Source: Bacilli bacterium
Lineage (GTDB): Bacteria; Bacillota_I; Bacilli_A; RF39; UBA660
Assembly: GCA_017434825.1 (NCBI GenBank)
Contig: JAFSGC010000020.1
Location: 42,096 to 106,095, forward strand
Length of the DNA: 64,000 nucleotides
Direction: 5' to 3'
The notes under the pieces are model-generated. The model made no database searches and was not told the origin of the DNA. It saw nothing but the letters and a program-made list of their open reading frames with translations. Numbering within the stretch: the first letter of the stretch is position 1; every line of letters begins with the position of its first letter. Below, one piece after another: positions 1-64,000 of the stretch. Both the position numbers and the translations under genes were made by a program.

Positions 1-53
1 CTAATCCTGATATCAACACATGTAGAGCTTATCTCTTAGAAAAAAGTGGGATT

Positions 54-1322
54 ATGGAACTAATTAGAGAGTTCATTTACGAAAGAAGACTTACTCCAGG
101 ATTAGTAGTTTCTTTTGGTACAGAATTAAACAAAGATACTATCATATGTGGTAATAAACAAGAAGTTATTTATAAAGACGGTCAATATATTGAAGATCCA
201 ATTCCAATGACTGAAGACACAATCTTTGATTTAGCATCTACTTCGAAATTATTTACCGCTATATCAATTCTAAAACTATGTGAAGCTGGTCTTATTGATA
301 TGTATGAACCAGTTAGAAAGTATGAACCTAGATTTCAAAACCTCGGAGATATTACAATTTATGATTTACTAACATTTAGTGTTCCAGTAAGTTCTGTAGG
401 TCGTATCGATACTGCTAAGACTAATGTCGAAGCACAACTAAGAGTTTTCTCTTTAACCAAAGAAGAAAATCATGACCCTACTTTCCCATACACTGACATG
501 GGATGTATTGCATTAAAATATGTAATTGAAAGCGTATCTCATATGCCTCTTCGTGAATTTATCCAAGAAGAAATATTAGATAAGTGTCATATGAATTCAA
601 CTTTTCTAAATGTTCCACAGGACTTAATTTCTAAAGTCGCTAACGAAAACTACTCTTCTGTAGTAGATGCATATGGAAATATCATAACAAGATATGATAA
701 CGTTCCAGGAACTGTTCATGATACTAAAACCAATGCTTTAGGTCATAGTTTAGGAATTGCTCCAGGACATGCAGGTTTCTTCTCTACAGCAAAAGATCTA
801 CAAAGTTTAGCAGCCAGTTTAGTTAATTATGATGTTTTAAGCAAAGATAAAACTTTGATGCTTGGTCAAAATGTTGTTGGAGGATTAGTTAAAGATTCCA
901 ATGGCAAGTACGTATTTAATTGTCACCACGGACTATTAACTTATGTTAAACAAGCAGATCCATTCTTCTTATCTACAGTTCAACCATTCTTATCTGGAAA
1001 ATCATTTGCTTGCCCAGGTTTTGCAGGCACTTCACTTTGTGTAGATCCACTTAATAAAGTATCTACTTTTATTGGAGCTAATAGATTACACAATCGTATC
1101 CATTCTGTAAGCGGATTTCAAACAGATAAAATTATCAAACACGACAATGGTTTTAGAGAATATTTAAGTCCTCTTACAGGCGAAAGAAAAATTTATTCTA
1201 AAACATATTCTAAAGACAGCGCTGAAATTACTAAACTAGCTATGAAATTAGCATTACAATACAGACTTTTAGAACAAGTAATAGGACAAACTAAAGAAAA
1301 GAAACTTACTTATCATATATAA
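54..1322 (+). CDS. serine hydrolase, beta-lactamase/PBP-like family
   Basis: 422-aa ORF. SxxK motif (ASTSKLF) near the N-terminus, then YTDMG and PGHAGF motifs as in class C beta-lactamase-type esterases. Hairpin terminator follows. Confidence 0.7.
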   Translation: MELIREFIYERRLTPGLVVSFGTELNKDTIICGNKQEVIYKDGQYIEDPIPMTEDTIFDLASTSKLFTAISILKLCEAGLIDMYEPVRKYEPRFQNLGDITIYDLLTFSVPVSSVGRIDTAKTNVEAQLRVFSLTKEENHDPTFPYTDMGCIALKYVIESVSHMPLREFIQEEILDKCHMNSTFLNVPQDLISKVANENYSSVVDAYGNIITRYDNVPGTVHDTKTNALGHSLGIAPGHAGFFSTAKDLQSLAASLVNYDVLSKDKTLMLGQNVVGGLVKDSNGKYVFNCHHGLLTYVKQADPFFLSTVQPFLSGKSFACPGFAGTSLCVDPLNKVSTFIGANRLHNRIHSVSGFQTDKIIKHDNGFREYLSPLTGERKIYSKTYSKDSAEITKLAMKLALQYRLLEQVIGQTKEKKLTYHI

Positions 1323-1346
1323 TCAGAGACTTATCTCTGATTTTTT
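1323..1346 (+). terminator. rho-independent terminator after the serine hydrolase gene
   Basis: Perfect 7-bp stem tcagaga/tctctga (1323-1329, 1334-1340), 4-nt loop, then TTTTTT. Confidence 0.7.
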
Positions 1347-1353
1347 ATTGTCA

Positions 1354-1384
1354 CAAAAAAACTATTAACAATTAAGTTAATAGT
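1354..1384 (-). terminator. rho-independent terminator after rplT
   Basis: 9-bp stem actattaac/gttaatagt (1361-1369, 1376-1384). On the minus strand a T-run follows (plus-strand A-run 1355-1360). Confidence 0.65.
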
Positions 1385-1399
1385 TTTTGATTTAATAAA

Positions 1400-1939
1400 T
1401 TAATTTAAAGCTGCAATTAATTCATCTTTTTTCATTGATGAATAACCTTTAACACCAGCTTCTTTAGCTAATGCTTTTAATTCAGCAAGTGTTTTAGAAC
1501 TTAAATCTTCTTTTACTTCTTTAGTTTCAGCTTTTTTAGTTTCTTTCTTTTCAGCTTTAACTTCAGCAGGTTTAATAGTTTCACCATTTAATGCTTTTTT
1601 AGCAGTTTCAACTAAAGCAGTGAAAGCTTTAGGATCATCAATAGCTATTTCAGAAAGCATTTTACGGTTGATTTCAATATTAGCTTTAGCAAGACCATTA
1701 ATGAATCTTGAGTAACTAATATCATTCATTCTACAAGCAGCATTAATTCTTGTAATCCATAATTTTCTAAAGTTTCTCTTATTTTGTTTACGATCACGGT
1801 AAGCATATGCTCCACTGTGGAATAATTGTTCTTGAGCAGTCTTATATAATCTATGTTTACTTCCAAAGTAACCTTTAGCTGCTTTTAAAACTTTTCTTCT
1901 TCTGTTTTTTGCAACAGTTCCGCCTTTAACTCTTGTCAT
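1400..1939 (-). CDS. rplT: 50S ribosomal protein L20 with a ~60-aa C-terminal extension (Lys/Glu linker plus Rho_N/SAP-like helix-turn-helix)
   Basis: N-terminal ~118 aa are canonical L20 ([19 protein letters not shown]...[22 protein letters not shown]). The gene sits in infC-rpmI-rplT order. The tail [31 protein letters not shown] resembles the Rho N-terminal domain. Confidence 0.9.
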
Positions 1940-1951
1940 TTTTTACCACCC

Positions 1952-2146
1952 TTATATTACGTTTGAAAGATTAGCTCTTTCTCCCTTAGCTAAAACGCCT
2001 TTATTTCTTCTTTGTCTAACTGCTTTAGCTGTATCCTTTCCAGTTTTGTGATTTCCATTACTCTTCTTATAAGTAATAGTTCCATTTTTCTTTTTGTTTA
2101 ATACTTTACTACTTGCTTTATGAGTTTTTTGTTTGCTCTTTGCCAT
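1952..2146 (-). CDS. rpmI: 50S ribosomal protein L35
   Basis: 64-aa very basic ORF (MAKSKQKTHKASSK...) lying between infC and rplT. Confidence 0.9.
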   Translation of the reverse strand: MAKSKQKTHKASSKVLNKKKNGTITYKKSNGNHKTGKDTAKAVRQRRNKGVLAKGERANLSNVI

Positions 2147-2162
2147 TTTTAATACATCCTTT

Positions 2163-2684
2163 CTATTTTTTAGGCGATAACATCATAAATACTTGACGTC
2201 CTTCGATTTGAGGTTTAGTTTCAATATCTGCACAATCTGATAATGCTTCTGCAAATCTTAAAAGTACATCGCAACCAAGTTCAGGATGCGCAATTTGTCT
2301 ACCTTTAAAACGAATAAAAGCTTTAATCTTATGCCCTTTTTTCAAATAATCTGCAGCATTTTTACGACGAGTTTCAAAATCTCCTACATCAATTGTTACA
2401 GATAAACGATACTCTTTAACTTCCTTACTGTTTTCTCTTTGTTTCTTTTGAGCTTCTTTTAGTTTCTTTTGTTTTTCATAACGATACTTGTTATAGTCCA
2501 TTACCTTTGCAACTGCAGGAACTGAAGTTCCACTCATTAGAACTAAGTCTAATCCAGCATAGTTAGCTAACGTTAATGCATCGCTTAATTTTTTTACACC
2601 TAACTTTTCTCCATTAGGTCCTATTACCATTAATTCTTCCACCTTAATTTGGTTATTGATTGGTAATTCCTCAATCTTTGCTAT
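2163..2684 (-). CDS. infC: translation initiation factor IF-3, probably with a non-AUG (ATA or ATT) start
   Basis: IF-3 N- and C-domain sequence (VIGPNGEKLG..., KEYRLSVTIDVGDFETR...). The tracked ORF starts at GTG 2642, but the frame stays open upstream and encodes IF-3-like residues (ELPINNQIKVEEL). GGAGG at 2694-2698 lies 9 nt before ATA 2682-2684; an ATT is at 2673-2675. Confidence 0.85.
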   Translation of the reverse strand: MAKIEELPINNQIKVEELMVIGPNGEKLGVKKLSDALTLANYAGLDLVLMSGTSVPAVAKVMDYNKYRYEKQKKLKEAQKKQRENSKEVKEYRLSVTIDVGDFETRRKNAADYLKKGHKIKAFIRFKGRQIAHPELGCDVLLRFAEALSDCADIETKPQIEGRQVFMMLSPKK

Positions 2685-2699
2685 AAAAAATCGCCTCCA

Positions 2700-2857
2700 T
2701 ACAATTTAAAAGATGGATATCACTATCCACCTTAAAAAACTTAAAATCATACATTTAGGTTTTTTACCCATTGATATTCTGCTCAATCAGGTGGATATTA
2801 AATCGCTTTCCTTTAAATAACAATCATATTTTACACTATTTAGTTTATGATTGTCAA
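2700..2857 (-). promoter_or_regulatory. infC operon promoter plus leader with mutually exclusive antiterminator/terminator pairings (L20-leader-like attenuator)
   Basis: Minus strand: TTGACA (2852-2857), 18-nt spacer, TAAAAT (2828-2833). In the leader, ATATCCACCT (2789-2798) can pair with AAGGTGGATA. AAGGTGGATA can instead form the local hairpin GGTGGATA-gtga-TATCCATC (2712-2732), which is followed by TTTT. Confidence 0.45.
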
Positions 2858-2874
2858 CATATTTTTTTACTATA

Positions 2875-3927
2875 TTACTTTTCTTTCTTAGTTTCTTCTT
2901 TTTTTGTTTTTTCTACTTCAATTAGTTTAAAACCATAATGTTCTCTAACTTGATTTTCAAGCTCTATTGCTAAATCACGATCTTTTTTAAGAAGCGCACG
3001 AACATTATCTCTTCCTTGGCCAATCTTTTCTCCCTTATAAGAATACCAAGCACCACTCTTATCTATTATATTTAATTCAGCAGCCAAATCAACAACTTCA
3101 CCCTCGCGTGAAATTCCTTCCCCATATAATATATCAACTGACGCAGTCTTAAATGGTGGAGCAACTTTATTCTTAACAACTTTGATATTCATTTTATTTC
3201 CTAAAACTTGATCCCCACTTTTTAGTTGTTCACCTTTACGAACATCTAAACGAATACTTGAATAGAATTTTAATGCTCTTCCTCCAGGAGTAGTTTCTGG
3301 ATTTCCAAACATAATTCCTACTTTCTCTCTTAATTGATTAATAAAGATTGCAGTAGTTTTTGTTTTGTTCATGTTACCAGAAAGTTTTCTTAATGCTTGA
3401 CTCATTAGTCTTGCTTGAAGTCCTACATGAGAATCTCCCATTTCACCATCAATTTCTGCTTGTGGAACTAACGCAGCAACAGAATCGATTACGACAATAT
3501 CCACAGCTTCACTCTTAACTAGTGCATCACATATTTCTAAAGCTTGTTCTCCAGTATCAGGTTGAGACAATAATAACTCGTTAATATTAACGCCTAGATT
3601 CCTGGCATATACAGGATCTAAAGCATGTTCGGCATCAATAAACGCAGCTCTTCCTCCACCTCTTTGAACTTCAGCAATTGCTTGTAATGCTATAGTTGTT
3701 TTACCACTACTTTCAGGCCCAAAGATTTCCACTATTCTTCCCCTTGGATATCCGCCAACACCTAATGCTATATCTAAAGTTAAAGAACCACTACCAGTTG
3801 TATCAATTTCAATATGTTCTTCATCTCCAAGTTTCATTATAGCTCCAGCACCAAATTGCTTTTCGATATCAGCTAACACTTGTTCAAGTGCTTTATCTTT
3901 ATCCTTTGCTTCTTTTGCTACTTTCAT
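2875..3927 (-). CDS. recA: recombinase RecA
   Basis: 350 aa, Walker [10 protein letters not shown], full-length RecA signature blocks ([28 protein letters not shown]). Confidence 0.97.
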
Positions 3928-3960
3928 TTTGTTCTCCTCTTATTTAACTCTGACAAATTT

Positions 3961-4013
3961 ATTTTATCTTATTAAAATTTAAATGTCAATAACAAAACGC
4001 AAATGTTTGTTCG
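3961..4013 (-). promoter_or_regulatory. recA sigma-A-type promoter with an upstream Cheo/LexA-box-like site
   Basis: Minus strand: TTGACA (3984-3989), 17-nt spacer, TAAAAT (3961-3966). CGAACAAACATTTG (4000-4013) matches the Bacillus LexA box CGAACRNRYGTTYC at 12 of 14 positions. Confidence 0.5.
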
Positions 4014-4052
4014 TTGTGTTGTTTTTAAGAAAACAGCCATCTAAAATAGCTG

Positions 4053-4943
4053 TTATTTTCTACGATTTATTGATATTAATTCAATGTCTTCAGTTAATTG
4101 TTTTACTCGTTCGATAATTCTTCTAGCTTTAACTAAATCTTGACTATCTTTTGTAATAGACAAATGTTTTTCTAATTCCTCAATATTTAAATTACTAGTA
4201 AAAAATGTTGTTAAATGATTATTCATTCTGCTTTGAAGAATGGTTCCAAGAATTTCATCTCTACCCCAATCACTAACCTTTTCTGCTCCAATATCATCAA
4301 TAAGTAGAATTTCTACATTCGAGTAATATCTTACTTTACTATCTAAAAGATTAAAATTATCTTTTAATGTTCGAAGTAGTTCAGGAAAATAAACAATTTC
4401 ATAATCAATTTTCTTTTTATCTTTAAGTTCATTTAATAAAGCTGATATTAAAAAAGTTTTTCCGCTTCCAAAAGTTCCATGCAGATATAACCCCTTATTA
4501 GTTTTAGTAATATCATAATTATCATAAAATTTTTTTAGCCATTTAATTAATGTAACCCTACTTTTATCAGTTACATCAATGTCTTTCATTCTTGCTTTTA
4601 AAAGTTCCATATTTGCATCTTTATTTTGCATATCTTCTTCATATTTTTTTAAATACTTACAAGGAATATAATTAAAAGTTACTTTACTACCACCTTTTTG
4701 GGGGTAATATACATATCCCTGAATATGATTTTTACATTTTGCAAGACCTGGGCATTTTTTACAATTATCTAGCTCTGTTAGAGTATCTTCTAATGAAGAC
4801 ATATTTTTTTTAATTTCATCATCAGTTAGTTCAAATGTTTTAACAAGTTTATTAAACTTAGGTTCCATCTTCTTAGATACTACTTTTTCTTCCGCAGATT
4901 TATTTACTCTATTTTTTAAAGTTTCATTAATATTTTCCATCAC
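4053..4943 (-). CDS. dnaI: primosomal helicase loader DnaI
   Basis: Cys-rich N-terminal zinc-binding region (CKKCPGLAKCKN), AAA+ Walker A GTFGSGKTFL, Walker B LLIDDIG. GTG start overlaps the dnaB stop (GTGA). Confidence 0.8.
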   Translation of the reverse strand: MMENINETLKNRVNKSAEEKVVSKKMEPKFNKLVKTFELTDDEIKKNMSSLEDTLTELDNCKKCPGLAKCKNHIQGYVYYPQKGGSKVTFNYIPCKYLKKYEEDMQNKDANMELLKARMKDIDVTDKSRVTLIKWLKKFYDNYDITKTNKGLYLHGTFGSGKTFLISALLNELKDKKKIDYEIVYFPELLRTLKDNFNLLDSKVRYYSNVEILLIDDIGAEKVSDWGRDEILGTILQSRMNNHLTTFFTSNLNIEELEKHLSITKDSQDLVKARRIIERVKQLTEDIELISINRRK

Positions 4944-6208
4944 TTAAACTCCTTTAATAGCTCTTGTAGTTCTTCTGCTTCTTGCTCGCTAACTTCTGTT
5001 TTTTCAATATTCTTATTAAACCACGCTGGTTCTACTGCTTTACTCTTTTCTTTTTCAGTCGCTTTCTTCAAACTTTTCTTATGTTCTTTTTCCGCAAATG
5101 CCATTGCTTCTTCTGCAGTCTTTAAATCAGCTCTTTTCCATTGGGCAGCAACAGCTTCAACATACCCAGTAGTAAGTTTATTATTATTTTTCTTTAAACA
5201 ATAATCAAGAAGTACATTTACTACTGCTGGAGTAAGTTCCAAATCAACCAGTAAAGACTCTACAAGTTTTAAATCTTTCGATGTAGGACTTGCACCTTTA
5301 TTTTTATTTTTTAAATAATCATACGGCGAAACATTTTCAAACATCGCTACAATTTGTCCACGAAGTGAAGTATCTCCCGAAGCTTTCTTTAAAAACTCTG
5401 GTTGTGTACGATAAACAATTGTCGGCAAACTATTCGAAGATAATTGATAATATTTTCTAACTGTATTACGTAACGTTGTCTTATCAATCATTCCAAATTC
5501 ATTAATACTCATTCGAATATATTCAATCATTTTTAAAGTATCTACATCATAAATAAAAGATAAATTATCAATTAATTCTTTCGTCTTCTTATTAAACGCT
5601 TTATCTGATAATGTATCTTTAGGAATGCTACCTGCGATTAAATCATAATCCATTTTACTTGTAAGTTTTATTTCAGCAGCAGCTCTTTCTTTTACATCTT
5701 CAACTTGATTAAAACTTTCTGATTTATATACTTCATCCATATTCTTGGTAATTTCCAAGAACCCAGAATAGTCATATTTTTTCTTTTGATATTGTTTTAA
5801 AATCTTTTCGTATTCTTCAGAACCAATATTATTATATAAAACAACACTTAGGATTGGATGGTTTAAAAATTCCGAAGGATATAATGGTGAATATAGTTCA
5901 TAAATATATACTAGTACATTTTCTTCTTTAACAAAAGACTTTATTAATCCCACAGCCTCTAAAGCCTCTCTTGCTTCTTTAAGATTTTTAGCACTACACT
6001 TAAGTACACTCATTAAATGATGATGCAATAGATATTCACTTTCTTCAGAAAATTTATTTAAGTCTTGCCATAAAACTAAATATAATGAAACAGATAAAGA
6101 TCCAATTATTGGACCGTAAAAATTCATTAAATTTTGTCTATCAACTTCACTTAAAATTGTCTTATTAATTACTTTATATCTATCTGCGGGTAAAATTGAA
6201 TAACTCAT
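4940..6208 (-). CDS. dnaB: replication initiation and membrane attachment protein (Firmicute DnaB/DnaD-domain family)
   Basis: 422 aa immediately upstream of dnaI and translationally coupled to it. DnaD-like C-terminal region (LTPAVVNVLLDYCL...GYVEAVAAQWKR). Ends in TGA. Confidence 0.7.
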   Translation of the reverse strand: MSYSILPADRYKVINKTILSEVDRQNLMNFYGPIIGSLSVSLYLVLWQDLNKFSEESEYLLHHHLMSVLKCSAKNLKEAREALEAVGLIKSFVKEENVLVYIYELYSPLYPSEFLNHPILSVVLYNNIGSEEYEKILKQYQKKKYDYSGFLEITKNMDEVYKSESFNQVEDVKERAAAEIKLTSKMDYDLIAGSIPKDTLSDKAFNKKTKELIDNLSFIYDVDTLKMIEYIRMSINEFGMIDKTTLRNTVRKYYQLSSNSLPTIVYRTQPEFLKKASGDTSLRGQIVAMFENVSPYDYLKNKNKGASPTSKDLKLVESLLVDLELTPAVVNVLLDYCLKKNNNKLTTGYVEAVAAQWKRADLKTAEEAMAFAEKEHKKSLKKATEKEKSKAVEPAWFNKNIEKTEVSEQEAEELQELLKEFK

Positions 6209-6284
6209 GACAATACTCCTAACTTCAAAAATATATTATAAATGTATAATACCATAAAAACAAACAAAAAAGTTATCTTCCAAT

Positions 6285-6311
6285 AAAAAAAGTGTGATTT
6301 TTCAATCACAC
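6285..6311 (-). terminator. rho-independent terminator after greA
   Basis: 8-bp stem gtgtgatt/aatcacac (6292-6299, 6304-6311); a T-run follows on the minus strand. Confidence 0.65.
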
Positions 6312-6318
6312 CTTCAAC

Positions 6319-6804
6319 TTATCTTTTTAATCCTCTTGATTTTTCCACAATTGTTAAAGTAAATTTTCCTTGTGGAGCAACATACTGAACTTGTTCTCCA
6401 ATCATTTTACCATATACAGCAGCTCCAACAGGTGAAGCAGTTGATACTACTAAACCTTGATAATCATCAGGTCTTTCGTTTGCAAGCATAAATTCAAATT
6501 CACGAGGTTCTTCACCATCAATAATAGTTACAGCAGTAATAACATCTCCAATGTTTACCAATTCTGCAGGCATATCAAATTCTTCAACAACTTCAGCTTC
6601 TCTAATATCTCTTTCTTCTTTTTCAATTAAAGACACATAAAGTTGTACTTGTTGTGCAATAATTTCATTTTCTGAGTTATATGCAAACCCTAGTTCATGA
6701 TCGCGAACAGCATCTTGTCCTGAATTTCTAATTGCAGAAATTTGTTTCTTATACTCCTCTATTCTTTTTTGTTTTTTTTCGATTTCACTACGAGTTAGTT
6801 TCAT
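6319..6804 (-). CDS. greA: transcription elongation factor GreA family
   Basis: 161 aa: coiled-coil N-terminus plus a Gre C-terminal domain (STASPVGAAVYGKMIGEQV). Confidence 0.75.
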   Translation of the reverse strand: MKLTRSEIEKKQKRIEEYKKQISAIRNSGQDAVRDHELGFAYNSENEIIAQQVQLYVSLIEKEERDIREAEVVEEFDMPAELVNIGDVITAVTIIDGEEPREFEFMLANERPDDYQGLVVSTASPVGAAVYGKMIGEQVQYVAPQGKFTLTIVEKSRGLKR

Positions 6805-6867
6805 AAAAAATCCTCACTTTCTCCCTTTTTAGTGTCATATTATAGCAAATTTTATCATTTTTGCAAG

Positions 6868-7905
6868 TTAAATTAGCTCTTTAATAAATTCCAAAGCAAT
6901 TGAATTATCATCAATTTTTTTATATTTTCTAATTTCTCTTGCAATGTTATACACATCATAATATGTCTTATTCTCTTTCCGGAAGAGATATTCAATTGAT
7001 TTAATAACTAAATCTTTCTTTGAACATTCTCCAAAAAAGCCATAAGCTAAAGCCAAAGTCTTTTCGCTAACTTTTGATGTTATAAGTTTATAATACAAGT
7101 TTGATTTTCTTTTAAAACAATACTCTTTTCCATCATATCTTTTTAAAACTCTTAAAGTATCATAATAACCCATTTTAATATTATCATTGATTTTATCTTT
7201 ATCTAAAGTAATCATGCTACTTAATTTTCTCGAAGGTTTAATATATATTACTTTCGTCTTATCTTTAACTATCTGACTTATACCAATAGCTTTCAAGTCA
7301 ATTGCATATACCTTTTTATAACCTTTATCTAATAACATATTAACAGGACAATAATTATGAATTCCACCATCAAAGAAATAACTATCATCTTCGAGCTTTT
7401 CTTTCTTAAAGATTGGAAGATAACAACTTGCAATTATATAATTATTTAAACTTCCATTTGGAATATCCTCCACAAAAAGATTAAGGGGTTTTCCATCTTT
7501 TAATCTTAAAGTACTTAATCCAAAATCAACATTACTTTTACGAAGTTTATCTTCAAGATTAAAATCTTCTAAAACTTTTTGTAATCCATCAATACTTATT
7601 CCTTTATTTTTTAATATATCAATTAAATTATCTATTTTAAGTAAAAAATATTCTAAGTCTTTTTGATTCAATTTTTCTTTTTTTACATAATCTTCATCAA
7701 AACCAAGTAACGTTCCAACATCAACATTTTCCCAAAAAGAAAGCAATTCAGATTCCATATGACAAGCTAAAACGGCGCCATTAAAGGCACCGATTGATGT
7801 TCCTGTTATTCCATCAAATTTTATATGACACTTTTTAAAAGCTAAATATGCACCAATTTGATAGCTACCCTTGACCCCACCGCCAGATAAGGTTAATCCA
7901 ACCAT
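6868..7905 (-). CDS. patatin-like phospholipase
   Basis: GGGVKGSYQIG oxyanion motif, GTSIGA (GxSxG) and DGG (FFDGGIHN) catalytic Asp motif. Confidence 0.8.
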   Translation of the reverse strand: MVGLTLSGGGVKGSYQIGAYLAFKKCHIKFDGITGTSIGAFNGAVLACHMESELLSFWENVDVGTLLGFDEDYVKKEKLNQKDLEYFLLKIDNLIDILKNKGISIDGLQKVLEDFNLEDKLRKSNVDFGLSTLRLKDGKPLNLFVEDIPNGSLNNYIIASCYLPIFKKEKLEDDSYFFDGGIHNYCPVNMLLDKGYKKVYAIDLKAIGISQIVKDKTKVIYIKPSRKLSSMITLDKDKINDNIKMGYYDTLRVLKRYDGKEYCFKRKSNLYYKLITSKVSEKTLALAYGFFGECSKKDLVIKSIEYLFRKENKTYYDVYNIAREIRKYKKIDDNSIALEFIKELI

Positions 7906-7909
7906 TTAA

Positions 7910-8839
7910 CTAATCATTCCTTTTTAAAAACCAAATAAATGGTTTTGCTAACACTTTTGAAGCCTTACGATTACGACTTCTTCTTTTTTGTCTCATCAAA
8001 TAACTTTGAAGAGAATCATTACGATAATTTAATATTTCATTCGATTTATCACTATCTAATAAAACCGGACTAGTATAATTTTTGGGAATAAACATAGAGG
8101 TAAGTAAATAATTAAAACTTAATCCATGATATTTTAAAATACTAGTTATTAACTCACGATATGTTGTTCTACAAGTAGAACCTCCACCAATATTAATTAT
8201 CTTTTTATTTAATTCATTTTGTTTATCTATTGCTCTACAAAAAGCATAAGCAGCATCTTCTTTAGTAATAAATTCAATAAAGTCATTTCTTTTTACGTTA
8301 TAAATAAATGGTTCACTTCTTAAATCGCTAAGAACTAAAGGAACTCTTACTATCGTATAATTTTTAAGTTTCTTAACAATTAACTTCTCAGCATTTAATT
8401 TTGCTTCATTAAAATAATCATATTCTCCAATATTAATTTTATTATCAACTTTACCTTCATCTTCTTTGTATAAACTTGTTGATGAAGCATAAACTAAATA
8501 ACACTTTGGATTATAGTAATTGATTGCTCTAACAATATTTTCAGTTCCAGCATACTCAATCATATCTACAAGATCTCTTTTATACTCAGCCATCGGAGGT
8601 AAACATGTTGATAAATGAATAACTATATCATTTTCTTTTACTAAATATTCAACTAAAGAGCGATCTAGAACATCTCCATAAACAATATTTACTCTCTTAC
8701 GATATCTTTTAAGTCTTTTGTATACTTTTTTATTTTTTAAATCTAGTGCTGTAATTTCATACTTTCCTTCTGCTAATAAATATTTAATTAAATTTAATCC
8801 TATAGCACCAGCAGCACCAGTTACAAGTACCTTCTTCAT
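7910..8839 (-). CDS. NAD-dependent epimerase/dehydratase family protein
   Basis: N-terminal Rossmann motif VLVTGAAGAIG; extended-SDR length of 309 aa. Confidence 0.75.
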   Translation of the reverse strand: MKKVLVTGAAGAIGLNLIKYLLAEGKYEITALDLKNKKVYKRLKRYRKRVNIVYGDVLDRSLVEYLVKENDIVIHLSTCLPPMAEYKRDLVDMIEYAGTENIVRAINYYNPKCYLVYASSTSLYKEDEGKVDNKINIGEYDYFNEAKLNAEKLIVKKLKNYTIVRVPLVLSDLRSEPFIYNVKRNDFIEFITKEDAAYAFCRAIDKQNELNKKIINIGGGSTCRTTYRELITSILKYHGLSFNYLLTSMFIPKNYTSPVLLDSDKSNEILNYRNDSLQSYLMRQKRRSRNRKASKVLAKPFIWFLKRND

Positions 8840-8852
8840 ATATCATACCTCT

Positions 8853-9575
8853 TTACAACAAATTAGTAATAATAACTAAAACTATCCCTATAATTATACC
8901 ATATAGCGCATAAATATTTTTTAATGATGTAATTAACTCTTTTAATAGTTCAAAGAAAGTTAAATAAATAAGCATTCCTAAAGTGAAAGCTAAAATATAA
9001 ATTGTCCAAATTTCAGGAACAGTTCCAATTAATAAACTTATAAAACCGCCAACTAAACCAGACAAAGTTAATACTCCAATATACAATTTACGATGTTTCT
9101 CTAAACTACCACCAATTTGAAATCCTAATGGAATATTATGAAGACCAATGGCTAAACACATCAAAAAGCCCGCTTTTAAATCTCCTAATGAAACGTTATA
9201 TAAAGCCATACACTCAATAACATTATGCAATGTTAGAGCAAGAATTGTAATAATACTTATATGTTCTAAATGGTTGTTATGTTCCTTTACATTATCTTTC
9301 TTTTCTTTATGATGATGTTCATGATGAGGAACAAATAAATCCATTATTTTAAGTAATATAAAGCCTAAAATAACACACAATACCACTTGCCAAGAAACAC
9401 TAGCGGCTACCTCGGGTAAAAGATCTAATCCAATTAGATTTATAAGAACAACAAAAGCAAGCGCAATTGCAAGTACGCTAAAGTTCTTTTTATCTTTAAA
9501 AATTTTATTTAGAATAATTCCTAGTAAAAAAAATAATCCCGTAATCAAAGTAAATAATAAACTCATAAAAATCAC
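8853..9575 (-). CDS. ZIP family metal (zinc) transporter
   Basis: Multi-TM protein with a His-rich loop HHEHHHKEKKD and the ZIP signature GLHNIPLGFQIG. Confidence 0.8.
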   Translation of the reverse strand: MIFMSLLFTLITGLFFLLGIILNKIFKDKKNFSVLAIALAFVVLINLIGLDLLPEVAASVSWQVVLCVILGFILLKIMDLFVPHHEHHHKEKKDNVKEHNNHLEHISIITILALTLHNVIECMALYNVSLGDLKAGFLMCLAIGLHNIPLGFQIGGSLEKHRKLYIGVLTLSGLVGGFISLLIGTVPEIWTIYILAFTLGMLIYLTFFELLKELITSLKNIYALYGIIIGIVLVIITNLL

Positions 9576-9597
9576 CGTTTTTATTGTAACACTAAAT

Positions 9598-10230
9598 TTA
9601 ATTACATTCTACTCGATTTGCAATTAGAGTAGCAGTATATTCTTTGTTGTCATTGATAGTTTGTTCAACACCTTCAAGCCATACTAGAGTTACATCAGCT
9701 TTCCAATAATCTGTTTTAGCAATTCTTTTTTTTGTACTTATAGTATTAACATACTTATTTCCATCTTCAGTTGTAGGAATTCTAATAGTACCTATCTTAT
9801 CAGTAATATCCATATTACTAATAATATCTGTATAATTTTTTCCATCACTGCTTCTAGATACATTTAATAAAAGTTCTGGTGTATGTCCATCAGAATACAC
9901 AAAAACTTTATTATCAGGAAGCTTAACACTTAACTCATAACAAAAAGTCGATGTAGGATTTGTTGTTTCTAATACTACGTTCATAGTAGCCGTCCCCGTT
10001 AAGTCATGGCCAAATTCATGCGAAAAATTATTAGCTGTAGCCATAATTGACACATCATCACTTCCATTAAAAGATAAAGTATCTACTCCCTTTGAATTTA
10101 CCTCAACGTCAAAAGAACCATAGAATACCTCTCTAGCAGTAAAGTATGCATATGTTGCAATTGACACAAATACAACAGTTAAAAATATAAAAAGCACAAG
10201 CCACACTATCGTCTTATTTTTTCTATTCAT
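9598..10230 (-). CDS. secreted protein P1, CalY/TasA-type (SipW-class) signal peptide family
   Basis: Likely start is MNRKNK (ATG 10228-10230), preceded by AAGGGA. TM helix then ATYAYFTA. Two Cys only (FCYEL, C-terminal VECN). Paralogous to P2-P4. Confidence 0.6.
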   Translation of the reverse strand: MNRKNKTIVWLVLFIFLTVVFVSIATYAYFTAREVFYGSFDVEVNSKGVDTLSFNGSDDVSIMATANNFSHEFGHDLTGTATMNVVLETTNPTSTFCYELSVKLPDNKVFVYSDGHTPELLLNVSRSSDGKNYTDIISNMDITDKIGTIRIPTTEDGNKYVNTISTKKRIAKTDYWKADVTLVWLEGVEQTINDNKEYTATLIANRVECN

Positions 10231-10240
10231 AATCAATCCC

Positions 10241-10891
10241 TTAACATGTAACATTCGTTACATCTACTCTACTTGAGTATTCTTTATTATATATTGTTTG
10301 TACTACATTTAAATTATATACAGTTACAGTAACGGTATAAGTTTTTGTCACTTCAGTTCCTGGAGACGAAATACTTAGTCCACTTACTAAAGTAGTTTGC
10401 TTACTACTATTTAGTTTTCCAATTAAAGTATCTATTTTAGTTTCAGTAAAAACAGTAACTCCTGTTTCATCAGTAATTTTAATTGTATATTCACTAAGCC
10501 CCGCACTACTTGCAGCCGAAGATGGCACATATGTAGTAGCACTAGTATCTGTCCAAGTAAAATCAAACGTACATACTCCAGGAGTTGTTGCGTTACCTGC
10601 AAATAACTGTACATAAATATATTCAGAATCAGAATCTCCAATTGTTTTATTATCTGAACTTGCATCCGTATTTAACATATCAGCAGAAGTAACCTCAACA
10701 TCTAAAGTCCCTTCAGTATAAGCAGTAAATACAGGAATCCAAGAATCACTTACAGTTGCTGTAATATTTAATCCTGTAGAACCAGTAGTGTCCGCTGTAA
10801 AATAAGCATAAGTAAAAGAGCTAACCATAATTAGCAATACTAACATTGACGAAACAATTGAAACTATTGATTTACCATTACTCTTTGTCAT
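10241..10891 (-). CDS. secreted protein P2, CalY/TasA-type signal peptide family
   Basis: N-terminal TM then FTYAYFTAD. Two Cys only (GVCTFDFTW and the final residue, NVTC). VYNLNVVQ motif. Confidence 0.65.
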   Translation of the reverse strand: MTKSNGKSIVSIVSSMLVLLIMVSSFTYAYFTADTTGSTGLNITATVSDSWIPVFTAYTEGTLDVEVTSADMLNTDASSDNKTIGDSDSEYIYVQLFAGNATTPGVCTFDFTWTDTSATTYVPSSAASSAGLSEYTIKITDETGVTVFTETKIDTLIGKLNSSKQTTLVSGLSISSPGTEVTKTYTVTVTVYNLNVVQTIYNKEYSSRVDVTNVTC

Positions 10892-10953
10892 AACTTCCTA
10901 CCCTGTAAATATAATATCACAACTTACCAATTTAGAGCAATATTTATTGCAAT

Positions 10954-10986
10954 AAAAAAACGACCCATAAGAGGTCGAATTTTTTA
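10954..10986 (-). terminator. rho-independent (bidirectional-looking) terminator after P3
   Basis: Stem cgacc/ggtcg (10961-10965, 10972-10976) flanked by an A-run and a T-run. Confidence 0.6.
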
Positions 10987-11006
10987 TTTTGATATTTAAA
11001 GATAAC

Positions 11007-11675
11007 CTAGCAAACTACGTTCTTAACACTGAAGTTACCAGCAAAAGTCTTATCAGCTAAACCAGATTGGTCAACAGCTAAGTTATAGAATTTTGCAGTA
11101 AATGTGTATACAGAAGTAGTAGCTGTTTTACTATTACTCCAAATAACTGCATCATTTACAATTGTAGCTTCAGTAGCAATGTCTGCAATGTCAGCAAAAT
11201 CAGTTTCACCTTCTGCAGTATTCTCAATAGCTACTGTACCGTTTGTAGTATTAGTTGTTTCACTATTTTCAACAGCATAGCTAATTGTAAATTCATTTAA
11301 ACCAGCAGCACCATTACTATGTGCAGTATAAGCATCTCCAGTCCATTTGTAAACAATGTCATAAGTACAAGACATTGCAGTACCTTCTGCAGCAGATGCG
11401 AATGAAACAGTTAATTTACCAGTATCAGTATCAACTGGGCTACCATCGTTTTTAGCTTGTGCAGCTAACATTAAGTCAGCAGTAATATCTAATTCAATTG
11501 GATCATCAGATGATGCAATGAATGATGAACTTGCTGGTTCAGTAGTAGCAGTTAAGTTTAATCCTGCTCCAACATCTTGAGTACCTGCGAAGTATGCGAA
11601 TGTAGCTCCAACTACTGCAACTAATAAAGTAGCAACTGCGATAACTGTTAATAATAAAGTATTTCTCTTTTCCAT
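11007..11675 (-). CDS. secreted protein P3, CalY/TasA-type signal peptide family (candidate major subunit)
   Basis: MEKRNTLLLTVIAVATLLVAVVGATFAYFAGTQD closely resembles the B. cereus CalY signal (GGGTFAYFSD). Two Cys only (MSCTYDIVYKW and the final residue, NVVC). FYNLAVDQ motif. Has its own promoter-like region and terminator. Confidence 0.7.
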   Translation of the reverse strand: MEKRNTLLLTVIAVATLLVAVVGATFAYFAGTQDVGAGLNLTATTEPASSSFIASSDDPIELDITADLMLAAQAKNDGSPVDTDTGKLTVSFASAAEGTAMSCTYDIVYKWTGDAYTAHSNGAAGLNEFTISYAVENSETTNTTNGTVAIENTAEGETDFADIADIATEATIVNDAVIWSNSKTATTSVYTFTAKFYNLAVDQSGLADKTFAGNFSVKNVVC

Positions 11676-11759
11676 TTCTTTGTTATCTCCTTTCTATTAT
11701 AAATATTATCATATCATGTCGTATTTTAGCAAGTATTTTTAACACTAATTTAACTTTAA

Positions 11760-12431
11760 TTAACAAACAACATTAGAAACTGTCAAGTGTGCGTTATAAC
11801 TCTTACCAGTAATGTCATCTTGATCTGCTGGCAAAGAATAAAAATTAAGCACAAAATTCCAAGTTGCAGTCGTTGCAGTTAACGATTTACTATAGATTTC
11901 GGCACCAGTAACCACCTTGGCTTTTCTGCCAACAGTACCAGCACTTCCAGACCATGTAAAGTCGGTTAAATTAGTTTCATTTAAAGTAGTCACTGTATAT
12001 GTGTGACCTGAAGTATCCCCACTAACACTTTGGGTTCCTTTAAGAGATAACTCATATTTATAATCACTATTAAACGTCATTGAAGGAACTGTATATTGAG
12101 TTGTACTATCCCACACCAATTCAATATCATAAGTACAATGTACCACAGAATCTTCACTCGAAGAAGATAATAATGCAATTACTTTTCCATTATCGGTAAC
12201 CGCCGGAGTTGTACTAGCGACTGCCATATCTTCCGCACTAACGTTAAGAGCAATTTGATCAGCAGTATACGCAGTAAAACTAGCAGGAGCATCAGTTTCT
12301 GCTCCAACAGTTAAACCATTACCTAAATTTTGATTTCCAGAAAAGTAAGCGTATGTTGCACTAACAGTTACTAACAAAAGCATTAATAAGGCAAGGCCGG
12401 TTACTACTATATTTGTTTTACTCATTTTCAT
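11760..12431 (-). CDS. secreted protein P4, CalY/TasA-type signal peptide family
   Basis: TM then ATYAYFSGNQ. Two Cys only (VHCTYDIELVW and the final residue, NVVC). FYSLPADQ motif. Confidence 0.65.
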   Translation of the reverse strand: MKMSKTNIVVTGLALLMLLLVTVSATYAYFSGNQNLGNGLTVGAETDAPASFTAYTADQIALNVSAEDMAVASTTPAVTDNGKVIALLSSSSEDSVVHCTYDIELVWDSTTQYTVPSMTFNSDYKYELSLKGTQSVSGDTSGHTYTVTTLNETNLTDFTWSGSAGTVGRKAKVVTGAEIYSKSLTATTATWNFVLNFYSLPADQDDITGKSYNAHLTVSNVVC

Positions 12432-12447
12432 ATTTAAAACCTCCCTA

Positions 12448-13545
12448 CTATGCTAGTGCAATTCCTAACGTCTTACCATCACTATTTAAAGTTAATTTTA
12501 AATTTAGTGATTGCGTCGTTAACGAATCTATTCCTGTAATTTTATATGAACCTGGGACTGTATATGCCGCTCCTGCAGCTTGAACAGATGTCGTCGTCAA
12601 CGAAGTATTATCTAATATAAATCCCGGAGTTGAATAATTAGTTAATGCAACACTTGGAAGATATGTTCCCGCAGCTGCAGAGACATCACCAAGTTTAAGA
12701 ACAGCATTTGCTGCTCCCCCTTGTATATATACAGGAGTCTTATATTCTACACCATTATAAGTAACACTTATTGTATATGTACCAGAAGGTACATTATTTA
12801 AAGTATACGCTCCTGTAGATGCTGTTGTTGATGTAATTTTATTATTATGGAAGCTCACTTTAGCTCCGCTTACAGCAGTTCCTGAAGAATCAACTACAGT
12901 ACCACTTATGTTGAAAAAAGATTTACTAACTTTGGTTTCACTAGTTGTTGTAACACCAATATAAACTATTTTATCATCATATTTTTCTGGAGTATCAATA
13001 TCAATCCACAATTTTAAAGCATACTTTGCACTGGCAGATCCTGTAGCAAATGTACCATAATCAAGAAAATAAGTCGAATTAAAAATATTACTAGAATCAA
13101 CATAAGATAATGGTAAATCAGCAATAGACACAGGCCCTACAATTGGTTCAGAAGAAATTACATCTCCACTCATTGTATATAATGCAACTCTAATATATTC
13201 TAAAGGTATTAAATCTGAAGTGCTATACCCCGTAGGAATTGAAGCTGTACTATATCCTACATTAATTCTATAAAAAACGCTATACACATTGTTTTTAGAA
13301 AAAGATATTTTCGCAGCATACTCAGAACCTTGAGCAAGACCATCTTCATCAGTCATCGAAGTAAGTGTAAACGATGCTGAACTTATAGTTGCAGATGAAG
13401 TCAAATCACTCGTAGTAACAACAACGGCATTTGCATTAACTCTTGAACGAGTTACGTAAGAATAAGACACGCCAAAAGAAAGACACAAAAAAGAAATTAG
13501 TGCCAATATTACCACAAGGATTGGAGCATATCGATTATTCTTCAT
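12448..13545 (-). CDS. larger secreted protein P5 of the same locus, with a divergent signal and a carboxypeptidase-regulatory-like beta-sandwich segment
   Basis: TM then VSYSYVTRS. The segment ISGTVVDSSGTAVSGAKVSFHNN...GAYTLNNVPSGTYTISV is typical of CarboxypepD_reg-like domains. No Cys outside the signal peptide. Confidence 0.55.
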   Translation of the reverse strand: MKNNRYAPILVVILALISFLCLSFGVSYSYVTRSRVNANAVVVTTSDLTSSATISSASFTLTSMTDEDGLAQGSEYAAKISFSKNNVYSVFYRINVGYSTASIPTGYSTSDLIPLEYIRVALYTMSGDVISSEPIVGPVSIADLPLSYVDSSNIFNSTYFLDYGTFATGSASAKYALKLWIDIDTPEKYDDKIVYIGVTTTSETKVSKSFFNISGTVVDSSGTAVSGAKVSFHNNKITSTTASTGAYTLNNVPSGTYTISVTYNGVEYKTPVYIQGGAANAVLKLGDVSAAAGTYLPSVALTNYSTPGFILDNTSLTTTSVQAAGAAYTVPGSYKITGIDSLTTQSLNLKLTLNSDGKTLGIALA

Positions 13546-13587
13546 ACCGTCACCTTATCATAATAATAGCACAAATTCCTACACTAC

Positions 13588-14040
13588 TCAACAAATTTTA
13601 TCGAACTTTTTTAACCGAGAAATATTATCATTTATTAAATCCAAAAGTTTTTCAGCCAAAGACTTAACATCCATATCGACACTATCAAATTCCATTAATT
13701 TTGTAGTTAAAATCCCTACACTTTTATAAGAACCTTCAATCATCATTTTAATGATAATATCATCAGAATTTTCCTTAGTTAACTTCATTTCACTGTAAAA
13801 TTCCGAACTCATTTTAGCCATAAAATTTATCTTCTTTGGCTTACATTTGTAATCTTTTAAAAGTTTTTCGCACCGTCTTAAAATTTTTCCAAAATCCTTT
13901 TTCACTTTTTCTAATTCCTTTTTTAATTTATCATTTTTAATCTTATATAAGACATCATTAATTCCCACGATCCCCATTTCAGCATTTTGATAAATATCAT
14001 TTAAAGCATCAATATTTCTTGTCATAAAAAAATCACCCAT
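13588..14040 (-). CDS. hypothetical helical protein
   Basis: 150-aa ORF with coding-like composition and predicted helical, Lys/Glu-rich sequence. No motif recognised. Confidence 0.5.
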   Translation of the reverse strand: MGDFFMTRNIDALNDIYQNAEMGIVGINDVLYKIKNDKLKKELEKVKKDFGKILRRCEKLLKDYKCKPKKINFMAKMSSEFYSEMKLTKENSDDIIIKMMIEGSYKSVGILTTKLMEFDSVDMDVKSLAEKLLDLINDNISRLKKFDKIC

Positions 14041-14066
14041 AATTATTATGGATGATTAATACTTTG

Positions 14067-15701
14067 TTATACTTCTTGAACTACAGCAATAATCATTGGC
14101 TTACATTCAGTTTCTTTATATAAGTATTCACCAAGTTCTTCTCTAATTTGAGTTTTGATTAAATTATAATCTACATAATTTGGAGTTATGTTATTATTAA
14201 TAACAGTTTCACAAATCTTCTTAATTTCTTCAATCATTTCTTTAGAGTCTTTTATATAAATAAATCCTCTTGTAGTTACTTCAGGCCCTACTAATAAAAC
14301 TTTATCTTTCTTAGATACAGTTGCACTAATTAGTACAATACCATTTTCAGATAAAATTTCACGATCTTTAATAACTAGGTCTCCAATATCATCAGAACTA
14401 TTACCGTCTATAAAGATATCGTCTACTTTAACATGTTCAAATTTATCCTCTAAAACTTTATCTGTAATAGTTACTACATCACCATTTTGTTTTAATAAAA
14501 TATTTTCACTTGGGATATTTAAAAGTGATGCAACATTAGCATTACCCACCATATAACGATATTCCCCTTTAACAGGCATATAGTATTTAGGATTTAAAAG
14601 TTTAATCATTAACATTAAATCTTCTCTAGAGGCATGTTGTAAAATTGAGTAATTCTTAGGAATATCTACTACATTACAACCATATTTAGCTAATTCATTT
14701 TCAAGTTTTACAAATATCTTTTCACTACTATCATACTTAGGTTCTGCAAAAACTACTGTATCAGTAGGTAGTAACTGAATAAATTTATCATAACCATTTA
14801 ATATCTTATTTAAACTCGCATATGGATATGCTTTATCATCACATACAAGTAATACTGCATTTTCATCTTTTAAATTAGAAAGGTCTCCTAAGATTCCTTC
14901 TTCTACTTGTAAATATTTATTTTCAATTGAATAGTTAATTACATTTTGTAATTTCTTACCCATTACTACAACCTTACGATGAGAGGATGCAACTGAATTA
15001 AAAATTTCTTGAATAGTGTATAAATGATTTGGTAATACACTAAAAATTATTCTTTTTTCATTATGTTTTACTATATCTTTAAAGAAACTTTGTAACTTAT
15101 GTTTCGGAGATGTATGTCCTGAAACTTCTGCAAAACTACTTTCACAAAGTAAACATAATACACCTTGTTTTCCAACATAAGCAATTTTACCAAGGTCGCT
15201 ATCATAAGCTCCCATCATTGCTGGGTCAATTAAGAAATCTCCAGTATAACAAATAGCTCCATCCTCGGTATTAATTACATACATAACTGAATCAGGACAA
15301 CTATGAGAAATTGAAATTGGGAAAATTGAAACTTTACCAAAAGAAATCTTCTTATGAGCTTTAATTTCTACAATATTTTCTTCCTTTACTCCATCTTCCA
15401 TTAAGCAAAATTTAGTAAACTTTGTAGCATAGATTTTAAGTCCCGGAATTTGAGAAAGTAAATCATCTACACTTCCCATATTTTCTTGATGACCGTGAGT
15501 TATAAATACACCTTTAATTCTCTTTTTATTCTTTATTAAATATGAAAAATCGGGAATTACATAATCAATTCCTAGTAAATTTCCTGTAGCATACTTTAAA
15601 CCACAATCAAAAACAAAAATATCATCATCAATTTCAACAACATAGGAGTTTTTTCCGTTTTCGTCTAAACCTCCCAAACCAAAAATTTTAATTTTACACA
15701 T
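14067..15701 (-). CDS. rnj: ribonuclease J
   Basis: 544 aa, metallo-beta-lactamase/beta-CASP architecture. HGHQENMG (HxHxDH-type motif), N-terminal KIFGLGGLDENGKN, RNase J C-terminal domain. Confidence 0.85.
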   Translation of the reverse strand: MCKIKIFGLGGLDENGKNSYVVEIDDDIFVFDCGLKYATGNLLGIDYVIPDFSYLIKNKKRIKGVFITHGHQENMGSVDDLLSQIPGLKIYATKFTKFCLMEDGVKEENIVEIKAHKKISFGKVSIFPISISHSCPDSVMYVINTEDGAICYTGDFLIDPAMMGAYDSDLGKIAYVGKQGVLCLLCESSFAEVSGHTSPKHKLQSFFKDIVKHNEKRIIFSVLPNHLYTIQEIFNSVASSHRKVVVMGKKLQNVINYSIENKYLQVEEGILGDLSNLKDENAVLLVCDDKAYPYASLNKILNGYDKFIQLLPTDTVVFAEPKYDSSEKIFVKLENELAKYGCNVVDIPKNYSILQHASREDLMLMIKLLNPKYYMPVKGEYRYMVGNANVASLLNIPSENILLKQNGDVVTITDKVLEDKFEHVKVDDIFIDGNSSDDIGDLVIKDREILSENGIVLISATVSKKDKVLLVGPEVTTRGFIYIKDSKEMIEEIKKICETVINNNITPNYVDYNLIKTQIREELGEYLYKETECKPMIIAVVQEV

Positions 15702-15777
15702 AATATATCACCTTCAAAAAAATAAAGTCTTCTTGGTGAAATAAGTATATCAAAAAACTGTTTATAAATCAACTTTA

Positions 15778-16557
15778 TTACTTTTGAATATCTCTTTTTT
15801 CACTTATTAACTTACTTAAATAAATTATATCTAAGTCTCGATAATATATCTTTTTTATTAGAACTTTAAAGTTAGCTAAACTAAGATCTTCCCCTATATA
15901 AAATATATCTCCAGAGTTTACTTCAATGCCAATTATTGACATATTATCAACATAATATGATGGCTCTATTAAATATTTTTTATCATTAATACAATCTTGT
16001 TTATTATCTTTATTAACTAAACAAATATTAGTATTTAATTTATATTTATCAAGTAAAATATCAAGTTTGTCCATATTTTTATCATTATTAATTTGCTCTA
16101 TAACAGCATCTTTATTAAAATCATCATAAGTAATTAACGTATCAACGCTTATATTTTGCTCTATTGCATAACGAGCTATACTATCATTATCATTTATAAT
16201 TATTGAGACTCCCTTTTTTTCTTTATTCCCTCGTTTAATAATTAAATGTTTATTTGTCTCTAAAGATGTATTTGGTTCTACTTCATCAAAAACCAACTTA
16301 CTAGAACTATAAGTATATGCTTTTTTCATTTGATAATAACTATCTAATTCATTTATTTTAAGCCCATTAATCCCTGGAATAATATAATTGCCACTAATTA
16401 CTGCACTAACAGCAAGAATCTCTTCATCTTGCTTGTGACTCATTATTTCTTTCATTAAATCACTTTTATAAATAATCATCGTTGATATTTTATCAGTGTA
16501 ATAAAAACTAAATACAATTAAACCTAATATACTTATATACTTTATAATATCTTTCAT
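15778..16557 (-). CDS. hypothetical membrane-anchored protein
   Basis: 259-aa ORF with a single N-terminal TM helix. No catalytic motif recognised. Confidence 0.5.
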   Translation of the reverse strand: MKDIIKYISILGLIVFSFYYTDKISTMIIYKSDLMKEIMSHKQDEEILAVSAVISGNYIIPGINGLKINELDSYYQMKKAYTYSSSKLVFDEVEPNTSLETNKHLIIKRGNKEKKGVSIIINDNDSIARYAIEQNISVDTLITYDDFNKDAVIEQINNDKNMDKLDILLDKYKLNTNICLVNKDNKQDCINDKKYLIEPSYYVDNMSIIGIEVNSGDIFYIGEDLSLANFKVLIKKIYYRDLDIIYLSKLISEKRDIQK

Positions 16558-16604
16558 TTTACCTCGTTATAAGTATATGTTATTCCCAATAAAAAAATTG
16601 GTAT

Positions 16605-17000
16605 TTAACCAATTCTTTGTTTTATAATTTCGACTCCTCTTTTATGATCAGTAAATAATATCTCATATAAAATTCTATCTTTTCTAAGTTCATTAATAAA
16701 AGCCATTTCTTCTTTTGTTAAAGTTTGATAGCTTGGAGTTGATGCATTTTGAACTTCAACAATAACATCAGTACCAAGTAAATAATCTGCAGAAACTCCT
16801 AAAATATACATCATTTCTACAATATTTTCTAAATTAGGATTTCTTTTCTCACTTTCATATAAACTTATAGCAGATTTGCTTAATCCCAAAAGTTCTCCGA
16901 GTTGTTCTTGAGATAAATTTTTGCTTTTTCTTGCTTCTTTTAATCTTGCTCCTACTAACATGAATACCCCAACTTTCATGATTAGTATAAGAAAAATCAA
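16605..17000 (-). CDS. XRE-family helix-turn-helix transcriptional regulator
   Basis: LKEARKSKNLSQEQLGELLGLSKSAISLYESEKRNP is a canonical Cro/C1 HTH. The true start is probably the internal MLVGARLKEA. Confidence 0.8.
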   Translation of the reverse strand: MIFLILIMKVGVFMLVGARLKEARKSKNLSQEQLGELLGLSKSAISLYESEKRNPNLENIVEMMYILGVSADYLLGTDVIVEVQNASTPSYQTLTKEEMAFINELRKDRILYEILFTDHKRGVEIIKQRIG

Positions 17001-17045
17001 GTTTATTATGTGTAAACATTACCAATTGTAAACTTTGTTACTGCT

Positions 17046-17300
17046 TTAATACATAAGTTCTAATAAATTCATATCCTCTGATGCTTTAGTTAAAAAACTA
17101 TTATCATATTTACTATTTAAAACATGAATTTTTTTTACAAACAATTCATAATCAATCAAAAATATATCTAAATAATCCTCAATGATATCTTCAATAAAAT
17201 CGCAGCCTTGTTCATTTAAAAATGCAATTATTTTTCTCATATTATCACTATTTATTCTAAACATAGCACTATCACTATACTTATCTAATATATCTTTCAT
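17046..17300 (-). CDS. hypothetical small acidic protein
   Basis: 84 aa. Its ATG overlaps the stop of the upstream repeat protein (TAATG), implying translational coupling. Confidence 0.5.
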   Translation of the reverse strand: MKDILDKYSDSAMFRINSDNMRKIIAFLNEQGCDFIEDIIEDYLDIFLIDYELFVKKIHVLNSKYDNSFLTKASEDMNLLELMY

Positions 17301-18628
17301 TATTTCCTTCTTTCTAACGATTCCAACTCTTTTATATCAATTCCATATTTCTTTTTCAAATCAGTATTACTTGCATTAAGTATTTTATTTAGAGTATATT
17401 CACCTGTAGATTTAACAGTAAGAAAAGGTATGTCATTATTCTCCATATAATCTAATAATACTCTTTGCAATTGAACAGATCTTCTTATGCATCTATTTGT
17501 AATATACGGTCCAATACCATATTCTTCAAATAATTCTATCGAAGGAATAATATTTTTATAACTAACATTAAAGATACTAGGAACTAATAAATGACTATAT
17601 TCTGGAGCTTGTAACTTTTCAAGTTCTAAAATATTTTTAACATCTTCGAATTTACTATGCCAAATATTTGGAGTTAAAAGTCCAAGATACTTTTTATCGC
17701 CCCATTGAGGTAAACTCAAAATATCCAGAACCTCAGATGCATTACTTTGCCAGATACTCGGACCAAGGGTATTTTTAAAGCGATAGTCATTCCAAAGCGG
17801 TAAACTTAATATAGTTGTAATATTATAATAAGAACTTTGCCATATAGTCGGAGTTAAAAGTGGCAAAAACTTGGGATCGTCCCACTCTGGCATTCCTAAA
17901 ATCTTTTTTACTTCTACTGCATTACTTTGCCAAATTGTCGGAGTAAGTAGAGGTTCAAATTTTGGGTCTTCCCATTCTTTTAAACTTAATATCTCTTCAA
18001 CATCATCAGGAACACAATTCCAAACTGAAGGTGTCAATAAAGGTTTGAACTTAGGTTTATCCCAAACCGGCAAATTTAACACCCTACGAATATCATTTTC
18101 TTTACCATGCAAAACATTCGCTGATAGCGCTGATTTATTTTTATCTTCTTTCCACTCAGGCATATGAATAATATTTTCCACTTCATCAACATTACAATAC
18201 CATATACTCGAAGTTAGTAATTCACTATATTTAGGATCACCCCATTCCGGCAAATTCAATATTTTTTGCACTCCAGTAAAAGTGCAGTGCCAAATTCCTG
18301 GAGTAAGTAGAGGCTTAAACTTCGGATCGTCCCAAGCCTTCATACTTAATATACCTTCGACTTCTTTAGCATTACATTGCCATACTCCAGATGTGAATAA
18401 ATGACTAAATTTAGGATTGTCCCAATACGGCATTTCTAATATAGTTTTAACATCTTGAGCGTTACACCCCCAAATGGTTGATGTTAATACTCTTTTAAAT
18501 CGAGGGTTCTTCCAATGGGGCATACTTATTATTGTTCTTACGAAATCTACTCCTCTTCGATACGCCAAATCACATATTAAATGCTCATTGCCTTTTAAAA
18601 GTTCGTTAATTTCTTGTACTTCTGTCAT
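17300..18628 (-). CDS. tandem-repeat protein (11 x 30 aa, helical-repeat/mTERF-like periodicity)
   Basis: Residues 36-365 are eleven back-to-back 30-aa units, consensus [LM]PEW.DPKF.PLLTP.IW.....V..IL. Non-repeat N- and C-terminal caps. Confidence 0.7.
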   Translation of the reverse strand: MTEVQEINELLKGNEHLICDLAYRRGVDFVRTIISMPHWKNPRFKRVLTSTIWGCNAQDVKTILEMPYWDNPKFSHLFTSGVWQCNAKEVEGILSMKAWDDPKFKPLLTPGIWHCTFTGVQKILNLPEWGDPKYSELLTSSIWYCNVDEVENIIHMPEWKEDKNKSALSANVLHGKENDIRRVLNLPVWDKPKFKPLLTPSVWNCVPDDVEEILSLKEWEDPKFEPLLTPTIWQSNAVEVKKILGMPEWDDPKFLPLLTPTIWQSSYYNITTILSLPLWNDYRFKNTLGPSIWQSNASEVLDILSLPQWGDKKYLGLLTPNIWHSKFEDVKNILELEKLQAPEYSHLLVPSIFNVSYKNIIPSIELFEEYGIGPYITNRCIRRSVQLQRVLLDYMENNDIPFLTVKSTGEYTLNKILNASNTDLKKKYGIDIKELESLERRK

Positions 18629-18639
18629 GTTAACCTCAC

Positions 18640-19002
18640 TTATTTCTCTCTTTCAAAGACTCTAATTTCGTCTTCAAATTGCAGTTCTAATTTATCTTCA
18701 TCAACTGATATTATCTTTATCTTTTTTACCATATCCTTGGTAGTGGCATAACAATTTAATTTAATAGTTTTAGTTTCGTCATTATATGAATAAGTTTCAC
18801 ATAAATCAGAATCATTAACAGAATTACCACAGGCACAGTAATAACTAAAGCTCCCATCGGACCATAAACTTAAAAACTCAGTATCACTTTCTGTCGTTCG
18901 AGTCCAACTAACGTCTGTAAAACCATACTCGCTATAATCTTCTTGCTTCACTTCACACGAACATAACAAACATAATAATCCTATTATCCCCTTAAACTTC
19001 AT
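18640..19002 (-). CDS. putative lipoprotein
   Basis: Signal peptide with a lipobox-like LLCSC; 120 aa with several further Cys. Confidence 0.5.
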   Translation of the reverse strand: MKFKGIIGLLCLLCSCEVKQEDYSEYGFTDVSWTRTTESDTEFLSLWSDGSFSYYCACGNSVNDSDLCETYSYNDETKTIKLNCYATTKDMVKKIKIISVDEDKLELQFEDEIRVFEREK

Positions 19003-19080
19003 AAATGTTTCTCCTTTTTTAATTATACCATAGAAAATTTAGTTTAAATAACAAACAAAAAAGTAGAATTAAATCTACTT

Positions 19081-19566
19081 TTATATCTCTACAACGTTAA
19101 CAGGATTCCCATGTTCTTTAATGATTGCTAATAAGTCTTCTGTTTTTAACCATATAGTAGCCGTATTATCATTCGGATGTATTCCAATAAGATTTTCATT
19201 TACAAAATCTTTATCAATGTAGAATTTAACACTTACTTCTTTTTCATTTAATAATCCAAGTGGTGTTACTGAACCTGGAGTTAACGCTAATATACTCATC
19301 AAATCTTCTGCTGATGCAAAACTTAAAACTCTAGTACCATTATCTTTTCTAAACTTTTTTAAATCTACGCGTTTGCTTCCTTTTACAGTTATAAGATAAT
19401 AATTTAATCTTTTATCATCTCGAACAAAAAGATTTTTTGCATCTGAATCAGGATATGGTAGTTCAACTGCAGATAAATCTTCCATATTATAAACTGCTCC
19501 ATGTTCTGTTATTTCATAACTAATATTCTTATTATTTAAAAAGTTATAAATTTCTTCTTTGGTCAT
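19081..19566 (-). CDS. YbaK/ProX-type aminoacyl-tRNA editing domain protein
   Basis: 161 aa. Pattern KNLFVRDDK...LTPGSVTPLGL...HPNDNTAT is typical of free-standing prolyl-tRNA synthetase-associated editing domains. Confidence 0.65.
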   Translation of the reverse strand: MTKEEIYNFLNNKNISYEITEHGAVYNMEDLSAVELPYPDSDAKNLFVRDDKRLNYYLITVKGSKRVDLKKFRKDNGTRVLSFASAEDLMSILALTPGSVTPLGLLNEKEVSVKFYIDKDFVNENLIGIHPNDNTATIWLKTEDLLAIIKEHGNPVNVVEI

Positions 19567-19651
19567 ATAAATCCTCCATTTGTTACCTAATTATATACTA
19601 ACAGCAAATAAAAAGATACTAGAACTTCTCTAGTATCAAATTAAATTAGAA

Positions 19652-20035
19652 CTAATTTACTTTCTTTGTTTTTTTACTACTTTTATTTTCATTATTTTCA
19701 GTTACTTCGTCTTTAGACTTAGCAGAAGATAAAAAAGTTACTTTCTCTGCTACAACTTCCATAATATAATGCGTCTTTTTATTTTCATCTTCGTACTTAC
19801 TAGTTTGTAATCTTCCCTTAATACCGATTACATCACCAGAATGACAATATTCCGAAGTGTTGGACGCTATACCATTCCAAAGAACACAACGAATAAAATC
19901 TGTCTCATATATGCCATCAGGATTTTTAAAATTACGAGTAACAGCAACACTGACTGTTGTTACTTGCTTTCCTGATTCAGTTGTAGTTAATGTTGGATTT
20001 TCTGCCAGTCTACCTACTAAAACAACGTGATTCAT
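19652..20035 (-). CDS. ssb: single-stranded DNA-binding protein paralogue lacking the acidic C-terminal tip
   Basis: OB fold MNHVVLVGRLAENPTL...FIRCVLWNGIA. The C-terminus is basic (KSSKKTKKVN), not DDDLPF-like. Not flanked by rpsF/rpsR. Confidence 0.8.
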   Translation of the reverse strand: MNHVVLVGRLAENPTLTTTESGKQVTTVSVAVTRNFKNPDGIYETDFIRCVLWNGIASNTSEYCHSGDVIGIKGRLQTSKYEDENKKTHYIMEVVAEKVTFLSSAKSKDEVTENNENKSSKKTKKVN

Positions 20036-20111
20036 TTAGCCTCCTTTCAACGGCACTATAGCACTATAAAAAAGCTTTTACAAATCACCAAAAATTAAAA
20101 TTTCTCTAGAA

Positions 20112-20149
20112 AAAAATAAAAAAGAAATAGACAATTTATCTATTTCTTT
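20112..20149 (-). terminator. rho-independent terminator after the sufB-like gene
   Basis: 10-bp stem aaagaaatag/ctatttcttt (20121-20130, 20140-20149) with a T-run on the minus strand. Confidence 0.65.
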
Positions 20150-20176
20150 AATTTTTGTACGTACAATTTTAAAAAT

Positions 20177-21490
20177 TTATTCTTTTAAGAGTCTATTTAA
20201 TTCTACAGCGTATTCCATAGGTAAACTTTTCTTAAAATCAGATATAAAACCTAATACAAATAAGTCTTTTGCCGCATTTTCACTTAAACCTTTACTCATT
20301 AAGTAGAATAACTTTTCTTCATTAATTTTAGAAACAGTCGCTTCGTGTTCTAACACACTTGAATTATTTAATACAATATTTTTAGGATAAGTATTTGATT
20401 TTGATTTACCATCCAAAATGATCGTATCACATTTTACTTTAGCATAACTATTTGTAGCATTTTTGGAAATTTTAACAGTCCCACGATAATTACTTACTCC
20501 ACCATTTTCACTAATTGATTTACTTAAGATATTACTACGAGTATTTTTTCCTAAATGAATCATTTTAGCCCCAGCGTCTAAGTATTGATCCTCTTTCGCA
20601 AACGCAATACTTATTGAGTTGCCCACAGCATTATCTCCTTTTAAAATACATGACGGATATTTCATGGTAACACCACTACCAATATTACCATCTACCCATT
20701 CCATATAACCATTATCTTCAACTATAGCTCTTTTAGTAACTAAGTTATAAACGTCCTTACTCCAATTTTGTATTGTTGAATATTTACATTTAGCATTTTT
20801 ACCAACATAAATTTCTACTACACCAGCATGAAGCGAAGTTGTTGAATAATTCTTAGCAGTACAGCCCTCAATATAATGCAGCTCTGAATCATGATCAACA
20901 ATGATTATCGTTCTTTCAAATTGGCCTAAATTTTCGGTATCAATTCGAAAATAACTTTGCAAAGGTCGATCTACTTTTGTATGCGGCGGAATATATATAA
21001 AACTTCCGCCACTCCATAAAGCGCCATTTAAAGCAGTATATTTATTTTCGTCATATTTAACTAAATTATTAAAATATTTTTCAAATATTTCTGGATACTT
21101 TTTTAAAGCTTCATCAGTAGAAGTAAAAATGATATTTTCATTCGAAGAACTATGATATACTACTTCACTTTCATATTGATTAGTTACGCCATCAAGATAT
21201 TTCTTTTCTGCATCAATTACCCCAAGATTTTTAAACGTATCACGAGCATTTTTATGAACATCTTCCCAATCACAAGAAGGAGCTTTAAAACTACCTTGAT
21301 AGTATTTGATTTTATTAAAATCAATTTTTAAAGTAGGACCAAACGAAGGATTTTCTAACTCGCAAAATTTATGATATGCCAAAACCCGAAATTCAGTCAT
21401 CCATTTCGGTTCATTTTTTCGTTTCGATAAGTTTCTTACAAATTCTTCGTTTAATGCATCATACATATTAATCACAAAAATATAATACAA
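20177..21490 (-). CDS. sufB: SufB/SufD-family Fe-S cluster assembly protein
   Basis: Beta-helix core typical of SufB (LHYIEGCTA, GDNAVGNSISIAF, HEATVSKINEEKLFYLMSKGLSE). The start is probably the internal MYDALNEEF (21466). Confidence 0.8.
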   Translation of the reverse strand: MYYIFVINMYDALNEEFVRNLSKRKNEPKWMTEFRVLAYHKFCELENPSFGPTLKIDFNKIKYYQGSFKAPSCDWEDVHKNARDTFKNLGVIDAEKKYLDGVTNQYESEVVYHSSSNENIIFTSTDEALKKYPEIFEKYFNNLVKYDENKYTALNGALWSGGSFIYIPPHTKVDRPLQSYFRIDTENLGQFERTIIIVDHDSELHYIEGCTAKNYSTTSLHAGVVEIYVGKNAKCKYSTIQNWSKDVYNLVTKRAIVEDNGYMEWVDGNIGSGVTMKYPSCILKGDNAVGNSISIAFAKEDQYLDAGAKMIHLGKNTRSNILSKSISENGGVSNYRGTVKISKNATNSYAKVKCDTIILDGKSKSNTYPKNIVLNNSSVLEHEATVSKINEEKLFYLMSKGLSENAAKDLFVLGFISDFKKSLPMEYAVELNRLLKE

Positions 21491-21561
21491 TAATTGGGCT
21501 CTAAAAACAATTGTATTTGAATATAAAGTTTGATAAACTATTTATAGTAGGAGCATAAGAT

Positions 21562-21999
21562 ATGTATAGTTTTGAAGAAAATATTAATCAAATATACCAC
21601 TATTTAACTTTAACAGCTTTAAATGATGATGCTAAAGTAAAGATTTCTCAATTTATGGACGCATATCATCAAACATTAAACGAATATTTAAATTCAAATA
21701 CTCCAAATATTTCAACTACCCAAAGACTTCAGGCACTAACAGGTCCCGTTAACGTAGCACTTACTACTCCGGATGATGGCAAACCTCATCCTGCAGCTGA
21801 GTTAATAAAACAAAAGGTAAATGACCATGGAAAAGAAATGGAAAAACCATTTGTAAGAAGTCTTAGAAATCCAAATGCTCCATCGCTTATTAAAGACGAT
21901 AACGAAATGATGAATGGCTTCTCCTTTGCAATAATTATAGTATGTTTCACCATTGTTTTAGGAATGGTTTTAGGAGCCCTATTATTCTTAATAAAATAA
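21562..21999 (+). CDS. hypothetical protein with C-terminal TM anchor
   Basis: 145-aa ORF. Hydrophobic tail FSFAIIIVCFTIVLGMVLGALLFLI. Confidence 0.45.
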   Translation: MYSFEENINQIYHYLTLTALNDDAKVKISQFMDAYHQTLNEYLNSNTPNISTTQRLQALTGPVNVALTTPDDGKPHPAAELIKQKVNDHGKEMEKPFVRSLRNPNAPSLIKDDNEMMNGFSFAIIIVCFTIVLGMVLGALLFLIK

Positions 22000-22013
22000 A
22001 AAAATCGAGTCTA

Positions 22014-22274
22014 TTATTTAGACTCGATTATTAATTTTATTGCAGTTTTTTGTTCACCTGCAATTTCTATATCACTAAATGCAGGAATCACAACCAAATT
22101 TACTCCCATCGGAGCTACAAATCCTCTAGCAATTGCAACTGCTTTAATTGCTTGATTTAAACTTCCTGCACCAATTGTTTGAATTTCAACAGTTCCACTT
22201 TCACGAAAGATATTTGCTATTGCTCCCGCCACTTTACTAGGATTAGATTTTGAACTTACTTTTAATATTTCCAT
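22014..22274 (-). CDS. spoVS: stage V sporulation protein S
   Basis: 86 aa, near-collinear with B. subtilis SpoVS (MEILKVS.KSNP..VAGA...IGAG.LNQA.KAVAIARGFVAP.GV.L..IPAF). Confidence 0.9.
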   Translation of the reverse strand: MEILKVSSKSNPSKVAGAIANIFRESGTVEIQTIGAGSLNQAIKAVAIARGFVAPMGVNLVVIPAFSDIEIAGEQKTAIKLIIESK

Positions 22275-22345
22275 ATATTTTCCTTTCTTACAATTTAAAT
22301 ATATGGAAAACTTTTCAAAATATTAAAAAAATAGTATAAAATATA

Positions 22346-22873
22346 CTATTTTTTGTCTAATAAATAATTGGTTACCGGATCAACTAATTCTAATACACCG
22401 TGAACAAAATAAAAGAATCCTAAAACTAAAATTTGTACCTCTGCTTCATAATATAAATTAATTACTGATAACAGTCCAATAAGCACAAACAATATTAAAG
22501 TAACTATCCTAAATATCCAAATTGGACGATTAGCATCATGATAATAATCACATTTTTTTAGTTTAATTAAACTCATTAAAACTATCCAAACAAATAATGT
22601 AAGTGCTAAATTCAAAGGATTATTATCAACCTCTAAAAAGCCTAAAAGTATTAAGGTAATTATACTAGCAATCATAGTAAACAAACCTTCATAATCTTTA
22701 GCTTTACTTGTTAAAATAAATTGAATTAAATTCATAATTCCATAAAATGCTAAAACTCCAATAAATATATATTTTACATTAACTACTTTTAATAATGGGA
22801 AAGTTAAAACTAAACTTCCAACAATGATTAATGCTACCGCAGTTACTAAATCAACTATTGTTTTTCTTTTCAT
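22346..22873 (-). CDS. integral membrane protein (HdeD/DUF308-like)
   Basis: 175 aa, about six TM helices. Overlaps the uppS 3' end by 23 nt. Confidence 0.4.
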   Translation of the reverse strand: MKRKTIVDLVTAVALIIVGSLVLTFPLLKVVNVKYIFIGVLAFYGIMNLIQFILTSKAKDYEGLFTMIASIITLILLGFLEVDNNPLNLALTLFVWIVLMSLIKLKKCDYYHDANRPIWIFRIVTLILFVLIGLLSVINLYYEAEVQILVLGFFYFVHGVLELVDPVTNYLLDKK

Positions 22874-23570
22874 TAATTCCTCCGAAACGACGATCTCTAT
22901 TATTATAGACTTCTAAAGCTTCATCAAAATCTTCTGCTTTAAATGCTGGGAAATGAATGCTAGGGAAATAGAACTCAGCATAACTTGCTTGCCATAACAT
23001 AAAACCACTTAAGCGATTTTCACCACTTGTTCTAATTAGTAAATCAATCGGAGGTAAATTTTGATACATGTAACTATTAACAACTTCCTTATTAATATCT
23101 TCAGCATTTAACTTACCAGCTTGAACATCTTCAACAATTTTCTTTGTAGCATCAACAATTTCCCATTGACTATCATAATTTATACAAATATTAAATATAC
23201 CACTCTTGTTATCTTTAGTAGATTTTTCAACTTCCTCTATTACTCTTAAAACATCTTTAGGAAGAGGCGCTTTTCTAATTCCTGAGAAAACAATTTTAAT
23301 ATCTTCTTTATTTAATTCTTTTTCATATTTCTTAAAACCTTTTACAAAAAGATTCATTAAAAAATCAACTTCTTGTTTGCTTCTTTTAAAATTTTCAGTT
23401 GAAAAAGCATAAACGCTAAATACTTTAACACCTTTTTTTAATATATATTTACACAATTCATGAAGATTTTCAAACCCAGCTTGATGTCCTTCGCTTCTTG
23501 AAAGCCCTTGAGCTTGAGCCCATCTTCCATTTCCATCTAAAATAAATCCTACGTGATTTGGTATTTTCAT
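22851..23570 (-). CDS. uppS: isoprenyl transferase (undecaprenyl diphosphate synthase)
   Basis: HVGFILDGNGRWA, FSTENFKRS, IRTSGENRLSGFMLWQ signature blocks. Confidence 0.92.
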   Translation of the reverse strand: MKIPNHVGFILDGNGRWAQAQGLSRSEGHQAGFENLHELCKYILKKGVKVFSVYAFSTENFKRSKQEVDFLMNLFVKGFKKYEKELNKEDIKIVFSGIRKAPLPKDVLRVIEEVEKSTKDNKSGIFNICINYDSQWEIVDATKKIVEDVQAGKLNAEDINKEVVNSYMYQNLPPIDLLIRTSGENRLSGFMLWQASYAEFYFPSIHFPAFKAEDFDEALEVYNNRDRRFGGINEKKNNS

Positions 23571-23685
23571 ATTTTCACCTCAATAAAAGTATATTATTTT
23601 ATAAAATTAAAGTCAAATTGGTTTACTATTATAGACAATAATAATACATGATATGTTATAATTTTTATAATAGAGGTAATGTTAT

Positions 23686-25158
23686 ATGAAAAAAGGATTT
23701 GATAATGATTTATATGTAAGTATTCAAAGTGAAAAAATAAGAGAAAGATTTAGTTTATTTGATAAATTATATCTTGAAATTGGTGGAAAACTATTCGAAG
23801 ACACTCATGCATGTAGAGTTCTCCCCGGCTTTGAACCTGATGCCAAAATCAATATGTTTTTAGAACTTAAAAATGATTTAGAAATTATTTATTGCATTAA
23901 CGCCGGAGACATTGAAAGAAATAAAACTAGATCTGATTATGGAATAACTTACGATACAGAAATACTTCGTTTAATAGATAATTCTAAAAAAAGAGGTTTT
24001 TCGGTTAATAGTGTTGTAATTACTTTGTATAACAATCAACCGAGTGTCGATAAATTTATTAAAAGACTTGAAAGACATAAAATAAAAACATATATTCATC
24101 GCTTTACCAAAGGATATCCTACTGATATTGATACAATCGTATCCGAAGAAGGATATGGTGCAAATCCATATATTGAAACAACTAAACCACTGGTTTTAGT
24201 TAACGCTCCCGGTCCAGGAAGTGGAAAACTGGCCACTTGCCTTTCTCAGCTTTATCATGAACATCAAAGAGGAATTAATGCTGGATACGCAAAATTTGAA
24301 ACATTCCCAGTTTGGGATTTACCACTAAAGCATCCAGTTAACCTTGCCTACGAAGCTGCTACTGCAGATTTAAAAGATGTTAATATGATAGATCCTTACC
24401 ATTTAGAACATTATAATAAAATGGCTGTAAATTATAATCGTGACGTTGAAACATTCCCTATCTTAAAAGCTATTTTAAATAAAATTACAGGCAAAGATAT
24501 CTATAATTCTCCTACTGATATGGGAGTAAATATGTTAGCAAAAGCAATCACTAATGACAATATAATTTGTGAAGCTGCAAAAAGAGAAATCATTCGCCGA
24601 TATTATCAAGAAAGATGTAATTATAAATTAGGATTATCAAATGAGGATACCATTCAAAAGATCAAACTATTAATGAATGAATTAGAGATTGATACCAATT
24701 TATTAGATACGGTTGAACCCGCATTAAAGAAATCAAACAAAGTTCATCGTCATGTTGTTTCTCTTAAACTTCCAAATGGGAAAATTGTAACTGGTAAAGA
24801 AACCGAACTATTAAGTCCAGCAAGCAGTGTTATTCTAAATGCAATTAAAGAAATAACAAAAATCCCCGATGAAATTGATCTACTATCAGAATCAGTATTA
24901 AAACCAATCTTAAAACTTCGAGAAAACTCTCTATCAGATTACAATAAAACATTACAATTACAAGAGGTATTAATTGCACTAAGCATTTGCGCTGTAACTA
25001 ATCCCATTATTCAAAAAGCACTTAATAATATTCAAAAGCTAAAAGATTGTGATGCACATGCAACTTACATTATTTCTAATGGTGATTTAAAAACATTAAA
25101 AAGCTTGAAAATAAATTTAACTTGTGAACCAGTATTCTTAAGTGATAACATTGATTAA
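23686..25158 (+). CDS. UPF0371/DUF1846 family protein
   Basis: 490 aa. The N-terminus GFDNDLYVSIQSEKIRERF...LYLEIGGKLF.D.HA.RVLPGF is characteristic of the family. Confidence 0.7.
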   Translation: MKKGFDNDLYVSIQSEKIRERFSLFDKLYLEIGGKLFEDTHACRVLPGFEPDAKINMFLELKNDLEIIYCINAGDIERNKTRSDYGITYDTEILRLIDNSKKRGFSVNSVVITLYNNQPSVDKFIKRLERHKIKTYIHRFTKGYPTDIDTIVSEEGYGANPYIETTKPLVLVNAPGPGSGKLATCLSQLYHEHQRGINAGYAKFETFPVWDLPLKHPVNLAYEAATADLKDVNMIDPYHLEHYNKMAVNYNRDVETFPILKAILNKITGKDIYNSPTDMGVNMLAKAITNDNIICEAAKREIIRRYYQERCNYKLGLSNEDTIQKIKLLMNELEIDTNLLDTVEPALKKSNKVHRHVVSLKLPNGKIVTGKETELLSPASSVILNAIKEITKIPDEIDLLSESVLKPILKLRENSLSDYNKTLQLQEVLIALSICAVTNPIIQKALNNIQKLKDCDAHATYIISNGDLKTLKSLKINLTCEPVFLSDNID

Positions 25159-25171
25159 AAAAGGTTTTAGA

Positions 25172-25975
25172 TTATTTTTCTAAAACCTTTTTCTTTGTAA
25201 TAAACTTACCCGCGATTTTATATTTATCTTTATTAATAATATATAAATATCCAAAGATCGAATATATTATTGTTCCAATTAAATTTACTTGCAAATCTTT
25301 CATTGTATCGTGAAGACCAATATCTAAATACCCTTCAAATTTCGCAAGCTCATTGCCATCTTTATCATATGCAATTGTATAATCAACATTCTTAATTCTT
25401 ACTACACTATTAGTATTAGTTTCATCTAATGTAACTGTATTAATATTTTGGACCATCACATCTTTTTGCATATCAGTTTTAAAAGCAGAATCCATAGCAT
25501 ACTCATAAAATTCCCAAACAACACCAATTGTCATTGAGAAACAAAACGCTACTAACGATACAAAAAGTGGTGATAAATTAATCGATTCAATATTTTCATT
25601 TAAAATATATACTAACGAAAAGCCCAAACTAGCACAAATAAAACCATTTATTGTATGTAATATAGTATCAAAGTTATCAAAAATATTATAAAAGTTATTA
25701 ATCTCTCCTAAAATAGAAGCAGAAAATATAAATACATATACAACGCCTTCTATAATCGAAGGAAACTCGATCTTTAATGTTTTCTCAAGTAACGCTGGCA
25801 TCAAGAATAAAATTAAAGAAAAGACACATAAAATTGCATTTTCATAATTCCCCTTTAGTAGTTCGGAAATCATACATAGAATTACTAAAGTTCTAACAAT
25901 TATATATACAGTTAATGCTTTTTTATTACTCTTTCTTATAGCGTCCTTAATTTTATTTTTAGTTTTCACAGCCAT
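25172..25975 (-). CDS. integral membrane protein (possibly YjdF/DUF2238-like)
   Basis: 267 aa, multiple TM helices with one soluble insertion. Family call is weak. Confidence 0.35.
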   Translation of the reverse strand: MAVKTKNKIKDAIRKSNKKALTVYIIVRTLVILCMISELLKGNYENAILCVFSLILFLMPALLEKTLKIEFPSIIEGVVYVFIFSASILGEINNFYNIFDNFDTILHTINGFICASLGFSLVYILNENIESINLSPLFVSLVAFCFSMTIGVVWEFYEYAMDSAFKTDMQKDVMVQNINTVTLDETNTNSVVRIKNVDYTIAYDKDGNELAKFEGYLDIGLHDTMKDLQVNLIGTIIYSIFGYLYIINKDKYKIAGKFITKKKVLEK

Positions 25976-25987
25976 TTAAACACCTCC

Positions 25988-28600
25988 CTAACGATATCTT
26001 ACTTTTTTATATACCTCGAATACCCATAATATAGATGAAGCAATTAAAAACAAAAATATCATATGAACAAATGGAACTGATGTAGTTTGTAAAAATTTAG
26101 AAAAGAATGGAACTTCCATAACTATAACTTGTAATAATATTGAAGTTATTACCCCCATTACTACAAGTTTATTATTTTTAATTGAAACACTAAAAGCTGA
26201 TGATTTTTCACTTCGACAATTAAACACATGTATATTTTGAATAAACACCATTAATGCCATAATATAACCACGAGCAATTGCAACATCCATATGAAGAACA
26301 TTAATTAAAATATACCAAACAGTAAAGATTAGTATTCCTGTTACTATGCCTCCTAAAATAATACCGCCAAATAATTCATTATCAAACAAAGCCTCTTTAG
26401 GATCTCTAGGTTTATCACTCATAATATTTTTTTCGGCTTTCTCAAAAGATAAAGCAAAATCTTGAATTCCATCGGTTACAACATTTATCCATAGTAATTG
26501 AATAGCTACCAAAGGCATTGGTAAGTCAAAGATAATTGATAAGCAAAAGAATAAAACTTCTGCTAACCCACACGAAATTAAAAATAAAACAATCTTTCTA
26601 ATATTAGCATATGCTACTCTACCTTCTTTAACACCAGCCACTATTGATTTAAAATTATCATCAATAATAATCATATCAGCAGTTTCTCTAGCAATATCCG
26701 TACCGCTTCCCATAGCAACACCAATATTAGCACTCTTTAATGCAGGAGCATCATTTACTCCATCCCCAGTAACCGCAACAAATTCACCTTGTCGCTTTAA
26801 CGATTCAATAATCTCTAATTTCTGAAGCGGTGTTACTCTAGTAAATACACTTTTAGTTTTTACAAATTCATCAAATGCAACTTTACTTTTAGCCAAGTAC
26901 TCATCTACTTCATCACCTGTTGTTACTTCATCATATGTACTAGTAAGCTTTAATTCTCTTGCTATTGAATACGCGGTAAGCGGATGATCTCCAGTAATCA
27001 TTAAAACTTTTATTCCAGCATTATGGCATTCCTGAATCGAAGCAATCGCTTCTTTTCTTATTGGATCAATAAAGCCAACCATTCCCATAAAAGTTAAGCC
27101 TTTAATATCTTCTTCTGAATAACTTTCTTTTTTAGGAACCTTGCCATTTGCTATAGTAATTACTCGATAACCCTCTTTAGCTAACGCTTCATTTTGATCA
27201 TCTAATACTTTAGAATCAGCATTTACTTTGATTAAATTGCACTCCTTACAAAATTCTCTTACTTTTTCTAATGACCCCTTGATTGTACAATAAGTTTCAT
27301 CATCTTTTTCATAAAATACAGCTGAATACTTATTTTCAGACTCATAAGGAATAATATCCAAAACCTTTAATTTTTTGATATTAACTTTTGCTTTTTTTCC
27401 AAGCACCAAGAATGCTAAATCAATTGAATCGCCAATTAAATTATCATTTTCAATAATAGCTTCATTATTAACAGCTCCATATAATGCAATTTCATTTGCT
27501 AATTCAATATTTTCTCCAATAATTTCACCAGAAAGCTCATAACCTGTACCCGTGACTTCATATTCTGTTCCATCGGGCAATAAGATTTTCTTGGCCATTT
27601 GCTCATTTACCGTCAAAGTACCGGTCTTATCACTAGCAATAACTGTACAACTTCCCAAAGACTCCACTGCATTTAACTTTTTTACAATAACATTTTTCTT
27701 AGCCATTTTATTTGAACCAATAGTAAGAGCCATTGTAAGCGCTAAAGGAAGACCTTCAGGCATTGCAGAAACCGCTAAGGCTATTACTGATAAAAATATT
27801 TCATGATATGGAACGCCTTTACTAATTAATAAGAACGTAATAAATATTGCTACTGCTATTACAAGCAAACTAATTTGCTTAGAAAATTTTTCAACTCGTA
27901 TAGTAAGTGGAGATTTTGTCTCCTCGCTTTTGTTAATACTATCAGCAATTTTTCCAATTTCAGTTTCCAAGCCAATTGCTACTACAATCGCATGCGCTCT
28001 TCCTGTCACAATATTTGTTCCTGAAAAAAGCATATTAGTTTGTTCGTTTATAGAGAGTTTATCTTCTTTAATTACTTCACTATATTTATTAACATTAAGG
28101 CTTTCGCCAGTTAATATTGATTCATCAACCATTAAATTATGAGCTTCAACAACACGTAAATCTGCAGGGATTTTATCTCCTGATTCTAATATTAAATAAT
28201 CTCCAATAGTTATTTCAGATGATTCAATTTCTACTTCTTTACCATTTCTCATAACCCTAGTTTTAACAGAGATTAACTTTTCAAGAGCTTCAGCAGTATT
28301 GTTAGCTTTATTTTCTTGATACGTTCCCATAATAATATCAATTAAGATAATCACTAAAATAGCAATTGCATCAACATATTCTTTAACAATAAATGAAGCT
28401 AGAATAGCAAAAAGCAACAAAATAACAATGGGATCCTTAAATTCATAAAAAAAGATTTTAATAACACTATCTTTTTTCTTCTTAGGCAGCACATTTCTAC
28501 CATATTGTTGAATTCTTTTTTCTACTTCTTCATCTGAAAGTCCTTTAGAACTAGTTAATAATTCACTTTTTACTTCTTCAATATCTTTGCTATAAAACAT
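25988..28600 (-). CDS. cation-transporting P-type ATPase (P2, Ca2+/Mn2+-type)
   Basis: 870 aa. DKTGTLT phosphorylation site, TGES, MITGDHPLTA, VTGDGVNDAPAL hinge. N-terminal cation-ATPase domain (SKGLSDEEVEKRIQQYGRNVL). Confidence 0.92.
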   Translation of the reverse strand: MFYSKDIEEVKSELLTSSKGLSDEEVEKRIQQYGRNVLPKKKKDSVIKIFFYEFKDPIVILLLFAILASFIVKEYVDAIAILVIILIDIIMGTYQENKANNTAEALEKLISVKTRVMRNGKEVEIESSEITIGDYLILESGDKIPADLRVVEAHNLMVDESILTGESLNVNKYSEVIKEDKLSINEQTNMLFSGTNIVTGRAHAIVVAIGLETEIGKIADSINKSEETKSPLTIRVEKFSKQISLLVIAVAIFITFLLISKGVPYHEIFLSVIALAVSAMPEGLPLALTMALTIGSNKMAKKNVIVKKLNAVESLGSCTVIASDKTGTLTVNEQMAKKILLPDGTEYEVTGTGYELSGEIIGENIELANEIALYGAVNNEAIIENDNLIGDSIDLAFLVLGKKAKVNIKKLKVLDIIPYESENKYSAVFYEKDDETYCTIKGSLEKVREFCKECNLIKVNADSKVLDDQNEALAKEGYRVITIANGKVPKKESYSEEDIKGLTFMGMVGFIDPIRKEAIASIQECHNAGIKVLMITGDHPLTAYSIARELKLTSTYDEVTTGDEVDEYLAKSKVAFDEFVKTKSVFTRVTPLQKLEIIESLKRQGEFVAVTGDGVNDAPALKSANIGVAMGSGTDIARETADMIIIDDNFKSIVAGVKEGRVAYANIRKIVLFLISCGLAEVLFFCLSIIFDLPMPLVAIQLLWINVVTDGIQDFALSFEKAEKNIMSDKPRDPKEALFDNELFGGIILGGIVTGILIFTVWYILINVLHMDVAIARGYIMALMVFIQNIHVFNCRSEKSSAFSVSIKNNKLVVMGVITSILLQVIVMEVPFFSKFLQTTSVPFVHMIFLFLIASSILWVFEVYKKVRYR

Positions 28601-28612
28601 ATTTCCTCCTAT

Positions 28613-28723
28613 AAAAAAGACAAGTCTACATCTCCTGCAGACAAGTCTCGTTATTTAAAATAATCCCAGATTTTATCGGTATGTTGGTCTTATTACATTA
28701 GTATGCTAACTACTCCCTCGTCT
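28613..28723 (-). ncRNA. candidate yybP-ykoY (Mn2+) riboswitch-like leader with terminator
   Basis: Minus strand: AGACGA-GGGAGTAG ... CGAGAC-TTGTCT. This resembles the P1 5' strand + GGGGAGUAG loop and the AAGAC + P1 3' strand of the class. AGACTTGTCT occurs twice 11 nt apart and can form a 4+4-bp hairpin before TTTTTT, then AGGAGG and the ATG. Confidence 0.4.
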
Positions 28724-28796
28724 ATGATAATTGTAGCATAAATTTACAGTCTTAACAACGAGGCAAATTGTCATTTCATTTTACTTTCACACATTT

Positions 28797-29690
28797 TTAA
28801 TGATGGTGATGATGTTTAACAACGTTAATATCTATATGGCATTCTTCATCACTACAGAACTCATTTTCGCCTTCTAATTCAATAGTTACATGAGATATCC
28901 CACAATCATTTAGCTTATGACGAATCTCACTTTTTAAATTAGAATTTTTATTTTTAGATACGACATGCATTGTAGCATAATTATTTATTCCATCAATACT
29001 CCAAATATGAATATGATGAATTTCTATAACATCTTCGATTTCCATAACGTGATTTTTTATATCTTCAACAGAAATATTCTCAGGCGCTTTCTCTAAAAAC
29101 AAATCTAAAATATGTTTAAAATGTTTGATGACATTGAACAAAATATAAACGCTAACACCCATGGATAGTAGTGGATCCAAAATACTAATATTAGTAAAAC
29201 GCATTAATATAGCACCAAATAAAACGACTAACCATCCAAGCACATCCTCAAGCATATGTAAGTTAACGGCTTTTTGATTAATTGAATCACCATCTCGAGT
29301 AGAATATGCAGCTAAAAAGTTTACTAACACACCAAACAAAGCAAAGATAATCATCCCATTATAATTAACCTTGGCAGGATTTATGATTCGATTAATTGAG
29401 CTACCAATTACTAGCGTTGACCCTACTAATAAAATTGAACTACTTATTAAAGCTGCTAATACAGAATACCTACTATAACCATAAGTATAAGTATCATCTG
29501 GTTTCTTTTTACTTTTCTTTTCTAATAAAAACGCTATACCAATACTTAAGGAATCACCAACATCATGAACAGCATCAGAAATAATTGCAACACTATTAGT
29601 CAAAACACCACCAACAAATTCAAAAATTGAAAAAGAAATATTTAATAAAAACGCCACTAATATATTTTTATCAGACTTCATACACATCAC
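28797..29690 (-). CDS. cation diffusion facilitator (CzcD/ZitB/MntE-like) efflux transporter
   Basis: Six TM helices, HDVGDS metal site in TM2, HMLEDVLGW in TM5, cytoplasmic C-domain, natural His-rich tail (KHHHHH). Confidence 0.85.
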   Translation of the reverse strand: MMCMKSDKNILVAFLLNISFSIFEFVGGVLTNSVAIISDAVHDVGDSLSIGIAFLLEKKSKKKPDDTYTYGYSRYSVLAALISSSILLVGSTLVIGSSINRIINPAKVNYNGMIIFALFGVLVNFLAAYSTRDGDSINQKAVNLHMLEDVLGWLVVLFGAILMRFTNISILDPLLSMGVSVYILFNVIKHFKHILDLFLEKAPENISVEDIKNHVMEIEDVIEIHHIHIWSIDGINNYATMHVVSKNKNSNLKSEIRHKLNDCGISHVTIELEGENEFCSDEECHIDINVVKHHHHH

Positions 29691-30042
29691 CTACCACATT
29701 TTCATTTTAAATAACTTACTTATAATTATATATACAATTATATAAGAAAATAGTCCTACTAAAACTCCTACAAACAAATTTACTTTATTAGTTAAATAAT
29801 CTGCTAATTCATACGATAATATTAGAAATATAATATCTAATATATGATATATCACTTTTTTTATTTATACATCCTCATATTTATTTTATCATATAAAAAC
29901 GAACCAAAGACATAAAAATCTAAAGTTCGATTTCAATTTTCTTCTGGTGCTGTAGCTTAACCTTATATGAACTATTCCTCGTTGACAAAAGCATCATACC
30001 ACAAACAATTTTAAACATCTATACAAAAATAACTATATATTT

Positions 30043-30117
30043 CATTTCTGGTTAATTTCTGAATAATTTCCAGTTGACTACCTGACTCACTACCTGATTG
30101 ATTTCCGATTAATTTCT
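30043..30117. repeat. two copies of an 18-nt motif (catttctggttaatttct 30043-30060; gatttccgattaatttct 30100-30117)
   Basis: The same 18-mer recurs at 31644-31661 and 31688-31705, on the other side of the SDR/SET gene pair. Confidence 0.7.
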
Positions 30118-30253
30118 TAATTAAAATAACATTTTCCTAGGTTTTATAAGGCTTTTCGTTTTTTCAAAATGTATTCCTGTGATTTGTTATTTCTAAAATA
30201 TTTTATGCTGGTATTTTTTAGAAAAATCACTCACATCACTTACTATCTAATCA

Positions 30254-30281
30254 ACTTCCGATTTTTTTCCGTTTCATTTCC
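30254..30281. repeat. 28-nt segment acttccga-N7-ccgtttcatttcc, repeated at 31667-31694
   Basis: 24 of 28 positions are identical between the copies, read directly from the sequence. Confidence 0.7.
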
Positions 30282-30308
30282 ATTAGTACTTTTTATCACT
30301 GCATCAAC

Positions 30309-30333
30309 AAAAAAAGAAGATTATTTATCTTCT
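30309..30333 (-). terminator. rho-independent terminator at the end of the SDR gene
   Basis: Stem agaagat/atcttct (30315-30321, 30327-30333) with a T-run on the minus strand. Overlaps the stop codon. Confidence 0.6.
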
Positions 30334-31084
30334 AATATCCACCGTCTATCGTTAATATTTCTCCATTAATATAACTTGATGAATCACTCGCTAAAAAGTA
30401 TATTGTTTTAGCAATCTCACTAGGTTCTGCAAATCTTTCTAAATATATTTTAGCAGTTTCTTCGTCTATATAATCTTTAGGTAAATCTTTATTCATATCT
30501 GTATCTGCCCATCCAATAGCAATAGCATTAACTCTTATATTAGGTTTAAATTGAAATGCTAAATCCCTTGAAAGACTTTGTAACCCTATTTTAGAAATAT
30601 TATAATCCAAACATTCTGGTGATATAGTTTTTGTTCCATTTGTTGAAGAAACATTTATAATAGCACTACCTTTTTTCATATATTTAGATGCTTCTCTAGA
30701 AGCTATAAATGCACCTATCACATTAACTTTTAACGTTTTTTCAAATTCTTCAACTGTAATATCTTCAAAACTTCTATCAAAAACTATTCCCGCATTATTC
30801 ACTAATACATCGATCTTTCCAAATTCTTCAATAGTTCTTGCAACTAATTTTTTCACTTGTTCTTCATTAGAAACATCACATTTTACTGTTAATGCCCTAA
30901 TCCCATAATTACTTTCAACATATTCTTTTAATTCATTTGCTTCTTTTTCACTTTCTATATAATCAATAACAACATTATAGCCTTTAGAAGCAAATTCAAT
31001 AATTGTTGCTTTACCAATTCCTCTTGAACTACCTGTTACTAATACAACTTTATTTTCCATTTTCTTTCTTCCTTTCTTCATCAA
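30332..31084 (-). CDS. SDR-family oxidoreductase (FabG-like)
   Basis: VVLVTGSSRGIGKA cofactor motif, NNAG, catalytic YNISK. The start is probably MENKVV (31060). Confidence 0.85.
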   Translation of the reverse strand: MMKKGRKKMENKVVLVTGSSRGIGKATIIEFASKGYNVVIDYIESEKEANELKEYVESNYGIRALTVKCDVSNEEQVKKLVARTIEEFGKIDVLVNNAGIVFDRSFEDITVEEFEKTLKVNVIGAFIASREASKYMKKGSAIINVSSTNGTKTISPECLDYNISKIGLQSLSRDLAFQFKPNIRVNAIAIGWADTDMNKDLPKDYIDEETAKIYLERFAEPSEIAKTIYFLASDSSSYINGEILTIDGGY

Positions 31085-31583
31085 TTTTATCTTTTATATA
31101 TTGCGCAAAATAATCATAATATTTTTCTTGTAATTCTTTTATCTTCCAATCACGTCCTGTTATAGTCCCTCTACAATTGATTGAGCCACAAGTACATTTA
31201 AATGAGTATTCTTCATTATCTATAAATGCATAATCAACAGTTAATTCCTCATCCTTTTCTATATCTCTCATTGCCACAAAAGTAATTTCGCCATGCAACC
31301 CCACATTTGGATTACAAGAATGATTTTGATATAACTTTATACCTTCTTCTTCCTCTTGATTTGAAGCTGCTAAAAAATATTCGTCACTTATTGGAAAGTA
31401 ACTATTTATAACACTGGATGAATATATTTTATCTCTTGTTAAAATATGTCCACCTTTTATAAATACTATCTCACCTGCTTTTATATTTTCTTTTGCATAA
31501 ATTCCCTTACCATTCAAAGATGTATCTCGTATTTCAACTTTATCTGACATTACTGATCTAATCATAAAATCATTACCTCTCAA
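31050..31583 (-). CDS. SET-domain protein (putative lysine methyltransferase)
   Basis: NHSCNPN and ELTVDY SET signatures plus a post-SET Cys cluster CTCGSINC. 177 aa. Confidence 0.8.
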   Translation of the reverse strand: MRGNDFMIRSVMSDKVEIRDTSLNGKGIYAKENIKAGEIVFIKGGHILTRDKIYSSSVINSYFPISDEYFLAASNQEEEEGIKLYQNHSCNPNVGLHGEITFVAMRDIEKDEELTVDYAFIDNEEYSFKCTCGSINCRGTITGRDWKIKELQEKYYDYFAQYIKDKIDEERKKENGK

Positions 31584-31643
31584 AATAAGTTAAACCTATA
31601 ATAATTATATCACAATTTTTATATTATTGATTCGTTACTGTTT

Positions 31644-31716
31644 GATTTCTGATTATTTTCTGTTTTACTTCCGAATAAATTCCGTTTCATTTCCGATTAA
31701 TTTCTACTTTTTTTCC
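31644..31716. repeat. second cluster of the 18-nt motif (gatttctgattattttct 31644-31661; catttccgattaatttct 31688-31705) and the 28-nt segment (31667-31694)
   Basis: Direct-orientation counterparts of the 30043-30281 repeats. Lies between the SET gene start and tRNA-Thr. Confidence 0.7.
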
Positions 31717-31860
31717 AATTCTTATATATTAGACATTTCCATTTTATAAATATTACTCACTCATTTCACTACAAAATTTAAAACAAACAAAAAATCACTC
31801 TTTTAAAACAGTGATTTTCCTTTATAAAACTTGAATTTATCAGTTCAAGTGAAACTCTTA

Positions 31861-31934
31861 TGGTGCCGAATACAAGAATTGAACTTGTAGCTGATGCTTA
31901 CCATGCATCTGTTTTGCCATTAAACTAATTCGGC
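31861..31934 (-). tRNA. tRNA-Thr (anticodon GGT)
   Basis: 74-nt cloverleaf: acceptor GCCGAAT/ATTCGGC, anticodon stem GATGC/GCATC with loop ATGGTAA, T-arm ACAAG-TTCAATT-CTTGT, encoded CCA. Confidence 0.9.
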
Positions 31935-32161
31935 TTCTTATAATTATTATATCGTATATTGTATTTAAATTAAATTATTTTATTAATATAATGTATATTA
32001 TTTGTAATCCCCACCATAATATTAATGTAATAACGAAAATGTTATTACATTAATATAGATAGAGCCACCTTAAAGTGGCTCTTTTTATGTAAATTTTCAA
32101 CTTTAAATAGCTTATATAATTAAAGAATGCTATAATTAACTTATGATAAGGAGTTGATAAT

Positions 32162-32659
32162 ATGCGTGATGCAATCGGAAGTACATGGGTATTTGCTTTA
32201 GTTATAGTATTCACTTTAATATTTTCTGGATTTCTTGTTTTAGCTTTATCATATTCAAGAGCATATAAAGTTAAAAATGAAATGACATCAATTATTGAAC
32301 GATATGAAGGCATTACAACAAATGACAATTTGAACGGTCTAGGTTCAATCGGAATTATTAATCAGTATCTTCAAAACTCTAAATATAAAGCTCAAGGAAA
32401 ATGTGAGTATGGGGATTATGCCACGAACGATTTAGATCCTACTAAAATAGAACTAGTCACTCAAAGCAACGCCCACAAAAACTTTTATTACTGCATAAAA
32501 GTAAATCATAACGCCAAACAATGTAGCACAAGATTTACCATAACTGTTTTCTACAACTTTAACCTACCAATATTAGGTCAACTAGGTAAATACCAAATAA
32601 GTGGACAAACGAACGAAGTTCATGACGCCTATATTTTAGGAACACCAATCTCATGTTAA
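32162..32659 (+). CDS. hypothetical secreted/membrane-anchored protein (TadE-like N-terminus, or a distant relative of P1-P5)
   Basis: 165 aa with good RBS (AAGGAG). N-terminal TM then ALSYSRAY. VFYNFNLP motif; the final residue is Cys (PISC). Confidence 0.5.
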   Translation: MRDAIGSTWVFALVIVFTLIFSGFLVLALSYSRAYKVKNEMTSIIERYEGITTNDNLNGLGSIGIINQYLQNSKYKAQGKCEYGDYATNDLDPTKIELVTQSNAHKNFYYCIKVNHNAKQCSTRFTITVFYNFNLPILGQLGKYQISGQTNEVHDAYILGTPISC

Positions 32660-32698
32660 ATGAGATTTTTATTTTGAAAAAAATATATATCAAGGCAC

Positions 32699-32720
32699 AA
32701 AAAAACCTCATTACTGAGGT
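32699..32720 (-). terminator. terminator of the minus-strand tRNA operon (bidirectional-looking)
   Basis: Stem acctca/tgaggt (32705-32710, 32715-32720) with a T-run on the minus strand. Confidence 0.6.
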
Positions 32721-32733
32721 GTTATTTGCTTTC

Positions 32734-32809
<76 letters not shown>

Positions 32810-32813
32810 ATAA

Positions 32814-32890
32814 TGGCGGTCCGTACGGGATTTGAACCCGTGATCTCTTGCGTGACAGGCAAGCGTGATAGGCCACTACACTAACGGACC
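32814..32890 (-). tRNA. tRNA-Asp (anticodon GTC)
   Basis: GGTCCGTTAGTGTAGTGG...CTTGC-CTGTCAC-GCAAG...GGTTCAAATCC...GGACCGCCA; 77 nt. Confidence 0.95.
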
Positions 32891-32892
32891 AT

Positions 32893-32970
<78 letters not shown>

Positions 32971-32982
32971 ATAACTTTTAAA

Positions 32983-33075
32983 TGGCGGGGGAAAAGGGAT
33001 TCGAACCCCTGCGCCGGTTACCCGACCTCCTGGTTTTCAAGACCAGTCCCTTCAACCAGACTTGGGTATTCCCCC
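32983..33075 (-). tRNA. tRNA-Ser (anticodon TGA)
   Basis: 93-nt class II tRNA with a long variable arm. Anticodon arm CTGGT-CTTGAAA-ACCAG, T-loop GGTTCGAATCC. Confidence 0.9.
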
Positions 33076-33094
33076 ATTTGTTTGGAACAATATG

Positions 33095-33124
33095 ATTATA
33101 GCATAGTCTAAAATGTATTGTCAA
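33095..33124 (-). promoter_or_regulatory. sigma-A-type promoter of the tRNA Ser-Met-Asp-Phe operon
   Basis: Minus strand: TTGACA (33119-33124), 18-nt spacer, TATAAT (33095-33100), about 20 nt upstream of tRNA-Ser. Confidence 0.65.
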
Positions 33125-33147
33125 TCAAAATATTAATAAAAAAATGC

Positions 33148-33176
33148 TTGCAATTACAATATAAACAAGTTATAAT
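33148..33176 (+). promoter_or_regulatory. sigma-A-type promoter of tRNA-Leu
   Basis: TTGCAA (33148-33153), 17-nt spacer, TATAAT (33171-33176). Divergent from the tRNA operon promoter. Confidence 0.65.
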
Positions 33177-33207
33177 TAAATAGTCTTAATTAATTAAGAC
33201 AGTGCCT

Positions 33208-33296
33208 GCCCGAGTGGCGGAATAGGTAGACGCACAGGACTTAAAATCCTGCGGGCATTAAAACCCGTGCCGGTTCAAGTCCGGCCTCGGGCACCA
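33208..33296 (+). tRNA. tRNA-Leu (anticodon TAA)
   Basis: GCCCGAGTGGCGGAATAGGTAGACGC...GGACTTAAAATCC..., long variable arm, GGTTCAAGTCC, CTCGGGCACCA; 89 nt. Confidence 0.95.
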
Positions 33297-33309
33297 TTTT
33301 TAAAAATTA

Positions 33310-33333
33310 GAACTACGTTGTAGTTCTTTTTTT
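33310..33333 (+). terminator. terminator after tRNA-Leu
   Basis: Stem gaactac/gtagttc followed by TTTTTTT. Confidence 0.6.
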
Positions 33334-33353
33334 GTGCCAATAAAAAAACAACT

Positions 33354-33713
33354 CTATTTAGAATTGTTTTTTTCAATTTCGGAAATCTTATCACTTATCC
33401 ACTTATTTAAATGATTTTTAAGTGGCAGAAAACCAAGCCTGGATTCCTTTACTTTACTTTTGTTATTAGATTTGTAATTAATATTTTTTATTGATAACTT
33501 TAATTGTCCATCCTCTTCATTAACTTCAAGAATTTGACAATATACTAATTCACCGATTTCTAAGAAATCATGAATATCGCTTACGAAATCATTTGATACT
33601 TCTGAAATATGAATTAATCCTGAGTATGTTGAATCAATACTCACAAATGCTCCATACTTCTCTATTCCTGTGACTTGGCCTTTGACGATACTTCCCGCCT
33701 TATATTCAGCCAT
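33354..33713 (-). CDS. S1 RNA-binding domain protein (general stress protein 13/YugI-like)
   Basis: GSIVKGQVTGIEKYGAFVSIDSTYSGLIHISEVS is a canonical S1 OB fold; 119 aa. Confidence 0.8.
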   Translation of the reverse strand: MAEYKAGSIVKGQVTGIEKYGAFVSIDSTYSGLIHISEVSNDFVSDIHDFLEIGELVYCQILEVNEEDGQLKLSIKNINYKSNNKSKVKESRLGFLPLKNHLNKWISDKISEIEKNNSK

Positions 33714-33771
33714 AATTTGTCTCCTGCCAATAATTATACCAAAAGATATTTAAAAATGATATAATAAATTT

Positions 33772-34005
33772 GTGATTGACATGGAAGATAAAATTATAGA
33801 ATTAGTAGAAAAAATTAGACCATATTTAAATATGGATGGCGGAGATATTGAATATATAAAATATGAAGATGGATACGTATACATCAAACTTATTGGAGCT
33901 TGCAGTGACTGTATGTTTCAAGATAGCACAATTAATGATGGGATTTTAACATTCTTTAAAAATGAAATTCCAGAAATTAAAGGTGTAATAAACGTTAGTA
34001 TATAA
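33772..34005 (+). CDS. NifU C-terminal-domain (Nfu/YutI-like) Fe-S protein
   Basis: IRPYLNMDGGDIEYI...GACSDCMF (CxxC) is the Nfu-type motif. The start is probably the ATG at 33781. Confidence 0.75.
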   Translation: MIDMEDKIIELVEKIRPYLNMDGGDIEYIKYEDGYVYIKLIGACSDCMFQDSTINDGILTFFKNEIPEIKGVINVSI

Positions 34006-34912
34006 GCCAATTTATTTTTTCTAATTTAGCATATAGTGAAATTTCATTATATGCTTTTCTTATGAAATTTTCATAGTTATCTACCTTACTAATAATTTTA
34101 ATTAAGCATTCTGAATCTTGTTTCTTATTTACTATTTTTTCATAACAATCAAAATAGTAAGATGGATATAAAAGTCTAGCAAATAACATATTATAAGAAT
34201 ATTGAGTTAACGATACACTTTTTAAATAAGTTTGTAGTTCTAAAAAAGCATCAGTCTCATTATAAAAATATAATGATTTTATATACTCTGCTACATCTCG
34301 AACTTCTAAATCAAAGATAAAAGTTAAAGGATTTGCATAATTTAAATTAGTATTAGGATAATATATTCTTCGATGGGATAAGACAACATTATCATTTTCA
34401 CTTATGTTATAAAGTTGTGATATTTTAGTTACATAATAAATGGCATTTTCAGTAAGACCTATATAATAATCAATCGATTTTCTAACTACTCTATCAACTT
34501 CCACTTCATTTAATTGACTTTCAATATAATCAATCTTTTTGCTCCACAGATTCGCCCAATCATTACGATATAACTTTGTCTTTATAGAAGACAATTTTGT
34601 TTTTTTGTTTTGTTCTATTATTTCAACGATAGATAGCTCTCTATCTTTATTAGCTACTTTTAAAAGAATATAATTTACATCCTCTATTTTAGTTATAACC
34701 TCTTGCTTGTTATTTAAAATAATATCATGACAAATAACATTCTTTTCTTTAAGTTGTCTACTACACTCAACTATTTCCTTTAGATCATCTATTGTACGAT
34801 TGCAAAAAACAAAATAATAATCAGAATCATCCAAAATAAAATGATAAGCATCTCCTTCAATAAAAAGCTTATCAAGTTTTAATGAATAATAATATTCTAT
34901 AGTTTGTTTCAT
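33995..34912 (-). CDS. CotS/YutH-like spore-coat kinase-fold protein
   Basis: 305 aa. Sits beside the NifU-like gene and near the YutD- and YunB-like genes, mirroring the B. subtilis yutI-yutH...yutD...yunB neighbourhood. Direct sequence similarity is only loosely recognised. Confidence 0.4.
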   Translation of the reverse strand: MKQTIEYYYSLKLDKLFIEGDAYHFILDDSDYYFVFCNRTIDDLKEIVECSRQLKEKNVICHDIILNNKQEVITKIEDVNYILLKVANKDRELSIVEIIEQNKKTKLSSIKTKLYRNDWANLWSKKIDYIESQLNEVEVDRVVRKSIDYYIGLTENAIYYVTKISQLYNISENDNVVLSHRRIYYPNTNLNYANPLTFIFDLEVRDVAEYIKSLYFYNETDAFLELQTYLKSVSLTQYSYNMLFARLLYPSYYFDCYEKIVNKKQDSECLIKIISKVDNYENFIRKAYNEISLYAKLEKINWLIY

Positions 34913-34952
34913 ATTAAATTATATAAAAAAACTTAGGTATTATACCTAAGTT

Positions 34953-35795
34953 TTATTTGTTTTCAAATTTTTTAATTAATGCATCAAACATCATTTCACA
35001 TGATTTCATGAAATTGTCTTTAATAACAGCAATATCATCACTAGCAGTTGGAGTTGCAACTTCCGGTGCTGCAGGTGTAGCTACTGGAGCTGGGGCTTCA
35101 ACAACTGGAGCCGCCTCAATTGTAGGCGCTGCGATTACTGGAGCTATTGGATCAGCTACCGGAGCAACTGGTGCTACTGGTGCAGCTGGAGCTTGATTAA
35201 TTATTGGGGCATTTATAACAGGTGCACTTGGAACCTCTGGGGCAGCTACCGGCGCAACTTCAGACACAACTGGAGCAGCAGGTGCAGGAGCAACCACTGG
35301 AGCTGGAGCTATAACTGAAGATTCTCCAATTGGACTAGGTTCTGGTACAGCAGGCGCTACTGATGCAGCAGGTGCTTCAGGAACAGCTGGTGCTGCTGGT
35401 GTCGCAGGGGCCTCAGGTACTGCTGGAGCAGCTACTGGTGCTGGTGCATAAACACTTTTTAATAAATCAAACGAAGCAACTGGTAAAGTTAATTGAGTGA
35501 AAAAATCATCTTGTGCAGTAATTGTATCAGGTACACTAACATATGGTAATGCAGTTCCCGCAATAATAGTTTTTAGATTTTCTTTAACAGAAGCCCATTC
35601 ACTTTGATCAAAAATCTTTTCTGCTGCCGTTCCATTAAATTTACTAATGCAAATAATAGGAAGTCCCATTGATCCATTTGTTTCATTATCTAAAACAAGA
35701 TAACTTCCATTTGTACCTTTAAAACAAGTTACTAAAGGTTTTTCTACTACACTCCCGCTAGCTAAATTAATTTTTATTTTACTCACTTTACTCAA
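34953..35795 (-). CDS. hypothetical protein with a long Pro/Ala/Val-rich low-complexity linker
   Basis: 280 aa: globular N-terminus, about 130 aa of APAVPEAPA-type repeats (about 35060-35450, visibly GC-richer than the surroundings), short helical C-terminus. Confidence 0.6.
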   Translation of the reverse strand: MSKVSKIKINLASGSVVEKPLVTCFKGTNGSYLVLDNETNGSMGLPIICISKFNGTAAEKIFDQSEWASVKENLKTIIAGTALPYVSVPDTITAQDDFFTQLTLPVASFDLLKSVYAPAPVAAPAVPEAPATPAAPAVPEAPAASVAPAVPEPSPIGESSVIAPAPVVAPAPAAPVVSEVAPVAAPEVPSAPVINAPIINQAPAAPVAPVAPVADPIAPVIAAPTIEAAPVVEAPAPVATPAAPEVATPTASDDIAVIKDNFMKSCEMMFDALIKKFENK

Positions 35796-35828
35796 TCCCT
35801 TCTAATATAAAACATTATAGCAAATAGA

Positions 35829-36110
35829 CTATTTTTTTTCAATCTTTTTAAGAATGAAATATCTACATCCATAAGCACAATTATCTTTTAAATATTTATC
35901 AATATTTCGATAATCATTTATTAGTTTATACCCTTTATTCTTTTTATCATTAAAACCTTTTAAACGAACTTTACCATATGCCCAATCCCCGAAAATATAA
36001 TCAAAAGAATCAAAGTAATCAGTAATTTTTTCTTTTAATAATTCTTCATCAATCGCATCTTTTTCGTTTTTTACAACTTCGTATGTAATATCATTAATGA
36101 CAATTTTCAT
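35829..36110 (-). CDS. yutD: YutD/DUF1027 family protein
   Basis: 93 aa. FDYIFGDWAYGKVRLKGF matches the YutD hallmark (YDYIVGDWGY..LRL.GF). Confidence 0.7.
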   Translation of the reverse strand: MKIVINDITYEVVKNEKDAIDEELLKEKITDYFDSFDYIFGDWAYGKVRLKGFNDKKNKGYKLINDYRNIDKYLKDNCAYGCRYFILKKIEKK

Positions 36111-36118
36111 ATATCCCC

Positions 36119-36955
36119 CTATAAAACTGTTAATGTAATTATTAATATAACCATTCCTACTGTAGCTATAATTGATAAAATAAATAATATATCAATATAA
36201 CCATTACCCGTAGATAATGCTGGTTTCGGATGATTATGTTCATACACCGCTTTATCTAACAAATAATTTTTATTAATTGCATTCGCATTAATATCAAAAT
36301 AATTATATACTTCTTTATTAACTTCATCAAGCTCATCTGAGTTCATCGCTTTAATATCCTCTAAAGCATAATTTAAAATTTCATAAGCTTCCAAGTTCAA
36401 GGTTTCTTTTGGTTTAGAAACCACTTTCTTTTCATTTTCTGCCATTTGTTTATCAAAATAACTGACAACTTCAAATGGATCTTTAGTCATCATAAAATTA
36501 TATGAAACAAGTAAAGTATTACTTGCATATGGACTAAATAATAAGCTACGGAAATCATTAACTTCTTGTTCAGATAATTTTAAAGTAACTTTCTTTTTGG
36601 CAAACATATCAACAAGCATTTTTTGAATTTTCAAGAAATTATGCTCAGTTTCATTTTCATAAAATCTTTGCAAAGATCTCTTAAATTCATTTAAATCTTC
36701 ATCAGAATACCCATACTTTTTCATGTTCATATTTAAAGATACTTCATTATTAAGATAAAATGGATTTAAAATATCTAACTCATCATAAATTAAAGTTAAT
36801 AATCTTATTACTACCACGAAGAAAGAATTATACTTAATTCCTTCAGGATTATCTTTACTACTTAAGTACTCATTTAATGCACATGTAAAAGCCTCATTTA
36901 CAAAAATGCTTTTTTCCATACTCTCACCTATTATTAAGTATAGCACAAATATCAC
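36119..36955 (-). CDS. hypothetical protein with C-terminal TM anchor
   Basis: 278-aa ORF. Its start overlaps the stop of the upstream YunB-like gene by 4 nt. Tail GYIDILFILSIIATVGMVILIITLTVL. Confidence 0.5.
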   Translation of the reverse strand: MIFVLYLIIGESMEKSIFVNEAFTCALNEYLSSKDNPEGIKYNSFFVVVIRLLTLIYDELDILNPFYLNNEVSLNMNMKKYGYSDEDLNEFKRSLQRFYENETEHNFLKIQKMLVDMFAKKKVTLKLSEQEVNDFRSLLFSPYASNTLLVSYNFMMTKDPFEVVSYFDKQMAENEKKVVSKPKETLNLEAYEILNYALEDIKAMNSDELDEVNKEVYNYFDINANAINKNYLLDKAVYEHNHPKPALSTGNGYIDILFILSIIATVGMVILIITLTVL

Positions 36956-37626
36956 TCAATTGGAACATCAAAAATTGAACTATTCGAAGACAAATAATTT
37001 CCATAAAACTCAGGAATTCTTCCATTGATAATTTTCGAAGAAATTAACAAATCATAAGATACACGCTTTCTTTCACTACTCACTGGAGTTATTATTCTTC
37101 CCTCAATAGTAATTTTAATATAGGCCTCTACTAAAGCATTATTAAGACCATAATTAGTTATTTTGGTATATACATTAGTTAAAATGGAATTTATATAATT
37201 CATTTTAATTGTTATTTTAGGTCCTAGATTACTTAAAAAGACACTTTTACTACCTATTAAAAATGGGATTTCATAAACTATTCCAGTACTCAAATTTGAA
37301 TTGGGATTTAAGCTACTTTTTATTTTATTAGAAACAACATTTAATAGTTCATAAGATTTATTTAAATCATAATCAACATAAAGAATTTCCCCTTCGGAAT
37401 TCTTATAAATTTCTAAAATGTCATTAATATCATTTTTACTCATCGAATTATAAACCATATCATTCAACTTAGAATATATTTCTTTTTGAAAATATTCTTC
37501 AGAAATCAAATTAACTTTACTAGCGGTATACTTACTATAAGTTTTAAACATTATCAAACTAAAAAAAAGAATCAAAAGAAGATTAATTATATAATAATAT
37601 TTTCTTTTAATTCTTTTTCTAATCAT
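36952..37626 (-). CDS. yunB: sporulation protein YunB-like
   Basis: 224 aa, N-terminal TM. Size, architecture and yut/yun-like neighbourhood fit YunB. Ends in TGA. Confidence 0.45.
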   Translation of the reverse strand: MIRKRIKRKYYYIINLLLILFFSLIMFKTYSKYTASKVNLISEEYFQKEIYSKLNDMVYNSMSKNDINDILEIYKNSEGEILYVDYDLNKSYELLNVVSNKIKSSLNPNSNLSTGIVYEIPFLIGSKSVFLSNLGPKITIKMNYINSILTNVYTKITNYGLNNALVEAYIKITIEGRIITPVSSERKRVSYDLLISSKIINGRIPEFYGNYLSSNSSIFDVPIE

Positions 37627-37642
37627 ATTAAATTATATGTTA

Positions 37643-38554
37643 TTACATAAATGATTTTACTAATATTACTAGCCCTACAACAAAGGCTACTACTAAAAGA
37701 GCAATTATAACTTTAATAAATATTCCTGAGCCTTCCTTTTCCTCAAGGTCTTTAAAGTCTTCAAAATCCGATTCTTTAAATTGAGTACTTTTAGTAAAGA
37801 ATGAATTATCTAATGATGTCGTTTTTTCTATTTTTTCAATTAATCTCTCTGTTTTTTCTTGAAGCCCCTCTAAAATAGCTGTATTTTCATCACCTTTTAA
37901 GTCTTCAAAAATATCAAGAGGATCAGTATTATCATCTTTTTCTTTTACTTCGTTAATCATTTTTTCTTTTTCTTTTTTCATATCTTGTTCATTTAAAGCA
38001 ATTGTATTTATTAGTTCCTCTAATTTTCTAGCAGCAGTACTATCTTCACGACTAGGACTCTTAGAGTACTCCGAATCCCCATCATAGTCTTCAATAAAAT
38101 CTTCACGGTTAATATTTAAATTACTTAAAATATCAAATTGTGTATCACGAAGTTTTTTAGCTCTTGCTTCGCTATAGCTTTCAACTTTTCCTTCTTTAGC
38201 TTTATCAATGATTACATTTATATCATATTCTTTAGTTTCAAAAATTGGTTTAGGTTTCTCTTCTTGTTTTGGCTTTTCAAGTTGAATTGATCGTCTTTTC
38301 GGAACATCATTATAATGAGTATCTAAAATACTCTTAATTTTTTCAACATCAATATTACCGCCACGATTATTTCCAATTACTTTAGCATTACTTTTCACTT
38401 CAAAATTATCAAGTTCAGTCTTACTAATTTCTTTATATAATTGATTGTTACGAGCCGTTCTTGAACCTACATTTATACTATTATCATAATATTTATCAAC
38501 TCTTGAATTCATTATGACACCTCTTACTATAATCATAACATAAAAAAAAGTCAT
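37643..38554 (-). CDS. hypothetical acidic protein with C-terminal TM anchor
   Basis: 303 aa, Glu/Asp/Lys-rich. Tail GIFIKVIIALLVVAFVVGLVILV. Confidence 0.5.
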   Translation of the reverse strand: MTFFYVMIIVRGVIMNSRVDKYYDNSINVGSRTARNNQLYKEISKTELDNFEVKSNAKVIGNNRGGNIDVEKIKSILDTHYNDVPKRRSIQLEKPKQEEKPKPIFETKEYDINVIIDKAKEGKVESYSEARAKKLRDTQFDILSNLNINREDFIEDYDGDSEYSKSPSREDSTAARKLEELINTIALNEQDMKKEKEKMINEVKEKDDNTDPLDIFEDLKGDENTAILEGLQEKTERLIEKIEKTTSLDNSFFTKSTQFKESDFEDFKDLEEKEGSGIFIKVIIALLVVAFVVGLVILVKSFM

Positions 38555-38613
38555 ATTAAAGGAATTTATTGATTTTAAAAAATTTTTTTACTATAATTAG
38601 ACAAGGAGGAACT

Positions 38614-38955
38614 ATGAAAAAATTAATTGTTAAAGATGGTTGTATTGGATGTGGAGCTTGCGTTGCAATTGATAGCGAACACTTTGATTTCAATGATGAA
38701 GGCTTATCAAATGTTATTAGTAACGAAAATTTAGAAACTGACGAATTAACAAATGCAATTGCTAGTTGTCCAGTTAGTGTTATTAAACTAGTAGAAGAAG
38801 CTGAAGGAAGCTGTGGATGTCACGCAGGATGTACTTGTGGAGAAGATTGCAACTGTACTGCAGATAATAAATGCAGCGAAGATTGTACTTGCGGTGATGA
38901 ATGTCACTGTGGTGACAACTGTGAATGCAGCGAAGGATGTAACTGTCATAAATAA
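38614..38955 (+). CDS. 4Fe-4S single-cluster ferredoxin fused to a Cys-rich CxC-repeat (metallothionein-like) tail
   Basis: AAGGAGGA RBS then ATG 38614. CIGCGACVAI ... SCPVSVI ferredoxin motifs. Tail: SCGCHAGCTCGEDCNCTADNKCSEDCTCGDECHCGDNCECSEGCNCHK. Confidence 0.75.
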   Translation: MKKLIVKDGCIGCGACVAIDSEHFDFNDEGLSNVISNENLETDELTNAIASCPVSVIKLVEEAEGSCGCHAGCTCGEDCNCTADNKCSEDCTCGDECHCGDNCECSEGCNCHK

Positions 38956-38981
38956 AAAAAACTTCCAAATTTGGAAGTTTT

Positions 38982-39704
38982 TTATTTGCTATAAAGTTTT
39001 TTCACTTCTTTAATTGAAAGTTCTCGATAATCTCCAGAACCTAAATTACCAATTTCTAAAAAATCATAATTAGTTCTTGTTAGTTTATCTACTAAATAAC
39101 CTAATTCTTTAAATAAATTTTTAACGATATGATTACGTCCTTCGATAATTGTTATTGAAATATACGTAGCTTCTTTTTGTAAATCTTTTTTCTTAACTTT
39201 AAAGTCTACAATCTTAACTTTGCGACCCTCGACTACTACACCTTTTTTTAATTTTTCTATCGCATCTTTATCAATTATTCCTGCGAGTTTTGCTAAGTAT
39301 GTTTTTGGAATCTTATTACTTGGATGCATTAATTTATTAGCTAGCTCTCCATCATTTGTTAATATAATTAAACCCGTTGTATCATAGTCTAGTCTACCTA
39401 TTGGATAAATTCTTTTATCAGTTTCAATCAAATCTACAACTGTTTTTCTACCTTTTTCATCGCTAACACTACTGATAACCCCTCTTGGCTTATTAAGTAA
39501 ATAATAAACTTTATCATTATTAGTATTAAGCATTTGACCATTTATTTCAATTGTGTCAGAACCATTAACTTTGGTTCCAAGTTCTAACACGGTTTGTCCA
39601 TTAACTGATACAGAACCTTGTAAAATTAGTTCTTCAGCTTTTCTCCTTGAACAATATCCACTATTTGCTATTACTTTTTGAAGTCTTTCCATAAGCCACC
39701 TCAA
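38982..39704 (-). CDS. rluB: pseudouridine synthase, RsuA/RluB family
   Basis: S4 domain (RLQKVIANSGYCSRRKAEELI) plus catalytic GRLDYDTTGLIILTNDG. Confidence 0.85.
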   Translation of the reverse strand: MRWLMERLQKVIANSGYCSRRKAEELILQGSVSVNGQTVLELGTKVNGSDTIEINGQMLNTNNDKVYYLLNKPRGVISSVSDEKGRKTVVDLIETDKRIYPIGRLDYDTTGLIILTNDGELANKLMHPSNKIPKTYLAKLAGIIDKDAIEKLKKGVVVEGRKVKIVDFKVKKKDLQKEATYISITIIEGRNHIVKNLFKELGYLVDKLTRTNYDFLEIGNLGSGDYRELSIKEVKKLYSK

Positions 39705-39721
39705 AAGTAGTATAACATACT

Positions 39722-40231
39722 TTAAAAGAAAATGTTAGTTAATATAAACGCCATAATTATTCCAACTAAATCCGCTAAAAGTCCAACCACAAGCGTATAT
39801 CTTATCTTAGAAACTTTTATTGTACTATAGTAAAGTGCAATAACATATATCGTAGTGTCTGTACACCCCTGTAAAACCGATGCTAGTCTACCAGCAAAAC
39901 TATCCGGTCCATATAATTCAAAAATATTTGTCATAATAGTCATCGAAGCCGTCCCCGAGATTGGTCTTAAAACTGCTAACGGCAAAATTTCCGCAGGCAT
40001 ATTTATTGCTTTAGACAAAGGATTAAGAATAAAATTTAATACATTACTATCCAAAAACAAATTAACAGCAAAAACCATAGCTAAGACTGCTGGAAATATG
40101 CCATAAACAATCTTCATACCATCTTTTGCACCTAGCAGAAAAGATTCGTAAACATTAAGCCCTTTCTTATAACCATAAAAAACCACAAATAATATAAAAA
40201 TTGGGATTACAATAAATGATATATCGGTCAT
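39722..40231 (-). CDS. spmB: spore maturation protein B
   Basis: 169-aa nucleoside-recognition-type membrane protein. ATG overlaps the spmA stop (ATGA). dacB-spmA-spmB order as in B. subtilis. Confidence 0.8.
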   Translation of the reverse strand: MTDISFIVIPIFILFVVFYGYKKGLNVYESFLLGAKDGMKIVYGIFPAVLAMVFAVNLFLDSNVLNFILNPLSKAINMPAEILPLAVLRPISGTASMTIMTNIFELYGPDSFAGRLASVLQGCTDTTIYVIALYYSTIKVSKIRYTLVVGLLADLVGIIMAFILTNIFF

Positions 40232-40806
40232 TTTTTTCTTCTCCTTATTAAATAGTCAATAAGAACAGCGCTAATGCATGAACAAGTTGTGGAAATAACC
40301 GCGGGAGCTATGATTTCTGTTGGATTAACAGATCCATAAGCTAGTCTAATAGCTATAATAGTAGTCGGAAGAATTGTAACTCCTGCCGTATTTAACACTA
40401 AAAATGTTATCATTGGTGTAGATGCAGTATCTTTTTTATCATTTATTTTCTGAAGTTCTGTCATTGCTTTTAATCCAAACGGGGTTGCAGCGCTACCAAG
40501 GCCCAACATATTCGCAGCAATATTCGAGGATATATATCCTAAAGCTTTATTATCTTTCGGAACTGATGGAAATAGTCTTTTTAAAATAGGTTCTAAAAAA
40601 GACGCAAATTTAATAAGTAAACCTGCATCTTCAGCTATTTTCATAATCCCAGTCCATAAAACAATCGTCGGGAATAACGACATGATTAATTCTAAAGCTT
40701 TATTAGCATTTAATAAAACACTATTATTAATTACCTCTAAATTTCCTGTAAATAGTGCATACATAATACCGATAATAATTAGAAATGTCCATAATAGTGA
40801 AACCAT
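40228..40806 (-). CDS. spmA: spore maturation protein A
   Basis: 192-aa membrane protein (GIMKIAEDAGL, NMLGLGSAATPFGLKAM). Confidence 0.8.
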   Translation of the reverse strand: MVSLLWTFLIIIGIMYALFTGNLEVINNSVLLNANKALELIMSLFPTIVLWTGIMKIAEDAGLLIKFASFLEPILKRLFPSVPKDNKALGYISSNIAANMLGLGSAATPFGLKAMTELQKINDKKDTASTPMITFLVLNTAGVTILPTTIIAIRLAYGSVNPTEIIAPAVISTTCSCISAVLIDYLIRRRKK

Positions 40807-40848
40807 AGTAATATATATGTTCTAATAAAAAAAATAAAACCCAATGTT

Positions 40849-41226
40849 TTATTTTTCTCGAATATTAATTTCTAGTTTCCCTTCTTCATGTTTCAAATTA
40901 ACAAAATAATTACTATTTTTAATTCTTTCCTCAGGGTTATTTACTGATTTAAGAGCATAAGAGGAAATATTTCCATCATAATCTACTCTTATAGAAACTT
41001 CTACTTCACCTTCAGAAATACAAGTATCTTTGTTATCGCATAGGGTACTTGCTACATTTAATACGGTTATTTCAATATCATCCTCTTCAAACTTTATGAC
41101 ATCACCCTTTTTTATGTTAAACTCAGGCTTTGTATCATTCTGTTTGCTTATAACAACAAAGGCTAAAAAAACCGTAATAATAACTAATAAAACGATTAAT
41201 ATTATCATCCCTAATTTCTTTTTCAT
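40849..41226 (-). CDS. hypothetical membrane-anchored/secreted protein
   Basis: 125 aa with an N-terminal signal/anchor helix. Confidence 0.45.
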   Translation of the reverse strand: MKKKLGMIILIVLLVIITVFLAFVVISKQNDTKPEFNIKKGDVIKFEEDDIEITVLNVASTLCDNKDTCISEGEVEVSIRVDYDGNISSYALKSVNNPEERIKNSNYFVNLKHEEGKLEINIREK

Positions 41227-41264
41227 ATCTACCTCTATAATTCATTATACCACATTAATATCTT

Positions 41265-42338
41265 TTAAAATATTTTATCAATAAGTCTTTTCAAAAAATT
41301 TTTATTCTTATTAGCTTCAGCTTCAATATATATTGGTTCAGTATATAATAATTTATCATTTAAATAAATTGTTGCGTTACCAATTTTTTCTTTGGTTTTA
41401 TACTTTTTCTTATTTACTAAATAATATTTAATTTTCAAATTAGGAATATCAGCTTTAGTTAAAGTTAACCTAACATCATTTTCAATATAAAGATTATCAT
41501 TAACATAAACTGTATCATCAAGAATTTCAAAATCATTCTTACTAATTATCTTTATACTTTGATATTTATTTTTAACACTTTCATATAAAGCAAGATGGTC
41601 GTTCCAATCATTGCCATCATTTAAAGTAACTATAATTAAATTCATATTATCTATACTTGCTGTAGTAACTAAAGTTCTACGAGCTTTTTGGGTATAACCA
41701 GTTTTACCTCCAGTAATATAATCGTATTTTAAAAGTTTATTCTTATTTTGCCACGAATAGGTTTTCTTATCACTTTTCGCAACATAATTTTTTGTGGCAA
41801 AAATTTCTTTAAACGTTTTGTTTTGCATGGCATAAGAAGTAAGTAAAGCCATATCATAAGCTGAAGATGTATTTCCTAGTCCATTATCCTCTTCGAGTCC
41901 ATGACTATTATAAAAGTATGTATTACTCATTCCTATTTTCTTGGCATACTCATTCATCATTTGACTAAACTTTTGCATATCCCCAGCAATTGTATTTGCA
42001 ATTAGTATAGCGGCATCATTACCACTTCTTAGCATCATACCATATAACAAATCTTTTAATTTAATCTTTTCTCCAATTTCGATATAAATAGAACTTCCTA
42101 CTCCTTTTAAGATACTTTTATCAGCAGTAACATATTCATCTAAATCTCCGTTTTCTATTGCAATAATACAAGTCATTATTTTAGAAATTGATGCGATTAA
42201 ACGATCCGAATGAATATTAGATCCCATTAACACATTATTAGTATCACTATCCATTACAACATAACTCGAAGCACTAATAGCATAAACATTTTTAAATGCC
42301 ACAAAAAAACTGAATATAATTATAATTACTTTTTTCAT
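41265..42338 (-). CDS. dacB: D-alanyl-D-alanine carboxypeptidase (sporulation-type, DacB-like)
   Basis: SISKIMT (SxxK), SGN, KTGYT motifs. The start is probably MKKVIIII (ATG 42336-42338), not the upstream ATG of the tracked ORF. Confidence 0.85.
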   Translation of the reverse strand: MKKVIIIIFSFFVAFKNVYAISASSYVVMDSDTNNVLMGSNIHSDRLIASISKIMTCIIAIENGDLDEYVTADKSILKGVGSSIYIEIGEKIKLKDLLYGMMLRSGNDAAILIANTIAGDMQKFSQMMNEYAKKIGMSNTYFYNSHGLEEDNGLGNTSSAYDMALLTSYAMQNKTFKEIFATKNYVAKSDKKTYSWQNKNKLLKYDYITGGKTGYTQKARRTLVTTASIDNMNLIIVTLNDGNDWNDHLALYESVKNKYQSIKIISKNDFEILDDTVYVNDNLYIENDVRLTLTKADIPNLKIKYYLVNKKKYKTKEKIGNATIYLNDKLLYTEPIYIEAEANKNKNFLKRLIDKIF

Positions 42339-42374
42339 AGTATAAATATATTCAGTTATCATTTACTTATTATC
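42302..42374. repeat. 73-bp direct repeat, copy 1 (contains the dacB start codon and an internal 11-bp inverted repeat)
   Basis: Identical to 43622-43694 except at 2 positions (42336 c vs a; 42360 c vs a), at an offset of exactly 1320 bp. Confidence 0.95.
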
Positions 42375-42377
42375 TAT

Positions 42378-42494
42378 TTATTCTTCATCATCTGAAGTAT
42401 CTAACATATCTAACAAACCATCAATAATTAGCTCTTGATCCTCAACCTGTTGTTTCAACACTTCAATTTGTTTTTTTAATTCTTCTCTATCCAT
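42378..42494 (-). CDS. possible 38-aa coiled-coil/acidic micro-ORF coupled to the upstream gene
   Basis: ATG overlaps the stop of the 366-aa ORF (AATGGATAG). Encodes MDREELKKQIEVLKQQVEDQELIIDGLLDMLDTSDDEE. Confidence 0.3.
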   Translation of the reverse strand: MDREELKKQIEVLKQQVEDQELIIDGLLDMLDTSDDEE

Positions 42495-43587
42495 TTATCT
42501 CATTTCCTTTTGACTGAGCTATTTGTTTATTTTGAATGACAACTAACAATTGATTAATTTGGTCATCTAGCCTTTGGCGCTCTACTAATAATCTCGAATA
42601 TTCAGCCATCAAGTCATTTATATCATCATCCGAAGAAGGCGTATCTACTTCAATATTTTCATTACTAGAGGCCATAGAAATATTTTTCGGATGACCATCA
42701 TGATATTCTATAATTATTTGTGCTTTAGTAAAAATATCATAGATTGTATTATCTCCGACACCTCGCATTTTTAAAAATCCAAAATCTTTTTTTCTTATTA
42801 AAGCCCAAAATTGATTTGATGAATAATTAGAATCTAAATTAGCTCCAATACGAGAATCTATTCCTAGTTTCACAAAAATGCTTTCTATACTTAAGTCGTC
42901 ATTCTCATCAATTAATGGATCCTCACCTAAAAATTTGCACCGTAATAATCGAACAGCTGCCTCAACTTCTCTATAATATATTTTTTTATCCATAAAATGG
43001 ACCATAAACGTAGGATTATTTACGTTAATAAGTAAATCACCCACTGTATTTATATTCAAAGTTTGTAAGCGTTTTAATAAAGCGGCTGAAAATAACGAAG
43101 TAAACTCCGTTAACTGCATTGCGGCAACTTCTTGCCCTAATAATTGTTTTTCATCGAATTGCTCCAGCGATTCATCTGGTTGAAATGATAAGTCATCCGA
43201 CTGAAGACTATTGTGGGCATTTAAACACATTTCAACATAATTTAAATCTACAGCACTTATATATCCGCCATATAGTCTAATATCTGCAAGAAAATCCTGT
43301 GTTAAAATTTCTAAGGGAACTTGTTTTATAAATTTAGCCTTATAAATAACCGCAGACAAACACATATCATAACTTTTATATTTTAACGGAATGTACTTAA
43401 ATGATAATTTAAAATTATTAAAAGCAAATTCACACATATCTTTAGTTATTTTATTTTCAGGAATATACAAAAGAGCCTTTTCGCTTTTTGATAGCGCATA
43501 ATAAATTAATTCATCAGTCAACTCCGCTTCGGGAATTTTTCTCATATTTTCAATATTTATATCAATTAACAATTTTAAATCTTCCAT
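42487..43587 (-). CDS. hypothetical protein (DUF4116-like N-terminal repeats, helix-hairpin-helix-like middle, coiled-coil C-terminus)
   Basis: 366 aa. Repeated ...IP(E/L)...T.DMC..A pattern, LQTLNINTVGDLL HhH-like segment. Lies inside the repeat-flanked 1.32-kb segment. Confidence 0.5.
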   Translation of the reverse strand: MEDLKLLIDINIENMRKIPEAELTDELIYYALSKSEKALLYIPENKITKDMCEFAFNNFKLSFKYIPLKYKSYDMCLSAVIYKAKFIKQVPLEILTQDFLADIRLYGGYISAVDLNYVEMCLNAHNSLQSDDLSFQPDESLEQFDEKQLLGQEVAAMQLTEFTSLFSAALLKRLQTLNINTVGDLLINVNNPTFMVHFMDKKIYYREVEAAVRLLRCKFLGEDPLIDENDDLSIESIFVKLGIDSRIGANLDSNYSSNQFWALIRKKDFGFLKMRGVGDNTIYDIFTKAQIIIEYHDGHPKNISMASSNENIEVDTPSSDDDINDLMAEYSRLLVERQRLDDQINQLLVVIQNKQIAQSKGNEING

Positions 43588-43621
43588 AATTCAATTATCT
43601 CCATATACATCATTATAACAT

Positions 43622-43694
43622 AAAAAAAACTGAATATAATTATAATTACTTTTTTAATAGTATAAATATATTCAGTTATAATTTACTTATTATC
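43622..43694. repeat. 73-bp direct repeat, copy 2 (dacB-start remnant with ATG changed to ATT)
   Basis: See copy 1. Overlaps the last 5 nt (stop codon region) of the CPBP protease gene. Confidence 0.95.
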
Positions 43695-44778
43695 CTAAAA
43701 GCATCATTACGCAGGCTAAGCTATTATGGAAAAAGTGAGCCATCATTGATGTTGTAATATTATTAGTTTTAGCATATAAATATGCAAAGAACGAACCTAA
43801 TATAGCATATGGTAATGATAATAATAGCATATCAAATACAGTAGCTTCCGCTAAGGTATGTAATAAACCAAAGCTAATTCCTGATATTAGAATAAATAAT
43901 TTATCATTTTTAATAAATCTTCTAAGTGCACCTCTAAATAAGATTTCTTCTACAAATGGTGCATATAAAACACTCATAGGAACGATATATAACATCGGTA
44001 AACTCTCAGCTACTTGTTGATTTACTGAGGTAGCATCATCACCTTTAATTAAAGTTACAACTACTCCTACTAAAATATAAACAAAGAACATCGCAACTTG
44101 TTTATTTACAACAAAATTCAAATATTTTTTGATGTTTTTCATTAAATTTTTAAATGCTTCAGTTACTTCTTTACGGAAAAGTACGTAATAAATTACCATT
44201 AAAGAAACATCTAAAATTATTGATAACGGTATATAAGAAAGCGGCAACAATGCAATAACTTCAGGAAGAAATATATAAATGATGATTGCAAGAATTCCCA
44301 ATTGGATATCATTCTTACCAAACGTAATCCGCTTCATCTTAGGATTCTCATCAATATTTGCTTCCTCATTTTCTTCTTTCTTTAGATTATCTTCTTTATC
44401 TTTTTTATTTCCCCAGACACAAACTAAAATATTAATAATAGTTAATATACTTAAAATACTGCTTTCCGTGGTCAGTAATGTGATAATTGAAAGTGTCAAA
44501 ATTAATCCATTACTATATTTATCTTTTTTCCTAAATAAGTTCCATAAAATAGCAATACCAAAAATAATAGATAAAGTTGATATAACCGTAATCAACATCT
44601 CTCCATCTGTTTCATACATTTTAATGCTTTCTACCCACATCTCCTCATTGCCATCCACTTGTAAATCTTTATAACTTTGAATTACATGTTGAACAACCTT
44701 ACTTTTATATATAATCATTAAAATAGAAATAATTATTTGAATAAAAGATGAAATGATAAAATATATTCTTTTTTGCAT
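43690..44778 (-). CDS. CPBP-family intramembrane glutamic endopeptidase (CAAX protease-like)
   Basis: EEILFRG, FGLLH and HFFHN motifs in a multi-TM protein. Confidence 0.8.
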   Translation of the reverse strand: MQKRIYFIISSFIQIIISILMIIYKSKVVQHVIQSYKDLQVDGNEEMWVESIKMYETDGEMLITVISTLSIIFGIAILWNLFRKKDKYSNGLILTLSIITLLTTESSILSILTIINILVCVWGNKKDKEDNLKKEENEEANIDENPKMKRITFGKNDIQLGILAIIIYIFLPEVIALLPLSYIPLSIILDVSLMVIYYVLFRKEVTEAFKNLMKNIKKYLNFVVNKQVAMFFVYILVGVVVTLIKGDDATSVNQQVAESLPMLYIVPMSVLYAPFVEEILFRGALRRFIKNDKLFILISGISFGLLHTLAEATVFDMLLLSLPYAILGSFFAYLYAKTNNITTSMMAHFFHNSLACVMMLLG

Positions 44779-44784
44779 ATTCGC

Positions 44785-46419
44785 CTACTTTTCTAACTCT
44801 TTCATTAAAGCTGGAATAATTTGTTTTTTACGAGACATTAAGCCTTTAACAAAGACTCCTTCTTTAACATTATTTTCAAGTTCAAATGCGTTAGCAATTA
44901 ATTCTTCACTCTTAGTATTATAAAGAATATAACTACCTTCTTTAAGAATGTCTACAATAAATATCAACACTGATTCATAATGTGATTCAGACATTTCATT
45001 TAATTTATTGATATATTCGTCAATATTCTTTTCTATTTCTTCGAAATCCATAGTAGTAATAACTGCAATACCATAGATTTTTTCATTAATACTATATGTT
45101 TTAAAGTCTTGCATAATAAGTTCAGTAACACTTAATCCCTTTATTGAACTTGCTTCTTTTAACATTTTCATTCCATATTCTTCGACATCAACTTTAGCTA
45201 TTTTAGCTAGTTCATATGCAAATGTTTTATCTATTTCAGTTGTTGTTGGAGAAGTAAATAATAAAGTATCAGATATAATTGCGGATAATAATAATCCTGC
45301 TATATCTCTAGGAATTTTAACTCCTTCTTTATTAAAACGATCATAAATAATAGTTCCTGTACATCCCACTGGTCTACAAGTAAAATAGATTGGAGAATTA
45401 GTACCAATGTTACCAATATTATGATGATCAAAAACTTCTAAAATTTCTGCTTCATCTAAACCATCAACTGATTGTTCATAATTATTATGGTCTACAAGCA
45501 TTACTCTTTTCTTTTCGTAATTAGAATCAGTAAGTTTAATAACCCCAACACATTCGTTGTGATTATTTACAACCGGGTAATTAGTAAAATTAAACTTTTT
45601 AGTTAACGCAACAAAGTCTGAATAGTAACTATGAAATTCCACAGTCTTTGGATTTGGGGTTTCATTAATTGTACTTATAAAGTTAGCAAGCGTTACTTTA
45701 TTACTTAGTTCAAAACTAGTATAACTACTTGTAATTACATTAACTTTGTTCTTTATTGCTTTATTTAAAAGTTTCGCCGGAATTACTCGATTTCTTGTTA
45801 GAATAATTAATTGAACTTTTGACTCAATAGCATACTCAATAACCTTATAGCGGTCTCCTACTACTAGGATATCATTTTCGCATAAAGGAATTTCACTAAT
45901 AAATGCATCACTACTAAACGTTACAGTAGTAACTTTACCTTCAAATTCATTTTTAAAGTTTGTAATGATTTTAGCATCTAAAGTTTGTAACAAATGCTTC
46001 AAATTTGTTTTAACTTGGTCTCTTTTACCTGAAACTAAATACTTAGCTAAATTTTTTAGCGTAACATAACCAGTTAATACTCTTTTATCATTAACTAAAG
46101 GTATTGCAGTTAAGTCAAACTTTTTCATTTGATTAAATGCACTATCAATACTTTCTTTTTCGTTTATATATGCTTTTTTAGCAAATTCTACATCTTTAAT
46201 TTGAATCTTTGTATCATTTAAATAAGATGGAGTATCCACTTTAAAATAATCTAATACAAATTGCGTTTCTCTGTTAACTGGACCTATTACTTTTGGAACA
46301 CAGTTAATTCCTTTTTGACTTTTTAAATGCGCTAAACCTATAGCAGAACACACTGAATCAGTATCTGGATTCTTATGTCCGAATACATAAATTGGTTTCA
46401 TACTTCTATCACCTCTCAT
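44785..46419 (-). CDS. ppaC: CBS-domain-containing family II (Mn-dependent) inorganic pyrophosphatase
   Basis: DHH N-domain (VFGHKNPDTDSVCSAI), CBS/DRTGG insert, DHHNIG, DHHA2 C-domain. The start is probably MKPIYVFGH (46401). Confidence 0.8.
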   Translation of the reverse strand: MRGDRSMKPIYVFGHKNPDTDSVCSAIGLAHLKSQKGINCVPKVIGPVNRETQFVLDYFKVDTPSYLNDTKIQIKDVEFAKKAYINEKESIDSAFNQMKKFDLTAIPLVNDKRVLTGYVTLKNLAKYLVSGKRDQVKTNLKHLLQTLDAKIITNFKNEFEGKVTTVTFSSDAFISEIPLCENDILVVGDRYKVIEYAIESKVQLIILTRNRVIPAKLLNKAIKNKVNVITSSYTSFELSNKVTLANFISTINETPNPKTVEFHSYYSDFVALTKKFNFTNYPVVNNHNECVGVIKLTDSNYEKKRVMLVDHNNYEQSVDGLDEAEILEVFDHHNIGNIGTNSPIYFTCRPVGCTGTIIYDRFNKEGVKIPRDIAGLLLSAIISDTLLFTSPTTTEIDKTFAYELAKIAKVDVEEYGMKMLKEASSIKGLSVTELIMQDFKTYSINEKIYGIAVITTMDFEEIEKNIDEYINKLNEMSESHYESVLIFIVDILKEGSYILYNTKSEELIANAFELENNVKEGVFVKGLMSRKKQIIPALMKELEK

Positions 46420-46444
46420 AAGTTTATCATAGAGAAAAAATTTT

Positions 46445-48391
46445 TTAAATCCCTTTTAATTCAAATAAAATATCACGAAGTTCCATAGCTTTTTCAAAGT
46501 CTAAATTGCAAGCTGCTTCATTCATTTCATTTTCTATTTTAACTATCATATCAGATTTTTCTTTCTTAGTCATTTTACTAGATTGTTTAGAATCTTTAAC
46601 CACTGTAGATACAACTTCTTTAATATCTTTAATAATAGTTTGTGGTACTATACCGTGTTCTTTATTATACTCTTCTTGAATTGTTCTTCTACGAGCTGTT
46701 TCTTTAATTGCTTTATCCATTGCATCACTAATACCGTCAGCATACATAATAATATGACCATTTTTATTACGAGCAGCTCTACCAATAGTTTGAATTAAGC
46801 TTCGCTCACTACGTAAGAATCCTTGCTTATCCGCATCTAAAATACAGATTAAACTAACTTCTGGAATATCAAGCCCCTCCCTTAAAAGGTTAATCCCCAC
46901 AATAACATCATAAACTCCAGCTCTTAAATCATGAATAATTTTTAACCTTTCTAAAGTTTTAACTTCATTATGTAAATATGCTACTTTAATATTCATTTCT
47001 TTTAAATAGTCAGTTAATTTTTCACTCATTCGAATTGTTAATGTTGTAATCAACACTCTTTCATTTAGAGCAATTCTTTTATTAATTTCTCCAATAATAT
47101 CATCGATTTGCCCCATTGTTTGACGAATCTCAATTGTAGGATCTAATAAGCCGGTTGGACGAATTATTTGTTCTGCATATTTATTTCCAGTTAGTTCTAA
47201 TTCATAATCCCCAGGAGTGGCAGATACATATATCGCTTGATTTATTTTTTTAGTAAACTCGTCAAATTTTAATGGCCTATTATCAAGTGCACTGGGAAGT
47301 CTAAATCCATAATCTACTAAGGTTTGTTTACGCATTCTATCGCCATTATACATTGCTCTAACCTGAGGAATCGTTACATGGGATTCATCAATAACAAGTA
47401 AATAATCATCTGGAAAGAAATCCATTAGTGTTGTGGGAGTTTCGCCAGCTTCTCTTAAAGCTAAATGTCTCGAATAATTTTCAATGCCACTACAAAATCC
47501 AGTTTCTCTTAGCATCTCCATATCATAGTTAGTTCTTTCACGAAGTCTTTGTTCTTCTAAGAGTTTACCCTGTTCGTGTAATTCATTAAGTCTTTCGTTA
47601 AGTTCTTTTTCAATATTAACAAGAGCCTTTTCCATAGTTTCTTTACTAGTTACAAACAATGACGCTGGTGAAATAATAACAGTTTCTTTATGTTTTAATA
47701 CGGTTCCAGTTAATGGATCAAATATACATAGAGAGGTTACTACATCGTCATCAATTTCAATTCTTATGCCAGATTCTTTTTCGTTTACTGGTACTACATC
47801 AATATAATTACCTCTTACTCTAAAAGTTCCACGATGAAAATCTAAATCATTTCTTTCATAAGTCATATCTACTAATCGAGTTAATATTTGATTTCGAGAA
47901 TAAGTATCATTTAGATTAATAACTAACATATTCTTTTCATAATCATCTTTTTGACCAATATTATAAATACAAGATACACTCGATACCACAATAACATCAT
48001 CATAATTAATTAGTGCGGCAGTAGCACGATGACGTAGCTCATCAATTTCATCATTTATCGAAGAATCTTTTTCAATATAAGTATCACTCGAAGGAACATA
48101 TGCCTCAGGTTGATAATAATCATAATATGATACAAAATACTCTACATGATTATTAGGAAATAACTCTTTCATCTCAGCATAGAGTTGACCGGCCAAGGTT
48201 TTGTTGTGAGCAAGTATCAATGTAGGTTTTTGTGTTCTTTCAATTACGTTGGCAATTGTAAAAGTCTTACCAGTACCTGTAGCTCCTAATAAAACCTGAT
48301 CTTTTTTCCCGTTGTGTAATCCATTTACAAGCTCGTCAATTGCTTTTGGTTGGTCTCCACTCGGTTTATACTTTGATTCTATTTTAAACAT
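46445..48391 (-). CDS. uvrB: excinuclease ABC subunit B
   Basis: GATGTGKTF Walker A, DESH box, C-terminal UVR domain ([18 protein letters not shown]). Confidence 0.97.
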
Positions 48392-48461
48392 AAGTACATT
48401 CCTTTCTAATTTTATTATGATTTTTATCGTAATTTTTACGCAATTATTTTATCATTTACTA

Positions 48462-48502
48462 CATAATAAAACAAGCTTCTCAACTATGCGAAAAGCTTGT
48501 TT
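48462..48502 (-). terminator. terminator after the 157-aa membrane protein gene
   Basis: 10-bp stem aaacaagctt/aagcttgttt with TTTTATT following on the minus strand. Confidence 0.5.
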
Positions 48503-48509
48503 ATATTTA

Positions 48510-48983
48510 TTAAAGTCCTCCACTTGATGAACATGACTCAAGTATTAAGATAAATGCAATTAAAAATAATATTCTTGTAATAAATCTAATCCATTTAATA
48601 TAATCAAATTTCGTTTTAGATATCCACTTTTTAACAATGGAAAAAGCACAAAAGATAATACCTAATATTATATAAAGCATTGAAGATGCATCATAAATTT
48701 TAAGCGAAACATATACCGGGTTCCAAAACAACAACATACCTAAGCAAAAGTCAAAAATACCTAATATTATATTTTTGGTTTTATCTTTAATACCTGTATC
48801 AATAAAACACTCTGCAATTAAATAAAGTGGAGTTACAATCAACATAAGCCAATATATGTATAAATAAACTATAAACGCATATCCCCAACAGATTACTGAA
48901 AGCGCTGCTATAACTAGCATTATTATATAAAGCAACTGTAACTTATTTTTTACTTTCTTTTTTGTTTGTGTTTTCTTTTTCAT
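48510..48983 (-). CDS. hypothetical integral membrane protein
   Basis: 157 aa, four to five TM helices. Confidence 0.5.
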   Translation of the reverse strand: MKKKTQTKKKVKNKLQLLYIIMLVIAALSVICWGYAFIVYLYIYWLMLIVTPLYLIAECFIDTGIKDKTKNIILGIFDFCLGMLLFWNPVYVSLKIYDASSMLYIILGIIFCAFSIVKKWISKTKFDYIKWIRFITRILFLIAFILILESCSSSGGL

Positions 48984-49053
48984 ATTATCACCACATTTTC
49001 ATTATATAAAATATATTTATATTTCACAATCTTAAGATATAGGATTTACACAT

Positions 49054-50070
49054 TTAATTTATTTTAAAATACGGATTAGTTAGCTTTCTTGTTAGAACAT
49101 CTCCAAGGCTTTCAGTCGTTTCTTCTTTCGATACGGTAGCAGCAGAACTTGGATTTCCACCACCTCCCATTTCTTCCATTAATTTACCAACATCAAGTTT
49201 TCCTGTACTTCTTGCGCTCATCGCAGCTACAGTGTGTTCATCATCAACGTAACCAATAACAAAAGAAGCGTCAACACCATACTTTAAGGCTTTATCTGCA
49301 GCTTTAGCTAATTCTTCCCTCGTATATGTTTCACTTTCATCACCCACAGCAATTGCGTACTGAAACATATTAAATTTTAATTTCTTAATAAGCTCTCCAA
49401 TTCTTACATCACTTTCATAATTTTCTTGAAAAAGCTCCCGAACAGCTTCGTTACTCGCACCAGATTTTAATAATTTTTTAATTATATCTAATGTATCAGG
49501 ATCAGTATTCTTACTATAATTAACAGTATCTAATTTTACTCATGCGAGTAAATAAGTAGCTAGGCTTTCTTCGATCGAAGAACGAAATTCTCCGAATAAT
49601 TTAGTAACAATTTCTGAGGCTGAAGATACTCCACAAGTAATAAACTTTTTATCCGTAGATATTGTATGTTCATCTTCTCCATGGTGGTCGATCAATACTA
49701 CATCGTTAAAGTTAGCAAGATGTTCTCCAACTGAAACGCGATTTACTTTATTAACATCAGTAGTAACCAAAAGGTCATTATCGCCTTTAAGTTCTAAATA
49801 TTTTTTTAGATTAATAAAAGGAATTATCCCCTTTTCTTTATCAATTACTTTTTTAACTCCAGGTTCTAATTTATCTGCTTGATCATTAACAATGATATAA
49901 CAAGGTTTCTTAAACTTAGATCTTACTATATAATAAATTCCCAAAGCGGAAGCAATTGCATCTAAATCGGGGTTGTCATGAGCCACAACAAAAACTTGAC
50001 TAGCGTTTAATACACTATCTTCAAGTACTCCTTTAAATTCTTTTATTCTTAAATTATCTTCCGAGTTCAT
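49054..50070 (-). pseudogene. DHH/DHHA1 phosphoesterase (GdpP catalytic-domain-like) interrupted by one in-frame TGA
   Basis: ORFs 49540-50070 (DHH: AHDNPDLDAIASALG, IDHHG) and 49054-49368 (DHHA1: GGGGNPSSAA) are in the same frame. The sequence between them translates without any stop except TGA 49540-49542. Confidence 0.75.
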
Positions 50071-50171
50071 ATGTGCCTCCTTTATTACAGCACATTATAT
50101 ATCTGGAAAATTTTATTGTCAAATATGATAATTCCTTAATTTTTGGTAATACTATAATAAGAAAGGTTGAT

Positions 50172-50711
50172 ATGATGATAATAGTAATTGGATCAAGACG
50201 CGAAGGTAATTCATGGAATTTAGCCCAAAAGATTAAAGAAGGATTAGATAAAGAAAGAATTAGTTGTTCAATTATAACGCCAGGTAATCAAAGAATTCAT
50301 CTTTGCACAGGGTGTATGGATTGCGATAAAAATGGGGTATGTGATTTTACTGATGATATGAAAAGTAATATTGATAAAATTAAAAATGATGACTACCTTA
50401 TGTTTATCACGCCTGTAAGATGGAACTTACTTTCTGGGGATTTAAAAATATTTATAGATCGACTAAATCCTCTATACTCATCTAAAGGCTTAAAAGGCAA
50501 AAAGTTTATTGCTGTAGCCATTGGTGCTAAAGGCAAGGAAAAATACGGAACAGAGTCAGCAATTAATTCATTAACTAGTTTTGCCGAAAATGCAGGAATG
50601 GAGATTATTTTAGACAAAGAATTTAACCATTGTTTAGATGGAACAGATATTCTTTGCAAGGAAGAAGAAATAAATAATTTTATTGAATCAATCAAAAGTA
50701 AAGTGGCATAA
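50172..50711 (+). CDS. flavodoxin-fold NAD(P)H-dependent FMN reductase / iron-sulfur flavoprotein-like
   Basis: MMIIVIGSRREGNS flavodoxin-like start and Cys cluster CTGCMDCDKNGVC. RBS GAAAGG precedes ATG 50172. Confidence 0.65.
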   Translation: MMIIVIGSRREGNSWNLAQKIKEGLDKERISCSIITPGNQRIHLCTGCMDCDKNGVCDFTDDMKSNIDKIKNDDYLMFITPVRWNLLSGDLKIFIDRLNPLYSSKGLKGKKFIAVAIGAKGKEKYGTESAINSLTSFAENAGMEIILDKEFNHCLDGTDILCKEEEINNFIESIKSKVA

Positions 50712-50735
50712 AAAAAGATAATTAAATTATCTTTT

Positions 50736-51695
50736 TTATTTTCCGGGTATGATTTCGTTTGCCACATCAGCGTCTGTAAGCCCCACGTAACCGTCATTCA
50801 ATAATGGCATGTCCATATCTGTAGGAACTCTAGAAATGAAGTTATAAATATTGTTGCAAATATCGTCTTTTGAGCACATAAATTCACCTCTTGCACCATC
50901 AAATGTATTGGCATTTTGAGGAACTCGATTAATTCCAGGCAAAGCATTAATCATGTCAATATTACAAAGTTTGGGAATAAAATATCTAATCATTATTCCA
51001 TCTGCTATTTCCTCTATTTCAATTGTCATTGCATGTCCACGATCTCTTACCATTAAAAGGGTTTTATTTTTAAGAGATAATATATCCGTCCACCCGACAT
51101 CTAATTCCGAAGGGAAATTCTCAAATATATTTGCCGCAATTTGGTTATTAGTATTACCTCTTAAATCAATTGAATAGTCATACTTATTCTTTTTTTGAGA
51201 TAATGAATCGACACTTCGATATAATCCATCATTATTCATTACATAAGAATGAACAACATGTAAAAGTGCGTTCACAGATAAATTTTGATCCATAAACGCC
51301 CAGATATTTCCGCCCATACTATAACCTACAAAAGATTTTTTTACTTTTGCGACTAACTCCGGAGACATCTCCGAGATACATAATCTATAAAAATTGTGTA
51401 ATTTACTTGGATTAGATCCACAATTATAAAGAACCCTACAATAAGCATCAAACTTATTATTTATTTTATCTTTTAGTTCTTGATCAAATCTTAGTACTTC
51501 AGCAATAACCATAAACTGACTTTTCATATATTTAAGTTCCGAATCAATTTCATCAACATATCTTATTGCATATTCACTATTATAAACTCTTGTTTCATCA
51601 AAAGCCAAAGAAGCTATTGATTTTTTTATATTCATATTACAGGCAAAAAATATTTCTAATCTATCTAATTGACTCATAGATTCAATATCTACCAT
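50736..51695 (-). CDS. hypothetical protein (one GxSxG-like element, GYSMGG)
   Basis: 319-aa ORF. Only a nucleophile-elbow-like motif was recognised, so function is open. Confidence 0.45.
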   Translation of the reverse strand: MVDIESMSQLDRLEIFFACNMNIKKSIASLAFDETRVYNSEYAIRYVDEIDSELKYMKSQFMVIAEVLRFDQELKDKINNKFDAYCRVLYNCGSNPSKLHNFYRLCISEMSPELVAKVKKSFVGYSMGGNIWAFMDQNLSVNALLHVVHSYVMNNDGLYRSVDSLSQKKNKYDYSIDLRGNTNNQIAANIFENFPSELDVGWTDILSLKNKTLLMVRDRGHAMTIEIEEIADGIMIRYFIPKLCNIDMINALPGINRVPQNANTFDGARGEFMCSKDDICNNIYNFISRVPTDMDMPLLNDGYVGLTDADVANEIIPGK

Positions 51696-51739
51696 ATGCC
51701 CACCTCTATCTATATAGAGTATAACATAAAAAAAGAAAA

Positions 51740-53464
51740 TTACTTAGAATTTTCTTTTTCAAGTTCACGATAATTTACTTTACCTACTAAAGTTTTAGGT
51801 AATGATTCTCTAAATTCAAATTCTTTAGGCATCATATATGCTGCCAAATTCTTTTGACAATATTCTTTGATATCATTTTTTACTTTAGCAGTTAGCTTAA
51901 CATCACTATTTAATACAATATACGCTTTTGGCACTTGTACTTTATACGGATGAGGAATACCAATAACGCCGCAATTAAGAACATCTGGATGAGATATAAT
52001 TACATCTTCAATATGAGACGGATAAACATTATATCCAGATACAATTAACATTCTTTTTAGTCTTTGCGCAAAGAACAATACTCCATCTTCATTCATATAA
52101 CCTAGGTCACCAGTATGAACCCAAATCTTACCTTTTTTATCTTTTTCTAACATATCGTTAGTTTCTTTTTCATTATCTAAATATCCAAGCATTACTCCCG
52201 GACCAGCAATAAGAATTTCTCCTGTTTCTCCTGTTTTACACTCTTCCCTAGTATCTGGATTAACAATCTTAACTTCATTTCCAGGAAGTGGAATACCTAC
52301 ACTACCTAATACATCCGATCCTAAAGCTCCAAATGTTGCAGGACCAGTTGTTTCAGTCATACCATAACCTTGAATAATACTTTTATGGCAATTATGTTCT
52401 TTTAAGAAATTATTAACAATTTCATTTTTCGCAGGAGTTAATGTATCTCCCCCAGAAACTACATATTTAATATATGATAAATCTACTCCATCCATATGTT
52501 TATTAGTTACTAAAGCTTCAAATAATGTTGGAACTCCAGGAACTAGTGTTGGATTATATTTAGTTAATAGCTTATCAAATCTTTTAGCATCAAATTGTGG
52601 CACTAAAATTGAACTTGCTCCAATACATAATGGAACGTGTACACAAACAACTAATCCAAAACAATGGAAAAGTGGTAATACAGCAAGCATACTATCTTCA
52701 GAGTTTAATTCAGGGAGCATAATCTTAGCTTGTTCAGGAACTGCATTAATATTACCATTAGAAAGCAATATATTCTTAGGAACCCCTGTTGTTCCTCCAC
52801 TATGCAATATTACAGCAGGTTGATCTTTACTAGTTTGAGCTAAAACCTTTTCGCTATATCTTTTTCCTTTCATTATAAATTCATGCCAATACATATAGTC
52901 TTCACTATGTTTTGGTTTTTCTACTTTTCTTCCTTTAGTTAAAGCATAACCAAACTTTAAAGGTTTCGGCATTGAATCTCCCGCAGAAACAATTATTGTT
53001 TTATAAACCTTTGTATCATCAATAATTTCTTTTATTTTCTTGTAAGCAAGGTCAATAGCAATTAACATTACACTGTCAGTAGCATTTAAAGAGTATTTAA
53101 TTTCTTCTTCTGCAGATAATGGATGAACCATATTAGCAATTGCACCAATCTTGTTTACCGCATAAAATGCAATAACAGCTTCTGGTGTATTTGGCATACA
53201 AATGGTTACTACGTCACCAGGTCTAATTCCTTGGCTACGCATTGCTTTAGCAAATAAATCAATATCATCAAACATATGTCTAAATGTTATTTTGTGATTA
53301 AAGTAATTAAGTGCTACACTATCCATGTTGTCCTTATTACTTTCTTTTAAAAACTCATAAATTGACATATTAGGCACTTCTATGCCTTTATAATTTTCTC
53401 CATAGAATTTTTCCCATGGATGTTCTTTCTTAAATTTTCTTTTAATTTTATCTAAAACACTCAT
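51740..53464 (-). CDS. AMP-dependent acyl-CoA synthetase (long-chain fatty acid-CoA ligase-like)
   Basis: AMP-binding motif LHSGGTTGVPKN, YGMTET, GDLGYMNEDG, C-terminal PKTLVGKV. Confidence 0.85.
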   Translation of the reverse strand: MSVLDKIKRKFKKEHPWEKFYGENYKGIEVPNMSIYEFLKESNKDNMDSVALNYFNHKITFRHMFDDIDLFAKAMRSQGIRPGDVVTICMPNTPEAVIAFYAVNKIGAIANMVHPLSAEEEIKYSLNATDSVMLIAIDLAYKKIKEIIDDTKVYKTIIVSAGDSMPKPLKFGYALTKGRKVEKPKHSEDYMYWHEFIMKGKRYSEKVLAQTSKDQPAVILHSGGTTGVPKNILLSNGNINAVPEQAKIMLPELNSEDSMLAVLPLFHCFGLVVCVHVPLCIGASSILVPQFDAKRFDKLLTKYNPTLVPGVPTLFEALVTNKHMDGVDLSYIKYVVSGGDTLTPAKNEIVNNFLKEHNCHKSIIQGYGMTETTGPATFGALGSDVLGSVGIPLPGNEVKIVNPDTREECKTGETGEILIAGPGVMLGYLDNEKETNDMLEKDKKGKIWVHTGDLGYMNEDGVLFFAQRLKRMLIVSGYNVYPSHIEDVIISHPDVLNCGVIGIPHPYKVQVPKAYIVLNSDVKLTAKVKNDIKEYCQKNLAAYMMPKEFEFRESLPKTLVGKVNYRELEKENSK

Positions 53465-53609
53465 TTTTCTCCCTCTTTTTACAACACTTGTTGAATAAAT
53501 TACAAATGTATTATATAATCATTATATGAATGCATCAAGCATCAACATCAAAATAAATTGATATTTTTTAAACACTTTGTCGATTTTTGTTTAATAAAGT
53601 GAGGTTTTT

Positions 53610-54173
53610 ATGGATAGAAGAACAAAATATACTCAAAAAATCATTAGAGATACACTAATAGATTTATTATCTGAAAAAGATATTAATAAAATAACAGTTA
53701 GCGAAATTTGTGAGATAGCAGATATAAATCGAGCTACGTTTTATCGCTATTATTTAGATGTATATGACTTATTAGAACAAATTGAACAAGATTTTTCGGA
53801 AGAACTTAAAGAAGCATATACTAACGAGGTAATAACTGTATATACAGTATCTAATTTTGCTAAAGCATTACTTAAAGTTTTTGTAGAAAACAAAAAATTA
53901 GTTACTATATTATTTAATAATAAAACTACCACTAACTTTTTAGATGGAATACTAGAAATTGTGTATCAAACATGTAAAGAAAAGTGGGAGCAAGATTTGC
54001 CTGGCATACCACAAGAAGACATTGAATACGCCTCAATCTTCTTATTTAATGGAGCGCTTGGTGTAATTAACTTCTGGGTTAAAAATGATTTTGATAAAGA
54101 TGTAGATGAAATATCAAAAATTATTGAACAACTAGCATACTTTGGATTAAAAAAATATATTTATAAATATTAA
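53610..54173 (+). CDS. TetR/AcrR-family transcriptional regulator
   Basis: N-terminal HTH ITVSEICEIADINRATFYRYY. Divergent from the acyl-CoA ligase gene. Confidence 0.8.
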   Translation: MDRRTKYTQKIIRDTLIDLLSEKDINKITVSEICEIADINRATFYRYYLDVYDLLEQIEQDFSEELKEAYTNEVITVYTVSNFAKALLKVFVENKKLVTILFNNKTTTNFLDGILEIVYQTCKEKWEQDLPGIPQEDIEYASIFLFNGALGVINFWVKNDFDKDVDEISKIIEQLAYFGLKKYIYKY

Positions 54174-54239
54174 AGTGTTAATAAATTAGCACTTTTTATT
54201 TGAAATTTTTTATGTTATTATATTAAAACTTTTAAAGGG

Positions 54240-55340
54240 ATGATTTTTATGCAATACGACTGGTATAATACTCAAATCAAACAACGATTAAGAGAACTTA
54301 AAAGCCTTCGAGATATTGATGATTCAAAGGAAATAAGAATCGCTATCTCTGCTTGTGAAGCACAACTAGGATATAGAAAACCGCATAGTAAAAAAGAACC
54401 TAGCGCTCGCGATCTTTATTTAAGTGAATACTTAGAATTCAAGAAATATAATATGATTTGGCCTGATTTAAAGAAATTTGCAAGTTTAGGCAGTAAGGGA
54501 ATAACATTTGATGTAGAAAAATCAAAAATTGCATTAGAGCCTAGCCAAATGTTTGAAATGACGCATGACTTTTTTAGAGACGCTACTCCCCAAAAGACTT
54601 TCGAAGATTTTCTCCATTTTTATAAAAATCGCAGAAAAGACGTTCACTTCATTACTAACTCTCCTGAATCTTTATATGCTGAAAGTTTTTATTTACCTTA
54701 TTATCGTGAGCATTTCATTCAAATGATTCCAAGAAATGAATTTGGAGACCTATCAACTTTGAGTCATGAATATGGTCACGGAATTCAATTTTTAAATAAC
54801 TATTGTCAAAAATGGTTTTCAAGAAATTCATTATTTATTGAAATAATTAGTACCTTTTATGAATTTTTAACTCTTATCCATTATTCACATAACGGTGAAT
54901 ATCAAGAAGCAGCAACAATGGCTTTATTAGACAATTGGGAAGAAATGAAGTATGCTGCAGGAAACATTAATACATTTTTAACGTACACCGATTTAATGGG
55001 ATTAAATGAGTGCGCTAATAAGTATGAGTTAGTTAAAGAAATAGATTCATTCATTAAAGAATTTGGGCCCACTAATATCGCAGAAATATCCAAGGAAGAT
55101 GGACTTATATCTGATAACATTATTTATGTATTTGCAGCTTCCATTGTATGTCAGTTATTAAATATCTATTATGAAGATCCTGACAAGGCTTTTTACTATG
55201 CAAATAAATTAATGATGATAAGGCCTACTCTTTCTCCCGAAGAATTCTATGAAGAAATATTAAATGTCGGAATCTTTCCAAATGATGGATTTATTCAATT
55301 TGAAGAACATATGAAAAGGGAATTAACTAGATTTAGTTAA
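54240..55340 (+). CDS. putative zinc metallopeptidase (HExxH; short M3-like)
   Basis: [11 protein letters not shown] is the zinc-binding motif. 366 aa, shorter than classical oligoendopeptidase F. Confidence 0.5.

Positions 55341-64000: not shown

Follow-up and report, generated by a model that had tools for sequence, protein, structure and literature searches.

Five co-oriented genes at positions 9598-13545 of the window (the whole 64-kb stretch of DNA analysed), all on the minus strand and lying where the earlier note had placed them, are best explained as one unit encoding Sec-exported proteins, here called P1 to P5. The type of signal peptide and the arrangement of the genes hint at assembly of a TasA-like surface fibre, and we put at roughly 0.4 the probability that the five are exported subunits, cleaved by a SipW-type peptidase, which assemble through donor strands into a TasA-like surface fibre or matrix.

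Four paralogues and a multi-domain companion

The first gene of the cluster, P5 (12448-13545), encodes a 365-residue protein with a signal-like N-terminus (motif VSYSYV) and an N-domain of unassigned family. It is followed by P4 (11760-12431; 223 residues, motif SATYAYFSG), P3 (11007-11675; 222 residues), P2 (10241-10891; 216 residues, motif SFTYAYFTAD) and P1 (9598-10254; 218 residues, motif IATYAYFTA), with the last 14 nt of P2 shared with the start of P1. In all five products a basic stretch leads into a hydrophobic helix and then a (T/S)(F/Y)(A/S)Y(F/V) motif; the forms quoted previously (ATYAYFTA, FTYAYFTAD, ATFAYFAGT, ATYAYFSGN and VSYSYVT) are each present exactly as given, and the FYNL..DQ block said to be common to P2, P3 and P4 is seen in all three. 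The C-terminal ends read NVVC, NVTC, VECN or GIALA. In P3 the N-terminus, MEKRNTLLLTVIAVATLLVAVVGATFA followed by YF, is near-invariant, the beta-sandwich covers residues 51-221, and C103, E128 and C222 are invariant.

The description of these genes as five tandem paralogues holds for the mature domains of P1-P4 but not for P5, in which profile comparison aligns the N-terminal ~30 residues alone. P4 and P3 are 34-36% identical, P2 and P4 are short family members, and P1 is a full-length though highly divergent paralogue, the most so of the set (201 columns aligned with the family profile by hhalign, probability 79%, E 1.6e-5). When a profile built on nothing but the mature domain was run against 1.84 billion representative proteins, it recovered 1032 relatives; the family comprises more than 1000 clusters at 50% identity, from uncultured gut Bacilli only. 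Helix and motif immediately precede the domain in 116 of 120 newly listed matches to this profile, with the domain always starting at about residue 30-45. No Pfam or NCBIfam model covers the mature domain of P1-P4, PDB profile searches with the family returned nothing relevant, and the domain is without a fold neighbour in the PDB. Long family members are extended at the C-terminus, and one of these extensions contains Big_2 along with a weak match to MucBP.

We rejected P5 as a fifth paralogue, its mature part being a different multi-domain protein. In keeping with what had been claimed, it lacks the cysteine pair (its single Cys sits within the hydrophobic helix) and carries a CarboxypepD_reg (transthyretin-like) domain at residues 213-278 (12712-12909, minus strand; Pfam E 4e-12). 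The C-terminal region is LysM-like in homologues: a profile of these matches the LytE LysM repeats in the PDB (1.4e-7), and 7 of 18 of them have a Pfam LysM hit, which the window copy lacks. Foldseek pairs the AlphaFold model of P5 (pLDDT 82, pTM 0.78) weakly with modular Gram-positive pilins, adhesins and scaffoldin. About 37 related loci have a P5-like gene, one in each, most often immediately upstream of a P3-type gene.

A conserved cysteine pair

Each of P1-P4 contains exactly two cysteines, as the earlier note stated; one is internal (in FCYEL of P1, VCTFDF of P2 and HCTYDI of P4; Cys103 of P3, codon 11367-11369, minus strand) and the other is last (P2-P4; Cys222 of P3, codon 11010-11012, minus strand) or next to last (P1, within VECN). 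When conservation was checked in relatives, both proved invariant in a 104-sequence alignment; of the 176 full-length family ORFs, drawn from 86 loci, 151 have two cysteines and no more, and 163 keep the last one within 12 residues of the C-terminus. ‘Terminal’ therefore describes the second cysteine of P1-P4 themselves, but is not strict for the family, because homologues often have 1-12 residues beyond it.

Direct-coupling analysis (329 sequences, Meff 261) returned D106-N219 as the top coevolving pair (z 10.4), with C103-C222 also coupled (z 4.6); these and K110-S216 share one antiparallel register (i+j ~325), which therefore sets the two cysteines opposite each other on paired antiparallel strands. 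This coevolution backs the proposal that a disulfide pins the C-terminal strand, and fits an internal C103-C222 disulfide that would staple that strand onto strand 101-111.

Predicted signal peptides and a peptidase linked in relatives

The predicted signal peptide of P3 (residues 1-27; 11595-11675, minus strand) would be cleaved after A27, with G at -5, T at -3, F at -2 and A at -1, then Y at +1 and F at +2. All five products have such an n-h-c architecture, with T/S at -3, A/S at -1 and aromatics at P2, P1' and P2', and the predicted P3 site shares with TasA (TWA/AF) an unusual pattern of aromatics at P2/P2', at which LepB-type peptidases are blocked or cut poorly and the ER-type SipW cleaves (PMC10269814).

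The assignment to the SipW class stands in part. It does not hold under the curated model TIGR04088 (cut-off 19 bits), for which every protein tested fell short: P1 scores 13.7 bits, P2-P5 give no match, and the matches at E<1 in 29 of 104 homologues reach 11-16 bits in the members scanned individually. Most members have no match, and the sub-threshold hits cover profile positions 1-27 of 34, namely the hydrophobic core and motif. What does stand is the TasA-like site pattern together with a peptidase linkage in relatives; the ‘SipW-class’ reading gains support because the archaeal-type signal peptidase I genes examined there, six of six (loci L071 and L090-L094), lie directly downstream of genes encoding P3-like N-termini. 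Upstream of each, one or two co-oriented genes encode MEK(K/R)NT(I/V/L)LLTVIAVATLLVAVVGATFAYF, with which P3 agrees at 27 of 30 positions, and the four peptidases scanned score 86.6-92.2 bits with TIGR02228 (cut-off 51.85). One peptidase operon includes a short family member (L090:6658-7206) recognised via its mature domain alone (profile A3, E 3e-7). The mature domain of the peptidase-adjacent proteins is not detectably that of P3 (hhalign probability 2.7%), and an archaeal-type peptidase lies within 10 kb of family clusters at 2 of 86 loci only, no excess over chance placement. Within the 64 kb there is no signal peptidase of any type; the earlier note was right that a SipW-type peptidase, a TapA-like gene and a sortase are missing. 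Overall, the sequence evidence indirectly supports the N-termini of P1-P5 as TasA/CalY-type signal peptides, from which we infer cleavage itself.

A candidate donor strand and the locus layout

AlphaFold places an 8-strand sandwich at residues 51-221 of P3 with high confidence and leaves residues 28-50 unplaced (pLDDT < 50 for 31-44), a segment whose conservation equals that of the core. Inside it, residues 39-45 (LNLTATT; 11541-11561, minus strand) form an amphipathic, strand-like stretch of alternating hydrophobic and polar columns, with T45 conserved in 92%, and the extension is coupled to the domain through A43-F129 (z 5.2), A30-W111 (z 4.7) and G31-G213 (z 4.5). Phe occupies the predicted mature position 2 in 103 of 104 sequences, and an aromatic here has been reported as the ‘aromatic clamp’ in donor strands of the TasA superfamily. 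Conserved, just past the predicted cleavage site and unplaced in the model, this segment is a candidate donor strand.

At 81 related loci all genes of a cluster point the same way, typically in the order P5-like gene, short member, one to four P3-type genes and finally long or short members. In the window, the 115-nt gap right after the P3 stop codon contains a G+C hairpin followed by TTTTTTTATT (10961-10977, minus strand), which we take as a putative terminator; the region has 6 terminator-like sites against 1.6 +/- 1.4 in shuffles. The cluster layout matches the description of TasA-superfamily loci, with major and minor subunits, tip protein, signal peptidase I and wall anchor.

Discussion

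The layout, the hairpin after P3, the long adhesin-like members, LysM in P5 homologues and the unplaced N-terminal strand are together consistent with a multi-subunit fibre having major, minor and adaptor subunits, and we propose the following model. An archaeal/ER-type signal peptidase I, whose gene would lie elsewhere in the genome, would cut behind the small residue of (T/S)(F/Y)(A/S), ahead of (Y)(F); the N-terminus thus exposed (Y-F, then the amphipathic strand 39-45) would enter the beta-sandwich of a neighbouring subunit, so that a surface fibre or matrix would form by donor-strand complementation, with no dedicated ATPase or sortase. P3 would be the main structural subunit, with P4, P2 and P1 as minor paralogous subunits (P3 being the candidate for major subunit, and P4 and P2 those for minor ones), whilst P5 would be a separate multi-domain accessory protein, most likely a wall tether, or one that starts or caps the structure.

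The closest comparison is with TasA/CalY (camelysin, Peptidase_M73), which share the run from basic to hydrophobic to small-aromatic-small/aromatic-aromatic (TWA/AF in TasA, TFA/YF here), an aromatic at mature position 2, a mature beta-sandwich of ~190-230 residues and, with SipW and TapA of Bacillus, several related subunits per locus; they likewise need no ATPase or sortase, as proposed here from the genes, and the P3-like N-terminus of relatives, as in TasA/SipW, is encoded beside an ER/archaeal-type signal peptidase I. Actual kinship with TasA/CalY was not borne out by sequence and fold searches of the mature parts: Pfam Peptidase_M73 (PF12389) is absent from the five proteins, hhalign of the family against TasA aligns the signal region only, and the TasA fibre (8aur) ranks 39 in the fold search (E 0.08, TM 0.32, not significant). 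Unlike those systems, P1-P4 carry a conserved Cys pair and are confined to uncultured gut Bacilli, and this locus has neither peptidase nor TapA-like gene.

The wider TasA superfamily of donor-strand fibres (the archaeal AbpA bundling pili, AbpX, Tafi, Saci_0406 threads and CanA) has a similar locus logic of major subunit, minor subunits, tip with extra domains, TIGR02228 peptidase and wall anchor, and an N-terminal donor strand directly after the cleavage site, which corresponds to our candidate strand and predicted site; AbpX also has two Cys, with a disulfide predicted. Profile and fold searches linked P1-P4 to none of this superfamily, the acidic residue that AbpX and TasA conserve at mature position 4 is absent (P3 position 31 is S/A/T/G), and the candidate anchor is LysM-like rather than SLH or LPXTG. 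The proposed mechanism also resembles that of chaperone-usher pilins such as FimA, in which the Ig-like sandwich of one subunit is completed by the N-terminal extension of the next, as does the order of major-subunit gene, attenuating terminator (here a terminator-like hairpin) and minor subunits; the P5 model matches FimA weakly (Foldseek probability 0.98-0.99, TM 0.36-0.39 on target). However, this is a Gram-positive lineage with neither chaperone nor usher, and P1-P4 have no sequence or fold relationship to those pilins.

It is possible, though we think it rather doubtful, that the proteins are cleaved and exported but do not polymerise, serving instead as monomeric, fast-evolving coat proteins or adhesins of the surface or wall, whose variable beta-sandwiches are turned towards host, phages or other microbes and whose tandem copies supply antigenic or binding diversity. 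The mature domains are strongly diverged (30-50% identity) against a fixed N-terminus, 2-4 tandem P3-type copies occur in many loci, Thr, Ser and Asn are abundant in P1-P5, adhesin-type domains occur in long members, LysM in P5 homologues fits wall association, and the fold search gave no similarity to known fibre subunits. Against this stand a conserved, strand-like extension that the monomer model leaves unplaced, the aromatic kept at mature position 2, and a stable gene order like that of major, minor, tip and anchor genes; moreover, the exposed faces of fibre subunits evolve fast too, so the two readings are not exclusive.

An unlikely alternative is that the helix is not cleaved, making P1-P5 type II (N-in) membrane-anchored ectoproteins in which the near-invariant P3 helix packs against other helices, either within the membrane or inside a pilin-like, pseudopilus-style core. 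The hydrophobic stretch (~17-24 residues) could span a membrane, the window lacks a peptidase, and there are weak matches to the N-terminally anchored families SAG1386/EF1546 (32 of 104) and FliL. The P3-type core is almost invariant in amino acids while synonymous sites vary freely (column entropy of 0.37 bits in the signal region versus 2.1-2.7 elsewhere), which is uncommon in a signal peptide that is thrown away and could mean that the helix is retained; such invariance is typical of functional helices, for instance the N-terminal helix of type IV pilins. Yet all paralogue types keep G at -5, T/S at -3 and A/S at -1, whilst the core varies freely outside the P3 type, the variation among mature-domain-profile relatives being what a cleaved signal is expected to show, and SipW substrates such as TasA and CalY likewise share a conserved hydrophobic core. 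The tie between P3-like N-termini and archaeal-type signal peptidase I genes also argues for cleavage, and neither a prepilin-type G/F...E motif before the helix nor pilus ATPase or platform genes nearby were found.

That these are sortase-assembled or type IV/competence pili is very improbable and contradicted because the defining signals are absent (no LPXTG, other C-terminal sorting signal or C-terminal membrane anchor in any of the five; no sortase, prepilin peptidase, PilB/PilC or ComG genes in the window; the conserved motif after the hydrophobic helix, not before), even though several small paralogues sit beside one larger protein and the P5 model weakly matches the sortase-dependent pilins T6, CppA, BcpA and SpaA (Foldseek E 2.5e-5 to 6e-4) as well as FimA, with TM ~0.15 and mostly over generic beta-sandwich modules.

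Returning to the donor-strand fibre, we read this cluster, on the evidence of its genes, as one that may belong with the TasA-type secreted fibre or matrix protein systems.

Gene cluster and layout

The five genes lie co-oriented on the minus strand of chromosomal DNA of ~29% G+C, and the motifs, cysteines and sequence blocks that an earlier note had quoted from them were all found as described in the five ORFs. In order of transcription they are P5 (12448-13545, 365 aa), P4 (11760-12431, 223 aa), P3 (11007-11675, 222 aa; identical to NCBI protein IJO63_05360), P2 (10241-10891, 216 aa) and P1 (9598-10254, 218 aa), with intergenic gaps of 16, 84 and 115 nt followed by a 14-nt overlap. This overlap (10241-10254) spans the stop region of P2 and the start of P1, and suggests translational coupling of these two most downstream paralogues. 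On its upstream side the cluster is bordered by RNase J and a small DUF2383-like gene, and on its downstream side by genes for a ZIP transporter, an epimerase and a patatin-like protein; the neighbours are housekeeping genes of the ordinary kind, and the genome has the sporulation genes YunB and YutH.

A terminator-like hairpin with a T-run stands directly 3' of P3, which would look like the pattern expected of a strongly expressed major subunit, with weaker read-through into minor subunits. A consensus scan of the region returned six terminator-like sites against 1.6 +/- 1.4 in shuffled sequence, with no enrichment of promoter-like sites (32 found, 27.6 expected from shuffles). Across 81 related loci the family genes are again co-oriented, usually with a P5-like gene first, a short member next, one to four P3-type genes behind it, and long members, short members or both at the end; the gene order of the window itself recurs in three other loci.

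Elsewhere in the window, a minus-strand stretch at 57802-63957 holds a large FtsK/SpoIIIE ATPase gene that runs off the window (its product has 1525 aa on longer contigs) together with six small genes of ~100-157 aa, two of which (59243-59560, 20.7 bits; 58110-58415, 14.4 bits) give WXG100 matches below the cut-off of 27.3; this is a probable type VII (ESX/Ess-like) secretion locus. Six tRNA genes lie at 31861-33296 (Thr-GGT, Phe, Asp, Met and Ser-TGA on the minus strand, Leu-TAA on the plus strand).

A protein family of uncultured gut Bacilli

The proposal of five tandem paralogues holds for P1-P4, but not for P5. P2, P3 and P4 share 30-36% pairwise identity, and the much more divergent P1 aligns to the family profile over its full length, both cysteines included (hhalign probability 79%, E 1.6e-5); for P5, the alignment is confined to the hydrophobic helix and the motif behind it, such that only the type of N-terminus is common. 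On these profile comparisons, we take the cluster to be four paralogues and one unrelated protein with the same kind of N-terminus.

A word-indexed search with P3 returned 1258 relatives, none with a Pfam domain. In an alignment of 104 of these sequences C103, E128 and C222 are invariant, and residues 1-29 are more than 90% conserved, against an overall identity to P3 of ~35-50%. Since this search and the genome scan described below both lean on the conserved N-terminus, the search was repeated with the mature domain alone (a profile of residues 31-222 from 26 sequences, run against 1.84 billion representatives), which matched 1032 proteins at E<=1e-3 and 457 at E<=1e-10, placing the size of the family at 1032 clusters at 50% identity. 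The domain starts at residue ~30-45 in nearly all of the 150 matches listed, and just ahead of it 116 of the 120 newly listed matches carry basic residues, a hydrophobic stretch and the motif (T/S/A)(F/Y)(A/S/G)(Y/F/W)(F/Y/I/L). The hydrophobic core is of the P3 type in 23 of those 120 and varies freely in the rest; it is the motif and its position that are universal across the family, not the core.

The genome scan gave 437 matching stretches across species-representative genomes, and the 80 loci that it returned are nearly all titled uncultured Bacilli, "Mycoplasma sp. CAG:472", uncultured Tenericutes, or Candidatus Onthocola or Caccenecus, both of which are Bacilli incertae sedis. Family-bearing loci were sampled from the guts of humans, goats, sheep, rabbits and chickens, and some clusters of the family are present in hundreds of metagenome sequences. 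The databases hold no annotation for it, and a literature search on the motif or the family found nothing specific; the family is uncharacterised and abundant in uncultured gut Bacilli. Ten contigs (L014, L018, L022, L023, L026, L029, L035, L037, L040 and L041) are titled "uncultured Muribaculaceae bacterium" (Bacteroidota); these are probably mislabelled bins, because their gene content and the distribution of the family are Bacilli-like.

Many members are longer (300-1159 aa) by virtue of C-terminal extensions, one of them with a Big_2 domain and a weak MucBP match. Among long members of about 500-1160 aa, a motif (N/D)PY(T/V/L)(L/I/V)x recurs at the extreme C-terminus (for example L003:10742-12544, P0134, P0141, P0143, P0145, P0150, P0164 and P0191), and three of the proteins ending in this way have weak DUF6273 matches; the motif could be the end of a domain, or a sorting or attachment signal.

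Signal sequence and peptidase

All five products begin with an n-h-c signal in which the -3 and -1 residues are small and the site is flanked by aromatics (P2 and P2'). Conserved throughout the five products and the family are Gly at -5, Thr/Ser at -3 and Ala/Ser at -1, and aromatics sit at P2, P1' and P2'; in P3 numbering, column conservation stands at 98% for G23, 92% for T25, 98% for F26, 100% for A27, 90% for Y28 and 99% for F29. The corresponding TasA site reads TWAAF, cut between its two alanines, where aromatics at P2/P2' hinder LepB and cleavage is carried out by the ER-type peptidase SipW (PMC10269814). Assignment of the signals to the SipW class, as first proposed, is therefore supported by the residue pattern, and by the peptidase-linked N-termini in relatives set out below, but not by TIGR04088: P1 scores 13.7 bits against a cut-off of 19 and P2-P5 give no match, and among the 104 homologues 29 match at E<1 (best E 4e-4; individually listed scores, 11.3-16 bits).

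The earlier note had seen neither a SipW-type peptidase nor a sortase in the window, and neither was found among its genes: the 64 kb hold no signal peptidase of TIGR02228 type and no member of a sortase family, and ~1.5 kb beyond one window end added no peptidase gene. A motif scan combined with phmmer over 1.39 Mb of related loci (86 in all) turned up two signal peptidase I genes, in the loci L044 and L071, both archaeal in type, with TIGR02228 scores of 78.6 and 89.6 bits over a cut-off of 51.85. Two in 86 is no more than chance placement would give, and is uninformative on proximity to the family clusters.

The reverse test started from the L071 peptidase, a search with which gave 929 relatives; five orthologues (L090-L094) were picked solely for their long contigs. 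All six peptidase loci have one or two co-oriented genes directly upstream whose products (224-259 aa, two cysteines) begin MEK(K/R)NT(I/V)LLTVIAVATLLVAVVGATFAYFTA, an N-terminus that P3 matches at 27 of 30 positions. These loci usually also hold a second protein with an SFAYF motif and a Cys-rich membrane protein with a cadherin-like domain, and one short neighbour (L090:6658-7206) is picked up by the profile of the mature domain with no help from the N-terminus (E 3e-7). In their mature domains, the proteins next to the peptidase could not be assigned to the P3 family, aligning over just 31 columns at the level of a motif (Y-x-N-x3-D/N-Q-x5-K; probability 2.7%). Conservation of the 5' end as DNA, for instance as a recombination or regulatory site, was also rejected, as synonymous positions vary freely among 98 distinct copies with the amino acids fixed. 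On the evidence of these shared N-termini, an archaeal-type signal peptidase I is the most likely cognate enzyme for that of P3, and we regard export through a TasA/SipW-type signal as likely. One of two main rival readings, that the products stay uncleaved as ectoproteins anchored in the membrane by the N-terminal helix, sits with the peptidase-free window and against the six peptidase loci; we consider it unlikely.

The Cys-rich protein lies between the genes with P3-type signals and the archaeal-type peptidase gene (L090:7306-9897, L091:8253-9899, L092:8215-9894, L094:4421-5902 and L071:4487-7087). It has 19-31 cysteines in 490-870 aa, begins M(N/E)..NLQEQYALLE.E, combines a single membrane helix with a beta-sandwich of cadherin-like type and low-complexity stretches resembling SD repeats, and is possibly an anchor or assembly factor. 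At L044:4611-9912 there is a second kind of archaeal-type peptidase, of 398 aa, whose catalytic domain (aa 279-394) is preceded by a long hydrophobic stretch at the N-terminus; the proteins on either side of it start ...VGFAAAAYNQTLNVTGT and ...VGYAVYNQGLNLTGK. It adjoins a P3-type cluster, and recalls the multi-pass signal peptidase I of AbpX loci (10.64898/2026.01.04.697558). Some 8 kb from the peptidase operon of L090, a bAvd-like gene is followed by an RVT_1 reverse transcriptase (18693-20136), a pair typical of a diversity-generating retroelement.

Two other routes to a surface polymer were dismissed. Type IV pilins or pseudopilins do not fit, in that the leaders (MEKRN, MKMSKTN and the like) have neither the Gly nor the Glu at +5, the motif follows the helix, and the window annotation contains no prepilin peptidase or pilus ATPase gene; nor do sortase-dependent pilins, as the C-termini (NVVC, NVVC, NVTC, VECN and GIALA) have no LPXTG and no hydrophobic tail.

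Cysteines, N-terminal segment and predicted fold

The cysteine pair noted in the window is conserved in relatives: beyond the invariance of C103 and C222, exactly two cysteines are present in 151 of 176 full-length family ORFs from the 86 related loci, and in 163 of the 176 the last cysteine lies within 12 residues of the C-terminus. Mean-field direct-coupling analysis of 329 family sequences (Meff 261) gave D106-N219 as by far the strongest pair (z 10.4), with C103-C222 (z 4.6) and K110-S216 (z 3.7) at the same i+j of ~325; because the couplings share this sum, strands 101-111 and 209-221 would pair antiparallel with the cysteines directly opposite one another. Coevolution thus favours what had been suggested at the outset, and an intramolecular C103-C222 disulfide pinning the C-terminal strand is likely.

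In the family alignment, M69, Y105, F196, Y197, N198 and Q203 are kept at more than 90% besides the invariant E128, and covariation (z 3.7-4.8) groups M69 and N198 with C103 and C222. This points to a putative conserved site, whether polar, metal-binding or cross-linking, close to that end of the sandwich where the predicted disulfide lies.

An AlphaFold2 model of P3 from 104 sequences (pLDDT 83, pTM 0.71) folds residues 51-221 into an eight-strand sandwich and residues 3-27 into a helix, with low confidence for the stretch 28-50 between them. When this full-length monomer, a query that may understate similarity, was compared with the PDB by Foldseek, no match fell below E 0.01 (the TasA fibre chain 8aur_A ranked 39th; E 0.08, TM 0.32), and the predicted fold would accordingly have no recognisable solved relative. 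The column entropy of segment 28-50 is 2.1 bits, that of the core strands, and by this measure it is not a loose linker. Within it, residues 39-45, left unplaced by AlphaFold, alternate between hydrophobic and polar with T45 92% conserved, and F29 occupies mature position 2 in 103 of the 104 sequences; F29 and the amphipathic 39-45 together are the features in sequence of a candidate N-terminal donor strand. Couplings also link the N-terminal extension to the core (A43-F129, z 5.2; A30-W111, 4.7; G31-G213, 4.5), and at this alignment depth are no more than suggestive of contacts, either within one chain or between chains. The other main rival reading, of cleaved but monomeric variable surface proteins, would suit the divergence of the mature domains, and the candidate donor strand speaks against it; we think the monomeric account improbable, if less so than uncleaved ectoproteins.

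P5 as a putative accessory protein

P5 relatives occur once per locus, usually directly upstream of a P3-type gene, and combine an unassigned N-domain with a CarboxypepD_reg domain and a stretch that matches LysM. The CarboxypepD_reg-like segment noticed in P5 by eye was recovered by Pfam (PF13620, aa 213-278, 46.7 bits against a cut-off of 32.3). PF01476 (LysM) is matched by 7 of 18 P5 homologues (best 1.8e-7), and by the P5 of the window not at E<=1; the P5 family profile aligns in this region with LytE (1.4e-7) and further LysM chains of the PDB. A model built from a 13-sequence alignment (pLDDT 82) gave weak Foldseek matches to modular Gram-positive pilins, UafA, scaffoldin and FimA, indicative of a generic modular beta-sandwich (TM ~0.15), with TasA absent from the top 50. 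We infer an accessory, wall-associated or base/tip protein.

Genes of the YutH-like spore coat kinase family and YunB lie at 33995-34912 and 36952-37626 of the window, and relatives carry SpoVS, YabP, YqfD and CotJB. Because of these sporulation genes, the small-genome gut Bacilli, some of which were submitted under the names Mycoplasma or Tenericutes, would seem to have walls and to form spores, which fits a LysM-type wall anchor.

Comparison with TasA, and significance

In TasA fibres a strand running from the SipW cleavage site (residues 28-38) enters the next subunit, and TapA probably gives the first strand of the fibre (PMC9674648). A recent preprint extends this donor-strand mechanism to a cross-domain TasA superfamily, whose members share a jelly-roll core and carry at mature position 2 an aromatic 'clamp'. 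It describes loci in which genes for major and minor subunits and for tip proteins stand together with those for a TIGR02228 peptidase and for wall anchors, and reports for AbpX, one of the members, two cysteines predicted close enough for a disulfide (10.64898/2026.01.04.697558).

The present cluster resembles the TasA system feature by feature in layout and logic, but every homology test that was run fails. Kinship of the mature parts with CalY/TasA, which the earlier note had entertained, found no support: P1-P5 give no PF12389 match, PDB profile searches with P3, P5 and the peptidase-linked families returned nothing relevant to TasA or camelysin, and Foldseek gave no significant match to the TasA fold. 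Some P5 homologues carry a TasA-like string after the motif (N-Q-x-V-T-T-G-T-L-x-V ... I-Q-N-x-G-S-L); hhalign of the P3-family and P5-homologue profiles against the B. subtilis TasA sequence gave probabilities of 1.3% and 1.5%, with the signal region alone aligned. The cluster would seem to work like a TasA system as far as can be judged, and is at present a candidate for membership.

The initial observation is therefore confirmed and its interpretation partly supported. The best single reading, to which we give a probability of about 0.4, is that P1-P5 make up a donor-strand fibre, built of a major subunit and minor ones and fitted with an anchor. More tentatively, and at odds that we would call rather long, we speculate that P1-P4 represent a previously undescribed class of self-assembling extracellular fibre subunits specific to uncultured gut Bacilli, one that unites a new beta-sandwich fold, a TasA-like signal and N-terminal donor strand, cleavage by an archaeal-type peptidase from a gene elsewhere, a disulfide staple, domain-extended tip adhesins and a LysM-type anchor; this would be either an independent invention of the TasA principle or a TasA branch diverged beyond recognition. 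The predicted A27-Y28 cleavage, donor strand 39-45 and C103-C222 disulfide are all testable with recombinant protein, and the near-invariant 30-residue N-terminus offers a sequence tag for finding both substrates and peptidase in metagenomes.

The family is restricted to poorly known, uncultured gut Bacilli of humans, ruminants, rabbits and chickens. Should its members form a surface fibre or matrix, then SipW-type-processed donor-strand fibres would extend to a new fold, and this structure would be a main determinant of attachment, aggregation and presentation to host immunity and phages in these bacteria.
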